Under the pieces are notes generated by a model that was given only the letters and a program-made list of their open reading frames with translations, ran no database searches and was not told the origin of the DNA. A DNA stretch of 64,000 nt from an uncultured Candidatus Saccharibacteria bacterium (GTDB lineage: Bacteria; Patescibacteriota; Saccharimonadia; UBA4664; CAZOQX01): positions 7,379-71,378 of the forward strand of contig CAZOQX010000002.1 of NCBI GenBank assembly GCA_964582465.1, written 5' to 3'. Positions 1 to 64,000 of this stretch are shown piece by piece; the first letter of the stretch is position 1, and each line of letters begins with the position of its first letter. The translations under genes and the position numbers were made by a program.

Positions 1-1
1 T

Positions 2-247
2 TTAATTGAAATCAAGCAGAAGGGTTTTTTTAACCGCCGGGTGAGAGAGTTTCCGCTCGATAAGATCCAAAACGTCAACTATCACATCAAAGGCTTCCAG
101 GCGGTGATTTTTCATTATGGTGATATCACGGCTCAAACCTATGTTGGTGACGTGGTGATGGACACGATTTATAAGCCCGTAGAAATCCACCAAAAGATGA
201 TTGGCGTTATCCGTTCGGTTGAGCCCTCGACGCCAGTCGGGGATTAG
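2..247 (+). CDS. 3' end of a CDS entering from upstream of the window (hypothetical protein, C-terminal ~80 aa)
   Basis: Frame is open from window edge to TAG at 245-247; function not recognisable from fragment. Confidence 0.4.
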   Translation, partial: LIEIKQKGFFNRRVREFPLDKIQNVNYHIKGFQAVIFHYGDITAQTYVGDVVMDTIYKPVEIHQKMIGVIRSVEPSTPVGD

Positions 248-281
248 GGTAGGATTTATACAGTAATCCGAGGAGTTAATT

Positions 282-1304
282 TTGCCAGATAACAAACAGG
301 CTGCCAAACAGACGGCCAAGACTGAGCCGACCGAAAAGAAACCTGGGTCTGCCGCCAAAAATTGGTTAGCCAGTGTCGAGGAAAAAATCACTGCCGATCG
401 CGCTTCAATCTTTAAAATTCTTCTAGGTGTGGTGGCCTTAGCCATCCTTTTCTTGCTAGCTTTTGGCGCTCTAATCTACAAGTACAAAAGCTCCAGTAAC
501 ATCGTTTATGCGGTGTCAAAAGTGGTGCCTTATCCCGTGGTGACGGTAAATGGCCATTATGGTACTTATGGTGAGTATTTGTTCGAAGTACGAACCTTGG
601 AGCGTTACGCTGAGAGCCAGGCCTCGGAGCAGGGGCAGCCGCAAGTTAACTTCAGTTCCAAAGCTGGCCACGCTCAGCTGGTTACGATCGAAAACACCGC
701 CCTACAGGATATTAAAAATCGCTTAATCGTGAAGCAGCTCGCCACAACCTATAAGGTGAAGGTTACCTCTAAAGAATTAAACGACGATGTGACTAATTTG
801 AAAAACCAATCTGGTGGTGACAAGAAATTCCAGGAAGTGCTAGCAAGCGTTTACGGTTGGACAATTAACGACCTGCGCCACGAGCTGTACTACCAAATCC
901 AGCAGCAAAAAGTCTCACAGGCGATCTCCAATGACTCCAAAATTACGGCTCCGGCTAAGGCTAAGGCCGAAGAAGTACTCGCGAAAGTTAAGGCTGGCGG
1001 TGACTTTGCTCAGCTGGCCCAGCAGTACTCCCAGGATACCAGTGCCTCCAATGGTGGTGATATTGGTTTCATCCGCAAGGCCGACGTCGTGCCGGAGTTT
1101 GCCAATGCTGCCTTTGCCTTGCAGGTTGGCCAAACTTCCGATTTGGTCAAGAGCCAGTACGGCTACCACATCATCAAAGTGCTAGAGAAGAAGGACGATC
1201 AAGTCCACGCGGCTCACATCCTAATTAAGACTGTCGATCCTCAGCAATATATTCAAGATAAAGTCACTCACGCCAAGGTTCACACATTCTTTAAAGCTTC
1301 TTAA
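282..1304 (+). CDS. PpiC-type (parvulin) peptidyl-prolyl cis-trans isomerase, PrsA/SurA-like, N-terminal membrane anchor
   Basis: TTG start with AGGAG 7 nt upstream; N-terminal TM helix; C-terminal parvulin signature GGDIGFI...QYGYHIIKV. Confidence 0.85.
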   Translation: MPDNKQAAKQTAKTEPTEKKPGSAAKNWLASVEEKITADRASIFKILLGVVALAILFLLAFGALIYKYKSSSNIVYAVSKVVPYPVVTVNGHYGTYGEYLFEVRTLERYAESQASEQGQPQVNFSSKAGHAQLVTIENTALQDIKNRLIVKQLATTYKVKVTSKELNDDVTNLKNQSGGDKKFQEVLASVYGWTINDLRHELYYQIQQQKVSQAISNDSKITAPAKAKAEEVLAKVKAGGDFAQLAQQYSQDTSASNGGDIGFIRKADVVPEFANAAFALQVGQTSDLVKSQYGYHIIKVLEKKDDQVHAAHILIKTVDPQQYIQDKVTHAKVHTFFKAS

Positions 1305-1387
1305 AACGAAGACCTCCGGCTAGTAACCATTGGTCCTCGCCGGAGGCGGTTTGCGGTGCTCGTCGTCGGGGTACTGAGGATCGGGCC

Positions 1388-1774
1388 TCATTTGGTGGCT
1401 CGGATCGTGTCGCGGCCCTTGCGGTTGGGCTTCTTCGACTTGCCACCACTCTTCTGCTTGGCTTCCGCCGCTACGCGGCGGGCCTTGCGCTCACGTGAAG
1501 AAAGAGTGTTTGGCGAGTGGGGCGGCGCACCGCGGGCGGTGATGGAAGCGGCTGGCCTTGGTTCGGCGTCCGATGGGCGATCGTCATAGCGCGACGGGGC
1601 ATGCCCATAGTCGCGACCGAACTGGCGATCGTGGTCCTTCTGAAGGATCTCGCCGATCCAGGCGCCGTCTGTCGACTTTCCTTCTGACTTCTGGGTTAAT
1701 TCTGCCTGGAGTCGCTTGGTGTCGAACTGGCTGGTGCCGATTTGCCTCTTCTTGCCGGGTGAGGTTCTGCTCAC
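1388..1774 (-). CDS. small Lys/Arg-rich basic protein, GC-rich foreign-looking gene (reminiscent of actinobacterial small basic proteins)
   Basis: GTG start preceded by AAGGGGG; strongly GC3-biased codons unlike neighbours; K/R-rich N and C termini. Confidence 0.45.
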   Translation of the reverse strand: MSRTSPGKKRQIGTSQFDTKRLQAELTQKSEGKSTDGAWIGEILQKDHDRQFGRDYGHAPSRYDDRPSDAEPRPAASITARGAPPHSPNTLSSRERKARRVAAEAKQKSGGKSKKPNRKGRDTIRATK

Positions 1775-1867
1775 GGTTCCCCCTTGTCGTGTCGCTTCGG
1801 CATACTATAGCACGAACATTCCCATTCGCAAGAGTGTAGTTGACTTCTCCCGCCCCCAATGTTGCAT

Positions 1868-2353
1868 TTATGATGTTTGTAGCTTGCGATACTCACGCCA
1901 GGTGAGGGCGACAATCAAGAAGTCGAAGGCGGTCAGAAAAAGTAGACCAACTCCGTGGGTAACGCCGAAGCGATAGGATTGGTACAAGATGAAGACGAAT
2001 AAGAAAACGATCATGACCGGATAGGCCCAAGTGATCTTTCGGAGTAGGGCAATGACTAGAATTATTTTGACTAAACCGTGGGCCAACAAATAGATGGCAG
2101 CAAAGGTTGGGCTTGAGGCCAAGTGTTGGGTAGAGTGGATGAGGTGACCTGCAATGAAATCACGCGGGTCCTCCGAAAGTTCATGTTGGGTTAGGGTCAC
2201 GACCGCACGATTAATCGTTTCCGGCGCAAACCATACTAGCAGGCCGCCAATTAGTTCGAGTAATCCGTCGATGCCTTTAGCGATAATGCTGTACTCGAAG
2301 GTTTTATCGAGCCAAGTTTTGGGCTGAAACCATTTATTGAGCGTAGCTGCCAT
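1868..2353 (-). CDS. DUF2127-like integral membrane protein
   Basis: Four predicted TM helices, WFAPETI-type motif; ORF track extends to 2425 (TTG) but ATG at 2353 gives typical ~160 aa length. Confidence 0.5.
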   Translation of the reverse strand: MAATLNKWFQPKTWLDKTFEYSIIAKGIDGLLELIGGLLVWFAPETINRAVVTLTQHELSEDPRDFIAGHLIHSTQHLASSPTFAAIYLLAHGLVKIILVIALLRKITWAYPVMIVFLFVFILYQSYRFGVTHGVGLLFLTAFDFLIVALTWREYRKLQTS

Positions 2354-2510
2354 ATCTTTAGTATATATCTTAGGCGGTTGGTTAGTCAGCGGCGCCAAAA
2401 AATAGTCTATGCGCCAAAATAACAATAAAGCGCAGCAATCTAATTGGGCATTTACACGAGATTAGAAGACTGATACATGTTTATAATTACAGGGTTAGTA
2501 AGGAGATTAG

Positions 2511-2924
2511 ATGGCGACTAAGTTGAACCCATATCTCAACTTTAAGGATAATACTCGCGAGGCCATGGAGTTTTATAAAAGCATCCTTGGCGGCAAGCTA
2601 GACCTCAGTACCTACAAGGAATTTCAGGCTTCGGAAGATCCTAGTGAGGACAACAAGATTATGCACGCCGTGCTCGAGGTCGGTGATATGACCTTAATGG
2701 CAGCCGATACTCCTAACCGCATGGAGCACAAACCCGGCTCGAATTTCAGCCTGTCTCTAAGCGGCGACGATGAAGCAGAGCTGAAGGGCTATTTCGAGAA
2801 GCTGGCCGAAGGGGGGCAGATTACAATGCCGCTCGAAAAGGCTCAGTGGGGCGACACTTTTGGCATGCTAGTAGATAAGTTTGGTATTAGTTGGCTGGTG
2901 AATATCGCCGGCAAGCACGAATAA
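2511..2924 (+). CDS. PhnB/YjdN-like VOC (glyoxalase fold) family protein
   Basis: RBS GGAG before ATG; similarity pattern to 3-demethylubiquinone-9 3-methyltransferase-like/PhnB domain (MPLEKAQWGDTFGML..ISW). Confidence 0.65.
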   Translation: MATKLNPYLNFKDNTREAMEFYKSILGGKLDLSTYKEFQASEDPSEDNKIMHAVLEVGDMTLMAADTPNRMEHKPGSNFSLSLSGDDEAELKGYFEKLAEGGQITMPLEKAQWGDTFGMLVDKFGISWLVNIAGKHE

Positions 2925-3263
2925 TTGGCCTACAACGAAGATCTGGCCAAGCGGATCCGTACGCTTACAGACGGGACTCCGGGTTTGTCCGAAAAGGGGA
3001 TGTTCGGCGGCTTGGCCTTCCTCATTAACGGCAATATGGCAGTGGCGGCAAGCGGGCAGGGAGGCATCCTAGTTCGAGTTGATCCGGCACAATCGGCGCA
3101 GCTCATTTCTACTACAGCCGCCTCGCCGATGGAGATGCGCGGGCATACTATGCCGGGGTGGTTAAGGGTCGACACAAAAAATCTGGACGGGACGGAATTA
3201 GATATGTGGGTTGAACTGGGCATTACATACGCGGCTGGCTTGGCGAAGAAGAAGGGCTATTAG
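2925..3263 (+). CDS. TfoX N-terminal domain protein
   Basis: Starts immediately after previous stop (TAA-ATG); MFGGLAFLINGNM motif typical of TfoX_N. Confidence 0.6.
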   Translation: MAYNEDLAKRIRTLTDGTPGLSEKGMFGGLAFLINGNMAVAASGQGGILVRVDPAQSAQLISTTAASPMEMRGHTMPGWLRVDTKNLDGTELDMWVELGITYAAGLAKKKGY

Positions 3264-3310
3264 AAGGTAATCGCCGAGTCCTCCGCGAATACACCCGTCT
3301 CTTTATCTGA

Positions 3311-4618
3311 GTGGCAGGTGGTATAATCGTTATGGTTATGCAACTACTACGTCCGGCCATCAGTCTCAAAGGTTTTATTGCAAATGCCTGGCAGAGTATT
3401 CGTTCCCAGCCACTCAATCCGGTCAATATCAAATACTATGTTCTTGGTACAAGCTTTTTGATTTTCGGCGTTGGTCTCGGTGCTTTATTTACGGTGTCGG
3501 GGCAGGATTTTATTTCACATATTGGTCAAACTGTAGCATCTCACTTAGTTGATGCTCCCGCTGCAACTCCTAGCCCTACAGCTTCGCCAAGTCCTAAAGC
3601 AACTTCGAAGAAGGGTAGCACTTCGGGAGGGGGGAGTGGCGGCAACAGTGCTACGACCCCGTTGCCGACGATGTTCGTGGGTGGTTTCCAAATTAATACG
3701 GTCGCAAAAGCCAATAACGCCGCCGCACTCGGCATTAAGTACGCTATCAACTATGCCTTGCCTCCGGATGAGAGTAGCTCGTTGGGGCAGGCCTTTAAAT
3801 CTCTAGGCATCAGTGTCATAGATAGCGCGCCGATGGACTATTTAACACAGTACGAGTGTCATAAACTCAGGGTAACCGAGCCGCCCAGTTATTGGCAGGG
3901 CCTGTTATTTTGTGACCGCGACTATCCTTACTTGCCCACGGAGGATAGCGTACTCGCCAATTTAGAGGCCCATTTAAAGTCTACTCAGTCGAACGCTCTA
4001 ATTAAGGGTTTTTGGGTACTTGATGATTGGCCGGCCAAGGACCCGGGCACGGCTAAATCATTGCTTGAAAGAATGCATAACTTGATTGCTCGCTACCGGC
4101 CGGGGCTCCCGGCTATTTGTGGATTTGGCGGCTCCATTGGCTTAACATCTATGGATGCGAGTGGGGGCTATAAGGAGACTCTCTATGATAACTTCACAGC
4201 GACAGGCTGTGATACGGTGGCTTTCTACATCTATCCGCGTTACATCACCGACTCGGATCCCTTACCAAACTTGGATCTAATTGACTGGTCACTTGCAAAT
4301 ACTTTGCCGGGGCGTTTCGCTGCCCTAGCAGCCCGCGGTTGGGATAAACAAAAAACTCCATTGATTGGTGTTCCGCAGGGATACAGCCGGCATGACGGTC
4401 CAAATGTTTTCAGATTTCCGCCCAGGCAGCAAGACTTAACAAATCAAATTGTAGGTTATTGCCGGCAGGGCGCCATAGGCATTGCGCCTTACGCTTGGCT
4501 GGATTCGACCGACCTGAACTGGGATCCGGTGACCCTATCGCCGATGAATAGCTTGGTGATTGCCAATGGTATCAAGGTCGGTTTAAGCAGTTGTCGCACG
4601 ATTTTACATATGCAGTAA
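3311..4618 (+). CDS. membrane-anchored/secreted hypothetical protein with Ser/Pro-rich linker and TIM-barrel-like (possible glycoside hydrolase-like) C-terminal domain
   Basis: N-terminal TM helix, S/P/T-rich low-complexity linker, long globular domain; no confident family call. Confidence 0.5.
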   Translation: MAGGIIVMVMQLLRPAISLKGFIANAWQSIRSQPLNPVNIKYYVLGTSFLIFGVGLGALFTVSGQDFISHIGQTVASHLVDAPAATPSPTASPSPKATSKKGSTSGGGSGGNSATTPLPTMFVGGFQINTVAKANNAAALGIKYAINYALPPDESSSLGQAFKSLGISVIDSAPMDYLTQYECHKLRVTEPPSYWQGLLFCDRDYPYLPTEDSVLANLEAHLKSTQSNALIKGFWVLDDWPAKDPGTAKSLLERMHNLIARYRPGLPAICGFGGSIGLTSMDASGGYKETLYDNFTATGCDTVAFYIYPRYITDSDPLPNLDLIDWSLANTLPGRFAALAARGWDKQKTPLIGVPQGYSRHDGPNVFRFPPRQQDLTNQIVGYCRQGAIGIAPYAWLDSTDLNWDPVTLSPMNSLVIANGIKVGLSSCRTILHMQ

Positions 4619-4622
4619 CAAT

Positions 4623-4698
4623 TGGCGGGCCCGACCGGGATTGAACCGGCGATCTCCTCCGTGACAGGGAGGCGTGTTAACCGCTACACTACGGGCCC
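4623..4698 (-). tRNA. tRNA-Asp (GTC)
   Basis: Cloverleaf: acceptor GGGCCCG/CGGGCCC, anticodon loop CTGTCAC, T-loop GGTTCAATCC, encoded CCA. Confidence 0.85.
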
Positions 4699-4937
4699 GT
4701 ATCACCTTTAAGTTTTACAAACGCTACGCTGGTTTGCAAAACTTTCTGATTCTGGAGCCGGTCAATCGTAGCAAATCGGCTGATCGGAGGCAAGTAGAGT
4801 TGGTGCTTATGGCTAAATTATGGTGCTTGAAGCTGGCTGAGATTAGGTGTTTTTCTCTTGTGTCACCGTCAGCCGTCTTGTAAGATAGCGCTCTGTGGCC
4901 AAAGCCAAAAAAGAGTCTCGGAAAGGGGAGCTGTCGC

Positions 4938-5237
4938 ATGAAGAATGTGTATGCCGAGATCGAGGAGCTTGACTACATCGGTCGGACCGGGGGCGGGCTG
5001 GACGATCGATCGGTGTTGCTCCGCCTGCTCACGGAGCTCAAGGAGCACCCTGACAGGCGGACAGAGCTCAAGCCCGAGATCGTGCGGCGCTGCTTGGCCT
5101 TCCGACACCGCGAGTTGGGCCACCCCGGCTACTACCAGGTGGCGAAGCTCATCCGTGAGCTGCGCATTGATCTCGCCAAGGAGGCCGCAATCCGGAAGCG
5201 CCGTCGCCGCCATCTGCGTCTCGTACCGACGAGATAG
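4938..5237 (+). CDS. hypothetical protein, GC-rich foreign-looking gene
   Basis: ATG preceded by GGGGAG RBS; extreme GC3 bias; followed by imperfect hairpin 5257-5300; lies next to tRNA-Asp. Confidence 0.4.
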   Translation: MKNVYAEIEELDYIGRTGGGLDDRSVLLRLLTELKEHPDRRTELKPEIVRRCLAFRHRELGHPGYYQVAKLIRELRIDLAKEAAIRKRRRRHLRLVPTR

Positions 5238-5445
5238 CCCCCGCGCTACGCGCCCCAGTCCCGGTCTGTGCTCACGCACGGACCGGGACGTTCGCATTTT
5301 GGTGCCCGCTCAGAAGCGTTAGCATAATCATCCAAAATTAACAAAAACAACATAAGAACATTTGGACTTCCCACTAATGAGGTTGCGCGTCCCTTCAGTC
5401 ATAATGGCGTTACCATTAAGGAGAGGAATAATAAAGTGGCAAGTT

Positions 5446-5601
5446 CAAAGGGGCGGAAGCTTAAGTCACTTTCTGATGCTCGGACGAACGACCAGGTCTT
5501 CTGGATGAGCCTAGAGGAGGCGAAACGAGCTATCGCCGATAAATATGAGTTCTTGGCTGAGCGCATTGATCGACGCGCGCTTAGAAAATAACAAAACTGT
5601 T
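5446..5601 (+). CDS. possible small ORF (51 codons, GTG start), hypothetical
   Basis: Open frame ending just before a strong intrinsic terminator; RBS spacing poor, so weak. Confidence 0.2.
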
Positions 5602-5610
5602 TTTAAACTA

Positions 5611-5643
5611 GTGCCGCCCTTTTTGGGGCGGCCTTTTTGTTTA
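5611..5643 (+). terminator. rho-independent terminator
   Basis: GCCGCCC-TTTTTG-GGGCGGC hairpin followed by T-run. Confidence 0.7.
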
Positions 5644-5711
5644 GACTTGGACAAAAAATTAGTTCGCCTGAAGCGCTAGCTTTGTTAAAATGTGGGAGCG
5701 GTACTAAGCGT

Positions 5712-5787
5712 GCCGATGTAGCTCAGCTGGTAGAGCAGTGCTTTCGTAAAGCAAAGGTCGGCGGTTCGAGCCCGCCCATCGGCTCCA
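5712..5787 (+). tRNA. tRNA-Thr (CGT)
   Basis: Acceptor GCCGATG/CATCGGC, D-loop AGCTCAGCTGGTAGAGC, anticodon loop TTCGTAA, T-loop GGTTCGAGCC, CCA encoded. Confidence 0.8.
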
Positions 5788-5788
5788 T

Positions 5789-5862
5789 GCGGGTATGGTT
5801 TAGTGGTAGAATGCAACCTTCCCAAGGTTGAGATACGGGTTCGATTCCCGTTACCCGCTCCA
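5789..5862 (+). tRNA. tRNA-Gly (CCC)
   Basis: Acceptor GCGGGTA/TACCCGC, anticodon stem CAACC/GGTTG loop TTCCCAA, T-loop GGTTCGATTCC, CCA encoded; 1 nt after tRNA-Thr. Confidence 0.8.
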
Positions 5863-5996
5863 GGAATGACAATGTTTACTTGTTACGGCTATTTTGGTTG
5901 TTCAGCGACCTGGTTATATGGTTTAATTACTTCCTAAGGCGGTGAGCTAGCAGGCTCATCGTTTTCGATACCCATACGGAGAGAGGTGAGCCGGGA

Positions 5997-6248
5997 ATGA
6001 AGGTCTACATCCTGGTCGAGGTGGCAGTGGGCCTGGTGCCGCAGGTCGAGGCGGAATGCCAGATGCCCAAGAGTGCCACCCGCGGCATTAGGGGGGTCAC
6101 GAAGGTCGAGCACGTCACCGGTCCCTACGACGTGATCATCCAGGCTGAGTCGGCCAATCATGACACCGTGAACACACATCTGGAAAAGCCTATCAAAGAC
6201 ATCCCCGGTGTCCGGCGTGTGATGGTTTGCCCGGTCGCCGCAGGCTGA
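5997..6248 (+). CDS. stand-alone Lrp/AsnC C-terminal (RAM) domain-like small protein, GC-rich foreign-looking gene
   Basis: 83 aa; pattern MKVYILVEV...IPGVRRV resembles AsnC-type ligand-binding domain; GGAGAGAGG RBS; GC3-saturated codons. Confidence 0.45.
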   Translation: MKVYILVEVAVGLVPQVEAECQMPKSATRGIRGVTKVEHVTGPYDVIIQAESANHDTVNTHLEKPIKDIPGVRRVMVCPVAAG

Positions 6249-6322
6249 CTCGATTGATCGGCGCGGGCGGGAGCATTTTAGCTCCTGCCCGCCCGGTTAC
6301 CACATCTGGTATAATTCTAAGC

Positions 6323-6724
6323 ATGAAAATAATCACCCCTAAGGCTCTCCGGGGGTATTTGTCCGAAAAGATTACTAGCTTTAGTGAACAACGCTTCTGG
6401 CAGGACAAACTTTCTTTAGCCGTACTAATTGCCGCCCTCATCTTAAATGGAATCACTTTTGTAGTGCTGGCAGTTCGAGTTCATCCCGCGCAGTTCGAAG
6501 TACCAGTGCGTTATTCCAGCTTGGTCGGCTTCGATGTGCTTGGCCCGTGGTACGAAATTTACCGCATCGGACTTTTTGCCGTCGCCGTGACCGTGGTGAA
6601 CGGCTTGCTTGCTTATAAGAGCTTTGCCCGCAGCCGCATCACCAGCTTCTTTCTTCTAGTCGGCGCCTTTGTGGTGGCCTTGTTTTGTCTAATAATTGGT
6701 ACGGCGTTTACGGCCATTGTCTGA
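6323..6724 (+). CDS. small integral membrane protein (hypothetical)
   Basis: ATG at 6323 in frame with ORF 6227-6724; three to four TM helices; stop overlaps next start (ATGA). Confidence 0.45.
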   Translation: MKIITPKALRGYLSEKITSFSEQRFWQDKLSLAVLIAALILNGITFVVLAVRVHPAQFEVPVRYSSLVGFDVLGPWYEIYRIGLFAVAVTVVNGLLAYKSFARSRITSFFLLVGAFVVALFCLIIGTAFTAIV

Positions 6725-8406
6725 TGAGTGAACGCCTGAATTACTACGAGCGGCCAGGATTTAAACGCATGCTCGAAATATTCCCCGGCGCGCTAACTTG
6801 GACACTAATTATTTTGCCGATAGTTTTGAGTTTGGTGAAGCCGGTATTGGTGGCTTATTTCATCATTGCCTTTGACCTATTTTGGTTGGTGAAATCGCTC
6901 AGGCTAAGCTTTAACTTGATACGAGGTTACCGTACCATGCATCGCTATAGCCTGGTTGACTGGAATGGCCGGGTGGCTGATCTGAATGATCTGGAGCTAG
7001 CGGTCAAGCGCCGCCGCCAGGAATTAGAAAAATTGCAGCGCGAACATCCCTATGTGCAAGATTTTTGGCCGTCAAATCTGCAGAAGCGAGGGCAGCGGGT
7101 ACGCTGGCTGAATGCGCGCAAGCACCTGCAGGAGCTTGAAGAGTTGGCCGATCGGCCGCAAACAGTACTTAAGCCTGAAGACTTGTATCATGCCATTATT
7201 CTTGCCGAGTACAATGAGCCGGTGGACATCATGGATGCGACCATCGAACAAGTGCTTGCATCCGATTATGACAAGCAGAAACTGATCTTTGTGCTGGCCT
7301 ACGAGGGACGGGGAAGCGGAGAGGACAAGCAAAACGTTAAGCGCCTTATGGAGAAGCACGGTTCTAAATTTGGGCATGCTCTCTTGATTGAACATCCGGA
7401 CGGTCTTCCTGGTGAGGCCCGGGCGAAAGGCGCCAATATCACCTATGCCGCGAGAAGACTGACTGAATTTGCCAGCAAGCAGGGGATTTCTCCGGATCAT
7501 ATCATTGTAACCACACTGGACGCCGATCATCGGCCCAGTCCGCATTACTTCAGCTATGTGACTTACATGTATGCGACTGATCCCAACCGTCTGCACAAAT
7601 CCTATCAGCCTGTGCCTATGCTTTATAACAACATCTGGGATGCGGCTGCTCCGATGCGGGTGGTGGCCTCCGGTGGTTCGTTCTGGATTCTGGTGCAGTG
7701 TATGACACCGCACCTGCTGCGCAACTTTTCGGCTCACGCCCAAGGACTGCAAACCCTAATTGACACAGATTATTGGAATGTGCAGTCGATCGTGGAGGAT
7801 GGACACCAGTATTGGCGGACTTTCTTTGCCTATGATGGCGATCATCAGGTAGTGCCGATTTTTGCGCCGATTTATCAGGACGCTGTGATTGCGGCGCGGT
7901 ACGGACGCACCCTGAAGGTCCAGTATATTCAGCTGCGACGTTGGGCCTGGGGGATTTCCGATTTTGCCTATGCAACGTCTAATTCACTGAAATATCGGTC
8001 AATTTCTTGGAACAAGAAGGTGGTGGAATTGCTTCGTTTGCTGGAGGGACACATCAGCTGGGCAACGGCGCCACTACTTCTATCATTTGTGGCTTGGTTG
8101 CCGCTGCTTTTGAACCGCCGTTTTAATCAAACACTGCTTGCTCATCAGTTGCCGGTAATTGCCAGTCGGATTCTGACGCTGGCGACACTCGGGCTGGTGA
8201 CCACTGTGTTTATTAGCCTGATTTCGTTACCGCCGCGGCCACCGCGCTACCGCCGAGTGCGCTTTATTAATATGACACTCCAATGGGCTCTCTTGCCGCT
8301 AGTTACAATCGTTTTCAGTGCCTTCCCGGCTATTGATGCCCAGACGCGTCTCATGCTTGGCAAATATCTGGACTTCCGTGTGACAGAGAAGAGGCTGGTC
8401 AAGTGA
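6724..8406 (+). CDS. family 2 processive membrane glycosyltransferase (cellulose-synthase-like, QxxRW motif)
   Basis: N- and C-terminal TM segments, DAD motif (TTLDADHRP), QLRRWAWG (QxxRW) motif; start ATG 6724 overlapping upstream stop. Confidence 0.65.
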   Translation: MSERLNYYERPGFKRMLEIFPGALTWTLIILPIVLSLVKPVLVAYFIIAFDLFWLVKSLRLSFNLIRGYRTMHRYSLVDWNGRVADLNDLELAVKRRRQELEKLQREHPYVQDFWPSNLQKRGQRVRWLNARKHLQELEELADRPQTVLKPEDLYHAIILAEYNEPVDIMDATIEQVLASDYDKQKLIFVLAYEGRGSGEDKQNVKRLMEKHGSKFGHALLIEHPDGLPGEARAKGANITYAARRLTEFASKQGISPDHIIVTTLDADHRPSPHYFSYVTYMYATDPNRLHKSYQPVPMLYNNIWDAAAPMRVVASGGSFWILVQCMTPHLLRNFSAHAQGLQTLIDTDYWNVQSIVEDGHQYWRTFFAYDGDHQVVPIFAPIYQDAVIAARYGRTLKVQYIQLRRWAWGISDFAYATSNSLKYRSISWNKKVVELLRLLEGHISWATAPLLLSFVAWLPLLLNRRFNQTLLAHQLPVIASRILTLATLGLVTTVFISLISLPPRPPRYRRVRFINMTLQWALLPLVTIVFSAFPAIDAQTRLMLGKYLDFRVTEKRLVK

Positions 8407-9455
8407 ACTACTTGGCGGCGTTTGCGCTCTCAGCCCTTTTAAGCCTCGCCTTGACGCCCCTCGTGCGGCGCTGGGCGATCAAGCGCGGCATTGTGGATCT
8501 GCCCGGTCCGCGCAAGATTCATGTTAAGCCGATTGCTCGTCCGGGTGGGCTGGCAATCTTCCTGGCCTTTACCATGACGTTGCTACTATTCGTGCCGCTT
8601 AACCGCCACTTGGCTGGTTTGCTCGCCGGAGCCGTTATCTTGCTAATCGTGGGAATAATCGATGATATTAAGGGTCTCGGGCCCTGGCACAAGCTGGTGT
8701 GGCAGATTGTGGCTGCGGGAGTGGCATTGGCCGGCGGTATCGGCATCATCCATATTACAAACCCATTAGGCGGAGTTATTAATCTCGATTGGGCGCGGTT
8801 TGCTGTTCACCTCGGCTCCTGGCAGTTTCACATTACACCGATTGCCAACCTCTTTAGTATTATTTGGATCGTCGGTGTCATAAATACGATTAATTTTCTG
8901 GATGGTCTAGATGGACTGGCAGGAGGAGTATCAGCGATCTCGGCCATCATCATGTTTTTACTCGCGATTAGCCCCAGTGTGCACCAGCCCGAAACTGCTA
9001 TGATTGCAATTGTGCTCGCGGGTGCAGTGGTGGGTTTCCTGCCATCTAATTTTTTCCCTGCCAAGATCTTTATGGGGGACAGCGGGGCTTACTTTCTGGG
9101 GCTAATCTTGGCTTTACTCGCGATTTACTCAGGCGGCAAGCTGGCAACGGCCGCTCTAGTGCTTGGGTTCACGATTATCGATGGAATTTGGACCGTGCTA
9201 CGGCGTCTGTACGCCCGTCAGCCGATCTTTAAGGCCGATCGTAGGCATTTACACCATTTGCTGCTGGACGTTGGTATTTCGCACCGAGCGGCCGTTCTAC
9301 TGCTATATGTATTATCACTCTGCTTTGGTGTGGCTGCGCTCTTCATTGGCAGTTTCGCCAAATTGGTGGCTTTGATTGTTCTTGCGATCGTGATGGTATC
9401 CCTCATTGGTACGCTGCTATATTTGGCCGTTCGACGTACTCAGCAGAAGAGCTAA
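8403..9455 (+). CDS. WecA/TagO-type UDP-GlcNAc:undecaprenyl-phosphate GlcNAc-1-phosphate transferase (glycosyltransferase family 4, MraY-like)
   Basis: GTG start overlapping upstream stop; motifs ARPGGLAI, NTINFLDGLDGLAGG, 10-11 TM helices. Confidence 0.8.
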   Translation: MNYLAAFALSALLSLALTPLVRRWAIKRGIVDLPGPRKIHVKPIARPGGLAIFLAFTMTLLLFVPLNRHLAGLLAGAVILLIVGIIDDIKGLGPWHKLVWQIVAAGVALAGGIGIIHITNPLGGVINLDWARFAVHLGSWQFHITPIANLFSIIWIVGVINTINFLDGLDGLAGGVSAISAIIMFLLAISPSVHQPETAMIAIVLAGAVVGFLPSNFFPAKIFMGDSGAYFLGLILALLAIYSGGKLATAALVLGFTIIDGIWTVLRRLYARQPIFKADRRHLHHLLLDVGISHRAAVLLLYVLSLCFGVAALFIGSFAKLVALIVLAIVMVSLIGTLLYLAVRRTQQKS

Positions 9456-9501
9456 TATTGAATTTTCCAGATAAGGATGCTATACTTTGCGGCGAGGGTG
9501 T

Positions 9502-9837
9502 ATGAGCCGAAAGCAGCTACAAGAAATAATTCGTAACCTTCAAGAATTCCATCGGTGTCCTTCTTGCGGGGTGGATTACTTCTTTGATGACATTAAGGTG
9601 CTAGGCCAGATTGAACCGTATTGCTTTGTGCAGTTAACCTGTCATAATTGTTCAATGCCGGTTTTGGCGACGGTTTTGGTTGGCAATGCTGACCTTAATA
9701 AAGTCGCTACAGACCTTAGTTCAAAAGAGGAGAAAAAGTTTGCTAGGCGCGACGTCATCTCCGCCGAGGAAATTGCTGATTTTCACAAGTTCATCTCTGG
9801 CTACAAGGGCTCAGTGCACAAATTACTCGTTAAATAG
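9502..9837 (+). CDS. small Cys-rich (zinc-ribbon-like) hypothetical protein
   Basis: CPSCG...CHNC motifs; TATACT -10 at 9481-9486; ORF track gives TTG 9487 alternative start. Confidence 0.4.
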   Translation: MSRKQLQEIIRNLQEFHRCPSCGVDYFFDDIKVLGQIEPYCFVQLTCHNCSMPVLATVLVGNADLNKVATDLSSKEEKKFARRDVISAEEIADFHKFISGYKGSVHKLLVK

Positions 9838-9843
9838 GGTCAA

Positions 9844-10545
9844 ATGGAAAAGATTTTACTAGCTGTATCGGCGCGTGCAGAAACTGGCAAAAGAGTCCGG
9901 GCTCTTCGTCGTGCTGGTGATGTTCCAGCAGTGGCTTACGGCCATGGTACGGAGCCGCTTAAGATTAAAACTACCGGGAGAGAGTTGGAAAGAGCCTATC
10001 AGCAAGCGGGTACCAGCCGAATTCTAAGTTTGCAGATCGATGGAGAGCCAGCCAAGAACGTATTATTTCAAGAAGTGCAGTTTCACCCACTGACGGGCAA
10101 ACTGGTACACGCTGATTTTTACCTGGTGCGGATGGACGAGAAAATTAAGACTGAAATTCCCTTGCACTTTGTGGGGGAGTCGGTGGCAGTCTATCAAGAG
10201 GGCGGTACTTTACTGAAGAATTTGGAAGCTTTGGAAATCGAAGCCCTGCCGGGTGATCTGCCGGAGAACTTCGAAGTTGATATCGCCGTGCTTGATGATT
10301 TTGAGAAAGTTATCCACGTATCTGATCTCGTCATCCCGAGTGGAGTAGAAGTGCTAACGCCGTCTGAGGAGCTAATTGCCAAGGTTGAGCCGCCCAAGAC
10401 TGACGAGCAGCTCGAGGAAGAGTTAGCCGAAGCAGAGCAGCCGGTTGGGGAAGTGCCGAGCGACTTTGGGTCCGCCGAAGGTGAAGCCCCTACTGAAGCC
10501 GCTGAAGGCGAATCGACCGAAAAAACCGAAGCGGCTGAGTCTTAA
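9844..10545 (+). CDS. rplY: 50S ribosomal protein bL25 (general stress protein Ctc form) with acidic C-terminal tail
   Basis: N-terminal L25 signature LAVSARAETGKRVRALRRAGDVPAVAYGHG; E/A-rich extension. Confidence 0.85.
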   Translation: MEKILLAVSARAETGKRVRALRRAGDVPAVAYGHGTEPLKIKTTGRELERAYQQAGTSRILSLQIDGEPAKNVLFQEVQFHPLTGKLVHADFYLVRMDEKIKTEIPLHFVGESVAVYQEGGTLLKNLEALEIEALPGDLPENFEVDIAVLDDFEKVIHVSDLVIPSGVEVLTPSEELIAKVEPPKTDEQLEEELAEAEQPVGEVPSDFGSAEGEAPTEAAEGESTEKTEAAES

Positions 10546-10991
10546 ACCTGATACTTTTTTAGTTCTTTTTTGAGCTGGGTTTCGCTCGACAGATCGGTTT
10601 GGAAAGCTAAATAGCGCACAAAGGCGGCGGTATTAAAGTGTTTTAAGGTAGCAAGGACGATGACCGCGATTTCGGCCGAGTTGATGTCGCGTTTTTTGGT
10701 GTCTAAAATCTTTGATTCGACGGTATCAGTGACGCCATCGACCGTCGTTTCCTTCTGGGGAATGTTCAAAAAGGCGCCGTAAATACCGGAGTAGAGCTTG
10801 GCGCGGGAATAACGCTGTTTGCGGCCGTTTTTCTTCAAAACTTTGAGAAAACCGAGGTCTGGCTTCTCATAAGTGGTAAAGCTCTCACCGCAGGTGGTGC
10901 AGCGGCGACGGCGCCAGATTTGGGTGTCAAAACGCGTAGAACGGGAATTAAATACTTCAGTGGTCTCACCTCGACAGTAGGGGCATTTCAT
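10542..10991 (-). CDS. nrdR: transcriptional repressor NrdR (zinc ribbon + ATP cone)
   Basis: MKCPYCRGETTEVFNSRST...RRRRCTTCGESFTT zinc ribbon and ATP-cone; start ATG at 10991 (ORF track extends 15 codons further upstream). Confidence 0.9.
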   Translation of the reverse strand: MKCPYCRGETTEVFNSRSTRFDTQIWRRRRCTTCGESFTTYEKPDLGFLKVLKKNGRKQRYSRAKLYSGIYGAFLNIPQKETTVDGVTDTVESKILDTKKRDINSAEIAVIVLATLKHFNTAAFVRYLAFQTDLSSETQLKKELKKYQV

Positions 10992-11167
10992 GACTTTTTG
11001 AGATAATTTAGTAAAACCATAACAATATATTGGCATATAACTATCGAATCCCCAAGTGGAAAAGGTGCTTTAAATGTGGAAAACCCTAGCCAAAGGTAGC
11101 AACATATCTGGCTATGATAATTTTTTGGTTACGGTAGGCTTAGAACGTCCACGAGCGAGGAGGCACC

Positions 11168-11923
11168 ATGCAAATCAAGCCCTACATTGGCGTTACGGGT
11201 GTAACCACCCCGGAGCAGGCTCTTGAGCTGGTAGAAATAATCGGTAGCCTGGGCCTGCCGCGCAGCCGCAAGCTGATGATCGGCGCACTGATGAGCTACC
11301 GTGGTCTTTCGAGGGGTGAGTTGGCTAATCCTAGTCAGTACATCTTCCCCGACCAGATAGATGAAGTCTTTCCAGACGATAATCGAGTCTTCAATCTGGT
11401 TCACTATAACAGTCGGGCTGAGGGGCTTTACAGCCAAATTCGAGATGTGGTTTCCCGGGTGACATATGCCGATGGCGTTCAGCTGAACATCGCCTGGCCA
11501 GAGCCAAAGCAGCTTACTAGGTTGCGTAGCCGCGCCTACACGGCGGTGGTGCTGCAGATCAGCATGGCTGCCTATAGAATGGTCGCCGGTCGGCCCAGCC
11601 AACTGGTAGCAGCCTTGCAGCCCTACTATGGGCTAGTAGACTGCATCTTGGTGGATCCGAGCGGCGGTACGGGCCGGCGATTTGATCGGGCGTGGTCAGA
11701 GGACATCATCGGAGAGCTGGTGAAGGGCTATCTTCCCATGCGTCTTGGCATTGCCGGAGGGCTAGGACCAGATAATCTTGATTGTCTGGTCCCGTTGCTC
11801 CGAATTTACCCAGACCTTTCCTGGGATGCCCAAGCCAGACTGCGCAACGACAAGGATCAGCTCGACGTGGGTCGGTGCCGCGCTTATCTGGAAGCGAGCA
11901 TCGAGCTAGTGCGGTGGCCCTAA
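11168..11923 (+). CDS. TrpF-like (phosphoribosylanthranilate isomerase family) TIM-barrel protein
   Basis: Order of motifs IGVTGVT / DGVQLN / VDPSGGTGRRFD.W / IAGGLGPDNL matches PRAI architecture; function in this genome unclear. Confidence 0.45.
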   Translation: MQIKPYIGVTGVTTPEQALELVEIIGSLGLPRSRKLMIGALMSYRGLSRGELANPSQYIFPDQIDEVFPDDNRVFNLVHYNSRAEGLYSQIRDVVSRVTYADGVQLNIAWPEPKQLTRLRSRAYTAVVLQISMAAYRMVAGRPSQLVAALQPYYGLVDCILVDPSGGTGRRFDRAWSEDIIGELVKGYLPMRLGIAGGLGPDNLDCLVPLLRIYPDLSWDAQARLRNDKDQLDVGRCRAYLEASIELVRWP

Positions 11924-11958
11924 GGACACGGGGCTCTGAGCGAAAGCCTGGAGCCCCT

Positions 11959-13179
11959 TTACGTTCGGCCAAAGCCAATTCGATCCGGTACTTGCGTGGC
12001 TTCGAGCTGGCGCCCGGTAAAGATAATTCGGCCGTAGCGCCGCTCAATTTGATCAATGGCCTCGCTCAAATCTTCTAATTTGTTAGTTGGCTCAAAGAGA
12101 TTCAGGTTAACAAAGCTGCGTTCAATCAGATGGGTAGCAACTATGCTCACTAACCGCACTGGACCGGGCAGGGGGTTAGGTAGCAACTTCTCGGCTTGTC
12201 TCAGTAGGGTATTGGCATTATAGAAAGGCTCATTTTGAATATAGGAATCGCCCCACCAGCTTCGGTCGGCCAAGCGTAGTGACAAGTTAAGGTGACGCGC
12301 TGACAAGCCATAGTGGAGGAGTCGCCGGGCCACTTTGGTTGTGAGTTGGCTGATGGCAGCTAGCAACTCTTCTCGATCGGAGGTAGCGTCTGGCACAATG
12401 GTAGTTTGGTGTCCCACGCTCTGCTTGTGAGTTGGTTTCAGGTCAGTTTCATAACCACGCAGGCGCAAATACCAAGCCTCACCGTTGATGCCAAGCTGTT
12501 GCTTCAAAAAGGCGTGGTCGGTGCGGTAAAGAGCGAGCGGGCTCGTGATGCCCATCCCCAAGAAACGCTTGGTCATTCGATAAGAGATACCATAGAGGTC
12601 CTGGAGGGAGAGGGAATTATAGAAGCGCTCCAGGCTTACGTGATCGACGGGTAGAGTGATCAGCCCATCTGGCTTCAAAACATTTGAGGCCATTTTAGCG
12701 AGAAAAAAATTGCTGGATATGCCAATAGAGCATCTTAGCTCACGGCCGACCCTCCTAATCTGCTCTTTGATCTCCTGGGCGAGATTTGGTACGGACTCTC
12801 TTAGATCGGCGGGCACCACCAAAAGAGCTTCGTCGATGCTTTTAACCAGAACTTGGCAGCGGGTTTGATGTAAGAGTTTAATAATTTCGTTGTGGTAGTG
12901 GCGATAAGCATTAGGGTGGTCGGCGACTAGGATTAGCTCCGGGCAGAGGGCCTTGGCCTGGAAAACCCGGTGGCCCGTTTTTATCCCATAAGCTTTAGCT
13001 TCAATCGAGGCCGCGATGACACAGGAGGCCGAGCTGGTAGGGTAGGGGCAAACAGCAATGGGTTTGCCCCGCAGTTTGGGCTGGACCTGCTGCTCCACCG
13101 AAGCGAAATAGGAGTTCATATCCACGAGCATGGCTCGGTTCGCTAGGGGCGTTTGCTTGAGCAGGTCTTCTGTCCGCAC
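11959..13179 (-). CDS. dinB: Y-family DNA polymerase (DinB/Pol IV-like)
   Basis: VDMNSYFASVEQ opening motif, IMS/UmuC domain layout, ~400 aa. Confidence 0.85.
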   Translation of the reverse strand: MRTEDLLKQTPLANRAMLVDMNSYFASVEQQVQPKLRGKPIAVCPYPTSSASCVIAASIEAKAYGIKTGHRVFQAKALCPELILVADHPNAYRHYHNEIIKLLHQTRCQVLVKSIDEALLVVPADLRESVPNLAQEIKEQIRRVGRELRCSIGISSNFFLAKMASNVLKPDGLITLPVDHVSLERFYNSLSLQDLYGISYRMTKRFLGMGITSPLALYRTDHAFLKQQLGINGEAWYLRLRGYETDLKPTHKQSVGHQTTIVPDATSDREELLAAISQLTTKVARRLLHYGLSARHLNLSLRLADRSWWGDSYIQNEPFYNANTLLRQAEKLLPNPLPGPVRLVSIVATHLIERSFVNLNLFEPTNKLEDLSEAIDQIERRYGRIIFTGRQLEATQVPDRIGFGRT

Positions 13180-13184
13180 GGCCC

Positions 13185-13580
13185 CTACTTGGCAGTGGCC
13201 AATTGGGCAGACTGGTCTGACTTGGCCGGCTTGTTCTTGAGATATTTGATCAAGCCCCAGGTTTGTTTTACGACTCCGGTGTAGCCGTCTTGCAGTTTGG
13301 CGGTGTCGCCATACTTTTGGGCCGCAAATTGCTGCAAGAAATAGCTGGTTTCATTAGCCGTATCGATAGCTTTGTACAGTGCCTTGACCTTGTCGGTGTA
13401 GGCGAAGCTGCCATGGGCCTCGGCGATGAAGTGGGCTACGGCCGAACTCGATCGCCGCAGGTTGTCACTGAGAAGGAAGCGTTCCTCTTGCGGCAAAGCT
13501 TTAATTAAATCGTAAACTTGATCCTCTAGCTCTCTAGCGAGCTGGTACACTCTTAGATTTCCGATGGCCTTATTGGTCAT
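13185..13580 (-). CDS. four-helix-bundle protein (TIGR02436 / 23S rRNA-intervening-sequence protein family)
   Basis: LRRSSSAVAHFIAEAHG motif; ATG at 13580 preceded by AAGGGGGA; 5 nt upstream of dinB-like gene. Confidence 0.65.
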   Translation of the reverse strand: MTNKAIGNLRVYQLARELEDQVYDLIKALPQEERFLLSDNLRRSSSAVAHFIAEAHGSFAYTDKVKALYKAIDTANETSYFLQQFAAQKYGDTAKLQDGYTGVVKQTWGLIKYLKNKPAKSDQSAQLATAK

Positions 13581-13714
13581 TGAAAGATCCCCCTTACTTA
13601 TAACTCGAGTATACCGAACAAAGACCGAAACTGTCAACTAGTTTGTATGAGACCACTGGCGTATGTCTTGGTCCGGGCTTTGAGCAGGAAATTTTTGCAG
13701 GGTCGGCTTATCCA

Positions 13715-14881
13715 TTACTGATAAAACATCAACCCAAGCTTAATCTGGAGGGCGTCCTCAAAATGACGCGGGTCGAGGTGAATCAGCTTCTTGGTTTTAT
13801 TCAACCTGTAAATCAGGGTGTTGCGGTGAATGTGGAGTTTGTCGGCGGCGGTGCTTAGGTTTAGACCGGCCTCTAGAAACGTCCGCACCGTCTTATACAG
13901 CTGTGGATCATTCAAGAGTGAGTGCAGCAGTTGGTGGGCCAGCTCGGCTTTGCGTTCCTGATTAATGTTGGCGAGGCTGACGAACATGCCGACTTTGCGA
14001 ATCGGGTAAACCTTGCCGGTACCCCAGACCTTAGTCCCGACATCGAGGGCCAACCTTGCCTCCTGGTAACTTTTACGCAGACCCCCCAGGTCGGGATAAT
14101 ACTGACCGACTCCAAGGGTAGTGTTATTATCTGGTTCAATTGAGCGAAAGCGCTCGAAAAGTTCGCCGGTTTGCTTTGTTAACTGGTTCAAAATGCTTGC
14201 CGGGCTAGCGGTCTCGTTCGCGATCGGTAGCAGGAGCGCAAAGGTGTTATTGCCGATATAAGTAAAGATATGGCTGGGGATTTTGAGCTGATCTCGCACC
14301 CGTCCGGTTAATGTCTCGATATGGCTCGCGAGCATTAGGGCTTGCTCCTCGGCCTTCAGGTGGCCAATTTCCGCGTGCAAACGCTGCTCAAAGTTTTCAA
14401 TCTGTACCAGAATCGCAATCAGAGGCAAGTGGAGATTGAGCTGCAGGATGTCGGCCTGGCGGTAGGCGTTTTCCGGAGCCATGGTGGTGTCTTCGAGCAA
14501 ATTCTTAATGAAATTGCCCCTGACCACAATAGTCGGTTGCAACTTATCGATCAAAATATGCTGGTGCACAATGACTTCCGCTAGCCCCTGTAGCAGGCTA
14601 ATCATATCAGGAGTAGCACCCTCGGGACCTTCGGCGAGTCCAAAGGCACCCATGACGCGGTCCTCGTAAATGAAGGGGAACCAGAGCAGTTTTTGGCCGT
14701 CGAGCATGGAGCTGGTACTGGCCTTGCCGGCGCAAGCTTGCTTAGCTTCATCGATCACACGCCCTTGGTACTTGCGATCACCCAGCACCAGTCCTTCGGT
14801 GTCGGCGATGATCACGTTTTGCTTCAAAATCGTGCGCGTCCGGTCACGAATTTGCTGGGCGAGTGGTTGGCTAAGCTGCAT
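13715..14881 (-). CDS. CdaR/PucR-family transcriptional regulator (paralog 1)
   Basis: C-terminal PucR-type HTH (HIHRNTLIYRLNKTKKLIHLDP), GGDEF-like middle domain; overlaps upstream paralog by 11 nt. Confidence 0.7.
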   Translation of the reverse strand: MQLSQPLAQQIRDRTRTILKQNVIIADTEGLVLGDRKYQGRVIDEAKQACAGKASTSSMLDGQKLLWFPFIYEDRVMGAFGLAEGPEGATPDMISLLQGLAEVIVHQHILIDKLQPTIVVRGNFIKNLLEDTTMAPENAYRQADILQLNLHLPLIAILVQIENFEQRLHAEIGHLKAEEQALMLASHIETLTGRVRDQLKIPSHIFTYIGNNTFALLLPIANETASPASILNQLTKQTGELFERFRSIEPDNNTTLGVGQYYPDLGGLRKSYQEARLALDVGTKVWGTGKVYPIRKVGMFVSLANINQERKAELAHQLLHSLLNDPQLYKTVRTFLEAGLNLSTAADKLHIHRNTLIYRLNKTKKLIHLDPRHFEDALQIKLGLMFYQ

Positions 14882-15989
14882 TTTTTTCTACGAATTTAGG
14901 GTACAGCATGGCGAGTTTAATCTGCACGGCGTCGTCAAAATTCCGAGGGTCGAGCTCAAGAGTTTCGGCGATGCGGTCGAGCCGGTACACTAGTGTATTG
15001 CGGTGGACACCGAGTGATTCGGCTGTTTTGGTGAGTGACATGTCGAAGCCAAAGTAGGCTTCAAGCGTTTTGATAGTTTCGCCGTTTTGGTTAATGCGGT
15101 CGAGCAGTTCGCGGCTGAAATGGATGTTATTTTCATCAACCCCCGAAAGCAGCGGCGCTACCACGCCGAAGTCATCGATGTGGTAAACCCGATCGGTGTC
15201 CCACATCTGGCTACCGATTTCGATAGCGGAAATGCCCTCGCTGTAGCTTTGGCGCAGCCCGGCGATTGCCGGGGCAAAGTTGCCCACGCCCATGGTGGTG
15301 GAATACTTAATTTCACCTTTCACTATCTGGTAAAAGGATTGAATCGACTTCTTGAAATTGGCGACACTTTCTTCGATCGGGCCGCCGTTGAAGCCCTTCA
15401 AAATCACGAAATGGTTTTGGCCAAGGTAGGCGACAACGTGATCGTGGCTGGTGGTGTAAAACGACTCCAGCGATCGGTTTAGGCTGCTTTTATAGCGGGC
15501 AATTGTGACTTCGTAGTCGCTGGAAGGGTCACGGTTTGGGCCGATTAAAACCGGATCATCAATGTAGACTGCAATCGCGAGCTTCGGCTTATCGAGTTCG
15601 ATTTTAAAGAGGCGAGCTTCGGCTTTCACCACGGCTTCATCCGAGATGGGGCTATGGAGTAAGTCGTAGACGAACTTATCCAAACGCTCCTCTTGGTTGG
15701 GGATCTGCTCCATCAGGAGCGTTTGGTGCAACACCAGCTCGGCGATGGAGCGGAGTAAGGGCGCAATACGATCTTGGTCGGGCACCGGCTTTTCGAGAAT
15801 AATGAAACCAACAATTTTGTTGCCGTAGCGTACTTCGACGCCCCCGAGATCAGAAGGATTGAGCTTGGTGCCCGGCTCGTGCTCTCCACCGATCAAGACC
15901 TGTCCATCAGCGTCAGTGATAGTCAAGTCTTGATCGATCAGATCGGCCACCTTACTCCTGATGCGACTAGCTGTTTGGGGATTTAGCAT
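14871..15989 (-). CDS. CdaR/PucR-family transcriptional regulator (paralog 2)
   Basis: C-terminal HTH GVHRNTLVYRLDRIAETLELDP; same domain order as downstream paralog. Confidence 0.7.
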   Translation of the reverse strand: MLNPQTASRIRSKVADLIDQDLTITDADGQVLIGGEHEPGTKLNPSDLGGVEVRYGNKIVGFIILEKPVPDQDRIAPLLRSIAELVLHQTLLMEQIPNQEERLDKFVYDLLHSPISDEAVVKAEARLFKIELDKPKLAIAVYIDDPVLIGPNRDPSSDYEVTIARYKSSLNRSLESFYTTSHDHVVAYLGQNHFVILKGFNGGPIEESVANFKKSIQSFYQIVKGEIKYSTTMGVGNFAPAIAGLRQSYSEGISAIEIGSQMWDTDRVYHIDDFGVVAPLLSGVDENNIHFSRELLDRINQNGETIKTLEAYFGFDMSLTKTAESLGVHRNTLVYRLDRIAETLELDPRNFDDAVQIKLAMLYPKFVEKNAA

Positions 15990-16097
15990 AGTTCAAAATC
16001 CTCATTTTGTAGTAATGCACAAGTTAAGCGTAATAATTAGCCGCGTCGCCTGCAAGCATGAGGGGATTAAAAAGGACGCTCTTGCGAAGCGTCAAAA

Positions 16098-16174
16098 TGG
16101 TGGGCTCTAGAGGGTTCGAACCTCTGACCTCTTCCACGTCAAGGAAGCGCTCTAACCAACTGAGCTAAGAGCCC
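16098..16174 (-). tRNA. tRNA-Val (GAC)
   Basis: Acceptor GGGCTCT/AGAGCCC, anticodon loop TTGACGT, T-loop GGTTCGAACC, CCA encoded. Confidence 0.8.
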
Positions 16175-16242
16175 TCGCCGAATTGTTCAAAGCAGGGTTA
16201 ACTATAGCCAATTTTGGTGAGAGCGGCAATATAATAGGTACT

Positions 16243-16662
16243 ATGGACGAGCTTGAGACACTGGAGGCTACCGGGGAATATGTTTTCCACGGCTCACCTT
16301 ATGAAATAAAAGAGCTAGAGCCACGCCAGGCTACTAATGCTGGATTGCCCGACGGGGAGCCAGCTGTTTGGGCATCCGACCTACCTGTAGTTGCTATCTT
16401 CATGGCGCTGGTAGGTGGGAGGTATTCCAGCGGAGTGTCGATTACAAATGGCGAGGTAGAGCTAACAGCTGTTCGCAGCGGCCTCACCGCGCTGCGTGGT
16501 GACAAGTTGACGGGATATGTCCACGTGCTACCGAAAGAGCAATTCACCAAGGTCAAACAACACGATTACGTATCGACTAAGCCGCAGCATCCAGTGGAAG
16601 TTATTAAGGTTAAGGCCAAGGATCTGCGCCTACCGGTAGGATTAAAGGAAGAAAATCGATGA
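16243..16662 (+). CDS. hypothetical protein
   Basis: ATG at 16243 in frame with ORF 16183-16662; stop overlaps next start; no family recognised. Confidence 0.4.
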   Translation: MDELETLEATGEYVFHGSPYEIKELEPRQATNAGLPDGEPAVWASDLPVVAIFMALVGGRYSSGVSITNGEVELTAVRSGLTALRGDKLTGYVHVLPKEQFTKVKQHDYVSTKPQHPVEVIKVKAKDLRLPVGLKEENR

Positions 16663-17120
16663 AATGGAAGGAATCGCCCAAGATTAAGATTTATGAGGCG
16701 TTGACGGTGCTTGCGAACGACCGCGTTAAAGTCGACGGCAACTCCGCCAAAGTATCATCTTCGGCCGGCAAGCGTGTTTATCAGGTAGATTACGATCCTA
16801 AGGAGAAGACTATTACCTCAAACGACAATGGTTCGTACTGGCAAGGCTACATGGGTTATCCGATTATCGCTTATCTGCTTGCGACTGGCGTGGTAAAGTA
16901 CGACCCGGTGGCGGCAGAGTTAGTCAAAGATTTTAATTGGGGTTTTTTGAACGAGCAGTTTAAGCGCAAATATGACCAAGTGATTGCATACGTGCTAAGT
17001 GAAGTCGAAAAAAAGGGCGGCGATGCCACTTTGCTCAAGAAAGCGGTCGCAGACGTCAGCTTACAGCTTAGCGATTTGGAATTACAGAGAACGCAAAGTC
17101 CTCATAAGCCACCAAGTTAG
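16659..17120 (+). CDS. hypothetical protein
   Basis: ATGA overlap with upstream gene, coherent coding composition. Confidence 0.45.
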   Translation: MKWKESPKIKIYEALTVLANDRVKVDGNSAKVSSSAGKRVYQVDYDPKEKTITSNDNGSYWQGYMGYPIIAYLLATGVVKYDPVAAELVKDFNWGFLNEQFKRKYDQVIAYVLSEVEKKGGDATLLKKAVADVSLQLSDLELQRTQSPHKPPS

Positions 17121-17180
17121 TAGAAATTTACAAAGTATTTATGGTGGTTTCGGGTAAAAATAGTGCCAAGGAGGTGCGAG

Positions 17181-17480
17181 ATGAAAAAAATTCGACACTT
17201 ACCCCAGGAAGACCCGGTTAAAATTATCGCGGCTGGGCTGCGCGGTAATCCGCAGGCCGATGCATCTGATTTTACTGATACGTATATTAGCGGTCGCCAG
17301 ATGTTGCAGCTCGCGGAGAGCATGCGCGAAAATAATCACCGTAATATCGAAATATTTAATGAGCTGGTCGATGAGGTGCATTTTTTGCGCTGGGTATTAC
17401 AGCGCCAAGTTGGTGCGGCCGAGTTTGCAGAATTAGCCGAAGAGTATACGGATAAGGGAGCTCAGGTTAGCTCTTCATAG
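17181..17480 (+). CDS. hypothetical protein
   Basis: ATG 17181 with GGAGG RBS 6 nt upstream. Confidence 0.4.
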   Translation: MKKIRHLPQEDPVKIIAAGLRGNPQADASDFTDTYISGRQMLQLAESMRENNHRNIEIFNELVDEVHFLRWVLQRQVGAAEFAELAEEYTDKGAQVSSS

Positions 17481-17498
17481 TGCGAAATTATAAGGCAA

Positions 17499-17532
17499 GA
17501 CCCCCGAGTCCGCTTGAGCGGACCCGGGGGCT
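17499..17532. terminator. bidirectional hairpin between convergent genes
   Basis: 13-bp inverted repeat CCCCCGAGTCCGC/GCGGACCCGGGGG with 4-nt loop. Confidence 0.55.
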
Positions 17533-17540
17533 AGAGGCGA

Positions 17541-18074
17541 TCAGATGCGGGCCGATACGAGGGCCAATTCTCGGCCGATGTGGAGGTTCGCTATGAACTG
17601 ATCGGCGGCTGCGCGCAACGGTTCCACCGATCGGCGCATCTCGAGTTGCAGGAAGATATTCGGCACTAGGAAGTGCGGGATGGTCTGGGCGAACCTGGGC
17701 AACTTCCCGCACAGTAGCTCTTCGATCTCCGGATTACTCTGGAAGAGTAATTCCAGTACCAGGATCAGGTGGTGGTCGGCCGGGTCGTCAGTCTCTTCGG
17801 GTTTCAGGTAGAAGAGACCTGCTTCGGCCAGGTCTTCCAGAGCGTGCAATCGGGGCAGGCTGAGCTCGCGCGGATGATTCGGCCAGCGACAGGCCATCCC
17901 AGCCTGCAAACAGAATGCAGCTAGCCCCGCGCTCAGCAAATTCACCCGAATCGAATCGGGGTAGTCGAGAGGCCACGGACCGCGATAGGCCGAGTAGCGC
18001 CAAAAATGCGTTCCACGCAACGTAACTCCTTTAGGTGCTCCAGCGGGCGCTTTTATTATGATTTGACCATCCAA
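17541..18074 (-). CDS. hypothetical protein, GC-rich foreign-looking gene
   Basis: GC3-rich codons unlike flanking genes; start uncertain (several in-frame Met). Confidence 0.35.
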   Translation of the reverse strand: MDGQIIIKAPAGAPKGVTLRGTHFWRYSAYRGPWPLDYPDSIRVNLLSAGLAAFCLQAGMACRWPNHPRELSLPRLHALEDLAEAGLFYLKPEETDDPADHHLILVLELLFQSNPEIEELLCGKLPRFAQTIPHFLVPNIFLQLEMRRSVEPLRAAADQFIANLHIGRELALVSARI

Positions 18075-18119
18075 TCTTGTCCAACCAAGCGCTTTTCAGT
18101 TATTCTAGAGCTTACGCGC

Positions 18120-18196
18120 GGGCAATTAGCTCAGCTGGTTAGAGCGCTGCGTTCACATCGCAGAGGTCGCTGGTTCGAATCCAGCATTGCCCACCA
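18120..18196 (+). tRNA. tRNA-Val (CAC)
   Basis: Acceptor GGGCAAT/ATTGCCC, anticodon stem CTGCG/CGCAG loop TTCACAT, T-loop GGTTCGAATCC, CCA encoded. Confidence 0.8.
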
Positions 18197-18212
18197 ATGA
18201 TGAAAGTATGTT

Positions 18213-18719
18213 ATGACGCCAAAGCTTAAAACTAAAAATTTAGACTTGCGGCCGACTGCCCCGCGTGATTTAGACCGGGTGGTCGAGATCATGACCGAGC
18301 CCTCCGTTGCCAGGTGGTGGCACCGTGAGGATTGGGCTAAGGAGTATATTTACCATGAGGCCAAGCTGGTGTGGGCAATCGAGAAGGATGGGCGCATGAT
18401 CGGACTAATCCAGGCTTACGAAGAGAACGATCCGCAGTACCACCACGCTGGCATCGATCTGGCGCTGAGTGAAGAATTCCAAGGGCAAGGCTTCGGGCCG
18501 GAGGCTATCGTTGTGGTGGCGAAGTTGCTGTTTGACCGAGGGCACCATCGTTTGATTATTGATCCGGCCGCCAGCAACGAACGGGCTATTCAAGCTTATC
18601 AAAGGGTTGGCTTCAAGCCCGTCGGCATAATGCGGCAGTATGAGCAGAACGTTAGCGGGAAAGGCTTCCATGATGGGCTGCTTATGGATATGCTTAAAGG
18701 TGAATTGAAGGAATCATGA
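18213..18719 (+). CDS. GNAT-family N-acetyltransferase
   Basis: Acetyl-CoA binding-like segment QGQGFGPEAIVVVAKLLFD, RVGF motif. Confidence 0.75.
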   Translation: MTPKLKTKNLDLRPTAPRDLDRVVEIMTEPSVARWWHREDWAKEYIYHEAKLVWAIEKDGRMIGLIQAYEENDPQYHHAGIDLALSEEFQGQGFGPEAIVVVAKLLFDRGHHRLIIDPAASNERAIQAYQRVGFKPVGIMRQYEQNVSGKGFHDGLLMDMLKGELKES

Positions 18720-19027
18720 TGTTCGATTTCAAGAAATTTAGCGATCGAGTCTGGGCCAATAAGGTGGCCAAGGGCTTTAATACCACCGATGTGGAGCAGG
18801 AGTTTGTGTTTATTTACGGGGAGCTCGCCGAGATGTACGAAGCTTATCGTAAGAATAAATCTGATCTTGGCGGCGAATTTGCCGACGTTCTGATGTATCT
18901 CATGGGCTTGGCCCACATGCTGGGTGTCGATCTGGAAGCCGAGCTCGAAAAAAAGATGGCCAAAAATGAGCAGCGCGAGTACAAACAGATCGGCAAGGGC
19001 TTCGTCCGTACCAAGGAGGTGGAGTAG
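18716..19027 (+). CDS. MazG-like nucleotide pyrophosphohydrolase domain protein
   Basis: ELAEMYEAY...EFADVLMYLMGLAHMLGVDLE pattern typical of small MazG/HisE-like all-alpha NTP-PPases. Confidence 0.6.
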   Translation: MMFDFKKFSDRVWANKVAKGFNTTDVEQEFVFIYGELAEMYEAYRKNKSDLGGEFADVLMYLMGLAHMLGVDLEAELEKKMAKNEQREYKQIGKGFVRTKEVE

Positions 19028-19030
19028 CCC

Positions 19031-20863
19031 ATGAGTGAGCAGCACGACAACCTGGAGGTAATGCGACATTCGATGGCGCACATTATGGCTGCTGCCATGC
19101 AAAAACTTTGGCCCCAGGCTAAGTTTGGGGTAGGGCCGGTGGTGGAAGATGGATTTTATTATGACGTTGATTTGAGTCAAACCCTGTCGCTAGACGACCT
19201 CAAAAAAATTGAAACCGAAATGAGTAAGATTGTGGCTCAAGATGTCGCTTTTGAGAAAATCGAGCTACCGATCGGCGAAGCTATCAAAAAGTTTGAAGCG
19301 GGCGGTCAAACCTACAAGGTGGATTTGCTCAAGGATCTGAAGGAACGCGGCACCACCAACATGAAAGATTTGAGCGGAGAAGAGCTGGGTGTATCTGATA
19401 ATGCTGACAAAATTACAACGGTTACACTTTATCGTACGGGCGAATTCGAAGATTTGTGCCGTGGTCCGCACGTAGACTCGACCGGCCAGGTGGGCGCGTT
19501 CAAGCTGACTCGCGTATCTGGGGCCTACTGGCGGGGGAATCAGAGCAACCCCCAAATGCAACGCGTCTACGGGGTGGGTTTTGCGACTAAGAAAGAGCTC
19601 GATGAATACTTTGTGCGCCTGGCTGAGGCTGAGAAGAACGACCATCGCGTGCTTGGTCCCCAGATGGGCATTTACATGCTATCCGACGCAGTTGGAGCGG
19701 GCCTACCGCTATGGATGCCGAATGGTGAGCTGGTTTACCATCAATTACTCGAGTATATGCGTGAAAAGGAGCTGGCTCGTGGCTATAAATACGTCGCCAC
19801 CCCCATACTAGGGCATGAAGATCTCTATAAGCGTTCGGGTCACGCCAAGTTCTACGACGATGATATGTACAGTTTCAAGGACGACGAAGGTAATAAGTTC
19901 TACTTGAAGCCAATGAACTGTCCGCATCACCACATGATTTATGAAAAACTGGTGCAAAGTTACCGCGACTTGCCACTTAAGCTGGCTGAACCGGGTCACA
20001 TTTACCGCCGCGAGCTATCAGGCGTGCTATCGGGGCTAATCCGAGCGCGCAGCTTTACCCAAAACGACTCTCACATTTACGTGACCGATGATCAACTGAA
20101 GGCTGAATTTTTGGATGTACTCGCCTTATTTAAGGAGGTATACGACGAAGTCGGCATCGCTGATTATTGGTATCGTCTGAGCTTGCCCGATTTTGAGAAG
20201 GATAAGTATGAGGGCGACAAGAAGCAGTGGGAGCATGCGGCGGAGGTAATTCGCCAGGCCCTCAAAGAGTCCAAGTCTGACTTTGTGGAGGCTGAAGGTG
20301 AGGCCGCTTTTTACGGTCCGAAGCTTGATGTTCAGATTCGCAATGTGCTCGGTAAGGAGGACACTATTGCCACCATTCAGGTTGATGTACTGGTGCCGAC
20401 TCGTATGGGTCTAAAATATGTCGACTCTAGTAATGAAGAAAAGGCGCCGATTATTATTCACCGGGCAATTCTCGGTTCATACGAACGGTTCATTGCCTTT
20501 CTAATCGAAAAAACCGGTGGACACTTCCCACTCTGGTTAGCGCCGGAGCAAGTGAGGATTGCGACTCTCAACGATTCGAAAAAGGTTGTAGATTATGCCA
20601 CAAAGTTGGCTGGAGATTTAAAAGCCGCTGGGTTGCGAGTAAGCGTTGATGATTCGAGTGAGTCCGTTGGCAAAAAGGTGCGCGCCTCTGAAGTAGCGAA
20701 GGTCAACTATACGCTCGTAATTGGCGAACGCGAGGTTGATTCGGATGAACTCGCCGTGCGTGGGCGCGGCCAGGGGGGCAGCTCGAAGTTTAAAGTAGCT
20801 GACTTCATTTCTAAGTTGCAAGAAGAGGTTACGGCCAGGTCACAGAAACCCTTGATCGAATGA
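19031..20863 (+). CDS. thrS: threonine--tRNA ligase
   Basis: Class II aaRS core with ThrRS editing/catalytic motifs (HRAILGSYERFIAFLIE, PxWLAPxQV anticodon-binding). Confidence 0.92.
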   Translation: MSEQHDNLEVMRHSMAHIMAAAMQKLWPQAKFGVGPVVEDGFYYDVDLSQTLSLDDLKKIETEMSKIVAQDVAFEKIELPIGEAIKKFEAGGQTYKVDLLKDLKERGTTNMKDLSGEELGVSDNADKITTVTLYRTGEFEDLCRGPHVDSTGQVGAFKLTRVSGAYWRGNQSNPQMQRVYGVGFATKKELDEYFVRLAEAEKNDHRVLGPQMGIYMLSDAVGAGLPLWMPNGELVYHQLLEYMREKELARGYKYVATPILGHEDLYKRSGHAKFYDDDMYSFKDDEGNKFYLKPMNCPHHHMIYEKLVQSYRDLPLKLAEPGHIYRRELSGVLSGLIRARSFTQNDSHIYVTDDQLKAEFLDVLALFKEVYDEVGIADYWYRLSLPDFEKDKYEGDKKQWEHAAEVIRQALKESKSDFVEAEGEAAFYGPKLDVQIRNVLGKEDTIATIQVDVLVPTRMGLKYVDSSNEEKAPIIIHRAILGSYERFIAFLIEKTGGHFPLWLAPEQVRIATLNDSKKVVDYATKLAGDLKAAGLRVSVDDSSESVGKKVRASEVAKVNYTLVIGEREVDSDELAVRGRGQGGSSKFKVADFISKLQEEVTARSQKPLIE

Positions 20864-21456
20864 AACGCTTGTTCGATCTGGTTCTAGCTGTTGTTTTGTT
20901 GCCGTTTCTGGCCCTCTTCTTCGTGGTGATTTTGCCCATAATTTCACGGAATCTCGGCGAACGACCGCTTATGTCGCAAGTGCGCCTGGGGCGCGGCCGG
21001 CGCCCGTTCAAGATTCTTAAGTTAAAAACAATGCGTTCGTCTCGGACGGAAGCAGAGATTAACGATAAGGAGCTAGATAGGCTGCGCCTTACGCCTTTAG
21101 GCTATTGGCTGCGTAATCGCGGCCTGGACGAGTTACCGCAAATCGGGAATATCTTACTTGGGCAAATGAGTTTTACTGGTCCACGCGCCTACTTAGAGAA
21201 AAATTACGAAAAAATCCGGATCGATAACCCGAACATGATTAGGCAAGTTGATCACTGGGAGCGGGCCAGGCTTGCGGTGCGGCCTGGCCTGAGTGGTTGG
21301 CATCAGATACATTCCCTTGGTCCGGGTGTTATTAAATATGACCTCGAGTATCTGGATCATTGGAGCCTACTGAAGGAGCTAAAGATCTTCGCTGTTTCGA
21401 TTTGGATTATGATGGTGGGGAAGGATCGCTATTTTAAAACCGGGGGCAGGCGTTGA
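20860..21456 (+). CDS. small polyprenyl-phosphate sugar phosphotransferase (PglC/WbaP C-terminal domain type)
   Basis: KRLFDLVLA...PFKILKLKTM...LDELPQ motifs of bacterial sugar transferase family. Confidence 0.8.
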   Translation: MKRLFDLVLAVVLLPFLALFFVVILPIISRNLGERPLMSQVRLGRGRRPFKILKLKTMRSSRTEAEINDKELDRLRLTPLGYWLRNRGLDELPQIGNILLGQMSFTGPRAYLEKNYEKIRIDNPNMIRQVDHWERARLAVRPGLSGWHQIHSLGPGVIKYDLEYLDHWSLLKELKIFAVSIWIMMVGKDRYFKTGGRR

Positions 21457-21971
21457 ACTATTTCCAGTTTACTAGTCCGAATGTGCCGTATCATTTATCG
21501 GTTGGCGCAGTAGTTTTTAACCCGCAGGGTGAAATCGCTTGTTTCTATAGCCCGGTGGTTCAATTTGGTGATAGTCCGGAGTTCGAGGATATCTACACTT
21601 TGATGCGAGAGACAATCGAACCCGGTGAAACAGTCGAGCAGGCACTCGCACGCGGTCTTGAAGAAGAATTAGGTGTAAGTGCGGAGTTGAAAGCCTATCT
21701 GGGAGATTTGACTTCTCAAGCCTTTGCCTTCATGCAAAAAGTCGACTTTGAAAAGACTACGCTCTACTTTTTGATGGAGTTTACTGAGCAAATCGGTCCG
21801 GGCGGTCAGGAGGAAGTGCCGGGCGAGCCGAAGTGGTTGCAGCCGGATGTGCTAAAGCAGAAAATCGCCCACCAAATTGCACGTTATCCCAGCCGCCCCG
21901 ATGACGTTGATGAGCGGTTGATCATTGATCGCGCTATTAAAGTCCGCCGAGCTTTGGGGTATCAGGAGTAA
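21453..21971 (+). CDS. NUDIX hydrolase
   Basis: Nudix box GETVEQALARGLEEELGV. Confidence 0.6.
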   Translation: MNYFQFTSPNVPYHLSVGAVVFNPQGEIACFYSPVVQFGDSPEFEDIYTLMRETIEPGETVEQALARGLEEELGVSAELKAYLGDLTSQAFAFMQKVDFEKTTLYFLMEFTEQIGPGGQEEVPGEPKWLQPDVLKQKIAHQIARYPSRPDDVDERLIIDRAIKVRRALGYQE

Positions 21972-21980
21972 AATAACATC

Positions 21981-22715
21981 ATGAGCGAGCTATTTGACCG
22001 CGCGAAATGGCATGACAATTTTAGCCACCCAAATTGGCATAGGCGGGTTAATCCGGATTGGCATGCTTTGCGCGCCAGTTGGGAAGAGATCGAGGGTAAA
22101 GGTGAGCGCGAGACGGCCAAGCGCGATTTTTATCAATTCGTGGAAGCGCAGCTTGCGGCTGGGGACGTGGTGATTGGCGAACCGATCACAAGTTTCGACG
22201 AGCAACGCCAGCCTATTTCCAAAGTCATTCTCCATCATACCAAGGAGCCCGGCGGCATCGCCGCGACTCGCCTGAACGCCATGCACCTGATTAATATTTA
22301 CGCGCTGTACTTTTGCCATCCCAATCCTGACACGGTCGATCTCATCAAAGATTCGCCGGTATTTTCGGGTCACTTCATGGACGGCGAACAGGTTTTCCAG
22401 GTCTTTCACTGGTTGGTGAGAGAGGATGGTCGCGCCGAGCGGCTGCTTGATGACAAGTACACCGGTTGGCACGCGGCGAACTGGCAGGTGAATTGCCAGA
22501 GCGTGGCGATCGCTTTTGATGGTGATTTAACCAGCGCCCGACCGAGCGAGACGGCGATTAAGGGCGCCGCTAAGTTGATTAAAGATCATTATCCCCAGGT
22601 TGAGCTCGACAATATCTTGGGCGTGCTCGAGGTCAACCCAAACACTGAATCGCCCGGTCGCAAGTTTCTCGGTCCTGATGGGTGGAAGAAAGACCTACTT
22701 TCTGCGCTAAAATAA
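21981..22715 (+). CDS. N-acetylmuramoyl-L-alanine amidase-like (amidase_2/PGRP fold) protein
   Basis: ILHHT...HAANWQVNCQSVAIAFDGD pattern resembling amidase_2 zinc site. Confidence 0.45.
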   Translation: MSELFDRAKWHDNFSHPNWHRRVNPDWHALRASWEEIEGKGERETAKRDFYQFVEAQLAAGDVVIGEPITSFDEQRQPISKVILHHTKEPGGIAATRLNAMHLINIYALYFCHPNPDTVDLIKDSPVFSGHFMDGEQVFQVFHWLVREDGRAERLLDDKYTGWHAANWQVNCQSVAIAFDGDLTSARPSETAIKGAAKLIKDHYPQVELDNILGVLEVNPNTESPGRKFLGPDGWKKDLLSALK

Positions 22716-22720
22716 GTTCT

Positions 22721-23335
22721 ATGGCCAAGCTGCAACCAGTAATTGCCGTTGATATTGATGATGTGCTTGTGCCGCATTATGAGCTAATGACCGAATTTGT
22801 GAATAAGCACCATGGTTACGCGCTGAGGTCGCACGACTTTCAAAACTGGGAGAAATTGCTCCAGCTCACGGGTATTAATCGCGAAGAGTTCGTGGCCCAG
22901 GTGGAGCCTTTTATTCAATCGGAGGATTTCGTGGAGCAGTCTCCAGCGTTTGAGGTCATGGAAGCATTGAGCACGTTGTCTAAGTATTATCGTATAGTCG
23001 CGGTTACTGCCAGGCCGCGTTCGATTGAGCAGCGCACAATCAAATGGATGGCAGAGCATTTCGGAACTTCTATTCCGGAAATTGAGTTTGTTAACCCCAA
23101 CCAGGCGTGGGGTAGGGGTGGGAGCGTATCAAAACTTGAGGTGTGCCTACGCCTAGGGGCGAAATACTTGATAGATGATCATCTCAAACATGCTCAAGAC
23201 GTCGCTGCTGGCGGGATCAAGGTCATACTCTATGGCAATTATCCTTGGAACCAGCTCGATGCCTTACCCGATAATATTTTGCGGGCGCGTGACTGGGGTG
23301 AGGTATTAAAGATTTTGTTGCCCCATGCAGTCTGA
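22721..23335 (+). CDS. HAD-superfamily 5'(3')-deoxyribonucleotidase-like (NT5C family) protein
   Basis: DIDDVL (DxDxV/L) HAD motif I at N-terminus; ATG 22721. Confidence 0.6.
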   Translation: MAKLQPVIAVDIDDVLVPHYELMTEFVNKHHGYALRSHDFQNWEKLLQLTGINREEFVAQVEPFIQSEDFVEQSPAFEVMEALSTLSKYYRIVAVTARPRSIEQRTIKWMAEHFGTSIPEIEFVNPNQAWGRGGSVSKLEVCLRLGAKYLIDDHLKHAQDVAAGGIKVILYGNYPWNQLDALPDNILRARDWGEVLKILLPHAV

Positions 23336-23639
23336 CGAAACATTTCGCGAGGCGGTGTATGAGCTGGTTGCAGCCATCCCGCGGGGGCGGGTAATGACCT
23401 ATGGCCAGATTGCGGCGCTGTGCGGTAGTCCGCGGGCGGCTCGGATCGTCGGCGGCATTGCTCATTTCGGGCCAACCGGTTTGCCCTGGCAGCGCGTGGT
23501 ACATAAAGATGGGTTGCTCGCGAGTGGCTACACGTCCGGCGGCTATGCTGCTCACAGACGCGACCTTGAGGGCGACGGGGTGGAGGTAGACGTCGAATTC
23601 CGTGTCGTGAATCTGGAGAAGCGGATTTGGTGGCCGTGA
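23325..23639 (+). CDS. alkyltransferase-like (ATL) protein: MGMT DNA-binding domain lacking the acceptor cysteine
   Basis: YGQIAALCGSPRAARIVGG...PWQRVV: PCHR active-site Cys replaced by Trp as in ATL/YbaZ. Confidence 0.7.
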   Translation: MQSDETFREAVYELVAAIPRGRVMTYGQIAALCGSPRAARIVGGIAHFGPTGLPWQRVVHKDGLLASGYTSGGYAAHRRDLEGDGVEVDVEFRVVNLEKRIWWP

Positions 23640-24496
23640 ACCCTAAATTGGTTGCGATCGTTGGGCCAACTGGGAGTGGGAAGAGTGACTTGGCGCTGCA
23701 ACTGGCGCAAGAGTTTGGGGGCGAAATTATTGCCGCTGACTCACGGACGATTTACAGGGGCATGGATATCGTGACGGCCAAGCCAACCGTGGCCGACCAG
23801 CTGCTAGTGCCACATCACTTGCTCGACGTGGTGGAGCCAGGTGAGCGGTTTACCGCAGCTGACTTTAAAAAACTTACTGAGGGCGCGCTTGCAGACATTA
23901 GTCGGCGCGGCAAACTGCCCATGCTAGTGGGTGGTAGCGGTTTGTACGTGGATAGTGTTTTATACGACTACCAATTTCCCGGCCAAAGTGACGTCGATCG
24001 GGCCGAATTAGAGCGGCTAGGCATTGATGAATTGCAGGCTCGCTTGGGCCAACTGGAACGCCAAAAGCTGAACACAATCGACGTACAAAACCGCCGACGA
24101 TTGGTGCGTGCTATCGAAACTGTGGGCCGAAAACCAACGAAAATGAATCAAATTCTGTCAAATACACTCCTGTTAGGACTAAAATTGGACAAAGAAACTA
24201 CTCAAAACCGTCTCAAAAAACGGACCGATCAAATGGTGGCTGCCGGTCTCGCGCCAGAAATTGAAAAGTTAGCCCAGAAGTACGGCTGGGGTAATGAGGC
24301 TATGACTGGAATTGGCTGCCGCGCTTTCAAGGGCTATATCGAAGGCAGGAAAACCCTCGAACAAGCCAAGGCCGATTTTGTGGCGGGCGACATGAAGCTC
24401 GTGAAGAAACAACTGACATGGTTCAAGCGCAACCCGTACATCATTTGGCTGGAGCGTCCGGCTGATGCCCAGAAATTAGTCGCAGATTTTCTTTGA
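23627..24496 (+). CDS. miaA: tRNA dimethylallyltransferase
   Basis: P-loop GPTGSGKS, IAADSRTIYRGMDIVTAKPT motif. Confidence 0.88.
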   Translation: MVAVNPKLVAIVGPTGSGKSDLALQLAQEFGGEIIAADSRTIYRGMDIVTAKPTVADQLLVPHHLLDVVEPGERFTAADFKKLTEGALADISRRGKLPMLVGGSGLYVDSVLYDYQFPGQSDVDRAELERLGIDELQARLGQLERQKLNTIDVQNRRRLVRAIETVGRKPTKMNQILSNTLLLGLKLDKETTQNRLKKRTDQMVAAGLAPEIEKLAQKYGWGNEAMTGIGCRAFKGYIEGRKTLEQAKADFVAGDMKLVKKQLTWFKRNPYIIWLERPADAQKLVADFL

Positions 24497-24499
24497 GTT

Positions 24500-24760
24500 C
24501 TACCGCGTAAACGGCCAGAGCTGGAATGAGTGGTTGGCTTGGTGGGTAATGGTGATGTTAAAGAAGAAGCCAAACAAGATCACGGCCGCGATTAGGGCCA
24601 GGATGATGAGTGTGGCCAGTGTCCGGCTGCCTGTCCCGGCTCCGCTACGCTCGACCACTTCACGCTCAATCATGGCGGGCTGGTAGCGCGCTGCCATTGG
24701 AGCACTCTCGTAAAATTTACCGTCCTTACCTTGTATTGGTTGCTTGCGTCTGAGTTTCAT
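24500..24760 (-). CDS. small membrane protein (hypothetical)
   Basis: AAGGGAGGG RBS before ATG; one TM helix. Confidence 0.4.
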   Translation of the reverse strand: MKLRRKQPIQGKDGKFYESAPMAARYQPAMIEREVVERSGAGTGSRTLATLIILALIAAVILFGFFFNITITHQANHSFQLWPFTR

Positions 24761-24903
24761 AGCCTTCCCTCCCTTTGTCTAAGAGGTTACAACTTGTACG
24801 GGCTTAAAGTCTTTGGTCAAATGGTCAAATCGGTTAAAAGCGCTACGCTGCTGGTTTGCCCGCTCGCTTTAACGGCTGAGCTTGATTCCTATATAATCGA
24901 GTT

Positions 24904-26256
24904 ATGCCCTTATTACTGACGCTCCTGATTGCAAAATTGATTCAAAAGCTCAGCCGTCTGATTTACGGCGGGGGAGGAGCCTTGCCCGGCCTGGTGGCCT
25001 TGAAGCTCCAGCCCGAGCTGCTCAGTAAGCTCGCGCCCGGGTTCGATCAAATCGTGCTTGTGACCGGCACAAACGGCAAAACGACCGCAACCAAGATGAT
25101 TGCCTCAGTGCTTGCCGCCGAAGGGAAGAAAGTGGTTGTAAATAAAACTGGCTCTAACCTAGCACGGGGAATTGCTTCGGGCTTAATCGAGGCGGTGAGC
25201 TGGAGCGGCCGGCTACCTGGCGAGATTGGTCTATTTGAAGTCGACGAAGGCGCCTTCCCTCAGGTGGCCGCTCAACTTAATCCGGCCTTAGTCGTAGTTC
25301 TGAATTTATTCCGCGATCAGCTCGACCGGTATGGTGAGCTAGACACGACGGCGCGGAAAATCGGCGAGGCGTTGGCTAAGCTTGACGCCACAGTTTACCT
25401 GAATGCTGACGATCCACTAGTGACGCAGCTGTCCGACTATCTGGGTGAAGGATCAGGGCCGGTTTATTTTGGGGTCGACGATTATCCAGCTAAGCGCCTA
25501 AGCGAGGATGAGGCGGCTGATGCGCAGGCTTGCCCGGTGTGCGCACGTCCACTCGCGTACACGCTGAATTTCTACGGCCAAATTGGCCACTGGCGTTGCC
25601 CGGACGGGCACATTAAACGGCCTGAGCCCCAGGTGGCGATTAAAAAAGTCCGGTCGGGCGTAAATAGTTTCGAAGTCCGCGCCTGGGAACAGTTGGTGGA
25701 AGTTAAACTCAGCCTTCCTGGGCTCTACAACGCTTATAATGCGCTTGCCGCTCTTAGTGTGCTCGCTGGCCTCGGTATTTTGCTCACACAGGCTGCTAAG
25801 CAGTTAGGTGAGAGCCAGGCGGCTTTCGGTCGGGTGGAGCACTTCGAATTTAATGGTCGTCATTTTTATCTACTTTTGGTGAAAAACCCGGCTGGTTTTA
25901 ACCAATTGATTCAAACTTTTTTGATGAAAGAGCCGGCACCGCTTCTGATTGCGATTAATGATAATCTGGCCGATGGGCGCGATGTGTCTTGGCTGTGGGA
26001 TGTGGCTTTTGAGGAAGTGCAAGCATCTGGGCATGAGGTGCTTGCTTCTGGCGTGAGGGCGAGTGATTTGGCCTTGCGATTGAAGTATGCGGCCATTCCG
26101 GCGGCTGTTGAGGGTGACCTAGCCAAGGCCTGGCAGCGTTTCGTGCGCCAAGTTCCGGTCGCGGGTACAGGCTATATTTTACCGACTTACACAGCTATGA
26201 CGAGCTTGCGTAAGATTATCGGCAAGAAGGTTAAACTCGGAGACATTTGGCAATGA
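24904..26256 (+). CDS. murT: lipid II isoglutaminyl synthase subunit MurT (Mur-ligase domain + Cys4 zinc ribbon + DUF1727)
   Basis: VTGTNGKTT P-loop, CPVC...CPDGH zinc ribbon, DGRDVSWLWD C-terminal motif. Confidence 0.85.
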   Translation: MPLLLTLLIAKLIQKLSRLIYGGGGALPGLVALKLQPELLSKLAPGFDQIVLVTGTNGKTTATKMIASVLAAEGKKVVVNKTGSNLARGIASGLIEAVSWSGRLPGEIGLFEVDEGAFPQVAAQLNPALVVVLNLFRDQLDRYGELDTTARKIGEALAKLDATVYLNADDPLVTQLSDYLGEGSGPVYFGVDDYPAKRLSEDEAADAQACPVCARPLAYTLNFYGQIGHWRCPDGHIKRPEPQVAIKKVRSGVNSFEVRAWEQLVEVKLSLPGLYNAYNALAALSVLAGLGILLTQAAKQLGESQAAFGRVEHFEFNGRHFYLLLVKNPAGFNQLIQTFLMKEPAPLLIAINDNLADGRDVSWLWDVAFEEVQASGHEVLASGVRASDLALRLKYAAIPAAVEGDLAKAWQRFVRQVPVAGTGYILPTYTAMTSLRKIIGKKVKLGDIWQ

Positions 26257-26972
26257 AGCGACAGCTTAAAATTGCTCACCTGTATCCAGCTGAGATGAAT
26301 ATTTACGGCGACCGCGGCAACGTCATTACGCTTACAAAACGAGCTCAATGGCGGGGCATTGAAACTGAAGTAATACCAGTGCGCGTCGGCGAGAAGATGA
26401 GCCTGAAAGACGTGGATATTATTTTTTCTGGAGGCGGTCAGGATAAGGGTCAGGTAGCGGTGGGAGTGGATCTGGCGACGCGCTCGGCACTTTTGCAGCA
26501 ACTGGCGGCGGATGGTGTCGCGATGCTCACGATCTGCGGCACTTACCAGCTGTTTGGGCGCGGCTTTACCACCCTAGAAGGGCAGGAAATCCCAGGCATT
26601 TCATTATTCAAAGCTTATACGCAAGGGTCAACCAAGCGCATGATTGGTAATATTGTGACTGCGAGTCCATTTGGCCAGTTGGTGGGATTTGAAAACCACA
26701 GTGGCCAAACCTTCCTCGAGCCGGAGCAGGCGCCGCTGGGGCAAGTCGCCAAAGGGTTCGGCAATAATGGCGATGATGGTAGTGAGGGAGCAATGATGAA
26801 TAATGTCTTTGGCACCTATTTGCACGGGCCGATTTTACCTAAGAACCCGCATTTGGCCGATACGTTGCTGAGCCGAGCCCTGGCGCGCAAATATGGCGAT
26901 GGCGAACTTGAGCCCCTGGATGACGACCTGGAAAGGGCGGCCAGTCGGGTAGCCTCATCGCGTCCAGCCTAA
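26247..26972 (+). CDS. gatD: lipid II isoglutaminyl synthase glutaminase subunit GatD (CobB/CobQ-type GATase)
   Basis: Overlaps murT stop; ICGTYQ catalytic Cys, GTYLHGPILPKNP motif. Confidence 0.85.
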   Translation: MAMKRQLKIAHLYPAEMNIYGDRGNVITLTKRAQWRGIETEVIPVRVGEKMSLKDVDIIFSGGGQDKGQVAVGVDLATRSALLQQLAADGVAMLTICGTYQLFGRGFTTLEGQEIPGISLFKAYTQGSTKRMIGNIVTASPFGQLVGFENHSGQTFLEPEQAPLGQVAKGFGNNGDDGSEGAMMNNVFGTYLHGPILPKNPHLADTLLSRALARKYGDGELEPLDDDLERAASRVASSRPA

Positions 26973-27003
26973 CCAAAAAACCGCCCAGAGGGGCGGCTCT
27001 TGG
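26971..27003. terminator. bidirectional intrinsic terminator
   Basis: CCGCCC-AGAG-GGGCGG hairpin flanked by A-run (upstream) and T-rich stretch. Confidence 0.6.
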
Positions 27004-27015
27004 AAACGTTAGCCG

Positions 27016-27708
27016 TTATTTCTTAACGTTTAAACTCTTACGCATATTGTCCAAGGTGTCGCGAGCCAGGTCGCGGCCCCCAAGACCAAAGGCCAGCCCG
27101 CCGGCTAGAGCCAACATCACGACAATGGCCGTGAATAGTCGGTCCAAGAACGTGGTATTCACGCCCAGTTGAGCCAGGGCTGTGAAGATCACGACCGCCC
27201 AGATCGAATATCGAGTCAGGGCGCTCAAGAGGCTAGCGGTTCCACCGCCAAGCACTTGGGCTGCGTCTTTAACGACGCGGCTGGTGAGGTCAGCGATGAC
27301 CGCACCAACAAAAACGACCGCCGCAGCGGCCAAAACGTTAGGCACGTAGCCTAGCAGCTGGCGCACAATGTCGCTTACTTGCTGCAGATGAGCTACGCTC
27401 AGAGCCTGCAACAGGAAGACTACGACGAAGAACCATTTGACTAGGTCACCCAGCAGGGTAGCCAGATCAATGCGAGTCTCGAACACTCGCCCTAGACCAA
27501 CACGGTCGGTCCATGGCTTGAGCTTGAGACTGCTCAGCCCTCGGAAGATCCGCACTACGATGGCTTTGGCAATCGCAGCGATGATAATCCCGACGATCAA
27601 CACTAAAATGGCTTCCACAATCTGTGGAATGCCGTTGATCACTCGATGGAGGGCGTCGGTAACTCCGTGGCGGACATCGGAGACCGTGGAAGCATATCTC
27701 GCAACCAT
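27016..27708 (-). CDS. membrane protein with duplicated conserved-TM-helix repeats (MscS-associated type)
   Basis: Two internal repeats of the TM_helix-type motif (IVRxLLGYVPNVL / LLSALTRYSIWAVV). Confidence 0.5.
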   Translation of the reverse strand: MVARYASTVSDVRHGVTDALHRVINGIPQIVEAILVLIVGIIIAAIAKAIVVRIFRGLSSLKLKPWTDRVGLGRVFETRIDLATLLGDLVKWFFVVVFLLQALSVAHLQQVSDIVRQLLGYVPNVLAAAAVVFVGAVIADLTSRVVKDAAQVLGGGTASLLSALTRYSIWAVVIFTALAQLGVNTTFLDRLFTAIVVMLALAGGLAFGLGGRDLARDTLDNMRKSLNVKK

Positions 27709-27915
27709 AGTTTATCCTCCTTAATTTTCTGCCACCTCACCAAACGTGACATTACTTAATGTATTACTCTCTTCAGCATATCTTTGTCAATGCCGGCTAC
27801 GCTTATGTTTTTACACCAAAAAAGTAGTTCGGATTTCTGTCCTTTGTATAAGCACTATGGATTGAGAACAATTTTTGTTATAATTGGCTTGTTACTATCT
27901 GGGAGGCTAAGTAAG

Positions 27916-28605
27916 GTGACCGAGCAATTATTTGGCTCAAAGACGCGCGTAAAGCTGCTGAGTTTATTCCTGAATAACCCGGGCAGGCCGTTTTATGTGC
28001 GTGAAATTACTCGCAAAATCGATGAGCAAATTAACTCTGTGCGCCGTGAACTCGCGAACCTTTTGAGCGTCGGTGTTATTAAATCGGATACTGAAAAAAA
28101 CCGGCTCTACTACGAAGTAAACCAAAAGTTCAGATATTACAATGAGCTTCACAGCATTTTCGGCAGCATCACTTCTACGCCCGCGATTGAAGAAACCAGA
28201 GAAGAGGATCACATTCTAAAGCAGTTGCGTTCGACCGGCACGATTAATCTGGCCTTTCTTTGTGGTGATTTCGTGCGCGATAACCACATTGGTATCGACC
28301 TGTTCGTGGTGGGGGACATTAATCGCACTCGTATCATCAAAGCCATCGCTCAGCTGGAAAATGAGCTGAAGCGAGAGCTTAATTACACCATTATGTCGTT
28401 GGCCGACTACAATTACCGTCTTAACCTGAGCGATCGATTCCTGGCTAATTTGCTGGATGCTAAAAAAATCGTTTTGATTGACACTATGGGCGTTACAGAT
28501 GGAGCTCAGGTGCTTAGCCCCGAGCCGGCTAAACCGGTGGAGCCCCCGGCAGAGACCGAAATTAAAGAAGAGCCGGTGAGTGTACCGGTGGAGGCGAAGA
28601 AGTAA
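27916..28605 (+). CDS. winged-helix DNA-binding domain protein (hypothetical regulator)
   Basis: GTG 27916 after GGGAGG RBS; N-terminal wHTH-like KTRVKLLSLFLNNPGRPFYVREITRKI. Confidence 0.45.
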   Translation: MTEQLFGSKTRVKLLSLFLNNPGRPFYVREITRKIDEQINSVRRELANLLSVGVIKSDTEKNRLYYEVNQKFRYYNELHSIFGSITSTPAIEETREEDHILKQLRSTGTINLAFLCGDFVRDNHIGIDLFVVGDINRTRIIKAIAQLENELKRELNYTIMSLADYNYRLNLSDRFLANLLDAKKIVLIDTMGVTDGAQVLSPEPAKPVEPPAETEIKEEPVSVPVEAKK

Positions 28606-29189
28606 TGGAGATCGTCTACACGGGCGGCAATGGTCTGAAGCTCGGTGGCAAGAATTTGACTATCGCGATTGAGCCTTCCCAGCCGACCAAGTCTGATGTC
28701 ACATTGCACTATTCGCCGCAGTCTAGTGGGAGCGGCCTAGTAATCGACGGGCCCGGTGAGTATGAGGTGAAAGGTGCCAATATTGTTGGTTTAGCCGCCA
28801 AGCCATACAAGGGTGAGGAGCCGGTCGCGATCTACCTGATCCACCTTGATGACGTCAGTGTGGCGGCCATCGGCAATGTTGCACCCAAGCTAGATGAGGA
28901 GCAGTTGGATCGTTTGGGGCCGGTTGATGTGTTGGTTTTGCCGGTCGGCGGCACCGAGCAGACGCTCAGTCCGGCTCAGGCGGCCGAGATGGTGAGCCAA
29001 GTTGAGCCCAGATATGTCGTGCCCGTATATTTTGATGATGGCAAGACCAAGTACGACAAAACGCCCGAGAAAATCGATGCTTTCCTCAAAGAAATGGGCG
29101 CGACCAGTCAGCCGCAGCCCAAGCTCAAATTTGTCCAAAAAGATTTGCCGGTCGAAATGACGGTTGCAGTATTAGAAGCCAGTAACTAA
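28605..29189 (+). CDS. MBL-fold (beta-lactamase-like) family protein
   Basis: VDVLVLPVGG and fold-level pattern; no intact HxHxDH. Confidence 0.45.
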   Translation: MEIVYTGGNGLKLGGKNLTIAIEPSQPTKSDVTLHYSPQSSGSGLVIDGPGEYEVKGANIVGLAAKPYKGEEPVAIYLIHLDDVSVAAIGNVAPKLDEEQLDRLGPVDVLVLPVGGTEQTLSPAQAAEMVSQVEPRYVVPVYFDDGKTKYDKTPEKIDAFLKEMGATSQPQPKLKFVQKDLPVEMTVAVLEASN

Positions 29190-29190
29190 A

Positions 29191-29397
29191 TTATTCTTTG
29201 GCGGAAGCCGCTACCTGGCGCTTTGCCATGGTACGGAGACATTGAGAGCAGATTTTTACCTGGAGACTAGTGCCATCAACCTGGATGGTTTTGGCATGCA
29301 GATTAGGACGAAAAACCTTATTGGTCTTGCGCTGCGAAAAGCTGACGTTATGTCCGAATTGTTTACCTTTGCCACAAACGTAGCAGACGTAGGCCAT
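29191..29397 (-). CDS. rpmB: 50S ribosomal protein bL28
   Basis: MAYVCYVCGKGKQFGHNVSFSQRKTNKVFRPNLH signature. Confidence 0.85.
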   Translation of the reverse strand: MAYVCYVCGKGKQFGHNVSFSQRKTNKVFRPNLHAKTIQVDGTSLQVKICSQCLRTMAKRQVAASAKE

Positions 29398-29467
29398 GGC
29401 CTTGTCTCATAATTAATGCTGGGTCAATTTTACAGGTGTGGTTCGGATTCGTCAATTAGCCGGTATA

Positions 29468-30097
29468 ATGAATCCCATGAACTTAATTGCTTTAATCGTA
29501 GCTTTCCTGCTTGCCCTGACTTTGCACGAGTTTGCTCACGCTTGGGTGAGTAACTATCTGGGCGATGATACCGCCAGATTGCAGGGCCGTTTGAGCTTAA
29601 ATCCGCTGGCGCACATTGACCCCGTGATGACGCTAGCCCTGCCGGTGCTTCTGATCCTGGTGCATTCGCCGGTAGTATTCGGCGCCGCCCGGCCGGTGCC
29701 TTTTAACCCTTGGGCGGTCCGTTATGGCAAATGGGGAGCAGCATTGGTAGCTTTGGCTGGCCCAGCTATGAACTTTTTGCTGGCAGTCTTATTTGCGCTT
29801 TGGCTGCGGTTTGTGCCGTTGTCGCAAGGCGCTATCAGCTTCTTCATCACCATTATCTCGGTTAACGTCGCTCTGGGTGTCTTTAACTTGATTCCGATTC
29901 CGCCACTCGATGGCTCCCGGGTACTTTACGCCGCCGCTCCACCCGGCTTACGCGAGGTAATGGACCGGATTGAGCGGGCCGGCTTTGTGGCGATCTTGGT
30001 CCTATTCTTAATTGCTGGGCCTTATTTGGGCCAATTTATCGCCGTGATCGTTCGCGCCGTTCTAAGCTTGCTCATACCTGGGCTCACGGGCTTTTAA
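29468..30097 (+). CDS. site-2 protease-like M50 family zinc metalloprotease (small membrane form)
   Basis: HEFAHAW (HExxH) in first TM helix, LNPLAHID motif, GGAARP motif. Confidence 0.7.
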   Translation: MNPMNLIALIVAFLLALTLHEFAHAWVSNYLGDDTARLQGRLSLNPLAHIDPVMTLALPVLLILVHSPVVFGAARPVPFNPWAVRYGKWGAALVALAGPAMNFLLAVLFALWLRFVPLSQGAISFFITIISVNVALGVFNLIPIPPLDGSRVLYAAAPPGLREVMDRIERAGFVAILVLFLIAGPYLGQFIAVIVRAVLSLLIPGLTGF

Positions 30098-30329
30098 CCA
30101 TCTGCCGCCGCGGTTATAATGAAAGAGCCTCTGTGGCATAGGCTTGAAGCGGTAATTTTTCCTGGTTACTCAAAGCTATAGGGAATCTTAGATCAAGCGA
30201 ACCCGTGGGTTGGCTTTGCGGATACCCACCTGTCTCAAGACAGGAAAAGAGCTCGCTTCTAACCGTGAACCGGAGGCTTTTTGATTACCTAAATTGCAAA
30301 CCGTCGTTCGGTTTGCCAAACTTAGATTA

Positions 30330-30405
30330 CGGGGTGTGGCGCAGTTGGTAGCGCGTACGGCTGGGGGCCGTGAGGTCGCAGGTTCGAGCCCTGTCACCCC
30401 GACCA
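30330..30405 (+). tRNA. tRNA-Pro (GGG)
   Basis: Acceptor CGGGGTG/CACCCCG, anticodon loop CTGGGGG, T-loop GGTTCGAGCC, CCA encoded. Confidence 0.75.
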
Positions 30406-30412
30406 AAAAGCT

Positions 30413-30814
30413 ATGATTAAAAACTCTCAAAAACTCTGCGAATTTTGTGATCGGTCTCTGCTTGAAAGAGGCCAATTAATCGTCGAAAAAAACCTTGTTT
30501 ATGCGATCTGGGACAAGTATCCCGCCAGTCCGGGCCACGCGTTAATCATTCCAACTGCCCATGTAGTCTCTTTTTTCGACTTGTCAGACCCTCAAGCGCA
30601 GGCTCTCTATCAGCTTGCAAGAGAGATTAGAGATGTAATCAAGGCGAAATTCAAACCTAATGGGTTTAATATTGGCGTGAACGATGGCGTTGCCGCGGGC
30701 CGAATGGTTCATCACCTGCATGTCCACATGATCCCTCGCTATAAAGGTGACGTTAAAGATCCGAGCCAGGGAATTAAAAAAGGACTAATTATGCAATTCG
30801 AGAGCAAGGAATAG
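30413..30814 (+). CDS. HIT-family hydrolase
   Basis: Histidine triad HHLHVHMIPR. Confidence 0.8.
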   Translation: MIKNSQKLCEFCDRSLLERGQLIVEKNLVYAIWDKYPASPGHALIIPTAHVVSFFDLSDPQAQALYQLAREIRDVIKAKFKPNGFNIGVNDGVAAGRMVHHLHVHMIPRYKGDVKDPSQGIKKGLIMQFESKE

Positions 30815-30815
30815 T

Positions 30816-31235
30816 ATGCACTTCGACGAAGTAGTGGTTTATACGGATGGGGGAGCGCGGGGTAACCCGGGCCCGGCAGCTTCTGGCGTGGTGATAATGA
30901 CCCCCGACGAGCAGATTATTGATGCCTTTGGGGTCTATCTCGGGGAAACCACCAATAATCAGGCCGAATATCGGGCAATTAAATTTGGTTTAGAGAAGGC
31001 CAGGAGCCTCGGCGCGACCAAAATTCGCTTTTATATGGATAGTGAGCTTGCGATGCGGCAGCTTACCGGCCGCTACCGGGTTAAAAACCAGGATCTATTG
31101 CCGATCTTTCAGGAAATTAAGATGATGGCCGCGGCCTTGGATGTAACTTATGAGCATATTCCGCGGGCTAAAAACAAGCTGGCAGACGAGCAAGTGAATA
31201 TTGCGATTGATCGCGCTCTCGGATTGCAAAAGTAG
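30816..31235 (+). CDS. rnhA: ribonuclease HI
   Basis: VYTDGGARGNPGPAASG start motif, DSELAMRQL, catalytic D/E pattern. Confidence 0.8.
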   Translation: MHFDEVVVYTDGGARGNPGPAASGVVIMTPDEQIIDAFGVYLGETTNNQAEYRAIKFGLEKARSLGATKIRFYMDSELAMRQLTGRYRVKNQDLLPIFQEIKMMAAALDVTYEHIPRAKNKLADEQVNIAIDRALGLQK

Positions 31236-31259
31236 TGCGCAAGCGTTAGAATTGCAGTC

Positions 31260-31672
31260 GGTCCAGATTATTGGATAGCTGCTCGTGTCGAAAGGCGCGA
31301 GAGGAAAGTCCGGACAGCTTAGAGCGTGGTGGTTGCTAACGGCAACCGGGAGTAAATCCCGCGTCGTTTCTCTCGAGAAAACGGTGCCGGGAAGAAGCCT
31401 AGGGAAAGTGCCACAGAAACAATACCGCCTTCGTTTTCGAAGGTAAGGGTGAAAAGATAAGAGGTAAGAGCTCTTAAGTCCTTGTCGGTGACGGCAAGGA
31501 GCGGTAAACCCCACCTGCTGCAAGGAGTCGGCTACCCGAAAGGGCTGGTGCTCGCCAGGCCGGCGTTTGAACCCGCACGACCCTACTGGCAACGGTAGGG
31601 CAAGATAGATAGCTATCCATTTCGCCGTAAAAAGCGGAGGGACAGAATCCGGCTTACAGATAATCTGGACCA
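31260..31672 (+). ncRNA. rnpB: RNase P RNA, bacterial type A
   Basis: Conserved blocks GAGGAAAGTCCGGAC, ACAGAAAC, GGTAAACCCCACC, ACAGAATCCGGCTTAC; P1 formed by GGTCCAGATTAT / ATAATCTGGACC; ends +-5 nt. Confidence 0.85.
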
Positions 31673-31680
31673 TCAAAGAT

Positions 31681-31705
31681 CCCGCCTTTTCGGCGGGGTT
31701 TTTGA
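31681..31705 (+). terminator. rho-independent terminator after rnpB
   Basis: CCCGCC-TTTTC-GGCGGG followed by GTTTTT. Confidence 0.7.
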
Positions 31706-31738
31706 TTTGCTAACCTTAAGCTATACTTGTAACTGCCA

Positions 31739-33196
31739 ATGCGTACGCGTTTCGAGCTATTCTTTAACCTGATTTTAATCCCAGTTGACTTCCTAGCCAC
31801 CATGGCCGCCTTTGTAGTGGCCTATATTATTCGCGTCAAAATCTCCGGTCGCCCCGTGGCGCACCCCCTAAGCGCCATACTTTATCTGAAGATTTTTTTA
31901 TTGATCCTGCCGGTCTGGATCTTAATTTTCGCATTGGCCGGATTATACAACATGTCGGGGCTCAAAGGACGCTGGGAGGAGATCGGAAAAGTGTTCGTGG
32001 CCGTTTCTGGTGGTACGATGTTCGTGATTTTGGTGGACTTCTTGAGCCGGCAACCCATCTTTCCCTCAAAGGCGGTGCCAATTTATGGTTATGCGCTGAG
32101 CTTTATCTTCGTGCTCCTGGCGCGTTGGATCTTGAAGAAACTAAGACATTACCTCTATCACTTTAAGATCGGAACCAAGAAGGCTCTAATCATTGGAAGC
32201 GGCGAGATTGCGCAGCAAATCAAAGATTATCTTTTTAACACAGCAGTCTCGGGGTATCAGCTAGTCGGTGTGGTCGATAATTCTCGGGGGAGCAAGCGTC
32301 GGATGGCGCCTTTGCCGCATTATCGCACTTTTGTGCAGGCCATTGCTAAGCACGGCCGGGCGATCGATGAAATTATCCAGGCCGATTCTGCTCTGGAGCC
32401 GGACGAGATCTTGGAAATGGTGAATTACTCCCAAAATAACCATTTGGTTTACCGATTCGTACCTAATCAGTTTGGGTTGTTCGCCACTAATTCGACTGTG
32501 GGCACCATGGGTAGCATCCCCATGGTTGAATTCAAAAAAACGCCCCTCGACGGATGGGGAAGAGTGTTCAAGCGTGCCTTCGATCTATTAATTGATATTC
32601 CGGCTTTGGTTGTAGCACTACCGATTTTTGTGATTATTGGACTGGGCATTAAATTGACCGATCCGGGTCCGGTTTTCTATAAGCATAAACGACTCAGCCG
32701 GGTGGGTAAGCCGATGTACGTTTATAAGTTTCGGACGATGTACCTCAAATATTGCACTGGCGAAGCCTATGGCGGTAAGACTGATGCCGAGATTTTTACA
32801 ACGGACCTGAAACAGCCGGAGCTGGTGAGGGAGTTCGAGAAAGAGCAAAAACTAGCCGACGACCCGAGAGTAACACCATTTGGGCGCTTTTTGCGCCGGA
32901 CGAGCCTGGATGAACTACCCCAGCTAGTTAATGTTCTGCGGGGTGATCTCAGTCTGGTGGGCCCGCGCCCAATCGTGGAAGCAGAATTAAAGCATTACGG
33001 TGAAGATCAGGCCACCTTCTTGGCGCTAAAGCCAGGCGTAACGGGTTTGTGGCAAATATCCGGCCGCAGCGATTTAAGCTATAGTGAGCGGGTGAAATTA
33101 GATATTTATTATGTTGAGCGCTGGAGCATTTGGCTCGATATTAGGATTCTACTCAAATCAGCGGCGGTAATTTTAAGGCGCAAAGGAGCCTATTAG
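31739..33196 (+). CDS. polyprenyl glycosylphosphotransferase (WbaP/WcaJ-type, TM + bacterial sugar transferase domain)
   Basis: 4-5 N-terminal TM helices, C-terminal FKRAFDLL...KFRTM...LDELPQLVNVLRGDLSLVGPRP. Confidence 0.8.
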   Translation: MRTRFELFFNLILIPVDFLATMAAFVVAYIIRVKISGRPVAHPLSAILYLKIFLLILPVWILIFALAGLYNMSGLKGRWEEIGKVFVAVSGGTMFVILVDFLSRQPIFPSKAVPIYGYALSFIFVLLARWILKKLRHYLYHFKIGTKKALIIGSGEIAQQIKDYLFNTAVSGYQLVGVVDNSRGSKRRMAPLPHYRTFVQAIAKHGRAIDEIIQADSALEPDEILEMVNYSQNNHLVYRFVPNQFGLFATNSTVGTMGSIPMVEFKKTPLDGWGRVFKRAFDLLIDIPALVVALPIFVIIGLGIKLTDPGPVFYKHKRLSRVGKPMYVYKFRTMYLKYCTGEAYGGKTDAEIFTTDLKQPELVREFEKEQKLADDPRVTPFGRFLRRTSLDELPQLVNVLRGDLSLVGPRPIVEAELKHYGEDQATFLALKPGVTGLWQISGRSDLSYSERVKLDIYYVERWSIWLDIRILLKSAAVILRRKGAY

Positions 33197-34311
33197 TGGC
33201 CGAGGCGCTGCGAGTTGCCCTGGTTCACGATTGGCTGACGAATCAAGGTGGTGGCGAGCGCGTGCTTTGGGCGCTGCACCGGGCTTTCCCGGAAGCGCCG
33301 ATTTATACCTCGGTTTTTAAGCCCTCAGCCTTGCCGCAGTTTGCCAAACTTGACGTTAGAACCTCATTTTTACAGGGCTGGCCGCTTGCTAAAACCAAGC
33401 ACCAGCTCTATCCAGTACTTAGAACCTGGGCGTTTGAAAGCTTTGATTTTAGTGATTATGATGTTGTGATTTCTTCAAGCTCAGCCGAATCGAAGGGAGT
33501 AGTGACGCCTGCTGCCACCATGCAAATTGCCTACATTCATACGCCGGTGCGCTATTACTGGAGTGATTACCAAAGTTATATGCGCTCGCCAGGCTTTGGG
33601 CTGCTTAACGGCCTCGTTCGTTTAGTCGCACCTCGCCTGATTCGTAAAATGCGCGAGTGGGACTTTGCAGCGGCGCAGCGGCCCGATTACTTAATTGCTA
33701 ATTCTAAAGTGGTACAGCGGCGAATCGAAAAATATTATCGCCGGCCTTCCGAGGTAATACACCCACCGATCGATGCCAGTCGGTTTCGGGTCGGTACTGG
33801 CCAGCGTGATTATTTTTTGGTTTTGTCTCGGCTGATACCGTATAAGCGGGCAGATTTGGCGGTAGTAGCGACTAAGGAGCTCGATTTGCCCCTGGTTGTG
33901 GCCGGTTCGGGCGGCGAGCTGGGGCGCTTGAAGAGTTTAGCCGGCCCCAAGACTAAGTTCATACATGGCCCCACAGATGAGGAAGTGTCGGAATTAATGG
34001 CTGGCGCCAAGGCGTTAATTTTTGCAGCTGAGGAAGATTTTGGCCTGGTCCCCCTCGAAGCAATGGCAGCTGGGACACCAGTCATTGCCTATGGCCGTGG
34101 CGGGGCGCTCGAGACAGTTATTCCAGGTAAAACAGGTTTGTTTTTCTCAGAGCAAACGGTGGTGAGCTTGCTTTCAGCTCTACGAAAATTTGATTCTTCA
34201 AAGTACGATCCAGCCATGCTTAGATCTCATGCTGAAAAGTTTGACGAAGCCGTCTTTATTCGCCAGATGCAGCAGTTTGTAACTGATAAAAACCGAGAGT
34301 TTACTTCTTAG
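33196..34311 (+). CDS. family 4 (GT-B, group 1) glycosyltransferase
   Basis: EEDFGLVPLEAMAAGTPVIA sugar-donor binding motif. Confidence 0.8.
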   Translation: MAEALRVALVHDWLTNQGGGERVLWALHRAFPEAPIYTSVFKPSALPQFAKLDVRTSFLQGWPLAKTKHQLYPVLRTWAFESFDFSDYDVVISSSSAESKGVVTPAATMQIAYIHTPVRYYWSDYQSYMRSPGFGLLNGLVRLVAPRLIRKMREWDFAAAQRPDYLIANSKVVQRRIEKYYRRPSEVIHPPIDASRFRVGTGQRDYFLVLSRLIPYKRADLAVVATKELDLPLVVAGSGGELGRLKSLAGPKTKFIHGPTDEEVSELMAGAKALIFAAEEDFGLVPLEAMAAGTPVIAYGRGGALETVIPGKTGLFFSEQTVVSLLSALRKFDSSKYDPAMLRSHAEKFDEAVFIRQMQQFVTDKNREFTS

Positions 34312-34645
34312 CTTGTTCAACCACGGCCTTGAAGGCATCGGGATGATTAGAGGCGAGCTCGCTTAAAATTTTGCGATCAAGTTCAATGCCGGCCTTTTTG
34401 GTGCGCCCCATGAATTCACTGTAAGATAGGCCAAAAGCTTCGAGTCCAGCGTTAATGCGAGCGATCCAGAGCGAGCGGAAGTCGCGCTTCCGGCCACGCC
34501 GGTCGCGGTAACTATAGCTCAGTGATTTTAGGACGGCTTCGCGGGCGCGCCTAACACTGCGACGACGGCTTAGACCCATGCCCCTTACCTGCTCGCGCAG
34601 TTTTTTATGTCGCTGGTGTGAGGTGACTCCTCGTTTGACTCTCAT
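34301..34645 (-). CDS. rplT: 50S ribosomal protein bL20
   Basis: MRVKRGVTSHQRHKK...RDRRGRKRDFR signature. Confidence 0.9.
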   Translation of the reverse strand: MRVKRGVTSHQRHKKLREQVRGMGLSRRRSVRRAREAVLKSLSYSYRDRRGRKRDFRSLWIARINAGLEAFGLSYSEFMGRTKKAGIELDRKILSELASNHPDAFKAVVEQAKK

Positions 34646-34839
34646 TACTTCCCCAGTAGCTTCTTAATGTTGGCCATGTCGCCGGCGGAAAATTCAAATT
34701 CTTTGACATAATTGCGTTTACGGGAGGCCTGTTTGCCAGCCAGCAGGTGACTACGAAAAGCGTGCCGGTGCATTAATTTACCAGCGCCGGTCAGCTTTAT
34801 CCGCTTGGCGGTTCCTTGATGAGTTTTTAGTTTAGGCAT
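34645..34839 (-). CDS. rpmI: 50S ribosomal protein bL35
   Basis: MPKLKTHQGTAKRIKLTGAGKLMHRHA signature. Confidence 0.9.
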   Translation of the reverse strand: MPKLKTHQGTAKRIKLTGAGKLMHRHAFRSHLLAGKQASRKRNYVKEFEFSAGDMANIKKLLGK

Positions 34840-35344
34840 TCTTTTTGGCTCCCATCACCATATTTAGTTCTCGCCCAGTGAGCTGAATGGCTTGCTCGAT
34901 TTCGCCGTGCTCGGCGAGGCCCGTGGCAAACTTCTGGATAACGTTCTGCCCGAGCTCGCGGTGGGTAATCTCCCGCCCCCGCAGTAGCAAGCTAATTTTT
35001 ACCTTTGATCCTTCTTGGAGGAAGCGCTCGGCTTGCTTATGCTTCACATCTATATCATGCTCACCAATTTTGAGGCTAAGGCGAACTTGTTTGACTTCAA
35101 TGCTGCGCTGTTTCTTCCGGCTCTTTTGCTGTTGTTTGGTCTGTTCGTAACTGTATTTGCCCCAGTCCAGAATTTTGGCAACTGGAGGATTGGCTTGGGG
35201 GGCGATTTCGGCTAGATCCAGACCTTTGGCCTCAGCGCGGGCCAGTGCTTCCGTTAAAGCGACGACGCCAAGCTGCTCACCACCAACATCGATTAATCTC
35301 ACCTGAGGTGCGCGGATTTCCTGATTGAGTCGAACTCTTTTGAT
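34832..35344 (-). CDS. infC: translation initiation factor IF-3, probable ATC (AUC) start
   Basis: IF3 N- and C-domains; frame open upstream of first GTG/ATG; AAGGAG 6 nt before ATC codon at 35344-35342; non-AUG start is the known infC autoregulatory feature. Confidence 0.8.
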   Translation of the reverse strand: MKRVRLNQEIRAPQVRLIDVGGEQLGVVALTEALARAEAKGLDLAEIAPQANPPVAKILDWGKYSYEQTKQQQKSRKKQRSIEVKQVRLSLKIGEHDIDVKHKQAERFLQEGSKVKISLLLRGREITHRELGQNVIQKFATGLAEHGEIEQAIQLTGRELNMVMGAKKNA

Positions 35345-35418
35345 TAACTACTCCTTAGCTTCTCTGGTTGCCTAGTCTATCAGAAAACCGCTTGCCGGGC
35401 AATAGCCAGGAAGGCTGA

Positions 35419-36252
35419 TTATTGTACGCGGGCTGTCACGAAGCGTACCTTGCGCCCAGTTAGGCGAATGGCAATGGGGGTTTGGGCACCAAGCTTGCCG
35501 TCAATGGTAATCTCGGTAGCGGGCTTGGTCTCGATAACGGCGCGGTTGGCCGTAAAGCGGCTGCTAGTGAGTTCTTCCGTATTGCCCGTCAATTTTTGCC
35601 AGGCTAGACTGACTAAGCGTGGTGTTGGTTGACTACCCCAACTGATCACTAGCTTATCGCGCAGCAGTGGGTTTAAAAATTTCTGATTAGTGATGGTGAG
35701 AGTGGTCATTTCCGCAAATATTTCAATTGCGTCATCTAAGGTGATGTGACAGGAGAGCGGGAGAGTATCTTTAGCCTGCCTGAGTTGCTGGCGCAAACCC
35801 AAGATAGCCTGGAGCTTGCTCGCAGATGTGTCCTCCTGCTCGGTTTCACGCCCGATGGTGAGGGTAGAGAGAAAGGCGTGCTGTCCGGCCGCGATCAAAC
35901 TGTAGCTAACCAGCCGACGACTAGCCAGGGCGGCACAGGCCTGCTGCCAATCGGTGATGCCCAGTTGCTCAGCTAGACGATTACGCTCGCCCAGCGGTAT
36001 AACGCCGATTGCCACATCGGCCGTGCGGGCGCCATTTATGACCTCATTTACCGTGTCGTCTCCCCCGACAGCTACAATTGTCGTGGCACCGGCGACTACG
36101 GCTTGTTTCGCGAGTTTGGTGGCATCACCCAGTCCGGTGGTTTTGACGAATTGGCCGGAGATGCCAAGTTCGTCTAAGCGCTGCTTGAGTTTATCTTGCA
36201 GGCCAGCCAGCTTGGCGCCGCCTGCGACCGGATTCAAAATATAGTAGTACAT
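35419..36252 (-). CDS. diacylglycerol kinase catalytic-domain lipid kinase (YegS/BmrU family)
   Basis: ILNPVAGG...IVAVGGDDTVNEVING motif. Confidence 0.75.
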   Translation of the reverse strand: MYYYILNPVAGGAKLAGLQDKLKQRLDELGISGQFVKTTGLGDATKLAKQAVVAGATTIVAVGGDDTVNEVINGARTADVAIGVIPLGERNRLAEQLGITDWQQACAALASRRLVSYSLIAAGQHAFLSTLTIGRETEQEDTSASKLQAILGLRQQLRQAKDTLPLSCHITLDDAIEIFAEMTTLTITNQKFLNPLLRDKLVISWGSQPTPRLVSLAWQKLTGNTEELTSSRFTANRAVIETKPATEITIDGKLGAQTPIAIRLTGRKVRFVTARVQ

Positions 36253-36629
36253 CAGTCGGTTTTATTATCTGTTATAGCTGTTTCCGCGGCTGTCATCTTA
36301 GTTTGTCCAGAAAAAATCGCTCCAGCCGATATGGCTAAACTCGAAGTAACAATGTTGCCCTGGACCCGTCCAGTTTCCAAGATTGAGGTTTGCTCCTTCG
36401 CGTTGATGTCGCCCACCAAGTGGCCTCCGACAGTGATGTTTCTCGCCTGAACATTAGCCTTCACCTTGGCGTTGTAACCAATCGTAACGTCGCCGGTGGT
36501 TTTGATGTCGCCCTCAAGCGTGCCGTCTACCACGACATCGCTCTCGCTTACTAGATCTCCCTTAACCTTCACGCCTGGTCCAATGATGGTATCGGCTTGG
36601 ATGCCGAGGGCGTCGTGACTGCGGTTCAT
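36252..36629 (-). CDS. bactofilin
   Basis: Repetitive beta-helical G-x-V/I pattern (VKGDLVSESDVVVDGTLEGDIKT...). Confidence 0.75.
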   Translation of the reverse strand: MNRSHDALGIQADTIIGPGVKVKGDLVSESDVVVDGTLEGDIKTTGDVTIGYNAKVKANVQARNITVGGHLVGDINAKEQTSILETGRVQGNIVTSSLAISAGAIFSGQTKMTAAETAITDNKTD

Positions 36630-37111
36630 TTTGCCTCCTTTAATGTGGCCGTGCGGGCCTTCGCCTGCTTTAAGGCCAGCTTTTCTTCCGTTGAAAGGGT
36701 GTATTTGCTCTTGCCGTAGTCTACTGGCTTCACGTAGACTCTGGTACCTTGTCGGCCGTGGATACTAGTTAGGACGTAGCCCGAGTCTTGTCCGTCCAAA
36801 ACGGCGATGGCAAAGCTCTGATCGCCGCCGGTGTCGCCAAACGGGTTAAACCGCACGATCGAAACCTTTTGCGAGGCCAAGGCCAAATTAGCCTCGATAG
36901 CTTGGCGTCTAGTGTCGAGTTCGTTTAAGACTTTGGCGTTGCCTTTAAGCTCGATTTGAATATGTTTCAAAATCTGTTCTAGGTCGCTTGATTCTTCCCC
37001 GAAAAGCTGCTTTAAGCGATTCCTGATTTGATTAATTTGCCAGAGGGCCAAGGCAATTAAGACCGTAAGAACGGCCAAACCGATCGTACTCCAACTCGCC
37101 GGTAGTGTCAT
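36626..37111 (-). CDS. DUF4446-family protein with N-terminal TM helix
   Basis: RFNPFGDTGGDQSFAIAVLD motif; ATG at 37111 (ORF track alternative 37204). Confidence 0.55.
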   Translation of the reverse strand: MTLPASWSTIGLAVLTVLIALALWQINQIRNRLKQLFGEESSDLEQILKHIQIELKGNAKVLNELDTRRQAIEANLALASQKVSIVRFNPFGDTGGDQSFAIAVLDGQDSGYVLTSIHGRQGTRVYVKPVDYGKSKYTLSTEEKLALKQAKARTATLKEAK

Positions 37112-37160
37112 CTTAACCAGTATAGCAAATGCTACTCTGGTAGCGTGATAGAATACCTCT

Positions 37161-37445
37161 ATGGCAAAAACTCGCAATAAAAAGAAGCACAAGGGGCAGC
37201 ACAAACGGCGTGATCACAACCGTCCGGTTGCTGCGCCTAGCTCAGTTTCTCCGCCGGTGGCGGCAGCCGTGGCAGAGCCGCCCAGAGAAGTGCAGACACC
37301 CGAACCGGCCACAGTATCCACGAGCGATTTTTATTATGTGCGCAGCGAAGTAAGGCGGATTGGGTTGTTAGCGTTATTATTTGTTGGGCTGGAAGTCGGA
37401 TTCTGGATAGTTGCTCACTTAACTTCTCTAGGCTCTAAACTCTAG
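37161..37445 (+). CDS. small basic/membrane hypothetical protein
   Basis: Lys-rich N-terminus, one TM helix; weak RBS. Confidence 0.3.
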   Translation: MAKTRNKKKHKGQHKRRDHNRPVAAPSSVSPPVAAAVAEPPREVQTPEPATVSTSDFYYVRSEVRRIGLLALLFVGLEVGFWIVAHLTSLGSKL

Positions 37446-38934
37446 CCCGATACTGCATGGCTTCGGCCAGGTGAGCAGCCGAGATACTTTCGGCTTCCGC
37501 CAGATCCGCGATTGTCCGGGCGACTTTTAACATTCGGAGGTACAGTCTGGCTGATAGGCCCAGGCTGGAGAGGGCTTGCTCGGCCAACTGCTTTGCCGAC
37601 TGATCTAGCGCACAGTAATTTCTGATGTCGGAATTATCCATATCGGCGTTAGTCCGATCGTCGCCGAATCGAGCTTGCTGAACCAATCGAGCGTTTTGGA
37701 CTCGCGTAGCCACGGTTTCGCTGGGCTCGGTCGAGACCCCCTCAATCAGGCTTGATTGCTTCACTCGGCTGACATTTACAATCAGGTCGATGCGATCAAG
37801 TAATGGACCGGAAATTTTGCGGCGATAACGAGTGATTTGACTCAAGCTACAAGAACAATTAGTCGAGCTATCGCCAGCATATCCGCATGGACAGGGGTTT
37901 TGGGTAGCAACCAAGATAAACTTGGCCGGTAAGGTTAGTGAACCGGTCGCTCTCGCGATGGTCACTTGGCCATCTTCGAGTGGTTGGCGTAGAGCTTCGA
38001 GCACACCACGCGGGAATTCCGGTAGCTCATCAAGGAATAGGATGCCGAGATGACTTAAACTAATCTCACCGGGTTTAGGAAAGCGGCCGCCGCCAATCAG
38101 GGCGATGTCGCTGGCTGTGTGGTGAGGGCTGCGGAGGGGTCTGGTTTCAACTACACCATGGACCGCTTGGCCGGCCAGGCTGTGCAGTTTGGTAATCTCG
38201 ATCATCTCTTGGTAGGAAGGTGGGGGCAGCAGGCCAAGCAAGGCCTTAGCGAGCAGCGTCTTGCCTGCACCGGGCGGGCCCGACATCAGTAAATTATGCC
38301 CGCCGGCAGCCGCGATTTCGAGGGCACGCTTAGCCTGCTCCTGACCATAAATCCAGCTCAGATCGGCCGCTCCTGTGGCCATCTGTCCAGCCGGCTTGTG
38401 AGCGCGGCGGTAAGGTGCAAGTGGAGCCTCGCCGATCAGGTGCCGATACAACTGCCGCAAGTTTTCTAGCGGATAGACATCAATCCCCTCAACTAAAGCT
38501 GCCTCGGCCGCGTTCGCCTCGGGCAAAAAGATTTTACTAACCCCGGCGCGTCTGGCTAGCTCAGCGTAGACCAAACTGCCCCGAATCGGTCGCAGTCTTC
38601 CCTCAAGTGATAACTCTCCGACGAAGAGGGTATCGGTGGGTGTCTCTTCAATTTGCTCACTGGCTGCCAGGATGGCTACGGCCATGGCCAAATCGTAGCT
38701 GGTACCATCTTTGGGGAGATCGGCCGGTGCTAGATTTAAGGTGATGCGTTTGGGCGGCAACACGAGATTGCTATTTTTGATGGCGCCGCGAATGCGCTCT
38801 TTGGCTTCATCGACGGCTTTATCGGCCAGTCCGACTATGATTAAAGAGGGCAGACTGTTTGAGAGGTCACATTCAACCTCTACTAATGCTCCTTCGAGTC
38901 CGGCTAGGGCCGGGGCATTGACTTTTGCTAACAT
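37435..38934 (-). CDS. comM: Mg-chelatase-like AAA+ ATPase YifB/ComM
   Basis: Lon-like N domain, Walker A GPPGAGKT, ChlI-type C-terminal domain. Confidence 0.88.
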   Translation of the reverse strand: MLAKVNAPALAGLEGALVEVECDLSNSLPSLIIVGLADKAVDEAKERIRGAIKNSNLVLPPKRITLNLAPADLPKDGTSYDLAMAVAILAASEQIEETPTDTLFVGELSLEGRLRPIRGSLVYAELARRAGVSKIFLPEANAAEAALVEGIDVYPLENLRQLYRHLIGEAPLAPYRRAHKPAGQMATGAADLSWIYGQEQAKRALEIAAAGGHNLLMSGPPGAGKTLLAKALLGLLPPPSYQEMIEITKLHSLAGQAVHGVVETRPLRSPHHTASDIALIGGGRFPKPGEISLSHLGILFLDELPEFPRGVLEALRQPLEDGQVTIARATGSLTLPAKFILVATQNPCPCGYAGDSSTNCSCSLSQITRYRRKISGPLLDRIDLIVNVSRVKQSSLIEGVSTEPSETVATRVQNARLVQQARFGDDRTNADMDNSDIRNYCALDQSAKQLAEQALSSLGLSARLYLRMLKVARTIADLAEAESISAAHLAEAMQYRARV

Positions 38935-39051
38935 GGTTTTCTCCTGTTGCCGGCTATTTTAACCGAACACAAACCGTACAGTCAAGCATGAGAGTAATAT
39001 TGTTGTCAGTGATTATTTACAAACTCACAAACTCTTGGTATAGTTAACGCC

Positions 39052-39834
39052 ATGGAAGATAGTGTCGTTCAAAGCTTAGAAGAATTAGGCTTAAGCGAGA
39101 AGGAAGCCAAAGTTTATATGGCAGCTCTGGCGCTTGGGCCTTCGCCGGTACAGAAAATTGCCGATGCAGCCGGCATTAAGCGCGTCACCACTTATGTAAT
39201 TTTGGAATCGCTCACAAATTTGGGCCTCGCCAGTCAGTCCACTCGGGGGAAAAAGACTTACTTCGTGGCTGAAGATCCTATTAGCTTGCGCCGATTGGTC
39301 AAAAAGAAGGAGCAAGAACTGGATGATCAAAAGCAAAACCTGGAGAATATTCTGCCGGCCCTGACAAAACTCAAAAGTCGACCCAAGGAAGTGCCGCAAG
39401 TGCAATTTTATGATAGCGTCGAGGGTATTCGCTCCATCATGGCCTCATTTATTGAGCTCCGGAAGCAGAAAGACGTTAAGAAGCTTTACGGAATTAGTAA
39501 TTTAGATCAGCTCTACAGCTTCTTTCCCGATATGGAGGGAGGGGCAAATCCGGAGCGGATGAAGAGCGGCCTGGCCAGCGAGTTTATCTACACCTATAGC
39601 GGTGGGCCGACACTGAAGGATTCAGACAAGCAGTCGAAGCGCATTTCTAGGTTTGTGCCGCCCGACGTTTTTAGTATTAATGGGGATATTTCTATTTTGG
39701 GCGACAGTGTGGCAATCTTGGCCCTAGGCGGTCAGCGACCGGTTGGTATCACCATCAAGAGCGCCGAGATCTCCAAGGCCATGAAGGCCTTATTCGACTT
39801 GGCTTGGGAAGCCGCGGCCAAATTCAACCAGTAA
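39052..39834 (+). CDS. TrmB-family transcriptional regulator
   Basis: LGLSEKEAKVYMAALALGPSPVQKIADAAGIKRVTTYVILESL wHTH. Confidence 0.65.
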   Translation: MEDSVVQSLEELGLSEKEAKVYMAALALGPSPVQKIADAAGIKRVTTYVILESLTNLGLASQSTRGKKTYFVAEDPISLRRLVKKKEQELDDQKQNLENILPALTKLKSRPKEVPQVQFYDSVEGIRSIMASFIELRKQKDVKKLYGISNLDQLYSFFPDMEGGANPERMKSGLASEFIYTYSGGPTLKDSDKQSKRISRFVPPDVFSINGDISILGDSVAILALGGQRPVGITIKSAEISKAMKALFDLAWEAAAKFNQ

Positions 39835-39863
39835 ACCGGTTTTGCTAGTTATAATTTACACTA

Positions 39864-39893
39864 TTGACGTAAGAGGCATCGTTAGGTATACTG
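39864..39893 (+). promoter_or_regulatory. strong sigma70-like promoter (TTGACG - 17 nt - TATACT)
   Basis: Near-consensus -35 and -10 with 17-nt spacer, read directly. Confidence 0.5.
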
Positions 39894-39899
39894 AGCGCA

Positions 39900-40262
39900 C
39901 TTGTTCAGGTCACCCAGCACCTTTCTTCTGCTAGATCCCCCTGTCCACGTGCGTCTCGCGAACTTCCCCTAGAGACGATCGTTTGTATCAACCGGACTTC
40001 GCGGTGCGAATCGCGCCCCGTGCGGCCCATCGGACGCCAGGAAAGGGGGATAATGAAGAATGGTCCAGTGATCAGAACAGCGAGACCGCGTCACCGCCGG
40101 AACTGGCGATCCGGCGCATGGCGCACACGGTCTCATCGGAGTTGATGCGGGAGGGCGACCCACGGTGTTGATCGGCTACGCCGATCTGAGGGGCCGGCCG
40201 CCCCACACCACGCCCCCCGCATCTCTCCGGACCCCAACTAGCGCTTAACGGGCGCCTTTTTT
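39900..40262 (+). other. GC-rich transcribed unit of unknown nature (candidate ncRNA, or Arg-rich 30-codon micro-ORF at 40053-40145), ending in terminator
   Basis: Bounded by promoter above and GCGC-hairpin plus T6 run at 40240-40266; contains AAAGGGGGATAATG micro-ORF; composition differs sharply from flanks. Confidence 0.3.
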
Positions 40263-40270
40263 ATTTCAAA

Positions 40271-41284
40271 CTAAGCTTTACCCTGATACCACAAGGCGGC
40301 ATATTCTGGGAACACTGCGTTTATAATCATACCGGTTGAGAATTCAAAACCAGCCCGGGGTGTCTTTGGTACTGGTTCTAGCCGCAACATGAAGTGGTGG
40401 TCCAGGCCTAGCGCCGGCTCCTGTAGGTAATAGTTATAGTCGATCTGGGAGTTGTTTAACCGTGAAGTTAGATTCTTAAGTGAGGTCGCGAGGCTCGTGC
40501 GCTCCGCCAGCTGCGCATCTATCAAAGAGGCGAAGTGTCGGCGCGGGATCAGCCAGGCCTCAAAGCGTTTTTTGCTCGCAAATGGGGCAATTATTACCAA
40601 GTTTTTGTCTTCATAAATAATGCGGGCCTTATGCTGAATTTCCCAATCAATAATGTCGCAGACAGGGCAGCGGTCATGCTTCGCGTGATAATCGGCATAG
40701 GCGGCAGCTTCTTGAGCCACCGCCGGAGGAATCATCGGCAAGGCCGAAATCTGGGAGTGCAGATGCGCTCGGCTGGCCCCAGCCTTATGACCGTTGTTAC
40801 GAAAGACGCTGACGTACTTAATTCCGGGGATGGCGGCGAGTACCTTAGTCCGTTGGACGTAGCCTTCGAGTACAGCTTCGATCTGAGCTACCGGTAATTC
40901 GTTAAACTCTACATTGTGCTCCGGCGTATCTAATAAAACTTCTTGTTCACCGAAAGCGTGGGGGTTCGACAGGGTGAGAGAGGGATACTTATTCTTGACG
41001 GCGCGGACTAGCCAGCCACCCTGGCCATCAGGCAAGTCCCAAACTATCGGCTCCATCATATCCTGGCAGTCGCTCGCGTTATGGCGGTGGTCCAGGCCCG
41101 GGTCTTCTTCCTTAAAATCGCGTGGCCTTTGACCACGTTTGGCCGAAAGCAGCACGTAACGCTCTTCATAATAATCTTTGCGGATTTCGGCCTGGGCCGG
41201 TACAGGATCCGCGACGAGAGTTTCAGGCTTAAGTTTAAGCGGTTGACTGTAGGGAGACATAAACCTCACCATTAGCACTTTCAC
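40271..41284 (-). CDS. galT: galactose-1-phosphate uridylyltransferase-like (GalT, HIT superfamily)
   Basis: CPVCD zinc motif and HLHSQI (HxHxQ) active site. Confidence 0.7.
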   Translation of the reverse strand: MKVLMVRFMSPYSQPLKLKPETLVADPVPAQAEIRKDYYEERYVLLSAKRGQRPRDFKEEDPGLDHRHNASDCQDMMEPIVWDLPDGQGGWLVRAVKNKYPSLTLSNPHAFGEQEVLLDTPEHNVEFNELPVAQIEAVLEGYVQRTKVLAAIPGIKYVSVFRNNGHKAGASRAHLHSQISALPMIPPAVAQEAAAYADYHAKHDRCPVCDIIDWEIQHKARIIYEDKNLVIIAPFASKKRFEAWLIPRRHFASLIDAQLAERTSLATSLKNLTSRLNNSQIDYNYYLQEPALGLDHHFMLRLEPVPKTPRAGFEFSTGMIINAVFPEYAALWYQGKA

Positions 41285-41321
41285 TAAGCTTAACAGTTAT
41301 GGGGCAGCTTTTGAAGAGGTT

Positions 41322-42467
41322 TTAAGATTTTATAAAGGTTTCAATTAGAAACTTGGCGATGCGATCGCTCTCGTCAGCTTTAAACTCGGAGGCACGCAGG
41401 GCCTGGTTGAACGGCTCAAGAGATTGGGGCTGGGATAAAAACTGCGTCACCAGTTGAGCGGCTCGCCGCGGCGTGGTAGCGATCAGACCGAAGTGGCGGA
41501 GTTGCACTAGCTCGGCGTTGGGCTCTTCCTGGCCCGGCACGATGTCCAAAATCAGATTGGGACGCTTGGCGACGATAGCCTCGTAGACAGAAATCCAGCC
41601 GGCTTTACCCACCACAAAGTCGCTCGCGGCTAGCAGATCGGGCATGTTCGCGACATACCCAAAAACTCGAGTCGGCGTTTTAAAATCAATTTGTCGGAGT
41701 TCTGCGGCAAGCCGACGATTATACCCGGCTACAAATAGGTACTGGGCATTTAATTCCTGAGTAGCGAGCAGGCGGGCCAGCGCCAGCATCTTCGTGCTAA
41801 GGCCGAGGCCGCCACCGTTTATGAGTACGGTTGGCTGGTTGGCGAGCCCCAGTTTGGTGCGGGCTGCAGACTTAGTGGGCAGCCGGCGGAAGCGGGGATC
41901 GAGTGGAAACCCCAGATAGTGGACCCTGCGCGCGCTCAACCCCGCCTGGACCAACAGATCAGCCGTTTCCTTGGTTGGAGCAAGAATGGCGTCCTCGCCG
42001 GCGTAGAGCCAGGCGCTATGCACTTTGCCCGAATCTGTCACCATTGTTACCAGGGGCACTTTAAGGCCGGTTTTCTTTAATGATTGGGCTAAGAAGTGGT
42101 TCACGATCATATAAGTACAAATGATTAAATCGGGGTTTTTAGCCTCAAGATAAGATTCCAGGGTTGGCCGAACCGCCGGCGCCCACAATTGAATAAACTT
42201 TTTAAGCGACTCAAAACGGGTGTCCGAAAGGAAGTAGGACAAGCGAAAAGGGTAACTGCCCAACCACTTCACACTGTTTTCATAGAAGGGCACGGCCAAC
42301 TTTTCGAGCGGCACAATAAACTTTAAGTCCTTAAATACGTCCGCCACTTCCACATCAACTTCTTCCTTATATAGACGCGAAATAGTGGCGGCGAGGGCTC
42401 TAGCTGTCGCTTTGTGGCCGCCTCCAACAGAGGTGGTAACGATTAAAATCTTCTTCTTTGCAGGCAT
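41322..42467 (-). CDS. diacylglycerol glycosyltransferase (MGDG-synthase/UgtP-like, GT28)
   Basis: N-terminal MGDG_synth-like ILIVTTSVGGGHKATARAL, C-terminal GT28 domain. Confidence 0.7.
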   Translation of the reverse strand: MPAKKKILIVTTSVGGGHKATARALAATISRLYKEEVDVEVADVFKDLKFIVPLEKLAVPFYENSVKWLGSYPFRLSYFLSDTRFESLKKFIQLWAPAVRPTLESYLEAKNPDLIICTYMIVNHFLAQSLKKTGLKVPLVTMVTDSGKVHSAWLYAGEDAILAPTKETADLLVQAGLSARRVHYLGFPLDPRFRRLPTKSAARTKLGLANQPTVLINGGGLGLSTKMLALARLLATQELNAQYLFVAGYNRRLAAELRQIDFKTPTRVFGYVANMPDLLAASDFVVGKAGWISVYEAIVAKRPNLILDIVPGQEEPNAELVQLRHFGLIATTPRRAAQLVTQFLSQPQSLEPFNQALRASEFKADESDRIAKFLIETFIKS

Positions 42468-42531
42468 AATTTAGTCGCGAAGTAATTTCGCTGTATCATG
42501 ATTAGCATAAAGATAATAACCGGAAGAATCA

Positions 42532-43554
42532 ATGCGTCGAGCCCGTTTTAGGACCATAGTTCTGGCCACTTTGGTGCTGTTTGTTGTACTTTTTACCGCA
42601 ACTTGGCTTGGTTTACACAAACTAGAGACTAATAATCGCGCCAAACCGGCCACACTTGGAGTTAGTTTCTCGGATAAATATGCCCGGGAGCTGGGCCTGG
42701 ACCCTCATCAGACGTTTTTGGCCTTGCTCGGCGACTTGAAGATTAAGCATTTGCGCCTGATGAGCTACTGGGACGAGGTCGAGCCGTCCCAAGACCATTT
42801 TGACTATAAGGAGCTAGATTGGCAGCTGGCACAAGCGGCCAAATATCACGCGACCGTGACTCTCGCCATTGGTTTACGCCAGCCGCGCTACCCGGAGTGC
42901 CATTACCCCGGGTGGGCCACCAACTTAAGTTATGATAGTCAGCTTAAAGCCTTGTACACTTACCTGGCCCAAACAGTCAATCGTTATAAAGATAACCACA
43001 CTATCACTAGTTGGCAGCTCGAAAATGAAGCTTTGAACCGAGTGTTTGGTCAGTGCCATGACTTTAACTACGATCGCCTGCAAGCCGAGTACCAACTGGT
43101 AAAACAGATTGATACGGGCCGGCCGGTGATCACCAATTTAAGTAACGAGTGGGGATTGCCGCTGCGCGCGCCGCTGGGTGACCAGATTGGCTTTTCGATG
43201 TACCGGGTGGCTTACATTAAGCCCGTGTGGCACGCCTACTTTTACTACTGGGCACCGGCTTGGGGGCATACGCTGCGTGCTAGAGTGATCCAACGGCTGT
43301 GGCATAAGCCGATTATGATCCATGAGCTGCAGGCCGAGCCTTGGGGCCCGGCGCCAACGGGTCAATTATCGCTGGCGGAGCAGAATAAGAGTATGAATGC
43401 GGCCAAAATTCAGGCAGCCGTAAATTATGCCAAGTCGACTGGGCTTAGTCCGATTTACCTCTGGGGCGGGGAGTGGTGGTACTGGCGCTATACTAAGTTT
43501 CACGACGTCAAACTGTGGCAAACTGTGCAACAGATTTATAAAACTAGCTCTTAA
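42532..43554 (+). CDS. membrane-anchored glycoside hydrolase, clan GH-A TIM barrel (GH5/GH26-like)
   Basis: N-terminal TM; SWQLENEA (catalytic NE) and later E-containing strand typical of clan GH-A. Confidence 0.5.
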   Translation: MRRARFRTIVLATLVLFVVLFTATWLGLHKLETNNRAKPATLGVSFSDKYARELGLDPHQTFLALLGDLKIKHLRLMSYWDEVEPSQDHFDYKELDWQLAQAAKYHATVTLAIGLRQPRYPECHYPGWATNLSYDSQLKALYTYLAQTVNRYKDNHTITSWQLENEALNRVFGQCHDFNYDRLQAEYQLVKQIDTGRPVITNLSNEWGLPLRAPLGDQIGFSMYRVAYIKPVWHAYFYYWAPAWGHTLRARVIQRLWHKPIMIHELQAEPWGPAPTGQLSLAEQNKSMNAAKIQAAVNYAKSTGLSPIYLWGGEWWYWRYTKFHDVKLWQTVQQIYKTSS

Positions 43555-43612
43555 AATGCGAGGAGCCCTCCACGACGAATCGTGAAGGGCTCTCTCGGAC
43601 AGACTTGGTGTA

Positions 43613-44397
43613 TCAGGGCTCGTGGTGGTAGATGCCCTCGGGTGGCATGCCCGTCGGGAAGGGCTGATGCCCGCGGAAGATCTGCGGCTTCATCAGCTCC
43701 CGGTACCGCGCGATGCCGTCGGCCGTTTCCGGGATCCGAACACGACTCGGGTCCAGGTTGTACCGTTCGTCCTTCTTCCAGTCGTGAGCCGAGGCGTACC
43801 ACTGCTGGTACCACGGCCGCACGAACATGATCAGGAAGAGCATGCAGGCGATCGTCCAGCCCTGGCGGGCCAGGTTGGCTTCGACTGCCGCCACCACGGC
43901 GTGTCCGGTGACGGTGCCATGCTCGAGCCCCGTCACCAGTCCGCTCAGCGCTGCAACCACCGTGGACATGGTCCAGGCGACGTAGTAGCTGAGCGGCAAG
44001 TGGAGAAAGCTAGGCTCCTGAGCGAACCACCACACCCGGTAGGGGAAGTCGCGCAGCCGGTACGCCGGGTTCAGGACGAACCAGGCGAAGTCCCAGGCTG
44101 AGGCGAACATCAGGTAGATCGCGAGATCCTTCAGCACCTCCGACCAGCTCCAGCGCCCCGATGAAACCATGGGGTAGAGGAGCCAGACCAGGGGGGTCGC
44201 GAAGAGGAACGCGTGGTAGCCCGTGAGGGGCTTCCCCGTGAACCTGATCCACACCCTCGCTGCCACCGAGCTGCGGCGGTAGAAGGTGGGGAATCGCTCC
44301 GCCCACCCGTAGGGTCCTTCGGCCTCGATTTCGAAGCCGGCGAACAGGAACTCGAGCAGGAACAGCCACAGTGCCGCGTACAGCGGGTGCATGTCCA
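43613..44397 (-). CDS. polytopic membrane protein, GC-rich foreign-looking gene
   Basis: ATG 44397 with GGAGG RBS 8 nt upstream; 6-7 TM helices, aromatic-rich; GC3-saturated. Confidence 0.5.
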
Positions 44398-44644
44398 TTT
44401 CGTACACCTCCAAGTTGTCCGAAGGTTCAGGAATGCCGGATTGGCACTCGAAGGCGTTAATATAGCATAATTCTTCCAAAACGTCAATGCTTAACAGGTT
44501 GAAGTTTAGACATTCCTCTGCTAAGATATATTTCTTAGCGACGAACCAAACCAGGCTATAGCCGTTTGGGTCGTCGAGAGGAGAAACTGAGCGCAGGCGA
44601 CAAGTAAATTAGTTTTACTTCAGCCGGAAGCTCAGTTTGGACGA

Positions 44645-45017
44645 GGGGCTGACATAGCTTCGACGTGAGTACATTTACAGACTATTTAGCAGGTCGGCTG
44701 GGGGCGTTACCTCCAATCTCAACAACCGAGAACTTTGTAGCTAAGCTGAAGAGCCTTTTCCAGGTTCCTCAAGCCGCTTTTGCCCTAGCTTAAGTCTAGA
44801 GCCATCGGCACCTGACACCAGATAGGGGTCTGCCGGTGCCAATCATCTGGTTGCCTTGCTTCTGCTTGCTCAAGCGCTGTAAGTAAGATATAGAGCTGGA
44901 TCACCGCTTGTTTGTGAGTTTTGCGGACGGTGATTGAGAGGATCAAATCTCACTAAACCTGTAGAATGATAGTTTGTTAGCTTGCGGACCGGGGTGCGAT
45001 TCCCCGCAGCTCCACCA
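44645..45017 (+). ncRNA. ssrA: tmRNA (SsrA)
   Basis: 5' GGGGCTGA..TTCGACG and 3' GGACCGGGGTGCGATTCCCCGCAGCTCCACCA match tmRNA tRNA-like domain; candidate tag ORF ending ...AAFALA-TAA at 44791-44793. Confidence 0.85.
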
Positions 45018-45142
45018 AAAGGGAATCTGACGAAATTCAGGTTCTTTTTTGATTCAAAGAAACGATCCGCCCCATTCTACAATTGACTTTTCATTACTCT
45101 TATGCTAGAATAACTCTCAACGACCTCGGAAAGGGGGCAGAA

Positions 45143-45601
45143 ATGCCGGGTTTGTGGTTCTTCTTCAAGGCCAGGTGGGCCCTGCGCAAGCAGCTTCGCG
45201 GTCTGAAGGTTCGTCGTTTCAACGGCGAATTGACGATCCGCGGGGTCACGCTACACCAGGTGGGTTCCCCCAAGAGCGTGCATCGCGCCCTCGGCAGCTC
45301 GGACGGCTGTGTTGGTCCTCAGTACACGGGTTACCCGTCCGGCATCGTCACCAGCTACTACAGCGAGGACTACGACGGGCAGTCGGTGACGGATGCGACC
45401 TACGCCCTCGTCGTCGACCAGATCGGTCGTGCCGGGTTCATGCGGCATTACGGCGTGGCTGACACGGAGCTGGTCTCCTGCGTGTACATCGCAGCGGGCT
45501 GTGACATCCGTCGACTGGCCCTACTCCTCGGGAAGTACTCCCGGGCGGGACACATCAACTTCGACCGCTACCGGCGGCCGGCGGAGATGCTCTCCGCCTG
45601 A
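45143..45601 (+). CDS. hypothetical protein, GC-rich foreign-looking gene
   Basis: ATG 45143 after AAGGGGG; GC3-saturated codons. Confidence 0.45.
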   Translation: MPGLWFFFKARWALRKQLRGLKVRRFNGELTIRGVTLHQVGSPKSVHRALGSSDGCVGPQYTGYPSGIVTSYYSEDYDGQSVTDATYALVVDQIGRAGFMRHYGVADTELVSCVYIAAGCDIRRLALLLGKYSRAGHINFDRYRRPAEMLSA

Positions 45602-45782
45602 TCAATTGCCCGCTGAAGCATTCGTTTTCAAGAACGTCTGCCTCGGCGGGCGTTCTGTTTTTTACAACAGTTTTACCAGATATAACAAATCAAGCGTTTT
45701 AACGAAAATTGACACAATTATCACGTTTTTGTTGTAAAGGTTAACCTTTATCGCTTGTGGCAGAAAGGGGATCATAGCATGC

Positions 45783-45968
45783 ATGTGCACAGAAATTTAT
45801 GAAGAAGCATGCGAGGATTGTCAGGGCCAGCTAAGGCTTATCTTCCGCCACAAAACAGAAGATCTGGGCTGTAGCGCCATTTACGTCTGTATAAGCTGTA
45901 ATCAGAACTATTCTATTATTATTCCGCCAGTTTGCTCCGCCAGCTTGCCACATCTATCAACCGCTTAA
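45783..45968 (+). CDS. Cys-rich 61-aa peptide (CxxC...CxxC), hypothetical
   Basis: AAAGGGGA RBS 11 nt upstream; 8 Cys; native-like AT-rich composition. Confidence 0.35.
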   Translation: MCTEIYEEACEDCQGQLRLIFRHKTEDLGCSAIYVCISCNQNYSIIIPPVCSASLPHLSTA

Positions 45969-46013
45969 GACTGTTACAAATCAAAAAGAGGTGCCCTGGG
46001 CAAGGGAACCCTC

Positions 46014-46523
46014 TTACAGCAGCCCGGTCACCTTCAACCAGGCTTGGTTCTGATCGGCGAGCAACTGGGTCATGTTTCGGAAGATTGATTCCAGCACAAG
46101 CCCCATTGTCTCACCGAGGTGATCCCACTGCGCGAGGCCAACGACAGCTCGTATGGCAGCCAGCTGCTGAAGGGCGAAGTGGGACGAAGCCGGGACCAGT
46201 GTGCCGCGACGGGTAATGACCACCTCTGATCGATTTGACAGCCAGTGTGGGCGAGTCGACCAGCGCTTGATAACTGATTCGAAGAATGCCTGGCGATGCT
46301 CATCATCGAAGCCAATTAAGTCGAGGCTCGAGAGAGTACAGCCCAATTTCGTGCTGCCGTCAGCGAACACGAAGTAGGCAGCCTCGGGCTCGGCCCGGTG
46401 CAATGATGCCAGGATCTCGTACCCGTATTCCAGAGGCGACTTGGCGTCACCCCGGATCACCAGCCGGCCAGCTTCGAGTAAGGCAGCTAGCCGGCCTGGA
46501 TTCATCGGAGAACCTCTTGCCAT
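46014..46523 (-). CDS. hypothetical protein, GC-rich foreign-looking gene
   Basis: ATG 46523 with GGAGG RBS; GC3-rich. Confidence 0.45.
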   Translation of the reverse strand: MARGSPMNPGRLAALLEAGRLVIRGDAKSPLEYGYEILASLHRAEPEAAYFVFADGSTKLGCTLSSLDLIGFDDEHRQAFFESVIKRWSTRPHWLSNRSEVVITRRGTLVPASSHFALQQLAAIRAVVGLAQWDHLGETMGLVLESIFRNMTQLLADQNQAWLKVTGLL

Positions 46524-46720
46524 TTCAATCCTCCAATCGTCTAAGGCCCCACTTACACTTCGGCCATTGACTATGGACCACTTGCATCCCTTGCCCAGGG
46601 TGATTTGATGATACGCCCTCCAGGAAGGGGCAGCAAGCATTTATTGACCGTAAGCGGTTTTTATGGTATAAACAGCAAGACGTTTGCCAACCCGGCAAAC
46701 CCGGACCCTGAGGAGGGTTC

Positions 46721-47407
46721 ATGCTGGAGTACAAGGTCCGTCTGTACCTCAACCCGTGGGGCGAGACAATCACCAAGGACGAGCTCCCGCGGATCCTGAA
46801 GCACGTCGCGGAGACGCGGGCCATGCACGTCGGCAGGCAGTTCGATCTCGGGCACTACAAGCGCAACAGCCTCGGACTCGCCATCCTGGACCCGACGGCC
46901 CCGATCTGGCGCCCAAGCACGCACACCCTGCTTGCGACCATCGCCATCGGCCCCGAAGGTGAGCGCTTTCTGCCGAACGCCGTGGCGAAGGCCGTGGAGC
47001 ACCGGGACAAGGGCCAGCTCGCCGGCTACGGTGCCTACGTGGACTTGACGCAGACGGCCGACGGGGACTTCACCTATGGCTTCTCCTGCCGGGTCGACGA
47101 CACCATCGGCGGGGCCAGCGGCCAGACCGAGATCCAGGATGCCTGCGAGGCGGGCCATGCCCTGGTGACGTTCAACTACCTGGTGCGGCAGGCGCGTGGC
47201 CTGTGGCTGGCGAGTCGCCAGGGACACCCTCGATGGTTCAGCGACGCCGATCAGCCCGCTGCGAAGTACGTCTCGATGACGCAGGCCGGCGCGCTCACGA
47301 TCGTGACCTCCGACTCGTCGCAGGACAAGTCTGACGACGAGGACATCGAGCCGACGCGCAGCTCCACCGACGCCTACGACATCGGGCAAGGCACTGCCGG
47401 GCCCTAG
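46721..47407 (+). CDS. hypothetical protein, GC-rich foreign-looking gene
   Basis: GGAGGG RBS; GC3-saturated; followed by hairpin terminator ~47420-47460. Confidence 0.5.
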   Translation: MLEYKVRLYLNPWGETITKDELPRILKHVAETRAMHVGRQFDLGHYKRNSLGLAILDPTAPIWRPSTHTLLATIAIGPEGERFLPNAVAKAVEHRDKGQLAGYGAYVDLTQTADGDFTYGFSCRVDDTIGGASGQTEIQDACEAGHALVTFNYLVRQARGLWLASRQGHPRWFSDADQPAAKYVSMTQAGALTIVTSDSSQDKSDDEDIEPTRSSTDAYDIGQGTAGP

Positions 47408-47526
47408 CGGCTCGGGCAACACATCACAGGGCGGGTGGCTTCTCATCGGAGAGGCTGCCCGCCCTGGCTCTTTTCAAGGATAATTTAGTTGACAAAATAA
47501 TGCTTATGTATTACGGTATTAAAGCT

Positions 47527-47625
47527 ATGACTAACGTAGTTACAACTAAATTCGTTACGGTAGGCCGAGTGCAGTATCTGCGCGCGGGTTCTTTCCGTAA
47601 CCAGGAGGCCCTAGTGCCGAGTTAA
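47527..47625 (+). CDS. candidate 32-codon leader peptide upstream of ABC exporter
   Basis: Short ORF between TTGACA-containing promoter region and intrinsic terminator; internal AGGAGG-N5-GTG mini-ORF. Confidence 0.3.
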   Translation: MTNVVTTKFVTVGRVQYLRAGSFRNQEALVPS

Positions 47626-47656
47626 CAAAAAGAGTTTGTTGGGGAACTTTTTATAG

Positions 47657-47682
47657 CTCGGCGCGAAACGCCGGCTTTTTTG
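47657..47682 (+). terminator. intrinsic terminator / candidate attenuator in exporter leader
   Basis: CGGCG-CGAAA-CGCCGG hairpin plus T6. Confidence 0.55.
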
Positions 47683-47739
47683 TTGTAAAAAGTTCTTTGA
47701 CAATCTCTCTATTCGCCATCTAGCAGAAAGGGGAAGGCA

Positions 47740-49527
47740 GTGAAGTTCGCAACTGTCAGACGGATGTGGCAGCTTTTGCGGGACGACCCCCTCAACGTAG
47801 AGCAGGTAACACGCCTGAAGCGAGTGGCACTTCGCACGCTTGGTTGGCTAATGCTAACCGAGCTAATGATCGTGCTTGCGATCTACCCGCTCAAGTACTT
47901 CTTCGATGCCATCGCCAAGCCCAACCAACGCTTCTTCGGCCTGAGCCAGGTGCCGTTCATGCTGGTAATCGGCGCCATGTCGCTTGCTACCTACCTGGCC
48001 ACGTCGCTCGCTAACTTCAAAAACGAGATCGGCCGCAATGAAGGGTCCTGGCTGTTCTACGTCATGGTGAACGATTTCGGCAACCGTAAACAGTTGTCGC
48101 TCGGAGCCGATTGGCACACCGAAAACTCCACGGGCGATAAGGAGTCGGTGTTGTCGAAGAACCACAAGAAAGTCGACAACATGGTGGACTGGCTCATCTA
48201 CTTCATCGCGCCCTTAAGCTTCAAACTGGTCTTTGTGACTGTGGCACTCGCGGTCATTAACTGGCAATTTGGTCTGCTCACCTTGGTGACAGAGCTCGCC
48301 TTCTTCGCGGTAATTCGCCGCAACGAGCGGGTGATTTCGCCTTTGCGCAAGGAGCATCGGCGTTTCACTAAGCAAATTGAGCGGGAGGATTCGGAGCTTG
48401 CCGGGTCTGCTACCACTATTAAGGAGCAGGGTATTGAAGACAAGCTGGCTGACGACCATCGCTCGCTGGGCCGACTATTCCTGGAAACAGAGGGCGGTCG
48501 CTACAAGCGTTTCCGTACGCTCATCTGGTATCAGGATCAAATCCTGGACCTTTCACGCCTGGCCATCCTGGCGCTGTCGTACTTGAACTTTCGGCAGGGG
48601 CTATCGATTGGCAGTGTTGTGCTCGCGAACTCCTGGCTAGCTTGGTTGTTCAGCGATCTGTGGCGCTTCTCGGAGTTTCAGAACATTCTAAATCAGGGGG
48701 TCGAAGCACTAGGCGAACTAGTGGAGCTATTTGAAACCGAGCCGACCATTCAGACGCCGGCTCGCCCGCAGTGGCCGCCGGCTGTGCAGGGTCGGATTGA
48801 GCTGCGGCAGGTTTCGTTCGAGTACCCGCGTGGTCAGATCGCCCTCACAGACATTGACCTCACCGTCGATCCGGGAATGACGGTGGCTCTGGTCGGCCCG
48901 TCGGGTGGCGGCAAGACGACCTTGGCGCGGCTGGTGATGCACCAGTACGACCCCTCGGCTGGTGAAATCTTAGTGGACGGCGTGAATCTGCGCGACATCG
49001 ACGACAAGCGCTACCGCTCGGAATTACTCGGTGTGGTGGCGCAAGATCCAGGTCTTTTTAACCGCTCAGTGCGGGAAAATATCCGGATCGCAAAGCCCGG
49101 TGCGAGCGACGATGAGGTCTTGGGGGCCGCTCGTCAAGCGGCGGCGGAGGTCTTCATTCAATCCTTGCCTCAGGGCTTTGACACTCTGGTGGGCGAGGGT
49201 GGCGTGAAGCTTTCCGGTGGGCAGCGTCAGCGCATTGCCATGGCCCGGGCCTTTTTGCGTCGGCCGGCTATCCTGATCCTGGATGAGCCCACCAGCTCAC
49301 TGGATGCAGTGAATCAGCTGCTGATTAAGCAAACGATTACGCGGCTGGCCGCCAGTCGGAGCTCGACTATCCTGATCATCGCGCATCGTTTCAGCACCAT
49401 CGAGATGGCTGATCTGGTAGTGGTGCTGGAAGATGGACGCATTTCCGAGATGGGCACCCATGCTGAACTGGCGCGTCGGAATGGACTGTACATGAGACTG
49501 CGGCAGCTGGAGGGGCTGCTGGATTAA
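47740..49527 (+). CDS. ABC exporter, fused permease + ATPase (type I exporter fold)
   Basis: GTG start after AAAGGGGAAGG; 5-6 TM helices; Walker A GPSGGGKTT, signature LSGGQRQRIAMARA, Walker B ILILDEPTSSLD. Confidence 0.85.
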   Translation: MKFATVRRMWQLLRDDPLNVEQVTRLKRVALRTLGWLMLTELMIVLAIYPLKYFFDAIAKPNQRFFGLSQVPFMLVIGAMSLATYLATSLANFKNEIGRNEGSWLFYVMVNDFGNRKQLSLGADWHTENSTGDKESVLSKNHKKVDNMVDWLIYFIAPLSFKLVFVTVALAVINWQFGLLTLVTELAFFAVIRRNERVISPLRKEHRRFTKQIEREDSELAGSATTIKEQGIEDKLADDHRSLGRLFLETEGGRYKRFRTLIWYQDQILDLSRLAILALSYLNFRQGLSIGSVVLANSWLAWLFSDLWRFSEFQNILNQGVEALGELVELFETEPTIQTPARPQWPPAVQGRIELRQVSFEYPRGQIALTDIDLTVDPGMTVALVGPSGGGKTTLARLVMHQYDPSAGEILVDGVNLRDIDDKRYRSELLGVVAQDPGLFNRSVRENIRIAKPGASDDEVLGAARQAAAEVFIQSLPQGFDTLVGEGGVKLSGGQRQRIAMARAFLRRPAILILDEPTSSLDAVNQLLIKQTITRLAASRSSTILIIAHRFSTIEMADLVVVLEDGRISEMGTHAELARRNGLYMRLRQLEGLLD

Positions 49528-49652
49528 ATCCTGTGGTAATAAACTACGGGAGAGAGCCCTGCGTTTTAAGCGCGGGGCTCTTTTCTATTGACTAGGCTGA
49601 CTCAAAACACTATATTTTGGTCACTCGTTGACATCTGTTAGGGGGTGGGGAA

Positions 49653-50015
49653 TTGGTTCCGCGAATTGCCGCCGCTGCCTTAGCCGTCGCAGTAGCATGG
49701 GCCATGATTCTCCTGGTGGCCCAGGTCAATCAAGGTGAGGCAGAGCTGGCTGCTCTAGTCTTCTTCTCGCTGCCGTGCGGCCTGTGGGGATATTTCGTGC
49801 CGGCGGATTTGGAAAGCGCCTTCCTTTCCGGCGCCCTGACGCTGTCAGGGATTATCCTGCTGGTTGTGGCTATCTCGGGCGAAGTGAGCTGGCGAGGGAT
49901 GCGACTGGCAGGGCAGATGTTCATGGTGGGTGGCATTTCCGTGGGCCTGGCCTGTATTACCAAGCACCGTCTCCTGCGTGCACAGCAACTTTGGAGGGAG
50001 TCGAAAACACGATGA
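49653..50015 (+). CDS. small membrane protein (3-4 TM), GC-rich
   Basis: TTG 49653 (or ATG 49704); stop overlaps next start (ATGA). Confidence 0.4.
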   Translation: MVPRIAAAALAVAVAWAMILLVAQVNQGEAELAALVFFSLPCGLWGYFVPADLESAFLSGALTLSGIILLVVAISGEVSWRGMRLAGQMFMVGGISVGLACITKHRLLRAQQLWRESKTR

Positions 50016-50419
50016 ACGCCTACCGGTTGTGGTTGTTCTTGGCAGCACTTGGCCTGATCGGCGCCGTGATCCTGGTGTTCCACCCCTGGAGCAAGAGTCA
50101 GCACAAGTTCGCGCTGTCATTCCAGGAAGTGGTTCGGGAACACCTGGAGAAACGTGGGCTTTCCGACGACAGCATCGAGCGCTGGCTGGATTATCCGAAT
50201 GCGCAACTGCAAGGTCGGACACCCCGCCAGGTGCTTCAAGACGGGGACGGTCCACTTGTGCTGGATCTGGCCGACAACTGTCCGGAGGGTGTGCGCTTTC
50301 CTCACTTCGGCCACTCTCATCACATCCGGCTGGACACGGTGGGAAACCTGCTTCCTCTTAGCTCTCCGGACTGCAATCTCTCCGGCTGGGAGCTGCTGCG
50401 ATCGAGCAGAGGCAGGTGA
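50012..50419 (+). CDS. signal-anchored protein with DUF2384-like (Xre/MbcA/ParS antitoxin C-terminal) domain
   Basis: N-terminal TM; SIERWLDYPNAQLQGRTPRQVLQDGDGPLVLDL resembles DUF2384 consensus. Confidence 0.4.
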   Translation: MNAYRLWLFLAALGLIGAVILVFHPWSKSQHKFALSFQEVVREHLEKRGLSDDSIERWLDYPNAQLQGRTPRQVLQDGDGPLVLDLADNCPEGVRFPHFGHSHHIRLDTVGNLLPLSSPDCNLSGWELLRSSRGR

Positions 50420-50519
50420 GCGAAATTAGACTGGGCGGGGCAAAAGAAGCTCCGCCCAGGAGGGCCTCGAGGTAACTCGGGGCCGCCGCTGTTTTAAAAG
50501 GATTAATTGATTATAATCT

Positions 50520-51860
50520 TTGGAAGAGGTGCGCTCTTTGCAAAGAGAGGTAATTGTGAACACGCCCCTGGAAGAGCTAGTTGCACTGATCAGCAAGGGT
50601 TTGTTTGGCACGGAGCAATTTCTCCCGGTCGCTTTTGCGGTAAGCGATCGTCGTAGCGATGGCCAGCCATTTTCTCCTCGTGACCTTAACGCTCGGGCTA
50701 CGTCTGTGCCCAACATGCTGCGTCGTCTGGAAAAACTGGAGTTGATAGAGCCATATGATCAGCCCGGTGCACGCAAGCAGTACACTGTTTTCGATGGTCC
50801 GCTTTGGCGAGTTATTGAGGTCACTCAGGGGGCTCTGAAGGATATCAGTCTAGATCGGGGCTGGGAGCCGCCGGAGCAGCCGGGCTTTGGTCCGGCCAAC
50901 TGGAAGGATCTTGAGGAGTACTACCATTTCTGGGGCCGTTACACCACGGGCTCGTTGTTGCGTCTGGCCTACTTGATCTGGATCAGCCATTTGCCGGAAG
51001 CGGAGTTTTGGCCGACGGATCTGATGAGGTTAGTACCTCGGATGCACAACCCGATGAGCCAGCTCGAGGCGCTGGCGCGGCTGGAGATGGCGAGCGGCTT
51101 TAACGTCGATCAGCAGTGGGTACGTTTGCCTAATCCCCTCTGGGAGATCGGGGTGACATTGGGCGAAGTTTTGCCCGAGCTACTGGAGGAGAGGCGCGCC
51201 ATTTCCTCGCCCAGGCGATTCAAGCTGCCACCATTGCCCGAGATAAAGGATATTCCGATTGATCTGGAGCAGAAGATGGCTGGTCGCGGCGGGTTGGTCC
51301 CAGTTTTAGGGGACGACCCTCTAGTCCACATTGCTCCGATCGAAAAACGTGATATCGAGAACTGGAAGGTCCAAAAAGGGGTGTTCGTGAGAGGCGGCCC
51401 GACCAAGAGCAACGTGGTGGCCGCGAGCTCGCAAACACTGTGCAGGAAGCATACCTCTGAGCGCTTGAGTGCCGAGATCGAACCCGACTGCGAGAAGTGC
51501 TTAGCCGTAGCGCGATCCACTTACAACTATCGAAGTGCGACCGAGGTGATCGAAGTCCGCCGTGCCTACAAGGCTGCCATGGTCGAGGCCTACAACAACG
51601 TCGAGGTAGTCTATACTTACCGCGAGGTTATGAAACTAAGTTCGCTTGATCTACTGGTCGGTCATTGGGCCATCGTAACTGATGGAAACCTAATCGTCGC
51701 ACTCAGGCGAGTCGATCCCACCTACTACGATCTTGTGGCAGCTCCGCCTCTATTCTGGTTTTTTAGTAACAGCTGGGGGCGGATAGGCTGGAGCCTGAGT
51801 GATGCCTTCGACCCTGGTTGGCGAAAAAGAATTGGCCAGAGCCGAGAATCAGCCCGCTGA
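50520..51860 (+). CDS. hypothetical protein (446 aa)
   Basis: TTG start; followed by hairpin terminator 51866-51905. Confidence 0.5.
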   Translation: MEEVRSLQREVIVNTPLEELVALISKGLFGTEQFLPVAFAVSDRRSDGQPFSPRDLNARATSVPNMLRRLEKLELIEPYDQPGARKQYTVFDGPLWRVIEVTQGALKDISLDRGWEPPEQPGFGPANWKDLEEYYHFWGRYTTGSLLRLAYLIWISHLPEAEFWPTDLMRLVPRMHNPMSQLEALARLEMASGFNVDQQWVRLPNPLWEIGVTLGEVLPELLEERRAISSPRRFKLPPLPEIKDIPIDLEQKMAGRGGLVPVLGDDPLVHIAPIEKRDIENWKVQKGVFVRGGPTKSNVVAASSQTLCRKHTSERLSAEIEPDCEKCLAVARSTYNYRSATEVIEVRRAYKAAMVEAYNNVEVVYTYREVMKLSSLDLLVGHWAIVTDGNLIVALRRVDPTYYDLVAAPPLFWFFSNSWGRIGWSLSDAFDPGWRKRIGQSRESAR

Positions 51861-52034
51861 AGTGTGCATGAGGCACTGCTTCGGCGGGCCTCATGTTTTA
51901 ATAATCACTTTGTAGTTAAAGCTACAACTATCCGCAACAGATCGAACAAGTTATTTCTGAAGCTTTTTGGTCCTATCTTATCGAGAAGTAGTAAAATTAG
52001 TGTTCAGATATACTGCTTATGCTAAAATAGCAGC

Positions 52035-53447
52035 ATGGAAAGTGCACAGGCACCGTTAAGGTGGAGTCGTGTCCGCAAGGTTCTGCATTATGGGCAGATC
52101 ACTCTTTCTGTCCTCATCCTTATTGCTGGCATCGGCGATATTGTATTTAAGCAGTATTATGCCCACCGCATTTACCCGGGCGTAAAGGTGCTGGGTTATA
52201 ACATCGGTGGTAAAACTCCGGCTCAGGCCGAGCAATATTTGAACCAAAAAGTGTCAGCGTACAGTCCGCAGCTGGTGATTGGAGAGCAAATCTACCCTCT
52301 CGATCCAACTAAATCGGGCGTCAGCTATAATATCTCTGCCATGGTGGCTGTGGCAGATCAGTATGGTAAGCACGAGCTGTTCGCGCCGTCGGCCTTAATC
52401 AATCCGCCTGATAGTCTAGGGACAGCCTACAACGTTGACCAGGCCAAGCTTAAAGCCTTCAGTGCTCAAATTATTACTACCACCAGGGTTGACCCAAAAA
52501 ACGCTACAGTGAAGCTCCAAGATAATCAACCGGTGGTGGTGCCTGAGTGCGATGGCGCCGCCATTTCCCAAAATGACCTGCTCGTAGCGATGGAGATTGG
52601 CTTGTCTAAGCATTACCAGTCAGTCGACGTCGCCCTGAAAAGCGTGCCGGCCCAGATCAAATCGACCGACTTAACGGCTACAGTCGTTGCCACCAAGCAG
52701 CTCCTGGCTGCGCCGCTGACCCTGACTTATCAAGACAGGGCGTTTAAACCAACTAGTAGCGAAATTGCAAGCTGGGTGGTATTTGCGAACGACCCACAGC
52801 TCAAGGACCAGGCCACGGTTGACCAGGGCAAGGTGGCGGAGTATATCAAACAGATAGCAAAACAGATTGACATCGCGCCGGTCAATAAAAACATCTCCTT
52901 ACAAAACGGGGTGAAGCAAGGGGAGAGTGGTGGGGTTAACGGTTTGGCTGTCGACCAAGATAGTATGAAGACGGCGGTGGTGGATAGCCTAATGAACCAG
53001 CATAACTTCACTCTGGCAGTCGCAACCAAGCCAGTAGCCTATAAGACGGTCACAAATAATACGCTAAGCTTAGACGGCAAATACATTGAGGTGAACTTGA
53101 GTAGCCAGCACCTGTGGGCTTATCAGGATCACGAAGTACTGTACAATTCGCCGCTAACGTCCGGCGCCGCCAAAGTCGGCTTGGGCACAGTCACAGGTCT
53201 CTTCAGTATTTACTACAAGACGACTAATACTCACTTGGTGGGGCCGGGCTATGATGTGGCTGTACAGTACTGGATGCCCTTTTACAAAGGCTACGGCCTG
53301 CATGACGCTGCCTGGCGTAATGGTATTTTCGGCGGACCCGATTACTTCTGGAACGGATCGCATGGCTGCGTGAATTTGCCGCTGGCCACAGCCGCCTGGC
53401 TTTACGGCTGGGCTCCTGTCGGTACGCCTGTCTGGGTGCATAACTAG
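52035..53447 (+). CDS. L,D-transpeptidase (YkuD domain) with N-terminal TM and long extracytoplasmic region
   Basis: C-terminal YGLHDAAWRNG...SHGCVNLP catalytic His/Cys motif. Confidence 0.75.
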   Translation: MESAQAPLRWSRVRKVLHYGQITLSVLILIAGIGDIVFKQYYAHRIYPGVKVLGYNIGGKTPAQAEQYLNQKVSAYSPQLVIGEQIYPLDPTKSGVSYNISAMVAVADQYGKHELFAPSALINPPDSLGTAYNVDQAKLKAFSAQIITTTRVDPKNATVKLQDNQPVVVPECDGAAISQNDLLVAMEIGLSKHYQSVDVALKSVPAQIKSTDLTATVVATKQLLAAPLTLTYQDRAFKPTSSEIASWVVFANDPQLKDQATVDQGKVAEYIKQIAKQIDIAPVNKNISLQNGVKQGESGGVNGLAVDQDSMKTAVVDSLMNQHNFTLAVATKPVAYKTVTNNTLSLDGKYIEVNLSSQHLWAYQDHEVLYNSPLTSGAAKVGLGTVTGLFSIYYKTTNTHLVGPGYDVAVQYWMPFYKGYGLHDAAWRNGIFGGPDYFWNGSHGCVNLPLATAAWLYGWAPVGTPVWVHN

Positions 53448-53512
53448 TCGCCGTATAAATTACAACACTAGTTATTTCATATCTGTTAAGTTGGGCCTGA
53501 TATAATTGGCTT

Positions 53513-54499
53513 ATGCCTAAAGAGCAGTTTTCCGAAGAGTCTAATTACACCGCGGACAGTGATTTTGATCAGCCTAGGCGGCACATTCTGCGCAACGTCT
53601 TATTGGTGCTATTTGCAGTCTTGTTCTTGGCGCTTGGTGTCGTCATTTATAATCTCTCAAAAATTTCGGTTAATCCGCTTGGTTTCGGCCCCCTGGCCGG
53701 CTCCAGCGAAGGTCGGATTAATATCTTGGTCCTTGGCATTGGTGACCCCGGCCACGCCGGTCAAAACCTATCTGATACCACCATGGTGGTAAGTTTAGAT
53801 ACCAAGGACCATAAAGCCGCCATCTTTAGTCTGCCCCGAGATCTTCGGGTAAAAATTCCTGGTTACGGTTACGCCAAGGTTAATCAGGCTAATTCAATCG
53901 GGGGACCGGAGCTGGCTGAGCAAACTGTGGCAAATACCCTCGGTATACCCATCCATTACTACATGGTGACGGACTTTACCGGGTTGCGCGATCTGGTGAA
54001 CGCAGTGGGCGGCATCGATATTACCGTGAGAAAAGAGCTGTATGATCCGGAGTATCCCTGCGACAGTAATCAATATCTTGCCTGCGGCATTGATATCCAA
54101 CCTGGACAGTATCACATGGATGGGGGCTTGGCCCTCCAGTACGCCCGCTGCCGTAAGGGGACCTGCGGCAATGATTTCGGTCGCGCCGAACGCCAACAAG
54201 AAGTGCTGCAACAGATTAGGGAGCGTGCTTTTCGCTGGCAGACCTATATCGATCCAGCCAAGCTCACTGCCATTTCGGTAGCCTTAAGTCGCAGCTTAAA
54301 GACTGATCTAACTGTAGACGATATGATCGAAGTTGGCGCCCTGTGGCACCGGATTCCTCCCGGGAACTCTAAGAGTATTGTTTTTAGCGACGCTCCGGGG
54401 CATTTTCTAATGGGTGTACATGGCAGTAGCGATCTGGTCCCGGCCGATGGCAATTTTAGTCAGATTCAAAACTATGTTTCTAATATTTTTAGCCAGTAG
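53513..54499 (+). CDS. LytR-CpsA-Psr (LCP) family cell-wall polymer transferase
   Basis: N-terminal TM; RINILVLGIGDPG...SDTTMVVSLD...SLPRDL LCP core. Confidence 0.8.
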   Translation: MPKEQFSEESNYTADSDFDQPRRHILRNVLLVLFAVLFLALGVVIYNLSKISVNPLGFGPLAGSSEGRINILVLGIGDPGHAGQNLSDTTMVVSLDTKDHKAAIFSLPRDLRVKIPGYGYAKVNQANSIGGPELAEQTVANTLGIPIHYYMVTDFTGLRDLVNAVGGIDITVRKELYDPEYPCDSNQYLACGIDIQPGQYHMDGGLALQYARCRKGTCGNDFGRAERQQEVLQQIRERAFRWQTYIDPAKLTAISVALSRSLKTDLTVDDMIEVGALWHRIPPGNSKSIVFSDAPGHFLMGVHGSSDLVPADGNFSQIQNYVSNIFSQ

Positions 54500-54517
54500 C
54501 GAGCAGAAAGGGCAGCA

Positions 54518-54841
54518 ATGAAATACATTATGGCGCAGTACAAAGTTAAGTCGGGCAGGCAGGCCGAAGTTTGGCCATTGGTACGTGACTTTGTGGCGGC
54601 GGTTACGGCCAATGAGCCCGGCACTTTGTATTACGACGCCTACGTCCAAAAAGACAATGTGACGTTCGTTCACGCGATGGCTTTTCGCGACGCAGCGGCC
54701 GAAAAAATTCACACGTCGAGTGGCTACGTTAAAACATTTGTGGGCGCACTTTATCCACTTTGTGTGACGCCGCCGGAATTTTATGACATGAAATTGGTAG
54801 CCTCCAAAACGGCGCCGACCAAGTCTAAGCTAAAAGGCTAG
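54518..54841 (+). CDS. antibiotic-biosynthesis-monooxygenase (ABM/Dabb) domain protein
   Basis: Ferredoxin-like ~100 aa, YgiN-like pattern. Confidence 0.55.
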   Translation: MKYIMAQYKVKSGRQAEVWPLVRDFVAAVTANEPGTLYYDAYVQKDNVTFVHAMAFRDAAAEKIHTSSGYVKTFVGALYPLCVTPPEFYDMKLVASKTAPTKSKLKG

Positions 54842-54844
54842 TAC

Positions 54845-54890
54845 GAAAAAACGGCTCTTTCAAGCCGTTCTTTCGTGATTTTTTGTTTTG
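54845..54890 (+). terminator. rho-independent terminator
   Basis: AACGGCT-CTTTCA-AGCCGTT hairpin followed by T-rich tract. Confidence 0.6.
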
Positions 54891-55100
54891 AGTACTTTTT
54901 TTGTACAAGTACCTATAGCTAATGTAATACAGGTGAAATCACACTGTCAATACTTTTTATGTTAAAAAGTCCAACTTTTTTTGTTGCATTGTGCGAACGC
55001 CAAATTTTGAAAGTCGCCCGCACGCAATGTTTGGCATTTTGGTGGCTAGCGTTTTTGCGGTGCGGTCTTTACAATCGCTAAGTTATGTGAGGAAAAAGTT

Positions 55101-55718
55101 ATGCGCGTAACGAAGTATCCGCAGTCATGTTTGGTAGTTGAAAAAGGCCCGACGAGGGTGCTGATAGATCCCGGCTCAATCGCCATGGGTAAACATAAAT
55201 TGGCCGATTTCGGCAAACTCGATGCAGTGTTGTACACCCACGAACACCAGGATCATTTCGACCAATCGATCTTGGATGATCTAAAGGAGCAGGGCATTAA
55301 AATTTACGCCAATGCTTCGACAGCCAAGCTGATTGGCGAGGGCGCGGAGGTGGTGCAAAGTGGTCAGAAATTCAAGGTTGGGGAGTTTGAAATCGAGCCT
55401 TTCGATCTGGCGCACTGCCCGATGGGTGAGATGGGCGGCGAGCCGCCGCAAAACACTGGCTACTTCATTGACGGCTACTTTTTTGACGCTGGTGATGGCT
55501 ATGAAGCCAGTGGCCGCACCGCCAAAGTTGCAGCCTTGGCAATAGCTGGCCCAACAATTACGCTCGACGGGGCCGTTAAGATGGCGACTGATCTGGGCGC
55601 AGATAAAGTAATCCCGATTCACTATGATTATTTCAAAAACGACCCACACGAATTTGCGGCCCGCTACGGCCCCGACAAGGTGATTGTGCTCGGTGACGGG
55701 GAAGAGACGGAGGTTTAG
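55101..55718 (+). CDS. MBL-fold metallo-hydrolase
   Basis: HEHQDH (HxHxDH) motif. Confidence 0.7.
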   Translation: MRVTKYPQSCLVVEKGPTRVLIDPGSIAMGKHKLADFGKLDAVLYTHEHQDHFDQSILDDLKEQGIKIYANASTAKLIGEGAEVVQSGQKFKVGEFEIEPFDLAHCPMGEMGGEPPQNTGYFIDGYFFDAGDGYEASGRTAKVAALAIAGPTITLDGAVKMATDLGADKVIPIHYDYFKNDPHEFAARYGPDKVIVLGDGEETEV

Positions 55719-56281
55719 CCTAGTAAGTAGTCCCTTAATTCCGGAAATTGATCTGTTTTCATGTCGCCTAAGGTAAAGTGACCACGATCCGCAAATTTTT
55801 CGAATTGGGCCTTTGGTAATTTGGCTTGGAGCAACTTTACTGTGGTCAAAATATCTGCATCGTCATCTGATGAGTAGAATACTTTTAGGCTTTTAATGCG
55901 ATTTAGTAGATCTGGATCAATTGCAAATTCGAAGAAGTTATTGGCAATTGTCCTTTCTGGGTCCATCCAGGGGGCCACAAGAGCGACTTTGCCAACCTTG
56001 ACGGAATTTTCGCTGAGCCATCGTACCAAAAAACCCGCCCCACAGCTGTGGCCAACCAGAACCGTACTAGCGTTAATAGTATTTCCCTCAAATAACTTCT
56101 TCCAGTTGCTGTAATTAGGACTGTAAGGCTTTGGCATCTCGGGGGTTTGTGTTTCCAGCCCAGTTTTTGTTAATTGTTTTTGCAGCCAGGGGAACCAATG
56201 GCTATTGGATAGGGAGGGATACTTGTCGCTAAAGAACTCCTCTTTATCGCAGCACCCGTGGACGAGAATAGCGTTTTTCAT
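55715..56281 (-). CDS. alpha/beta hydrolase (YdeN/RBBP9-like serine hydrolase)
   Basis: GHSCG nucleophile elbow, ~190 aa. Confidence 0.7.
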   Translation of the reverse strand: MKNAILVHGCCDKEEFFSDKYPSLSNSHWFPWLQKQLTKTGLETQTPEMPKPYSPNYSNWKKLFEGNTINASTVLVGHSCGAGFLVRWLSENSVKVGKVALVAPWMDPERTIANNFFEFAIDPDLLNRIKSLKVFYSSDDDADILTTVKLLQAKLPKAQFEKFADRGHFTLGDMKTDQFPELRDYLLG

Positions 56282-56283
56282 TG

Positions 56284-56736
56284 TTAACCCTTCAACTTTC
56301 GGCCGAGTTCGCGCTCGGTATCGCGCTTTTTAATACTTTCACGCTTGTCGTATTTCTTCTTGCCTTGGCCCAGGCCAATTTCCACTTTAATAAGGTTGTG
56401 GTCAAGCACGATGGCGGTTGGAATTGCTACCAGCCCGGCCTTTTTTTGTCCAATAATGCGCTCTAGTTCGCGTCGATGGAGGAGCAGTTTGCGGCTGCGC
56501 GTCGGTTCGGCGTTATTTTCGGCAGCTGGGGCGTAGGGATTAATTTGGGCATTGAGAAGGTAGGCCTCACGGGACTTTACGGTCACATAACTGCCGGCGA
56601 GGGAGGCATGGCCGCCGCGTAGACTCTTCACCTCCGGACCTGATAGGACAATTCCTGCAAGCAGGGTCTCGGTGATGGCGTAGTCGAACTTGGCGCGTTT
56701 GTTTTTAACCAAAACCTTCATAGCTTGATTATACAA
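56284..56736 (-). CDS. smpB: SsrA-binding protein SmpB
   Basis: NKRAKFDY...GPEVKSLRGG...LLLHRRELE...KKYDKRE signature. Confidence 0.88.
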   Translation of the reverse strand: MYNQAMKVLVKNKRAKFDYAITETLLAGIVLSGPEVKSLRGGHASLAGSYVTVKSREAYLLNAQINPYAPAAENNAEPTRSRKLLLHRRELERIIGQKKAGLVAIPTAIVLDHNLIKVEIGLGQGKKKYDKRESIKKRDTERELGRKLKG

Positions 56737-56759
56737 GCATAAGTATTGGCTGATATAAT

Positions 56760-58337
56760 TTGTCCATGACTGCCGAAGTGAACCAGATTATTGAATCCGC
56801 TTGCCGTCAGGCTTTTAACCTGAGTGACGTAGAGGCTCTGTGTGAGCCGGTGGAGGCTAAATATGGGGATTATGCCACCAACGTGGCACTGCGGCTCGCC
56901 AGAGGGCTAAAAATGACCCCAACCGAGGTTGCCACTAAAATCGTGGCGGCCATTAATCACCAGGCGGTGGCGAAAGCCGAAGTGGCTGGGCCCGGGTTTA
57001 TCAATTTAACCATGCAGGCCTCCTGGTGGGGCGAGCGTTTGCATGAAATTACTGACCAGTATGGAGCGGCGGATTTGGGCAAGCATAAAAAGGTTCAGGT
57101 GGAGTTTATTTCTGCTAATCCGACTGGGCCGGCCACAGTTGGCAATGCTCGCGGCGGTTACATCGGCGATGTGATTGCACGCGTGCTCGAGCTTACTAAG
57201 CACCAGGTTACGAGGGAATATTACTTTAACGACGGCGGTACCCAGATTAAGAAACTGGGCGGATCGATTAAGGCGGCGGCTGGCCTGCCCAGCGATGAGG
57301 AGCAATATCAGGGTGAATATGTGACCGAATTGGTGAAAAAACTGAAACCTACGGCTAAAGATAGTGATGAAGATGTGGGCGCCAGGGCGACCGAGCTGGT
57401 TTTTGCCGATTACATTAAACCGGCAGTGGCTAAGATGGGAATTAAGTTTGATGTGTGGTTTAACGAGAAGAGCCTGATGACATCAGGGCAGCTGGCCTCA
57501 AGCATTGAGCGCCTGAAGGAGGCTGGTTTAGTTTACGAAAAAGACGGGGCTGTTTGGGTGGGCACCGAGAAGCTAGGGGATAATCAGGATCGCGTACTGA
57601 TGAAATCGAACGGCGATCCCACTTATCTGGGAAACGACATCCCTTATCACATTAATATCTTCGACCAGCGCGGCTTTGATGTGGCTATTAAGGTTTGGGG
57701 AGCCGATCATGCCGCTAATATGCGCTCGCTGGGGCTAGTGATGCAAAAATTATTTCCGAAGAAGAGTCTGGTATTTGTAATTAACCAGTTTGTTCGCCTG
57801 GTCAAAGATGGCAAAGAGTATCGGGTGAGCAAGCGGGCTGGTAATTTTGTCACTATTGAGGAGTTAATTGATCTGGTGGGAGCTGATGTGACGCGATTCT
57901 TTTTCTTGATGCACTCGGCGGATAGTCACATGGACTTTGATCTGAACTTAGCTCGCGAGCAGTCCCAGAAAAACCCGTTTTGGTACGTTATGTATTCCTT
58001 CGCGCGGGCTAACTCGATCCTAAAGCAGGCCGACAAGCGTAGGTACAAGCCGGGAGCTGCACTCTCGGAGCCAAACGCGGTGGAGCGAGCGCTGATCAAG
58101 CAAATGGTGCAGTGGCCAGAGCTCATCGCCCAGATGGCTCAGGATTATGGTGTGCACCGTTTGACCTTCTTCGGCATGGAGATCGCGCGGCGTTTTCATG
58201 ATTATTACGAATCCGAAAGAATCATTGACCTCGGTGAAGCCGAAGCTAGCGCTAAGCTCTATCTGGTAGAGCAGTACATCACTTTCATGCGGGTATATTT
58301 CCGGACGCTGGGGATCGAGCCACGCTCCGAGATGTAG
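56760..58337 (+). CDS. argS: arginine--tRNA ligase
   Basis: Class I core with ANPTGPATVGNARGG (HIGH-region equivalent) and DALR anticodon-binding C-terminus. Confidence 0.9.
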   Translation: MSMTAEVNQIIESACRQAFNLSDVEALCEPVEAKYGDYATNVALRLARGLKMTPTEVATKIVAAINHQAVAKAEVAGPGFINLTMQASWWGERLHEITDQYGAADLGKHKKVQVEFISANPTGPATVGNARGGYIGDVIARVLELTKHQVTREYYFNDGGTQIKKLGGSIKAAAGLPSDEEQYQGEYVTELVKKLKPTAKDSDEDVGARATELVFADYIKPAVAKMGIKFDVWFNEKSLMTSGQLASSIERLKEAGLVYEKDGAVWVGTEKLGDNQDRVLMKSNGDPTYLGNDIPYHINIFDQRGFDVAIKVWGADHAANMRSLGLVMQKLFPKKSLVFVINQFVRLVKDGKEYRVSKRAGNFVTIEELIDLVGADVTRFFFLMHSADSHMDFDLNLAREQSQKNPFWYVMYSFARANSILKQADKRRYKPGAALSEPNAVERALIKQMVQWPELIAQMAQDYGVHRLTFFGMEIARRFHDYYESERIIDLGEAEASAKLYLVEQYITFMRVYFRTLGIEPRSEM

Positions 58338-60419
58338 CTAGGGGGCGAGCGTAAACTCGGCTAGCCTGGTATCCATGAGAACCGCTACGGTACCGGATTG
58401 TTTAGGCACAAAGCGGGCTCCGTATAAAGTTCCGAAACCATTTAGGATAAATTGGCTATCTAAGGTCAGGCTCTTATCTGTTACCTTCACCAAGCCAATC
58501 GTCTTGGTCGTCGGGTCGGTTAGGATTAGGCTATTGCCGTCGCTTGCGATATCAAGTGAACTAGCGTGGCTCAGGCTGCTGGGCACGTTCATCTGAGCAC
58601 TCAGAGTGGTGCCGGCATAGTGTTTTAGGTTGCCTGGTGTAATCACGTAGATGGTGCCATCAACAGCCAGAACTTTGGCACTCCCGAGCGGATCTGTAAA
58701 GTAGGAGACCGGACCGGTGAAGGAACCGCCTCCTAGGGGAGTCTGCTTAAGCATTTGATTGCCATCTGTTGAAAGCAGGTATAAGTTACCGGCGTAGGTG
58801 GTAATAAAGCTAGATTGGGGCCAGCCGTTACCGCCGGAGTTTTGCTTTACGAGGGTGCCACTAGCCGGGCTGTACGCCCAGACCGCTGGCTCCTTGGTAA
58901 GTAAGTAGATCGATCCGGCGTCACTACTAAAACTGCTCGAAACAATTTCTCCGAGGCTAGGGTTGACGGCATTACCAGAGCCTAATCGGTGGTTTGCGAG
59001 GTCAACGGGCGATACCTGGCCGTCACGACTCGCCAGGTAAATAGTATCTACTGAAGCGTTAATAAACTGGAAGTGCTTAGATGAAAGCGTCAGCAGACCC
59101 TTAGGAGTCACATGTACCAAACCGTTGGCTCGACTGATCAGATCGGCGGCTGCTTGTTCCACGGAGGCCAGTGATTGGTACTTACCGCCGACTTTTTTCA
59201 GGCGGGCATCAATTTTTTTGCGGCCGGTCTTCGCTAAATCGGCAGCGTCGGCCTGGGTCGCTAGTGCTACTCCTTGAGCAGTTGCTTTATCGCCGGCGGC
59301 GAGTGCACTGCTGGCTTGGTCGAGCTGAGCTACATCCTGATTGAATCGGTTGAGTTCCACCGCCGTAACCTTCGAGCCGGCGCCCTTAGCTAAAACTAGT
59401 GCGGTAATAATTACAACAGCTACCAACATCCCTCCTGATATGGCAAGCGTACGGCGAGAAGATTGGCTGAATTGCTTCCGCACAGACCGATAAGTTCCTC
59501 TGGTTGCGTCCTTAATCTGGGGCCAGAGCTTGGTCTTGGTAAATGTGACAGCATTTAAGCTTTGGGTTTTGGCTCCCTGAGCCAGTTTATGGCCAGTGGT
59601 TTTGGCGGCTTTGAGCGTGGTTTCTAGAGCGGGCTGAACGATGGTCTTTGCATCATCGAGTAGCTTGGCGGCTTCCACTTCCTGGGTAGCGGGCTGGCTG
59701 GGCAAGGGGTTGGCGGCGGCCAGTTCGGGAGTGAGGACATCGGCGACTACCGCCGCCACGCGATCGGTCTGGCGCTGCGAATTAATAGCGTCGGCGATCT
59801 GGGTAATGGCGGCTGGCGGCGTGTGCTCGGTCACTAGCTTTAGCAGCTCAGCTTTGGCTATCTGGTGCAAAAGTGCTGGCGTGGTGATGAGCACATGATC
59901 TTGGTTCTCGAGTGGACCACTTATGATATTCTCGAAAGTTCTAGCTGCCTGGTACAGGCGTTGATTCTTTTCAGCCGCGAAGGGGTGGGCGCGCCCCTCT
60001 CGATATAAGTAGGCTTCGGCTGATCCGGTGAGGCTAAGCAGTAGTTCGGTTTCAGCCAGCGCAAAAATGACGCCGCTAATCTTCCCAACCCAGCCGCTGT
60101 TACCAGCTGCAGCGTAATCCTTCAGGGCTTCATTGACGGCCCTAATTGTCTCTTCGAATTGCTTTTCAGGTTTGGAGCTGGCGGCGTCTCGCTCCGGTAG
60201 GGCATAATAGTGATCAAGGGCGGTATTAATTATCAGATCAACTAGGCGCTCGGCCTGCCGCGCGTCACCCAAAACTTCCACTACCACGCCAAGTTGACCG
60301 AGGTGTTCCTCAGTATAAATGTCTGGTTCGTGGACGTAAGCCGTGGCGAAGCTCGCCGAAAAGCGGGGATTACGGAAGTGAGGAACCAGCGCGGCTGCCC
60401 TTGCAATCAGTTTTGCCAT
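58338..60419 (-). CDS. large membrane-anchored protein: cytoplasmic N-terminal domain, one TM helix, extracytoplasmic beta-propeller-like repeats
   Basis: TM at ~aa 325-345; repeated ...IYLLT / LYLLSTDG / IYVIT blades; stop abuts argS stop. Confidence 0.5.
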   Translation of the reverse strand: MAKLIARAAALVPHFRNPRFSASFATAYVHEPDIYTEEHLGQLGVVVEVLGDARQAERLVDLIINTALDHYYALPERDAASSKPEKQFEETIRAVNEALKDYAAAGNSGWVGKISGVIFALAETELLLSLTGSAEAYLYREGRAHPFAAEKNQRLYQAARTFENIISGPLENQDHVLITTPALLHQIAKAELLKLVTEHTPPAAITQIADAINSQRQTDRVAAVVADVLTPELAAANPLPSQPATQEVEAAKLLDDAKTIVQPALETTLKAAKTTGHKLAQGAKTQSLNAVTFTKTKLWPQIKDATRGTYRSVRKQFSQSSRRTLAISGGMLVAVVIITALVLAKGAGSKVTAVELNRFNQDVAQLDQASSALAAGDKATAQGVALATQADAADLAKTGRKKIDARLKKVGGKYQSLASVEQAAADLISRANGLVHVTPKGLLTLSSKHFQFINASVDTIYLASRDGQVSPVDLANHRLGSGNAVNPSLGEIVSSSFSSDAGSIYLLTKEPAVWAYSPASGTLVKQNSGGNGWPQSSFITTYAGNLYLLSTDGNQMLKQTPLGGGSFTGPVSYFTDPLGSAKVLAVDGTIYVITPGNLKHYAGTTLSAQMNVPSSLSHASSLDIASDGNSLILTDPTTKTIGLVKVTDKSLTLDSQFILNGFGTLYGARFVPKQSGTVAVLMDTRLAEFTLAP

Positions 60420-60487
60420 CGCTTGCTAATATATCATCCGGATCCAATCACCTACAACTCTTACGCTTCCTGGTATACTTAAGTTTA

Positions 60488-63337
60488 GTGGATTTAAGCG
60501 ATCTAAATGCCGAGCAAAAGCAGGCCGTGGAGCATGATCAGGGGCCAATTTTAGTTGTGGCCGGGGCTGGTACCGGTAAAACTGAAGTCATCGTGCGCCG
60601 TATGGCTCACTTGATCAGGGCTGGCAAGGCCAAACCCAGCGAAATCTTGGCGGTGACGTTCACCGAAAAGGCGGCTCGCGAGATGGAGAACCGTTTGGTG
60701 GATATGGTTGGCTATCTATACGACGGGCGGATTATGACCTTTAACGCCTACGGCGAGGATTTGCTGAGCCGCTACGGCCTCGAGGTTGGCTACGGCCGGC
60801 TGCAGTTGATTAACCAGGCCCAGCAGCGGATTTTGATTACTGAGAACATTGATCAATTTGATCTGGATTACTTTGCGCCAATTTCCTCTCCTGAGCGCTA
60901 TGTGGCCGAGCTAGCGCGCTATTTCTCCAAACTCAAGAACGAGCTAATTGATCCGGTTATCTACGAGAAGTATGCAAGCAAACTTAATCAGGCCGCCAAA
61001 GAGCGAGAGGAGAAGTTCGAGGCGAAGCGGCAGCTCGAATTAGCCCGCGCTTATAGCGTTTATACCCGGATATGTCGCGAGCGGGATTTGATCGACTTCG
61101 ATGATCAAATTCTCCTGAGCCTGGAGCTACTCGAGCAGCGGCCAAATCTGTTAAAGCAGGAGCAGGCCAAACTCAAATACATTTTGGTCGACGAATTTCA
61201 GGATACTAATTTGGCCCAAAGCCGTCTGCTTTATACTCTGGCGGCGCCCCCGCACAACCTGATGGTGGTGGGCGATGATGATCAGAGTATCTACAAATTC
61301 CGAGGGGCAGCGATTTCCAATATCCTGGCGTTTCGTGAGCGTTATCCAGATTCACAGCTAGTGGTTTTAACTAAGAACTACCGCTCAGCTCAGCCAATTT
61401 TGGACATGGCCTACCAGTTAATTCAGCATAACAACCCCGATCGCTTGGAACAGAGGGAGTCAATTTCCAAACATTTGACTGGTAGCGTCAAGGGAGAGAA
61501 GCCACAGTTGATGAGATTTGATACCACAGAGCTCGAAGCCGATTATCTGGCGACGGAGCTCGCTACGCGCGGCAAGAAAGGCCAACCCGACGGGACAGTC
61601 GCGATTCTACTGCGCAAAAATAACCAAGCCGGGCCGGTGTTGCATGCCTTGGAGCGGCGCGGAGTGGCCTATGAACTGGTGGGGCAATCGCAGAACCTGT
61701 ACCAGCAGAAAGAAATACAATATCTGTTGTATTTTTTACAATTCTGCGTCGACCCGACGGATTCAACTAGTCTGTACCATCTACTTGCCGGAGATGTATT
61801 TAAAGTGCCAGTGGCATTGCTAAGGGAATTGGCCGCTCAGGCTAAGCGCCAAACTATTAGTCTGTGGCAGTTACTGAAACTCGATCAGCCACTTGGTCTC
61901 GCAGATACGCTAGAGCGCCTCAATCGCTTGAGTGGTCAACTACCGCATAAGTCCGTCGGTGAGCTCGCCTATAATTTCTTGGAGGAGACTGGCTATATTA
62001 AACAGCTGGTGGAGCAAGCCGAAAATGATCCCAGATATGATTATGCGATCGTGAGCCTCAATCAGTATTTTAAAACCTTAGGTGATTATGAAAGGGTGGC
62101 GAAAGATCGGTCAGCCGTGGGCTATGTCGGGCAGCTACCCGGTCTAATCGAGGCTGGTGAGACGTTTGAAACCGGGGAAGCTGATCTAGCCTCGGCCGCG
62201 GTTCAGGTGATGACGGTCCACCGTGCCAAGGGCTTGGAGTTCGACTCGGTCTATATCTATGACGTGTCGGCTGGAGCTTTTCCGACGCGCAACCTGGCCC
62301 AACCCTTGGTGATCCCGGATGAAATGGTGTGGCATGAAGTGTTGCCCGGAGGCGATTGGCATCTTGCTGAGGAGCGGCGCCTGATGTATGTGGCGATGAC
62401 GCGGGCCAAGAAGCGCTTAATTTTAACGTATTCGCCTGATCACGGCGGAAAATTATTGAAACAACCTTCACCCTTCTTGGCCGAAGCTGGCCTAGTTACT
62501 GCGCCGCTTGCAAGTAGCCGCCGGCCCCTGAAGCAATTGGAGCAAATTGAGCTGTTTGGTCAACGTGAAATCGAACCGGTCGCCCAATTACCGCGCTTTT
62601 ATGATGGCGACCGGCTGTCTTTGAGTGTCCGCCAGGTCATTGACTACCTGGAGTGTCCCGCCGAATTCCGCTGGGTGCATATTCTTCAGGTGCCCGAGCG
62701 GCCCAGTCCTGCCCTGATGTACGGCAACATCATTCATCATGTGATTCAACGCTACCATCAGGCCAGCCGGTGGGAAGGTGTGAAGGTGGAGGATCTAGTG
62801 CAGATTCTGAAGGATGAATGGAAAAATGAAGGCTTTTTGTCGCGCGGGCTCCAGGAGCGTAGCTTAGCTCAAGCCGAGCAGACCATTCGTAACTTCTACG
62901 CTCGGGAGAGTGCCACAAAGCGCCAGCCAACTGAATTTGAGCGCTCATTTAGCGTGGAGTTTCCGGAATTAAAACTGATTGTAAACGGTCGATTTGACGC
63001 CGTTTACAAGGAGGAGGAGACGGAAGTGCGCGATTATAAAACTGGGGCACCACGGATTACCGATCAGGAAAAAGCCGACAAAGCCGCCCGCACCAACCTG
63101 CAGCTCGCAATTTACGCCCTGGCTTGGCAGCGCCTGACGGGTCAGCTGCCAGATAGATTGACGTTAGATTTTGTCGACGTGGGATTAATCGGCGCAACCA
63201 GTAAGTCCCCAAAACAGATCCAAACCCTCGAAGACAAGCTGCGCGAAGCCGTAACTGGAATCAGGCGGGGAGACTTCTCTCCGAGCGGCAACTGCACCAG
63301 GCACCGTCACAGCCAAATTTATGAGGAGATCACATGA
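60488..63337 (+). CDS. UvrD/PcrA-family helicase fused to C-terminal PD-(D/E)xK (RecB-type) nuclease, AddA-like
   Basis: GAGTGKT Walker A, DEFQDT, helicase motifs; C-terminal QLAIYALAW nuclease motif; GTG 60488 likely start (track TTG 60401 would overlap divergent gene). Confidence 0.8.
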   Translation: MDLSDLNAEQKQAVEHDQGPILVVAGAGTGKTEVIVRRMAHLIRAGKAKPSEILAVTFTEKAAREMENRLVDMVGYLYDGRIMTFNAYGEDLLSRYGLEVGYGRLQLINQAQQRILITENIDQFDLDYFAPISSPERYVAELARYFSKLKNELIDPVIYEKYASKLNQAAKEREEKFEAKRQLELARAYSVYTRICRERDLIDFDDQILLSLELLEQRPNLLKQEQAKLKYILVDEFQDTNLAQSRLLYTLAAPPHNLMVVGDDDQSIYKFRGAAISNILAFRERYPDSQLVVLTKNYRSAQPILDMAYQLIQHNNPDRLEQRESISKHLTGSVKGEKPQLMRFDTTELEADYLATELATRGKKGQPDGTVAILLRKNNQAGPVLHALERRGVAYELVGQSQNLYQQKEIQYLLYFLQFCVDPTDSTSLYHLLAGDVFKVPVALLRELAAQAKRQTISLWQLLKLDQPLGLADTLERLNRLSGQLPHKSVGELAYNFLEETGYIKQLVEQAENDPRYDYAIVSLNQYFKTLGDYERVAKDRSAVGYVGQLPGLIEAGETFETGEADLASAAVQVMTVHRAKGLEFDSVYIYDVSAGAFPTRNLAQPLVIPDEMVWHEVLPGGDWHLAEERRLMYVAMTRAKKRLILTYSPDHGGKLLKQPSPFLAEAGLVTAPLASSRRPLKQLEQIELFGQREIEPVAQLPRFYDGDRLSLSVRQVIDYLECPAEFRWVHILQVPERPSPALMYGNIIHHVIQRYHQASRWEGVKVEDLVQILKDEWKNEGFLSRGLQERSLAQAEQTIRNFYARESATKRQPTEFERSFSVEFPELKLIVNGRFDAVYKEEETEVRDYKTGAPRITDQEKADKAARTNLQLAIYALAWQRLTGQLPDRLTLDFVDVGLIGATSKSPKQIQTLEDKLREAVTGIRRGDFSPSGNCTRHRHSQIYEEIT

Positions 63338-63786
63338 GAGACCAAGCTTGGCTCGAAAATTTGTTCAATTCTATCTGGGACGACTACTTTAATGACGTAC
63401 CTTACGACCATAAATTAGTTGTTCAGTTTGGGCGCAAAGCTAAAACCCGATTAGGGTCAATCCGATTGGGCGCTAAAGGAGAAAGCATCATTACTGTTAA
63501 CGGTTTATTTAAAGATTCCCAGATACCAGAGATAGTTGTAAAAGCTACAATAGTACACGAACTTTCACACTATGCCCATGGCTTCAACTCCCCTTTGAGC
63601 CAAAAATTTCGCTATCCGCACGCTGGCGGAGTGATGCGAGCCGAGTTCCGAGAGCGAGGGCTAGAGGAGCTCTACGTCCAGCAAAAACGTTGGCTGAAAG
63701 ATAATTGGCGCCAGATAGTCGAGACTAATTTCGTACCCAGACGTCGGTCGAGTCGGAGCAAAGTGCCAAAACCGTTTTGGTTTTAA
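63334..63786 (+). CDS. YgjP/DUF45-like metal-dependent hydrolase (HExxH)
   Basis: VHELSHYAHG with preceding RLGS..ITVN pattern; overlaps helicase stop. Confidence 0.5.
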   Translation: MRDQAWLENLFNSIWDDYFNDVPYDHKLVVQFGRKAKTRLGSIRLGAKGESIITVNGLFKDSQIPEIVVKATIVHELSHYAHGFNSPLSQKFRYPHAGGVMRAEFRERGLEELYVQQKRWLKDNWRQIVETNFVPRRRSSRSKVPKPFWF

Positions 63787-63814
63787 GCTTGCTCCCAAGT
63801 AAAATAGGTAATCA

Positions 63815-63890
63815 CGGGGTGTGGCGCAGCTGGTAGCGCGCAGCGTTCGGGTCGCTGAGGCCGCCGGTTCGAGTCCGGCCACCCCGACCA
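63815..63890 (+). tRNA. tRNA-Pro (CGG)
   Basis: Acceptor CGGGGTG/CACCCCG, anticodon stem CAGCG/CGCTG loop TTCGGGT, T-loop GGTTCGAGTCC, CCA encoded. Confidence 0.8.
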
Positions 63891-64000
63891 TAGTATTTAC
63901 GGTAATTGTTCGGTTTTGTGATATAATCAGATAATGAAGCGCGGGATTGCAACATTCACGCTAGATCATGGCCATTGTCCGCCCTGGCTGTTTGCCCGGA

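Follow-up and report, generated by a model that had tools for sequence, protein, structure and literature searches.

What does a 32-codon open reading frame (ORF), followed by an intrinsic terminator, do in front of an ABC exporter gene in a Saccharibacteria genome? Saccharibacteria and other CPR bacteria have tiny genomes, few transcription factors and a life attached to host bacteria. To our knowledge, almost nothing is known about how they regulate their genes. The locus lies in a stretch of 64,000 nucleotides, which we call the window. All coordinates refer to the window and all features are on the forward (+) strand.

A sequence-only reading of the window had likened the locus to the ribosome-mediated attenuation leaders of antibiotic-efflux ABC transporters, such as the bmrB-bmrCD type and the erm/vga leaders, and had suggested translation-stress-inducible efflux. 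We find it rather probable, judging from sequence comparison and predicted folds, that the leader is a ribosome-mediated transcription attenuator governing a single ABCB-type exporter gene. The evidence from the window by itself is weak; the decisive support is that 12 other loci keep the entire layout. The same unit turns up in a dozen Saccharibacteria genomes that are only distant relatives, which makes a ribosome-sensing switch the likeliest reading, one of a known kind but new to descriptions of this group. The in silico support covers a conserved ORF, a conserved terminator and a conserved, mutually exclusive antiterminator that overlaps the end of the ORF. From these we infer that the ORF is translated, as well as the direction of the switch and its signal.

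Genomic context

The leader promoter (47489-47517) starts only 22 nucleotides downstream of the terminator of the preceding gene (47427-47466). It consists of a −35 box TTGACA (47489-47494), a 17-nucleotide spacer and a −10 candidate, TACGGT (47512-47517). The leader ORF (47527-47625) sits between this promoter and the ABC gene, which starts at 47740, and no convincing second promoter was found. A terminator behind the ABC gene (49552-49586, from reading the sequence) closes it, hence the unit comprises the leader and one gene. The promoter scan places the promoter of the next gene, TTGACT-17-TATATT, after that terminator, at 49588. The parts named in the sequence-only reading are all where it had put them: the TTGACA, the 32-codon ORF (ATG 47527, TAA 47623-47625), the hairpin with its T6 (47655-47681, by reading of the sequence and by terminator scan) and the GTG start of the exporter (47740).

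The comparison set consists of 12 other loci in which the ABC gene is 39-55% identical and the neighbouring genes are all different. Despite the divergent ABC proteins and differing flanks, the whole layout is conserved. All 12 have a TTGAC(A/T) box, an ATG without a Shine–Dalgarno (SD) sequence and, from that ATG, 29-42 codons before the first stop, and the intrinsic terminator is kept in 11 of them (12 loci counting the window). These sequences share descent, so that p-values calculated from them overstate their independence. One locus, L109, was held out from every model. It matches the covariance model with 37.5 bits (E = 2e-6) and has an open 38-codon ORF and an antiterminator of −20.7 kcal/mol, in agreement with every prediction. 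Among 97 control loci, in which the ABC genes are unrelated, the model has no match, and over the window it has no further strong match besides the leader. A metagenome scan with the ABC alignment, using patterns from the conserved ATPase end, provided 80 distant ABC genes among the matches listed. These are about 30-50% identical over partial matches, served as negative controls only, and none has a leader according to the covariance model R1. The 15-mer TGGTTGACCAGCTAA has at least 103 matches in viral contigs. Of the 80 retrieved as loci, only two matched R1, with identical scores of 25.7 bits; the one inspected, L130, lacks a terminator, and they were discarded.

The exporter itself (47740-49527) is a half-transporter of 595 amino acids with a GTG start, preceded by an SD region, AAAGGGGAAGG, at 47727-47739. 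All homologues have GAAAGGAG-like SD boxes at this gene. The C-terminal ATPase domain matches Pfam ABC_tran (1.2e-32) and the N-terminus is an ABCB-type membrane domain with a weak ABC_membrane match. Among solved structures, Sav1866, Atm1-type exporters and ABCB1 come closest, and the matches to Sav1866 (residues 120-592) and to Atm1-type exporters (81-587) are near full-length. The protein is thus an ABCB-type (type IV fold) exporter. NCBIfam matches are MsbA-, HlyB- and CydCD-like, all under their cut-offs, and none of the substrate-specific models reaches its threshold. Saccharibacteria MAGs and metagenomes contain orthologues that are 47-55% identical.

The leader open reading frame

A simple promoter scan of the window did not call the leader promoter; the promoters of L107 and L108, relatives that carry different leaders, score 11/12 in the promoter scan. 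A TTGAC(A/T) box lies 38-40 nucleotides upstream of the leader ATG in 13/13 loci, and the −10 candidates of the compared loci all match TAnnnT. The promoter spacer contains a conserved motif, GCTTATG (47502-47508), and the 64-kb window has a single instance of the combination TTGACA-N8-13-CTTATG, against 0.01 expected. Within this spacer, at 47500, is also the ATG of a mechanically called 41-codon ORF, longer than the 32-codon leader frame.

The leader ATG is only 9 nucleotides downstream of the best −10 candidate, which implies a transcription start 2-5 nucleotides upstream of the AUG and not exactly at it. No SD sequence was found upstream of this ATG, and the mRNA would be near-leaderless. 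We assume, from the sequence, that an ORF without an SD is translated in Saccharibacteria. The frame encodes MTNVVTTKFVTVGRVQYLRAGSFRNQEALVPS in the window and is open in 13/13 loci (29-42 codons), where the three frames across the ORF span contain 0, 38 and 14 stops. In shuffled sequences the chance of an open frame is 0.07-0.36 per sequence, giving a product of 7e-10 for sequences that are not independent. A conserved AGYUAR stop is always in frame, although the length of the ORF varies (32, 35, 36, 38, 39 and 40 codons).

The amino-acid conservation of the peptides is weak, and substitutions across the compared leaders show no third-codon-position bias. Translation itself, rather than the peptide sequence, therefore seems to matter; the missing codon periodicity suits a non-coding RNA equally well. 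The 13 peptides contain no consistent codon run for a regulating amino acid. Their N-termini are rich in Thr, Asn and Ile, tracking an AU-rich 5′ hairpin. This small and tentative 5′-terminal hairpin (47523-47541, AGCUAUG / CGUAGUU) includes the leader AUG and is predicted in the minimum free energy (MFE) structures of the window and most homologues. In the gapless alignment A4, 71% of its cells pair, versus 24-53% with the partner slid, and a column shuffle finds it not significant (93/500). The hairpin may sequester the AUG, which counts against a translation-based model.

Further into the ORF, the window MFE contains a GC-rich hairpin (47554-47601, GUUACGG...CCGUAAC). All homologues have one or two GC-rich hairpins at the matching place with different sequences, and these are candidate RNA polymerase pause or spacer hairpins. 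An SD-like AGGAGG follows (47603-47608), 14 nucleotides upstream of the leader stop codon. The box reads (A)AGGAGG in the window and in L101, L102 and L104, appears as a degenerate AAGG in L003, L100, L105 and L106, and is missing in L099, L109, L001 and L002. Five nucleotides after the box in the window is the mini-ORF GTG-CCG-AGT-TAA (47614-47625). The sequence-only reading was right about its presence, but it is not conserved among the related loci: L102 and L104 have AAGGAGG without a start codon behind it, and we rejected the mini-ORF as a conserved element.

Terminator and antiterminator

The intrinsic terminator (47655-47681) has a stem AGCUCGGCG / CGCCGGCU, a CGAAA loop and a U6 tract (47676-47681); read as DNA, the hairpin AGCTCGGCG-cgaaa-CGCCGGCT occupies 47655-47676 and the T6 47676-47681. 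The terminator scan finds 5 sites in the window versus 3.6 expected. Across 12 loci including the window the stem AGCUCGGC is near-invariant, as is GCUCGG in the terminators of 12 loci. The terminator is also the sole consensus helix that RNAalifold recovers from MAFFT alignments, because the body of the ORF does not align. The antiterminator and an outer stem were assessed per sequence and by counts of the named structures.

The predicted fold of the window leader is more stable than those of its shuffles (z = −3.3). In its MFE structure GUGCCGAGUUA (47614-47624), that is the last three sense codons and two bases of the stop codon, pairs with UAGCUCGGCGC (47654-47664). This 3′ strand overlaps the 5′ arm of the terminator, so the two structures are mutually exclusive. 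The sequence-only reading would have been refuted if folding had shown no structure that both excludes the terminator and engages the leader ORF; the pairing of 47614-47624 with 47654-47664 is such a structure, so this test does not refute it. When nascent leaders are folded without constraints, the MFE of 12/12 loci pairs the invariant GCUCGG in the 5′ arm of the terminator, in the same register, to the final sense codons of the ORF, and in 10/12 the pairing directly abuts the stop codon. The duplexes range from −12 to −21 kcal/mol, with z-scores of −1.8 to −5.4 (mean −3.4; 12/12 loci). In the MAFFT alignment A2, 78% of the antiterminator cells pair versus 18-48% with a slid partner, and four pairs show compensatory changes.

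According to the fold prediction, an inner hairpin (47629-47652, AAAGAGUUU / GAACUUUUU) brings the two antiterminator strands together; most homologues are predicted to have an equivalent. In most loci the antiterminator exceeds the terminator in stability; in L099 and L003 it is the weaker of the two, a point against the model. When a ribosome footprint is masked at the stop codon, the terminator forms in 11/11 loci folded. The U-tracts are interrupted in several homologues. Interrupted U-tracts are typical of regulated terminators.

Proposed mechanism

The elements of a leader-peptide attenuator are thus present: an ORF in the same transcription unit, its preservation, a terminator and an antiterminator strand within reach of the ribosome. 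Transcription would start a few bases upstream of ATG 47527, producing a leaderless or near-leaderless mRNA, and a 70S ribosome would translate the 32-codon ORF as RNA polymerase proceeds. The end of the ORF, its last codons with the stop codon (47614-47624), is predicted to be complementary to the terminator 5′ arm (47654-47664). If this stretch were free of ribosomes when the 5′ arm emerges, the two would pair, with nucleation helped by the inner hairpin (47629-47652). No terminator could then form, and the polymerase would continue into the ABC gene. A ribosome on the stop codon would instead mask the antiterminator strand, the terminator (47655-47676 plus U6) would form and transcription would halt. 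Efficient translation of the leader would hence mean OFF, and translation that is slowed or stalled by antibiotics, uncharged tRNA or a shortage of free ribosomes would mean ON. With three segments and no anti-antiterminator found, an untranslated transcript would read through, so the default state would depend on kinetics.

Alternative explanations

Could the leader be a riboswitch or protein-binding RNA, in which a ligand, protein or tRNA binds the structured 5′ part and chooses between antiterminator and terminator independently of translation, the ORF being incidental? The strong structure of the leader (z = −3.3), the lack of codon periodicity and the possibly paired AUG all suit this idea. 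Some motifs also appear to act as RNA and not as codons: UUUGG occurs in differing frames, and the 15-nucleotide UGGUUGACCAGCUAA is identical in four loci, third positions included, with one difference in L106. A leader of this kind does not account for a frame that is open in 13/13 loci while the other frames accumulate 38 and 14 stops, nor for a fixed ATG and a stop that stays in frame through changes in length. Between the 5′ hairpin and the antiterminator there are almost no conserved nucleotides or alignable aptamer-type junctions. Nor is there a matching Rfam family: a gathering-threshold search of the whole window gave nothing at the leader, and permissive searches with Rfam 15 gave no relevant match in 47350-47800 (E up to 10) or in six related loci (E up to 0.1). 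We regard this explanation as unlikely.

Slightly less plausible is that there are two separate genes, the first encoding a small RNA or small protein and ending at its own terminator, the second being the ABC gene, transcribed from a second TTGACA (47698-47703). A TTGACA-like box does follow the terminator in most loci and the window terminator, with its U6, looks strong. The terminated RNA of about 155 nucleotides could have targets in trans, like rnTrpL (PMC6614838). Against this, the second TTGACA has no conserved −10 and, in the window, transcription from it would start at or inside the SD of the ABC gene. The box is also part of the 3′ arm (47682-47708) of a long outer stem (47631-47708; 5′ arm 47631-47657) that surrounds the terminator and its U-tract, and whose flanks form a duplex with z = −3 to −8 in 10/12 loci. 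This significant stem explains the conservation of the box, which we rejected as a promoter. The folding model implies that the outer stem could form only after read-through. Furthermore, nothing but the leader stays linked to the ABC gene across 12 loci with differing neighbours, a conserved antiterminator would be purposeless at a plain gene end, and the interrupted U-tracts of several homologues point to regulated terminators.

An attenuator of the opposite sign is very improbable. Here a ribosome arrested at the stop codon, for example through a nascent-peptide or release-factor effect sustained by the SD-like box, would cause termination, and fast release would permit the antiterminator, with ON as the default. 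The characterised analogues act in the reverse sense (PMC4191407, PMC10274678). The AGGAGG 10-14 nucleotides upstream of the stop codon in four loci and the greater stability of the antiterminator in most loci would fit, yet the box is absent from a third of the loci and there is no conserved arrest peptide.

The least credible idea is a functional micropeptide, serving as accessory subunit, substrate or signal for the exporter in a ratio set by a partial terminator. In its favour are the conservation of the ORF, its close linkage to the exporter and the existence of bacteriocin peptide-plus-ABC operons with internal terminators. Against it, the peptides (29-42 amino acids) are barely alignable and lack third-position bias, reading all 13 reveals neither a hydrophobic helix nor a double-glycine leader nor a pattern of cysteines, Pfam and NCBIfam find no peptidase domain in the ABC protein, and the conserved N- and C-terminal stretches are accounted for by RNA pairing.

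Comparison with known attenuators

The attenuators of amino-acid operons (trp, his, thr, ilv) consist of four segments, of which 1 and 2 form a pause or anti-antiterminator hairpin, and their leaders contain regulatory codon runs. The element described here would share with them a leader peptide, competing hairpins, an intrinsic terminator and the coupling of transcription and translation. Those attenuators control biosynthetic genes, whereas this one has three segments, no codon runs and an exporter. In erm and cat leaders, stalling of a ribosome on the leader ORF frees a sequestered ribosome-binding site. The use of a short leader ORF as a ribosome-stalling sensor would be common to both; the parallel with erm drawn in the sequence-only reading nevertheless fails, as the ribosome-binding site of the ABC gene is not sequestered (47683-47765 folds to −16.4 kcal/mol, z = −0.22 versus shuffles), the leader has no SD, unlike erm leaders, and the proposed switch uses a transcription terminator.

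The parallel with bmrB-bmrCD of Bacillus subtilis holds for the logic of attenuation but not for the start of the leader. In that system, efficient translation of the leader leads to termination and slowed translation to read-through, a logic that is experimentally proven and agrees with our model (PMC4191407). Both loci have a leader ORF before an ABCB-type exporter and a terminator that competes with an antiterminator (PMC4191407). However, bmrB has a 5′ UTR, an SD, 54 codons, a terminator inside its coding region and a predicted anti-antiterminator, and BmrCD is a heterodimer from two genes (PMC4191407). Our leader is SD-less and near-leaderless, has 32 codons, a terminator 30 nucleotides past the stop codon and no anti-antiterminator that we could find, and it precedes a single half-transporter gene. 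We saw no sequence similarity between the two leaders.

The whiB7 uORF of mycobacteria and other Actinobacteria follows the same experimentally proven logic: efficient translation leads to a rho-independent terminator, and translation stress (antibiotics, amino-acid shortage) to an antiterminator and read-through (PMC10274678). This uORF has a mixed amino-acid composition and is a general translation sensor (PMC10274678). It resembles our proposed model in that efficient translation terminates and slowed translation reads through. It differs in controlling a transcription factor rather than a transporter, in another phylum and with an unrelated sequence. Leaderless short ORFs also serve as attenuators in mycobacteria, where polycysteine ORFs come first and the downstream genes are regulated via their translation (bioRxiv 10.1101/834739). 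Those ORFs contain Cys codon runs and are sensors of a single amino acid (bioRxiv 10.1101/834739), whereas no consistent codon run is present here.

Discussion

The mechanism of attenuation is already known. The value of this work lies in extension and annotation, and no new principle is involved. In the literature that we searched, the conserved leader-ORF attenuator would be the first candidate for ribosome-sensing control of transcription in Saccharibacteria and the CPR, and it would suggest that these bacteria make regulatory use of leaderless translation. The 90-position covariance model provides a means of finding more copies of the leader.

There is a small chance that the attenuator is something more particular, a translation-capacity sensor specific to Saccharibacteria (CPR) with a combination of features not described before. 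Its leaderless AUG would be gated by the 5′ hairpin. The SD-like box may tether the 70S ribosome, as it terminates, on top of the antiterminator strand, the long outer stem may refold the read-through mRNA, and the motif in the promoter spacer may be operator-like, a second input at the level of DNA.

For the exporter, the attenuator marks an orphan ABC gene as important enough for tight and fast control. The pump presumably exports something harmful, and the efflux that the sequence-only reading had envisaged would be inducible by translation stress. This makes the exporter a candidate for defence against antibiotics or toxic metabolites in the symbiosis. If the sensor reading is true, an obligate episymbiont could turn its exporter on when its ribosomes are attacked, for example by antibiotics of its actinobacterial host.

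Results

The leader and its gene lie on the forward strand, with every element noted from the sequence alone in its place. A -35 TTGACA (47489-47494) is followed by the best -10 candidate, TACGGT (47512-47517), and 9 nt downstream by the ATG (47527) of a 32-codon ORF, which ends with TAA at 47623-47625 and has no Shine–Dalgarno (SD) sequence ahead of it. The ORF contains AGGAGG (47603-47608), then 5 nt and GTG-CCG-AGT-TAA. A terminator hairpin, AGCTCGGCG/CGCCGGCT (47655-47676), leads into T6 (47676-47681), and the ABC gene runs from its GTG at 47740 to 49527. The upstream gene's terminator (47427-47466) ends just 22 nt before the leader promoter. With a terminator at about 49552-49586 closing the ABC gene and a new promoter at 49588, the unit is the leader plus one gene. 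The 595-aa product matches ABC_tran of Pfam (E = 1.2e-32) and, each time under the cut-off, MsbA-, HlyB- and CydCD-like models of NCBIfam. Its nearest solved structures are Sav1866, Atm1-type exporters and ABCB1, and judged by sequence it is an ABCB-type half-transporter. Beyond the gene, a 214-aa ORF (49775-50419) resembles the Xre/MbcA/ParS antitoxin C-terminal domain weakly and below threshold (E = 3.6e-4).

The window by itself is modest evidence for an attenuator. The leader fold is more stable than shuffled sequence (z = -3.3), the terminator scan of the window gave five sites against 3.6 expected, the promoter scan of the window did not call the leader promoter, and no Rfam family matched at the leader. 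Elsewhere in the window Rfam identified a tmRNA (44645-45017, 105.6 bits) and an RNase P class A RNA (31263-31672, 235.9 bits); ARAGORN reported seven tRNAs, with the tmRNA not among them. The reverse strand at 54830-54921 may hold a small RNA gene. There, a promoter-like TTGACA-N17-TTACAT precedes about 80 nt, free of ORFs, in which a hairpin (GGTACTT...AAGTACT) occurs together with a clean terminator (AACGGCTtgaaagAGCCGTTTTTT); no Rfam family reached the gathering threshold at this site.

Among species-representative genomes, the ABC protein has its closest relatives in Candidatus Saccharibacteria/Saccharimonadales MAGs (39-54% identity), and the protein database holds 17 full-length relatives (P0002-P0018, 590-607 aa) at 47-55% identity, plus a clade at 39%. 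We compared the DNA of 13 loci, the window included. The neighbouring genes are different at each, and the leader and ABC gene alone stay linked. All 13 carry TTGAC(A/T) with a TAnnnT -10 candidate and, 38-40 nt after TTGACA, an SD-less ATG opening a frame of 29-42 codons. About 30 nt after the ORF, 12 of the 13 have a terminator with a near-invariant stem, AGCUCGGC...GCCGAGCU, and a U-tract; the same 12 have a strong SD and ABC start 40-240 nt past the U-tract, the exception being locus L107. A covariance model (R1), built from 11 of the terminator-bearing leaders, scores 52.7 bits on the window leader and recovers a held-out locus, L109 (37.5 bits, E = 2e-6). It found no match in 97 control loci, 95 of them with unrelated ABC genes, and no second strong match across the window.

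Some loci have features of their own. In L001 (428-500) the ABC gene has an in-frame stop at 14 codons and the homology goes on in another frame, which is a frameshift or an assembly error. Genes for a thioredoxin and a DsbD/CcdA-like membrane protein lie downstream of the ABC gene in L100 (4470-5674) and are absent from the other loci, a weak hint at a thiol or redox link. L099 (2295-2350), L100 (2440-2490), L106 (1410-1465) and L109 (665-725) share a second conserved element, downstream of the leader terminator and upstream of the ABC SD: a hairpin (GGTGCCC...GGGCACC-like) with GCGCTAGACGGGTC after it. The window lacks this element, which has no Rfam match.

It is unlikely that the leader works independently of translation, in the manner of a riboswitch. 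There is no conserved aptamer-like core, and the ORF statistics argue against it. The ATG frame is free of stops across the ORF span of the 13 loci, while the other two frames have 38 and 14; the corresponding numbers for the first 16 codons, which are AU-rich, are 0, 28 and 8. Dinucleotide shuffles put the chance of an open frame at 0.07-0.36 per sequence, and the product over the 12 loci tested, 7e-10, overstates independence because the sequences share ancestry, though their DNA is just 50-68% identical with many indels. A conserved stop motif, AGYUAR, is in frame with the fixed ATG despite ORF lengths of 32, 35, 36, 38, 39 and 40 codons. The weakly conserved N-terminus (x-N/T-I-T-x-N) falls on the 3′ strand of a small hairpin, whose partner is the UAUG around the start codon. 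This hairpin has 71% of cells paired, compared with 24-53% for slid controls, and was not significant by column shuffle. The sequence-only reading had also drawn attention to the AGGAGG-N5-GTG mini-ORF, a suggestion we drop because the GTG mini-ORF is not conserved in the related loci. An SD-like AAGGAGG lies 10-14 nt ahead of the stop codon only in the window, L102, L104 and L101; we speculate that it might keep a terminating ribosome in place.

Folding agrees with the attenuator-like layout first read from the sequence, as a pairing that overlaps the leader ORF and excludes the terminator was found at 12 of 12 loci. These terminator-bearing leaders were folded unconstrained from the 5′ end to just ahead of the terminator 3′ arm. 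In the minimum free energy fold of the window leader, GUGCCGAGUUA (47614-47624), covering the last three codons and two stop-codon bases, pairs with UAGCUCGGCGC (47654-47664), the terminator 5′ arm, with the strands joined through an inner hairpin (47629-47652). In all 12 folds the ORF's last sense codons are paired with an invariant GCUCGG, and in 10 the pairing directly abuts the stop codon. The antiterminator duplexes reach -12 to -21 kcal/mol (z -1.8 to -5.4 against shuffles, mean -3.4), with -20.7 kcal/mol for the held-out L109. Placed on a sequence-only MAFFT alignment, the window helix has 78% of cells paired, versus 18-48% for slid partners, and four compensatory pairs. Covariation extends to three strands at one position: where the window has CUCGGC in the 5′ arm, L001 and L002 have CUCGGG, and the change is matched both at the ORF end (GCCGAG versus CCCGAG or UCUCGAG) and in the terminator 3′ arm. 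Compared with the terminator, the local antiterminator segment has the greater stability at 10 of 12 loci. When a ribosome footprint is masked around the stop codon, all 11 loci folded switch their preference to the terminator.

Computed in silico, then, are a conserved ORF, a terminator and an antiterminator overlapping the ORF end. Two independent genes are an unlikely explanation, slightly more so than a riboswitch-like leader; a second promoter is missing and the antiterminator would be purposeless. With three segments and no anti-antiterminator, the proposed attenuator would let a never-translated transcript read through, so the basal level would be set by kinetics. In the window only, the core of the antiterminator 5′ strand (47616-47622) has a second copy, GCCGAGU in the leader's internal hairpin (47564-47570), which could be an alternative partner for the terminator 5′ arm.

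The terminator and U-tract lie within a long outer stem (47631-47657 with 47682-47708). Ten of 12 loci give this stem a significant score (z = -3 to -8), and it can form only once polymerase has read through. A second TTGACA, at 47698, is explained by this conserved stem and is unlikely to be a promoter. In the promoter spacer, (G)CTTATG (47502-47508) is positionally conserved in 10 of 13 related loci and, combined with TTGACA, occurs once in the window against 0.01 expected. Upstream of the -35, L001 and L002 also have the motif inverted, AAGCATAAG, giving an inverted repeat around the -35. The motif may be an operator.

Discussion

We hold, with moderate confidence, that the leader is a ribosome-mediated attenuator. 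We infer the translation of its ORF, the sign of the switch, its signal and the role of the pump. On a near-leaderless mRNA, a 70S ribosome would translate the short leader ORF. If it stood at the stop codon while polymerase made the terminator, it would cover the antiterminator strand, the terminator would form and the gene would be off. Were translation slow, stalled or absent, the antiterminator would form first and polymerase would enter the ABC gene. A switch of the opposite sign, with arrest at the stop codon, is improbable. The leader ORFs have no run of codons for one amino acid, which favours a general translation sensor over an amino-acid-specific one. Substitutions are not in excess at third positions (e.g. 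14/11/16 and 7/10/12 by codon position) and the leader peptides are hardly alignable, though the frame stays open; what matters seems to be that the frame is translated, not what it encodes, and a functional micropeptide is the least probable reading of all.

The same on/off logic has been shown by experiment for bmrB-bmrCD in Bacillus subtilis (PMC4191407), a likeness already proposed from the sequence and matched by our switch, and for the whiB7 uORF of mycobacteria (PMC10274678). Leaderless short ORFs are known as attenuators in mycobacteria (bioRxiv 10.1101/834739). The likeness to erm leaders fell away, since the region of the ABC ribosome-binding site folds no more stably than shuffled sequence (z = -0.22) and the site is not sequestered, leaving translational attenuation of that type unsupported. 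The mechanism would thus be of a known kind, whereas the leader RNA itself matches no described RNA family. Text searches of the literature gave no report of ribosome-mediated attenuation, or of leaderless ORFs in regulation, in Saccharibacteria or other CPR bacteria.

Two related loci, L107 (39% identity) and L108 (49%), have different leaders, yet a promoter and a short ORF stand at their start too. The L108 leader (119-200) combines a strong promoter with an SD and an 8-codon ORF (MFIRLHRS); that of L107 (820-988) has a near-leaderless 42-codon ORF and no intrinsic terminator by simple scan. A short ORF ahead of this pump family is therefore more widespread than this particular RNA design.
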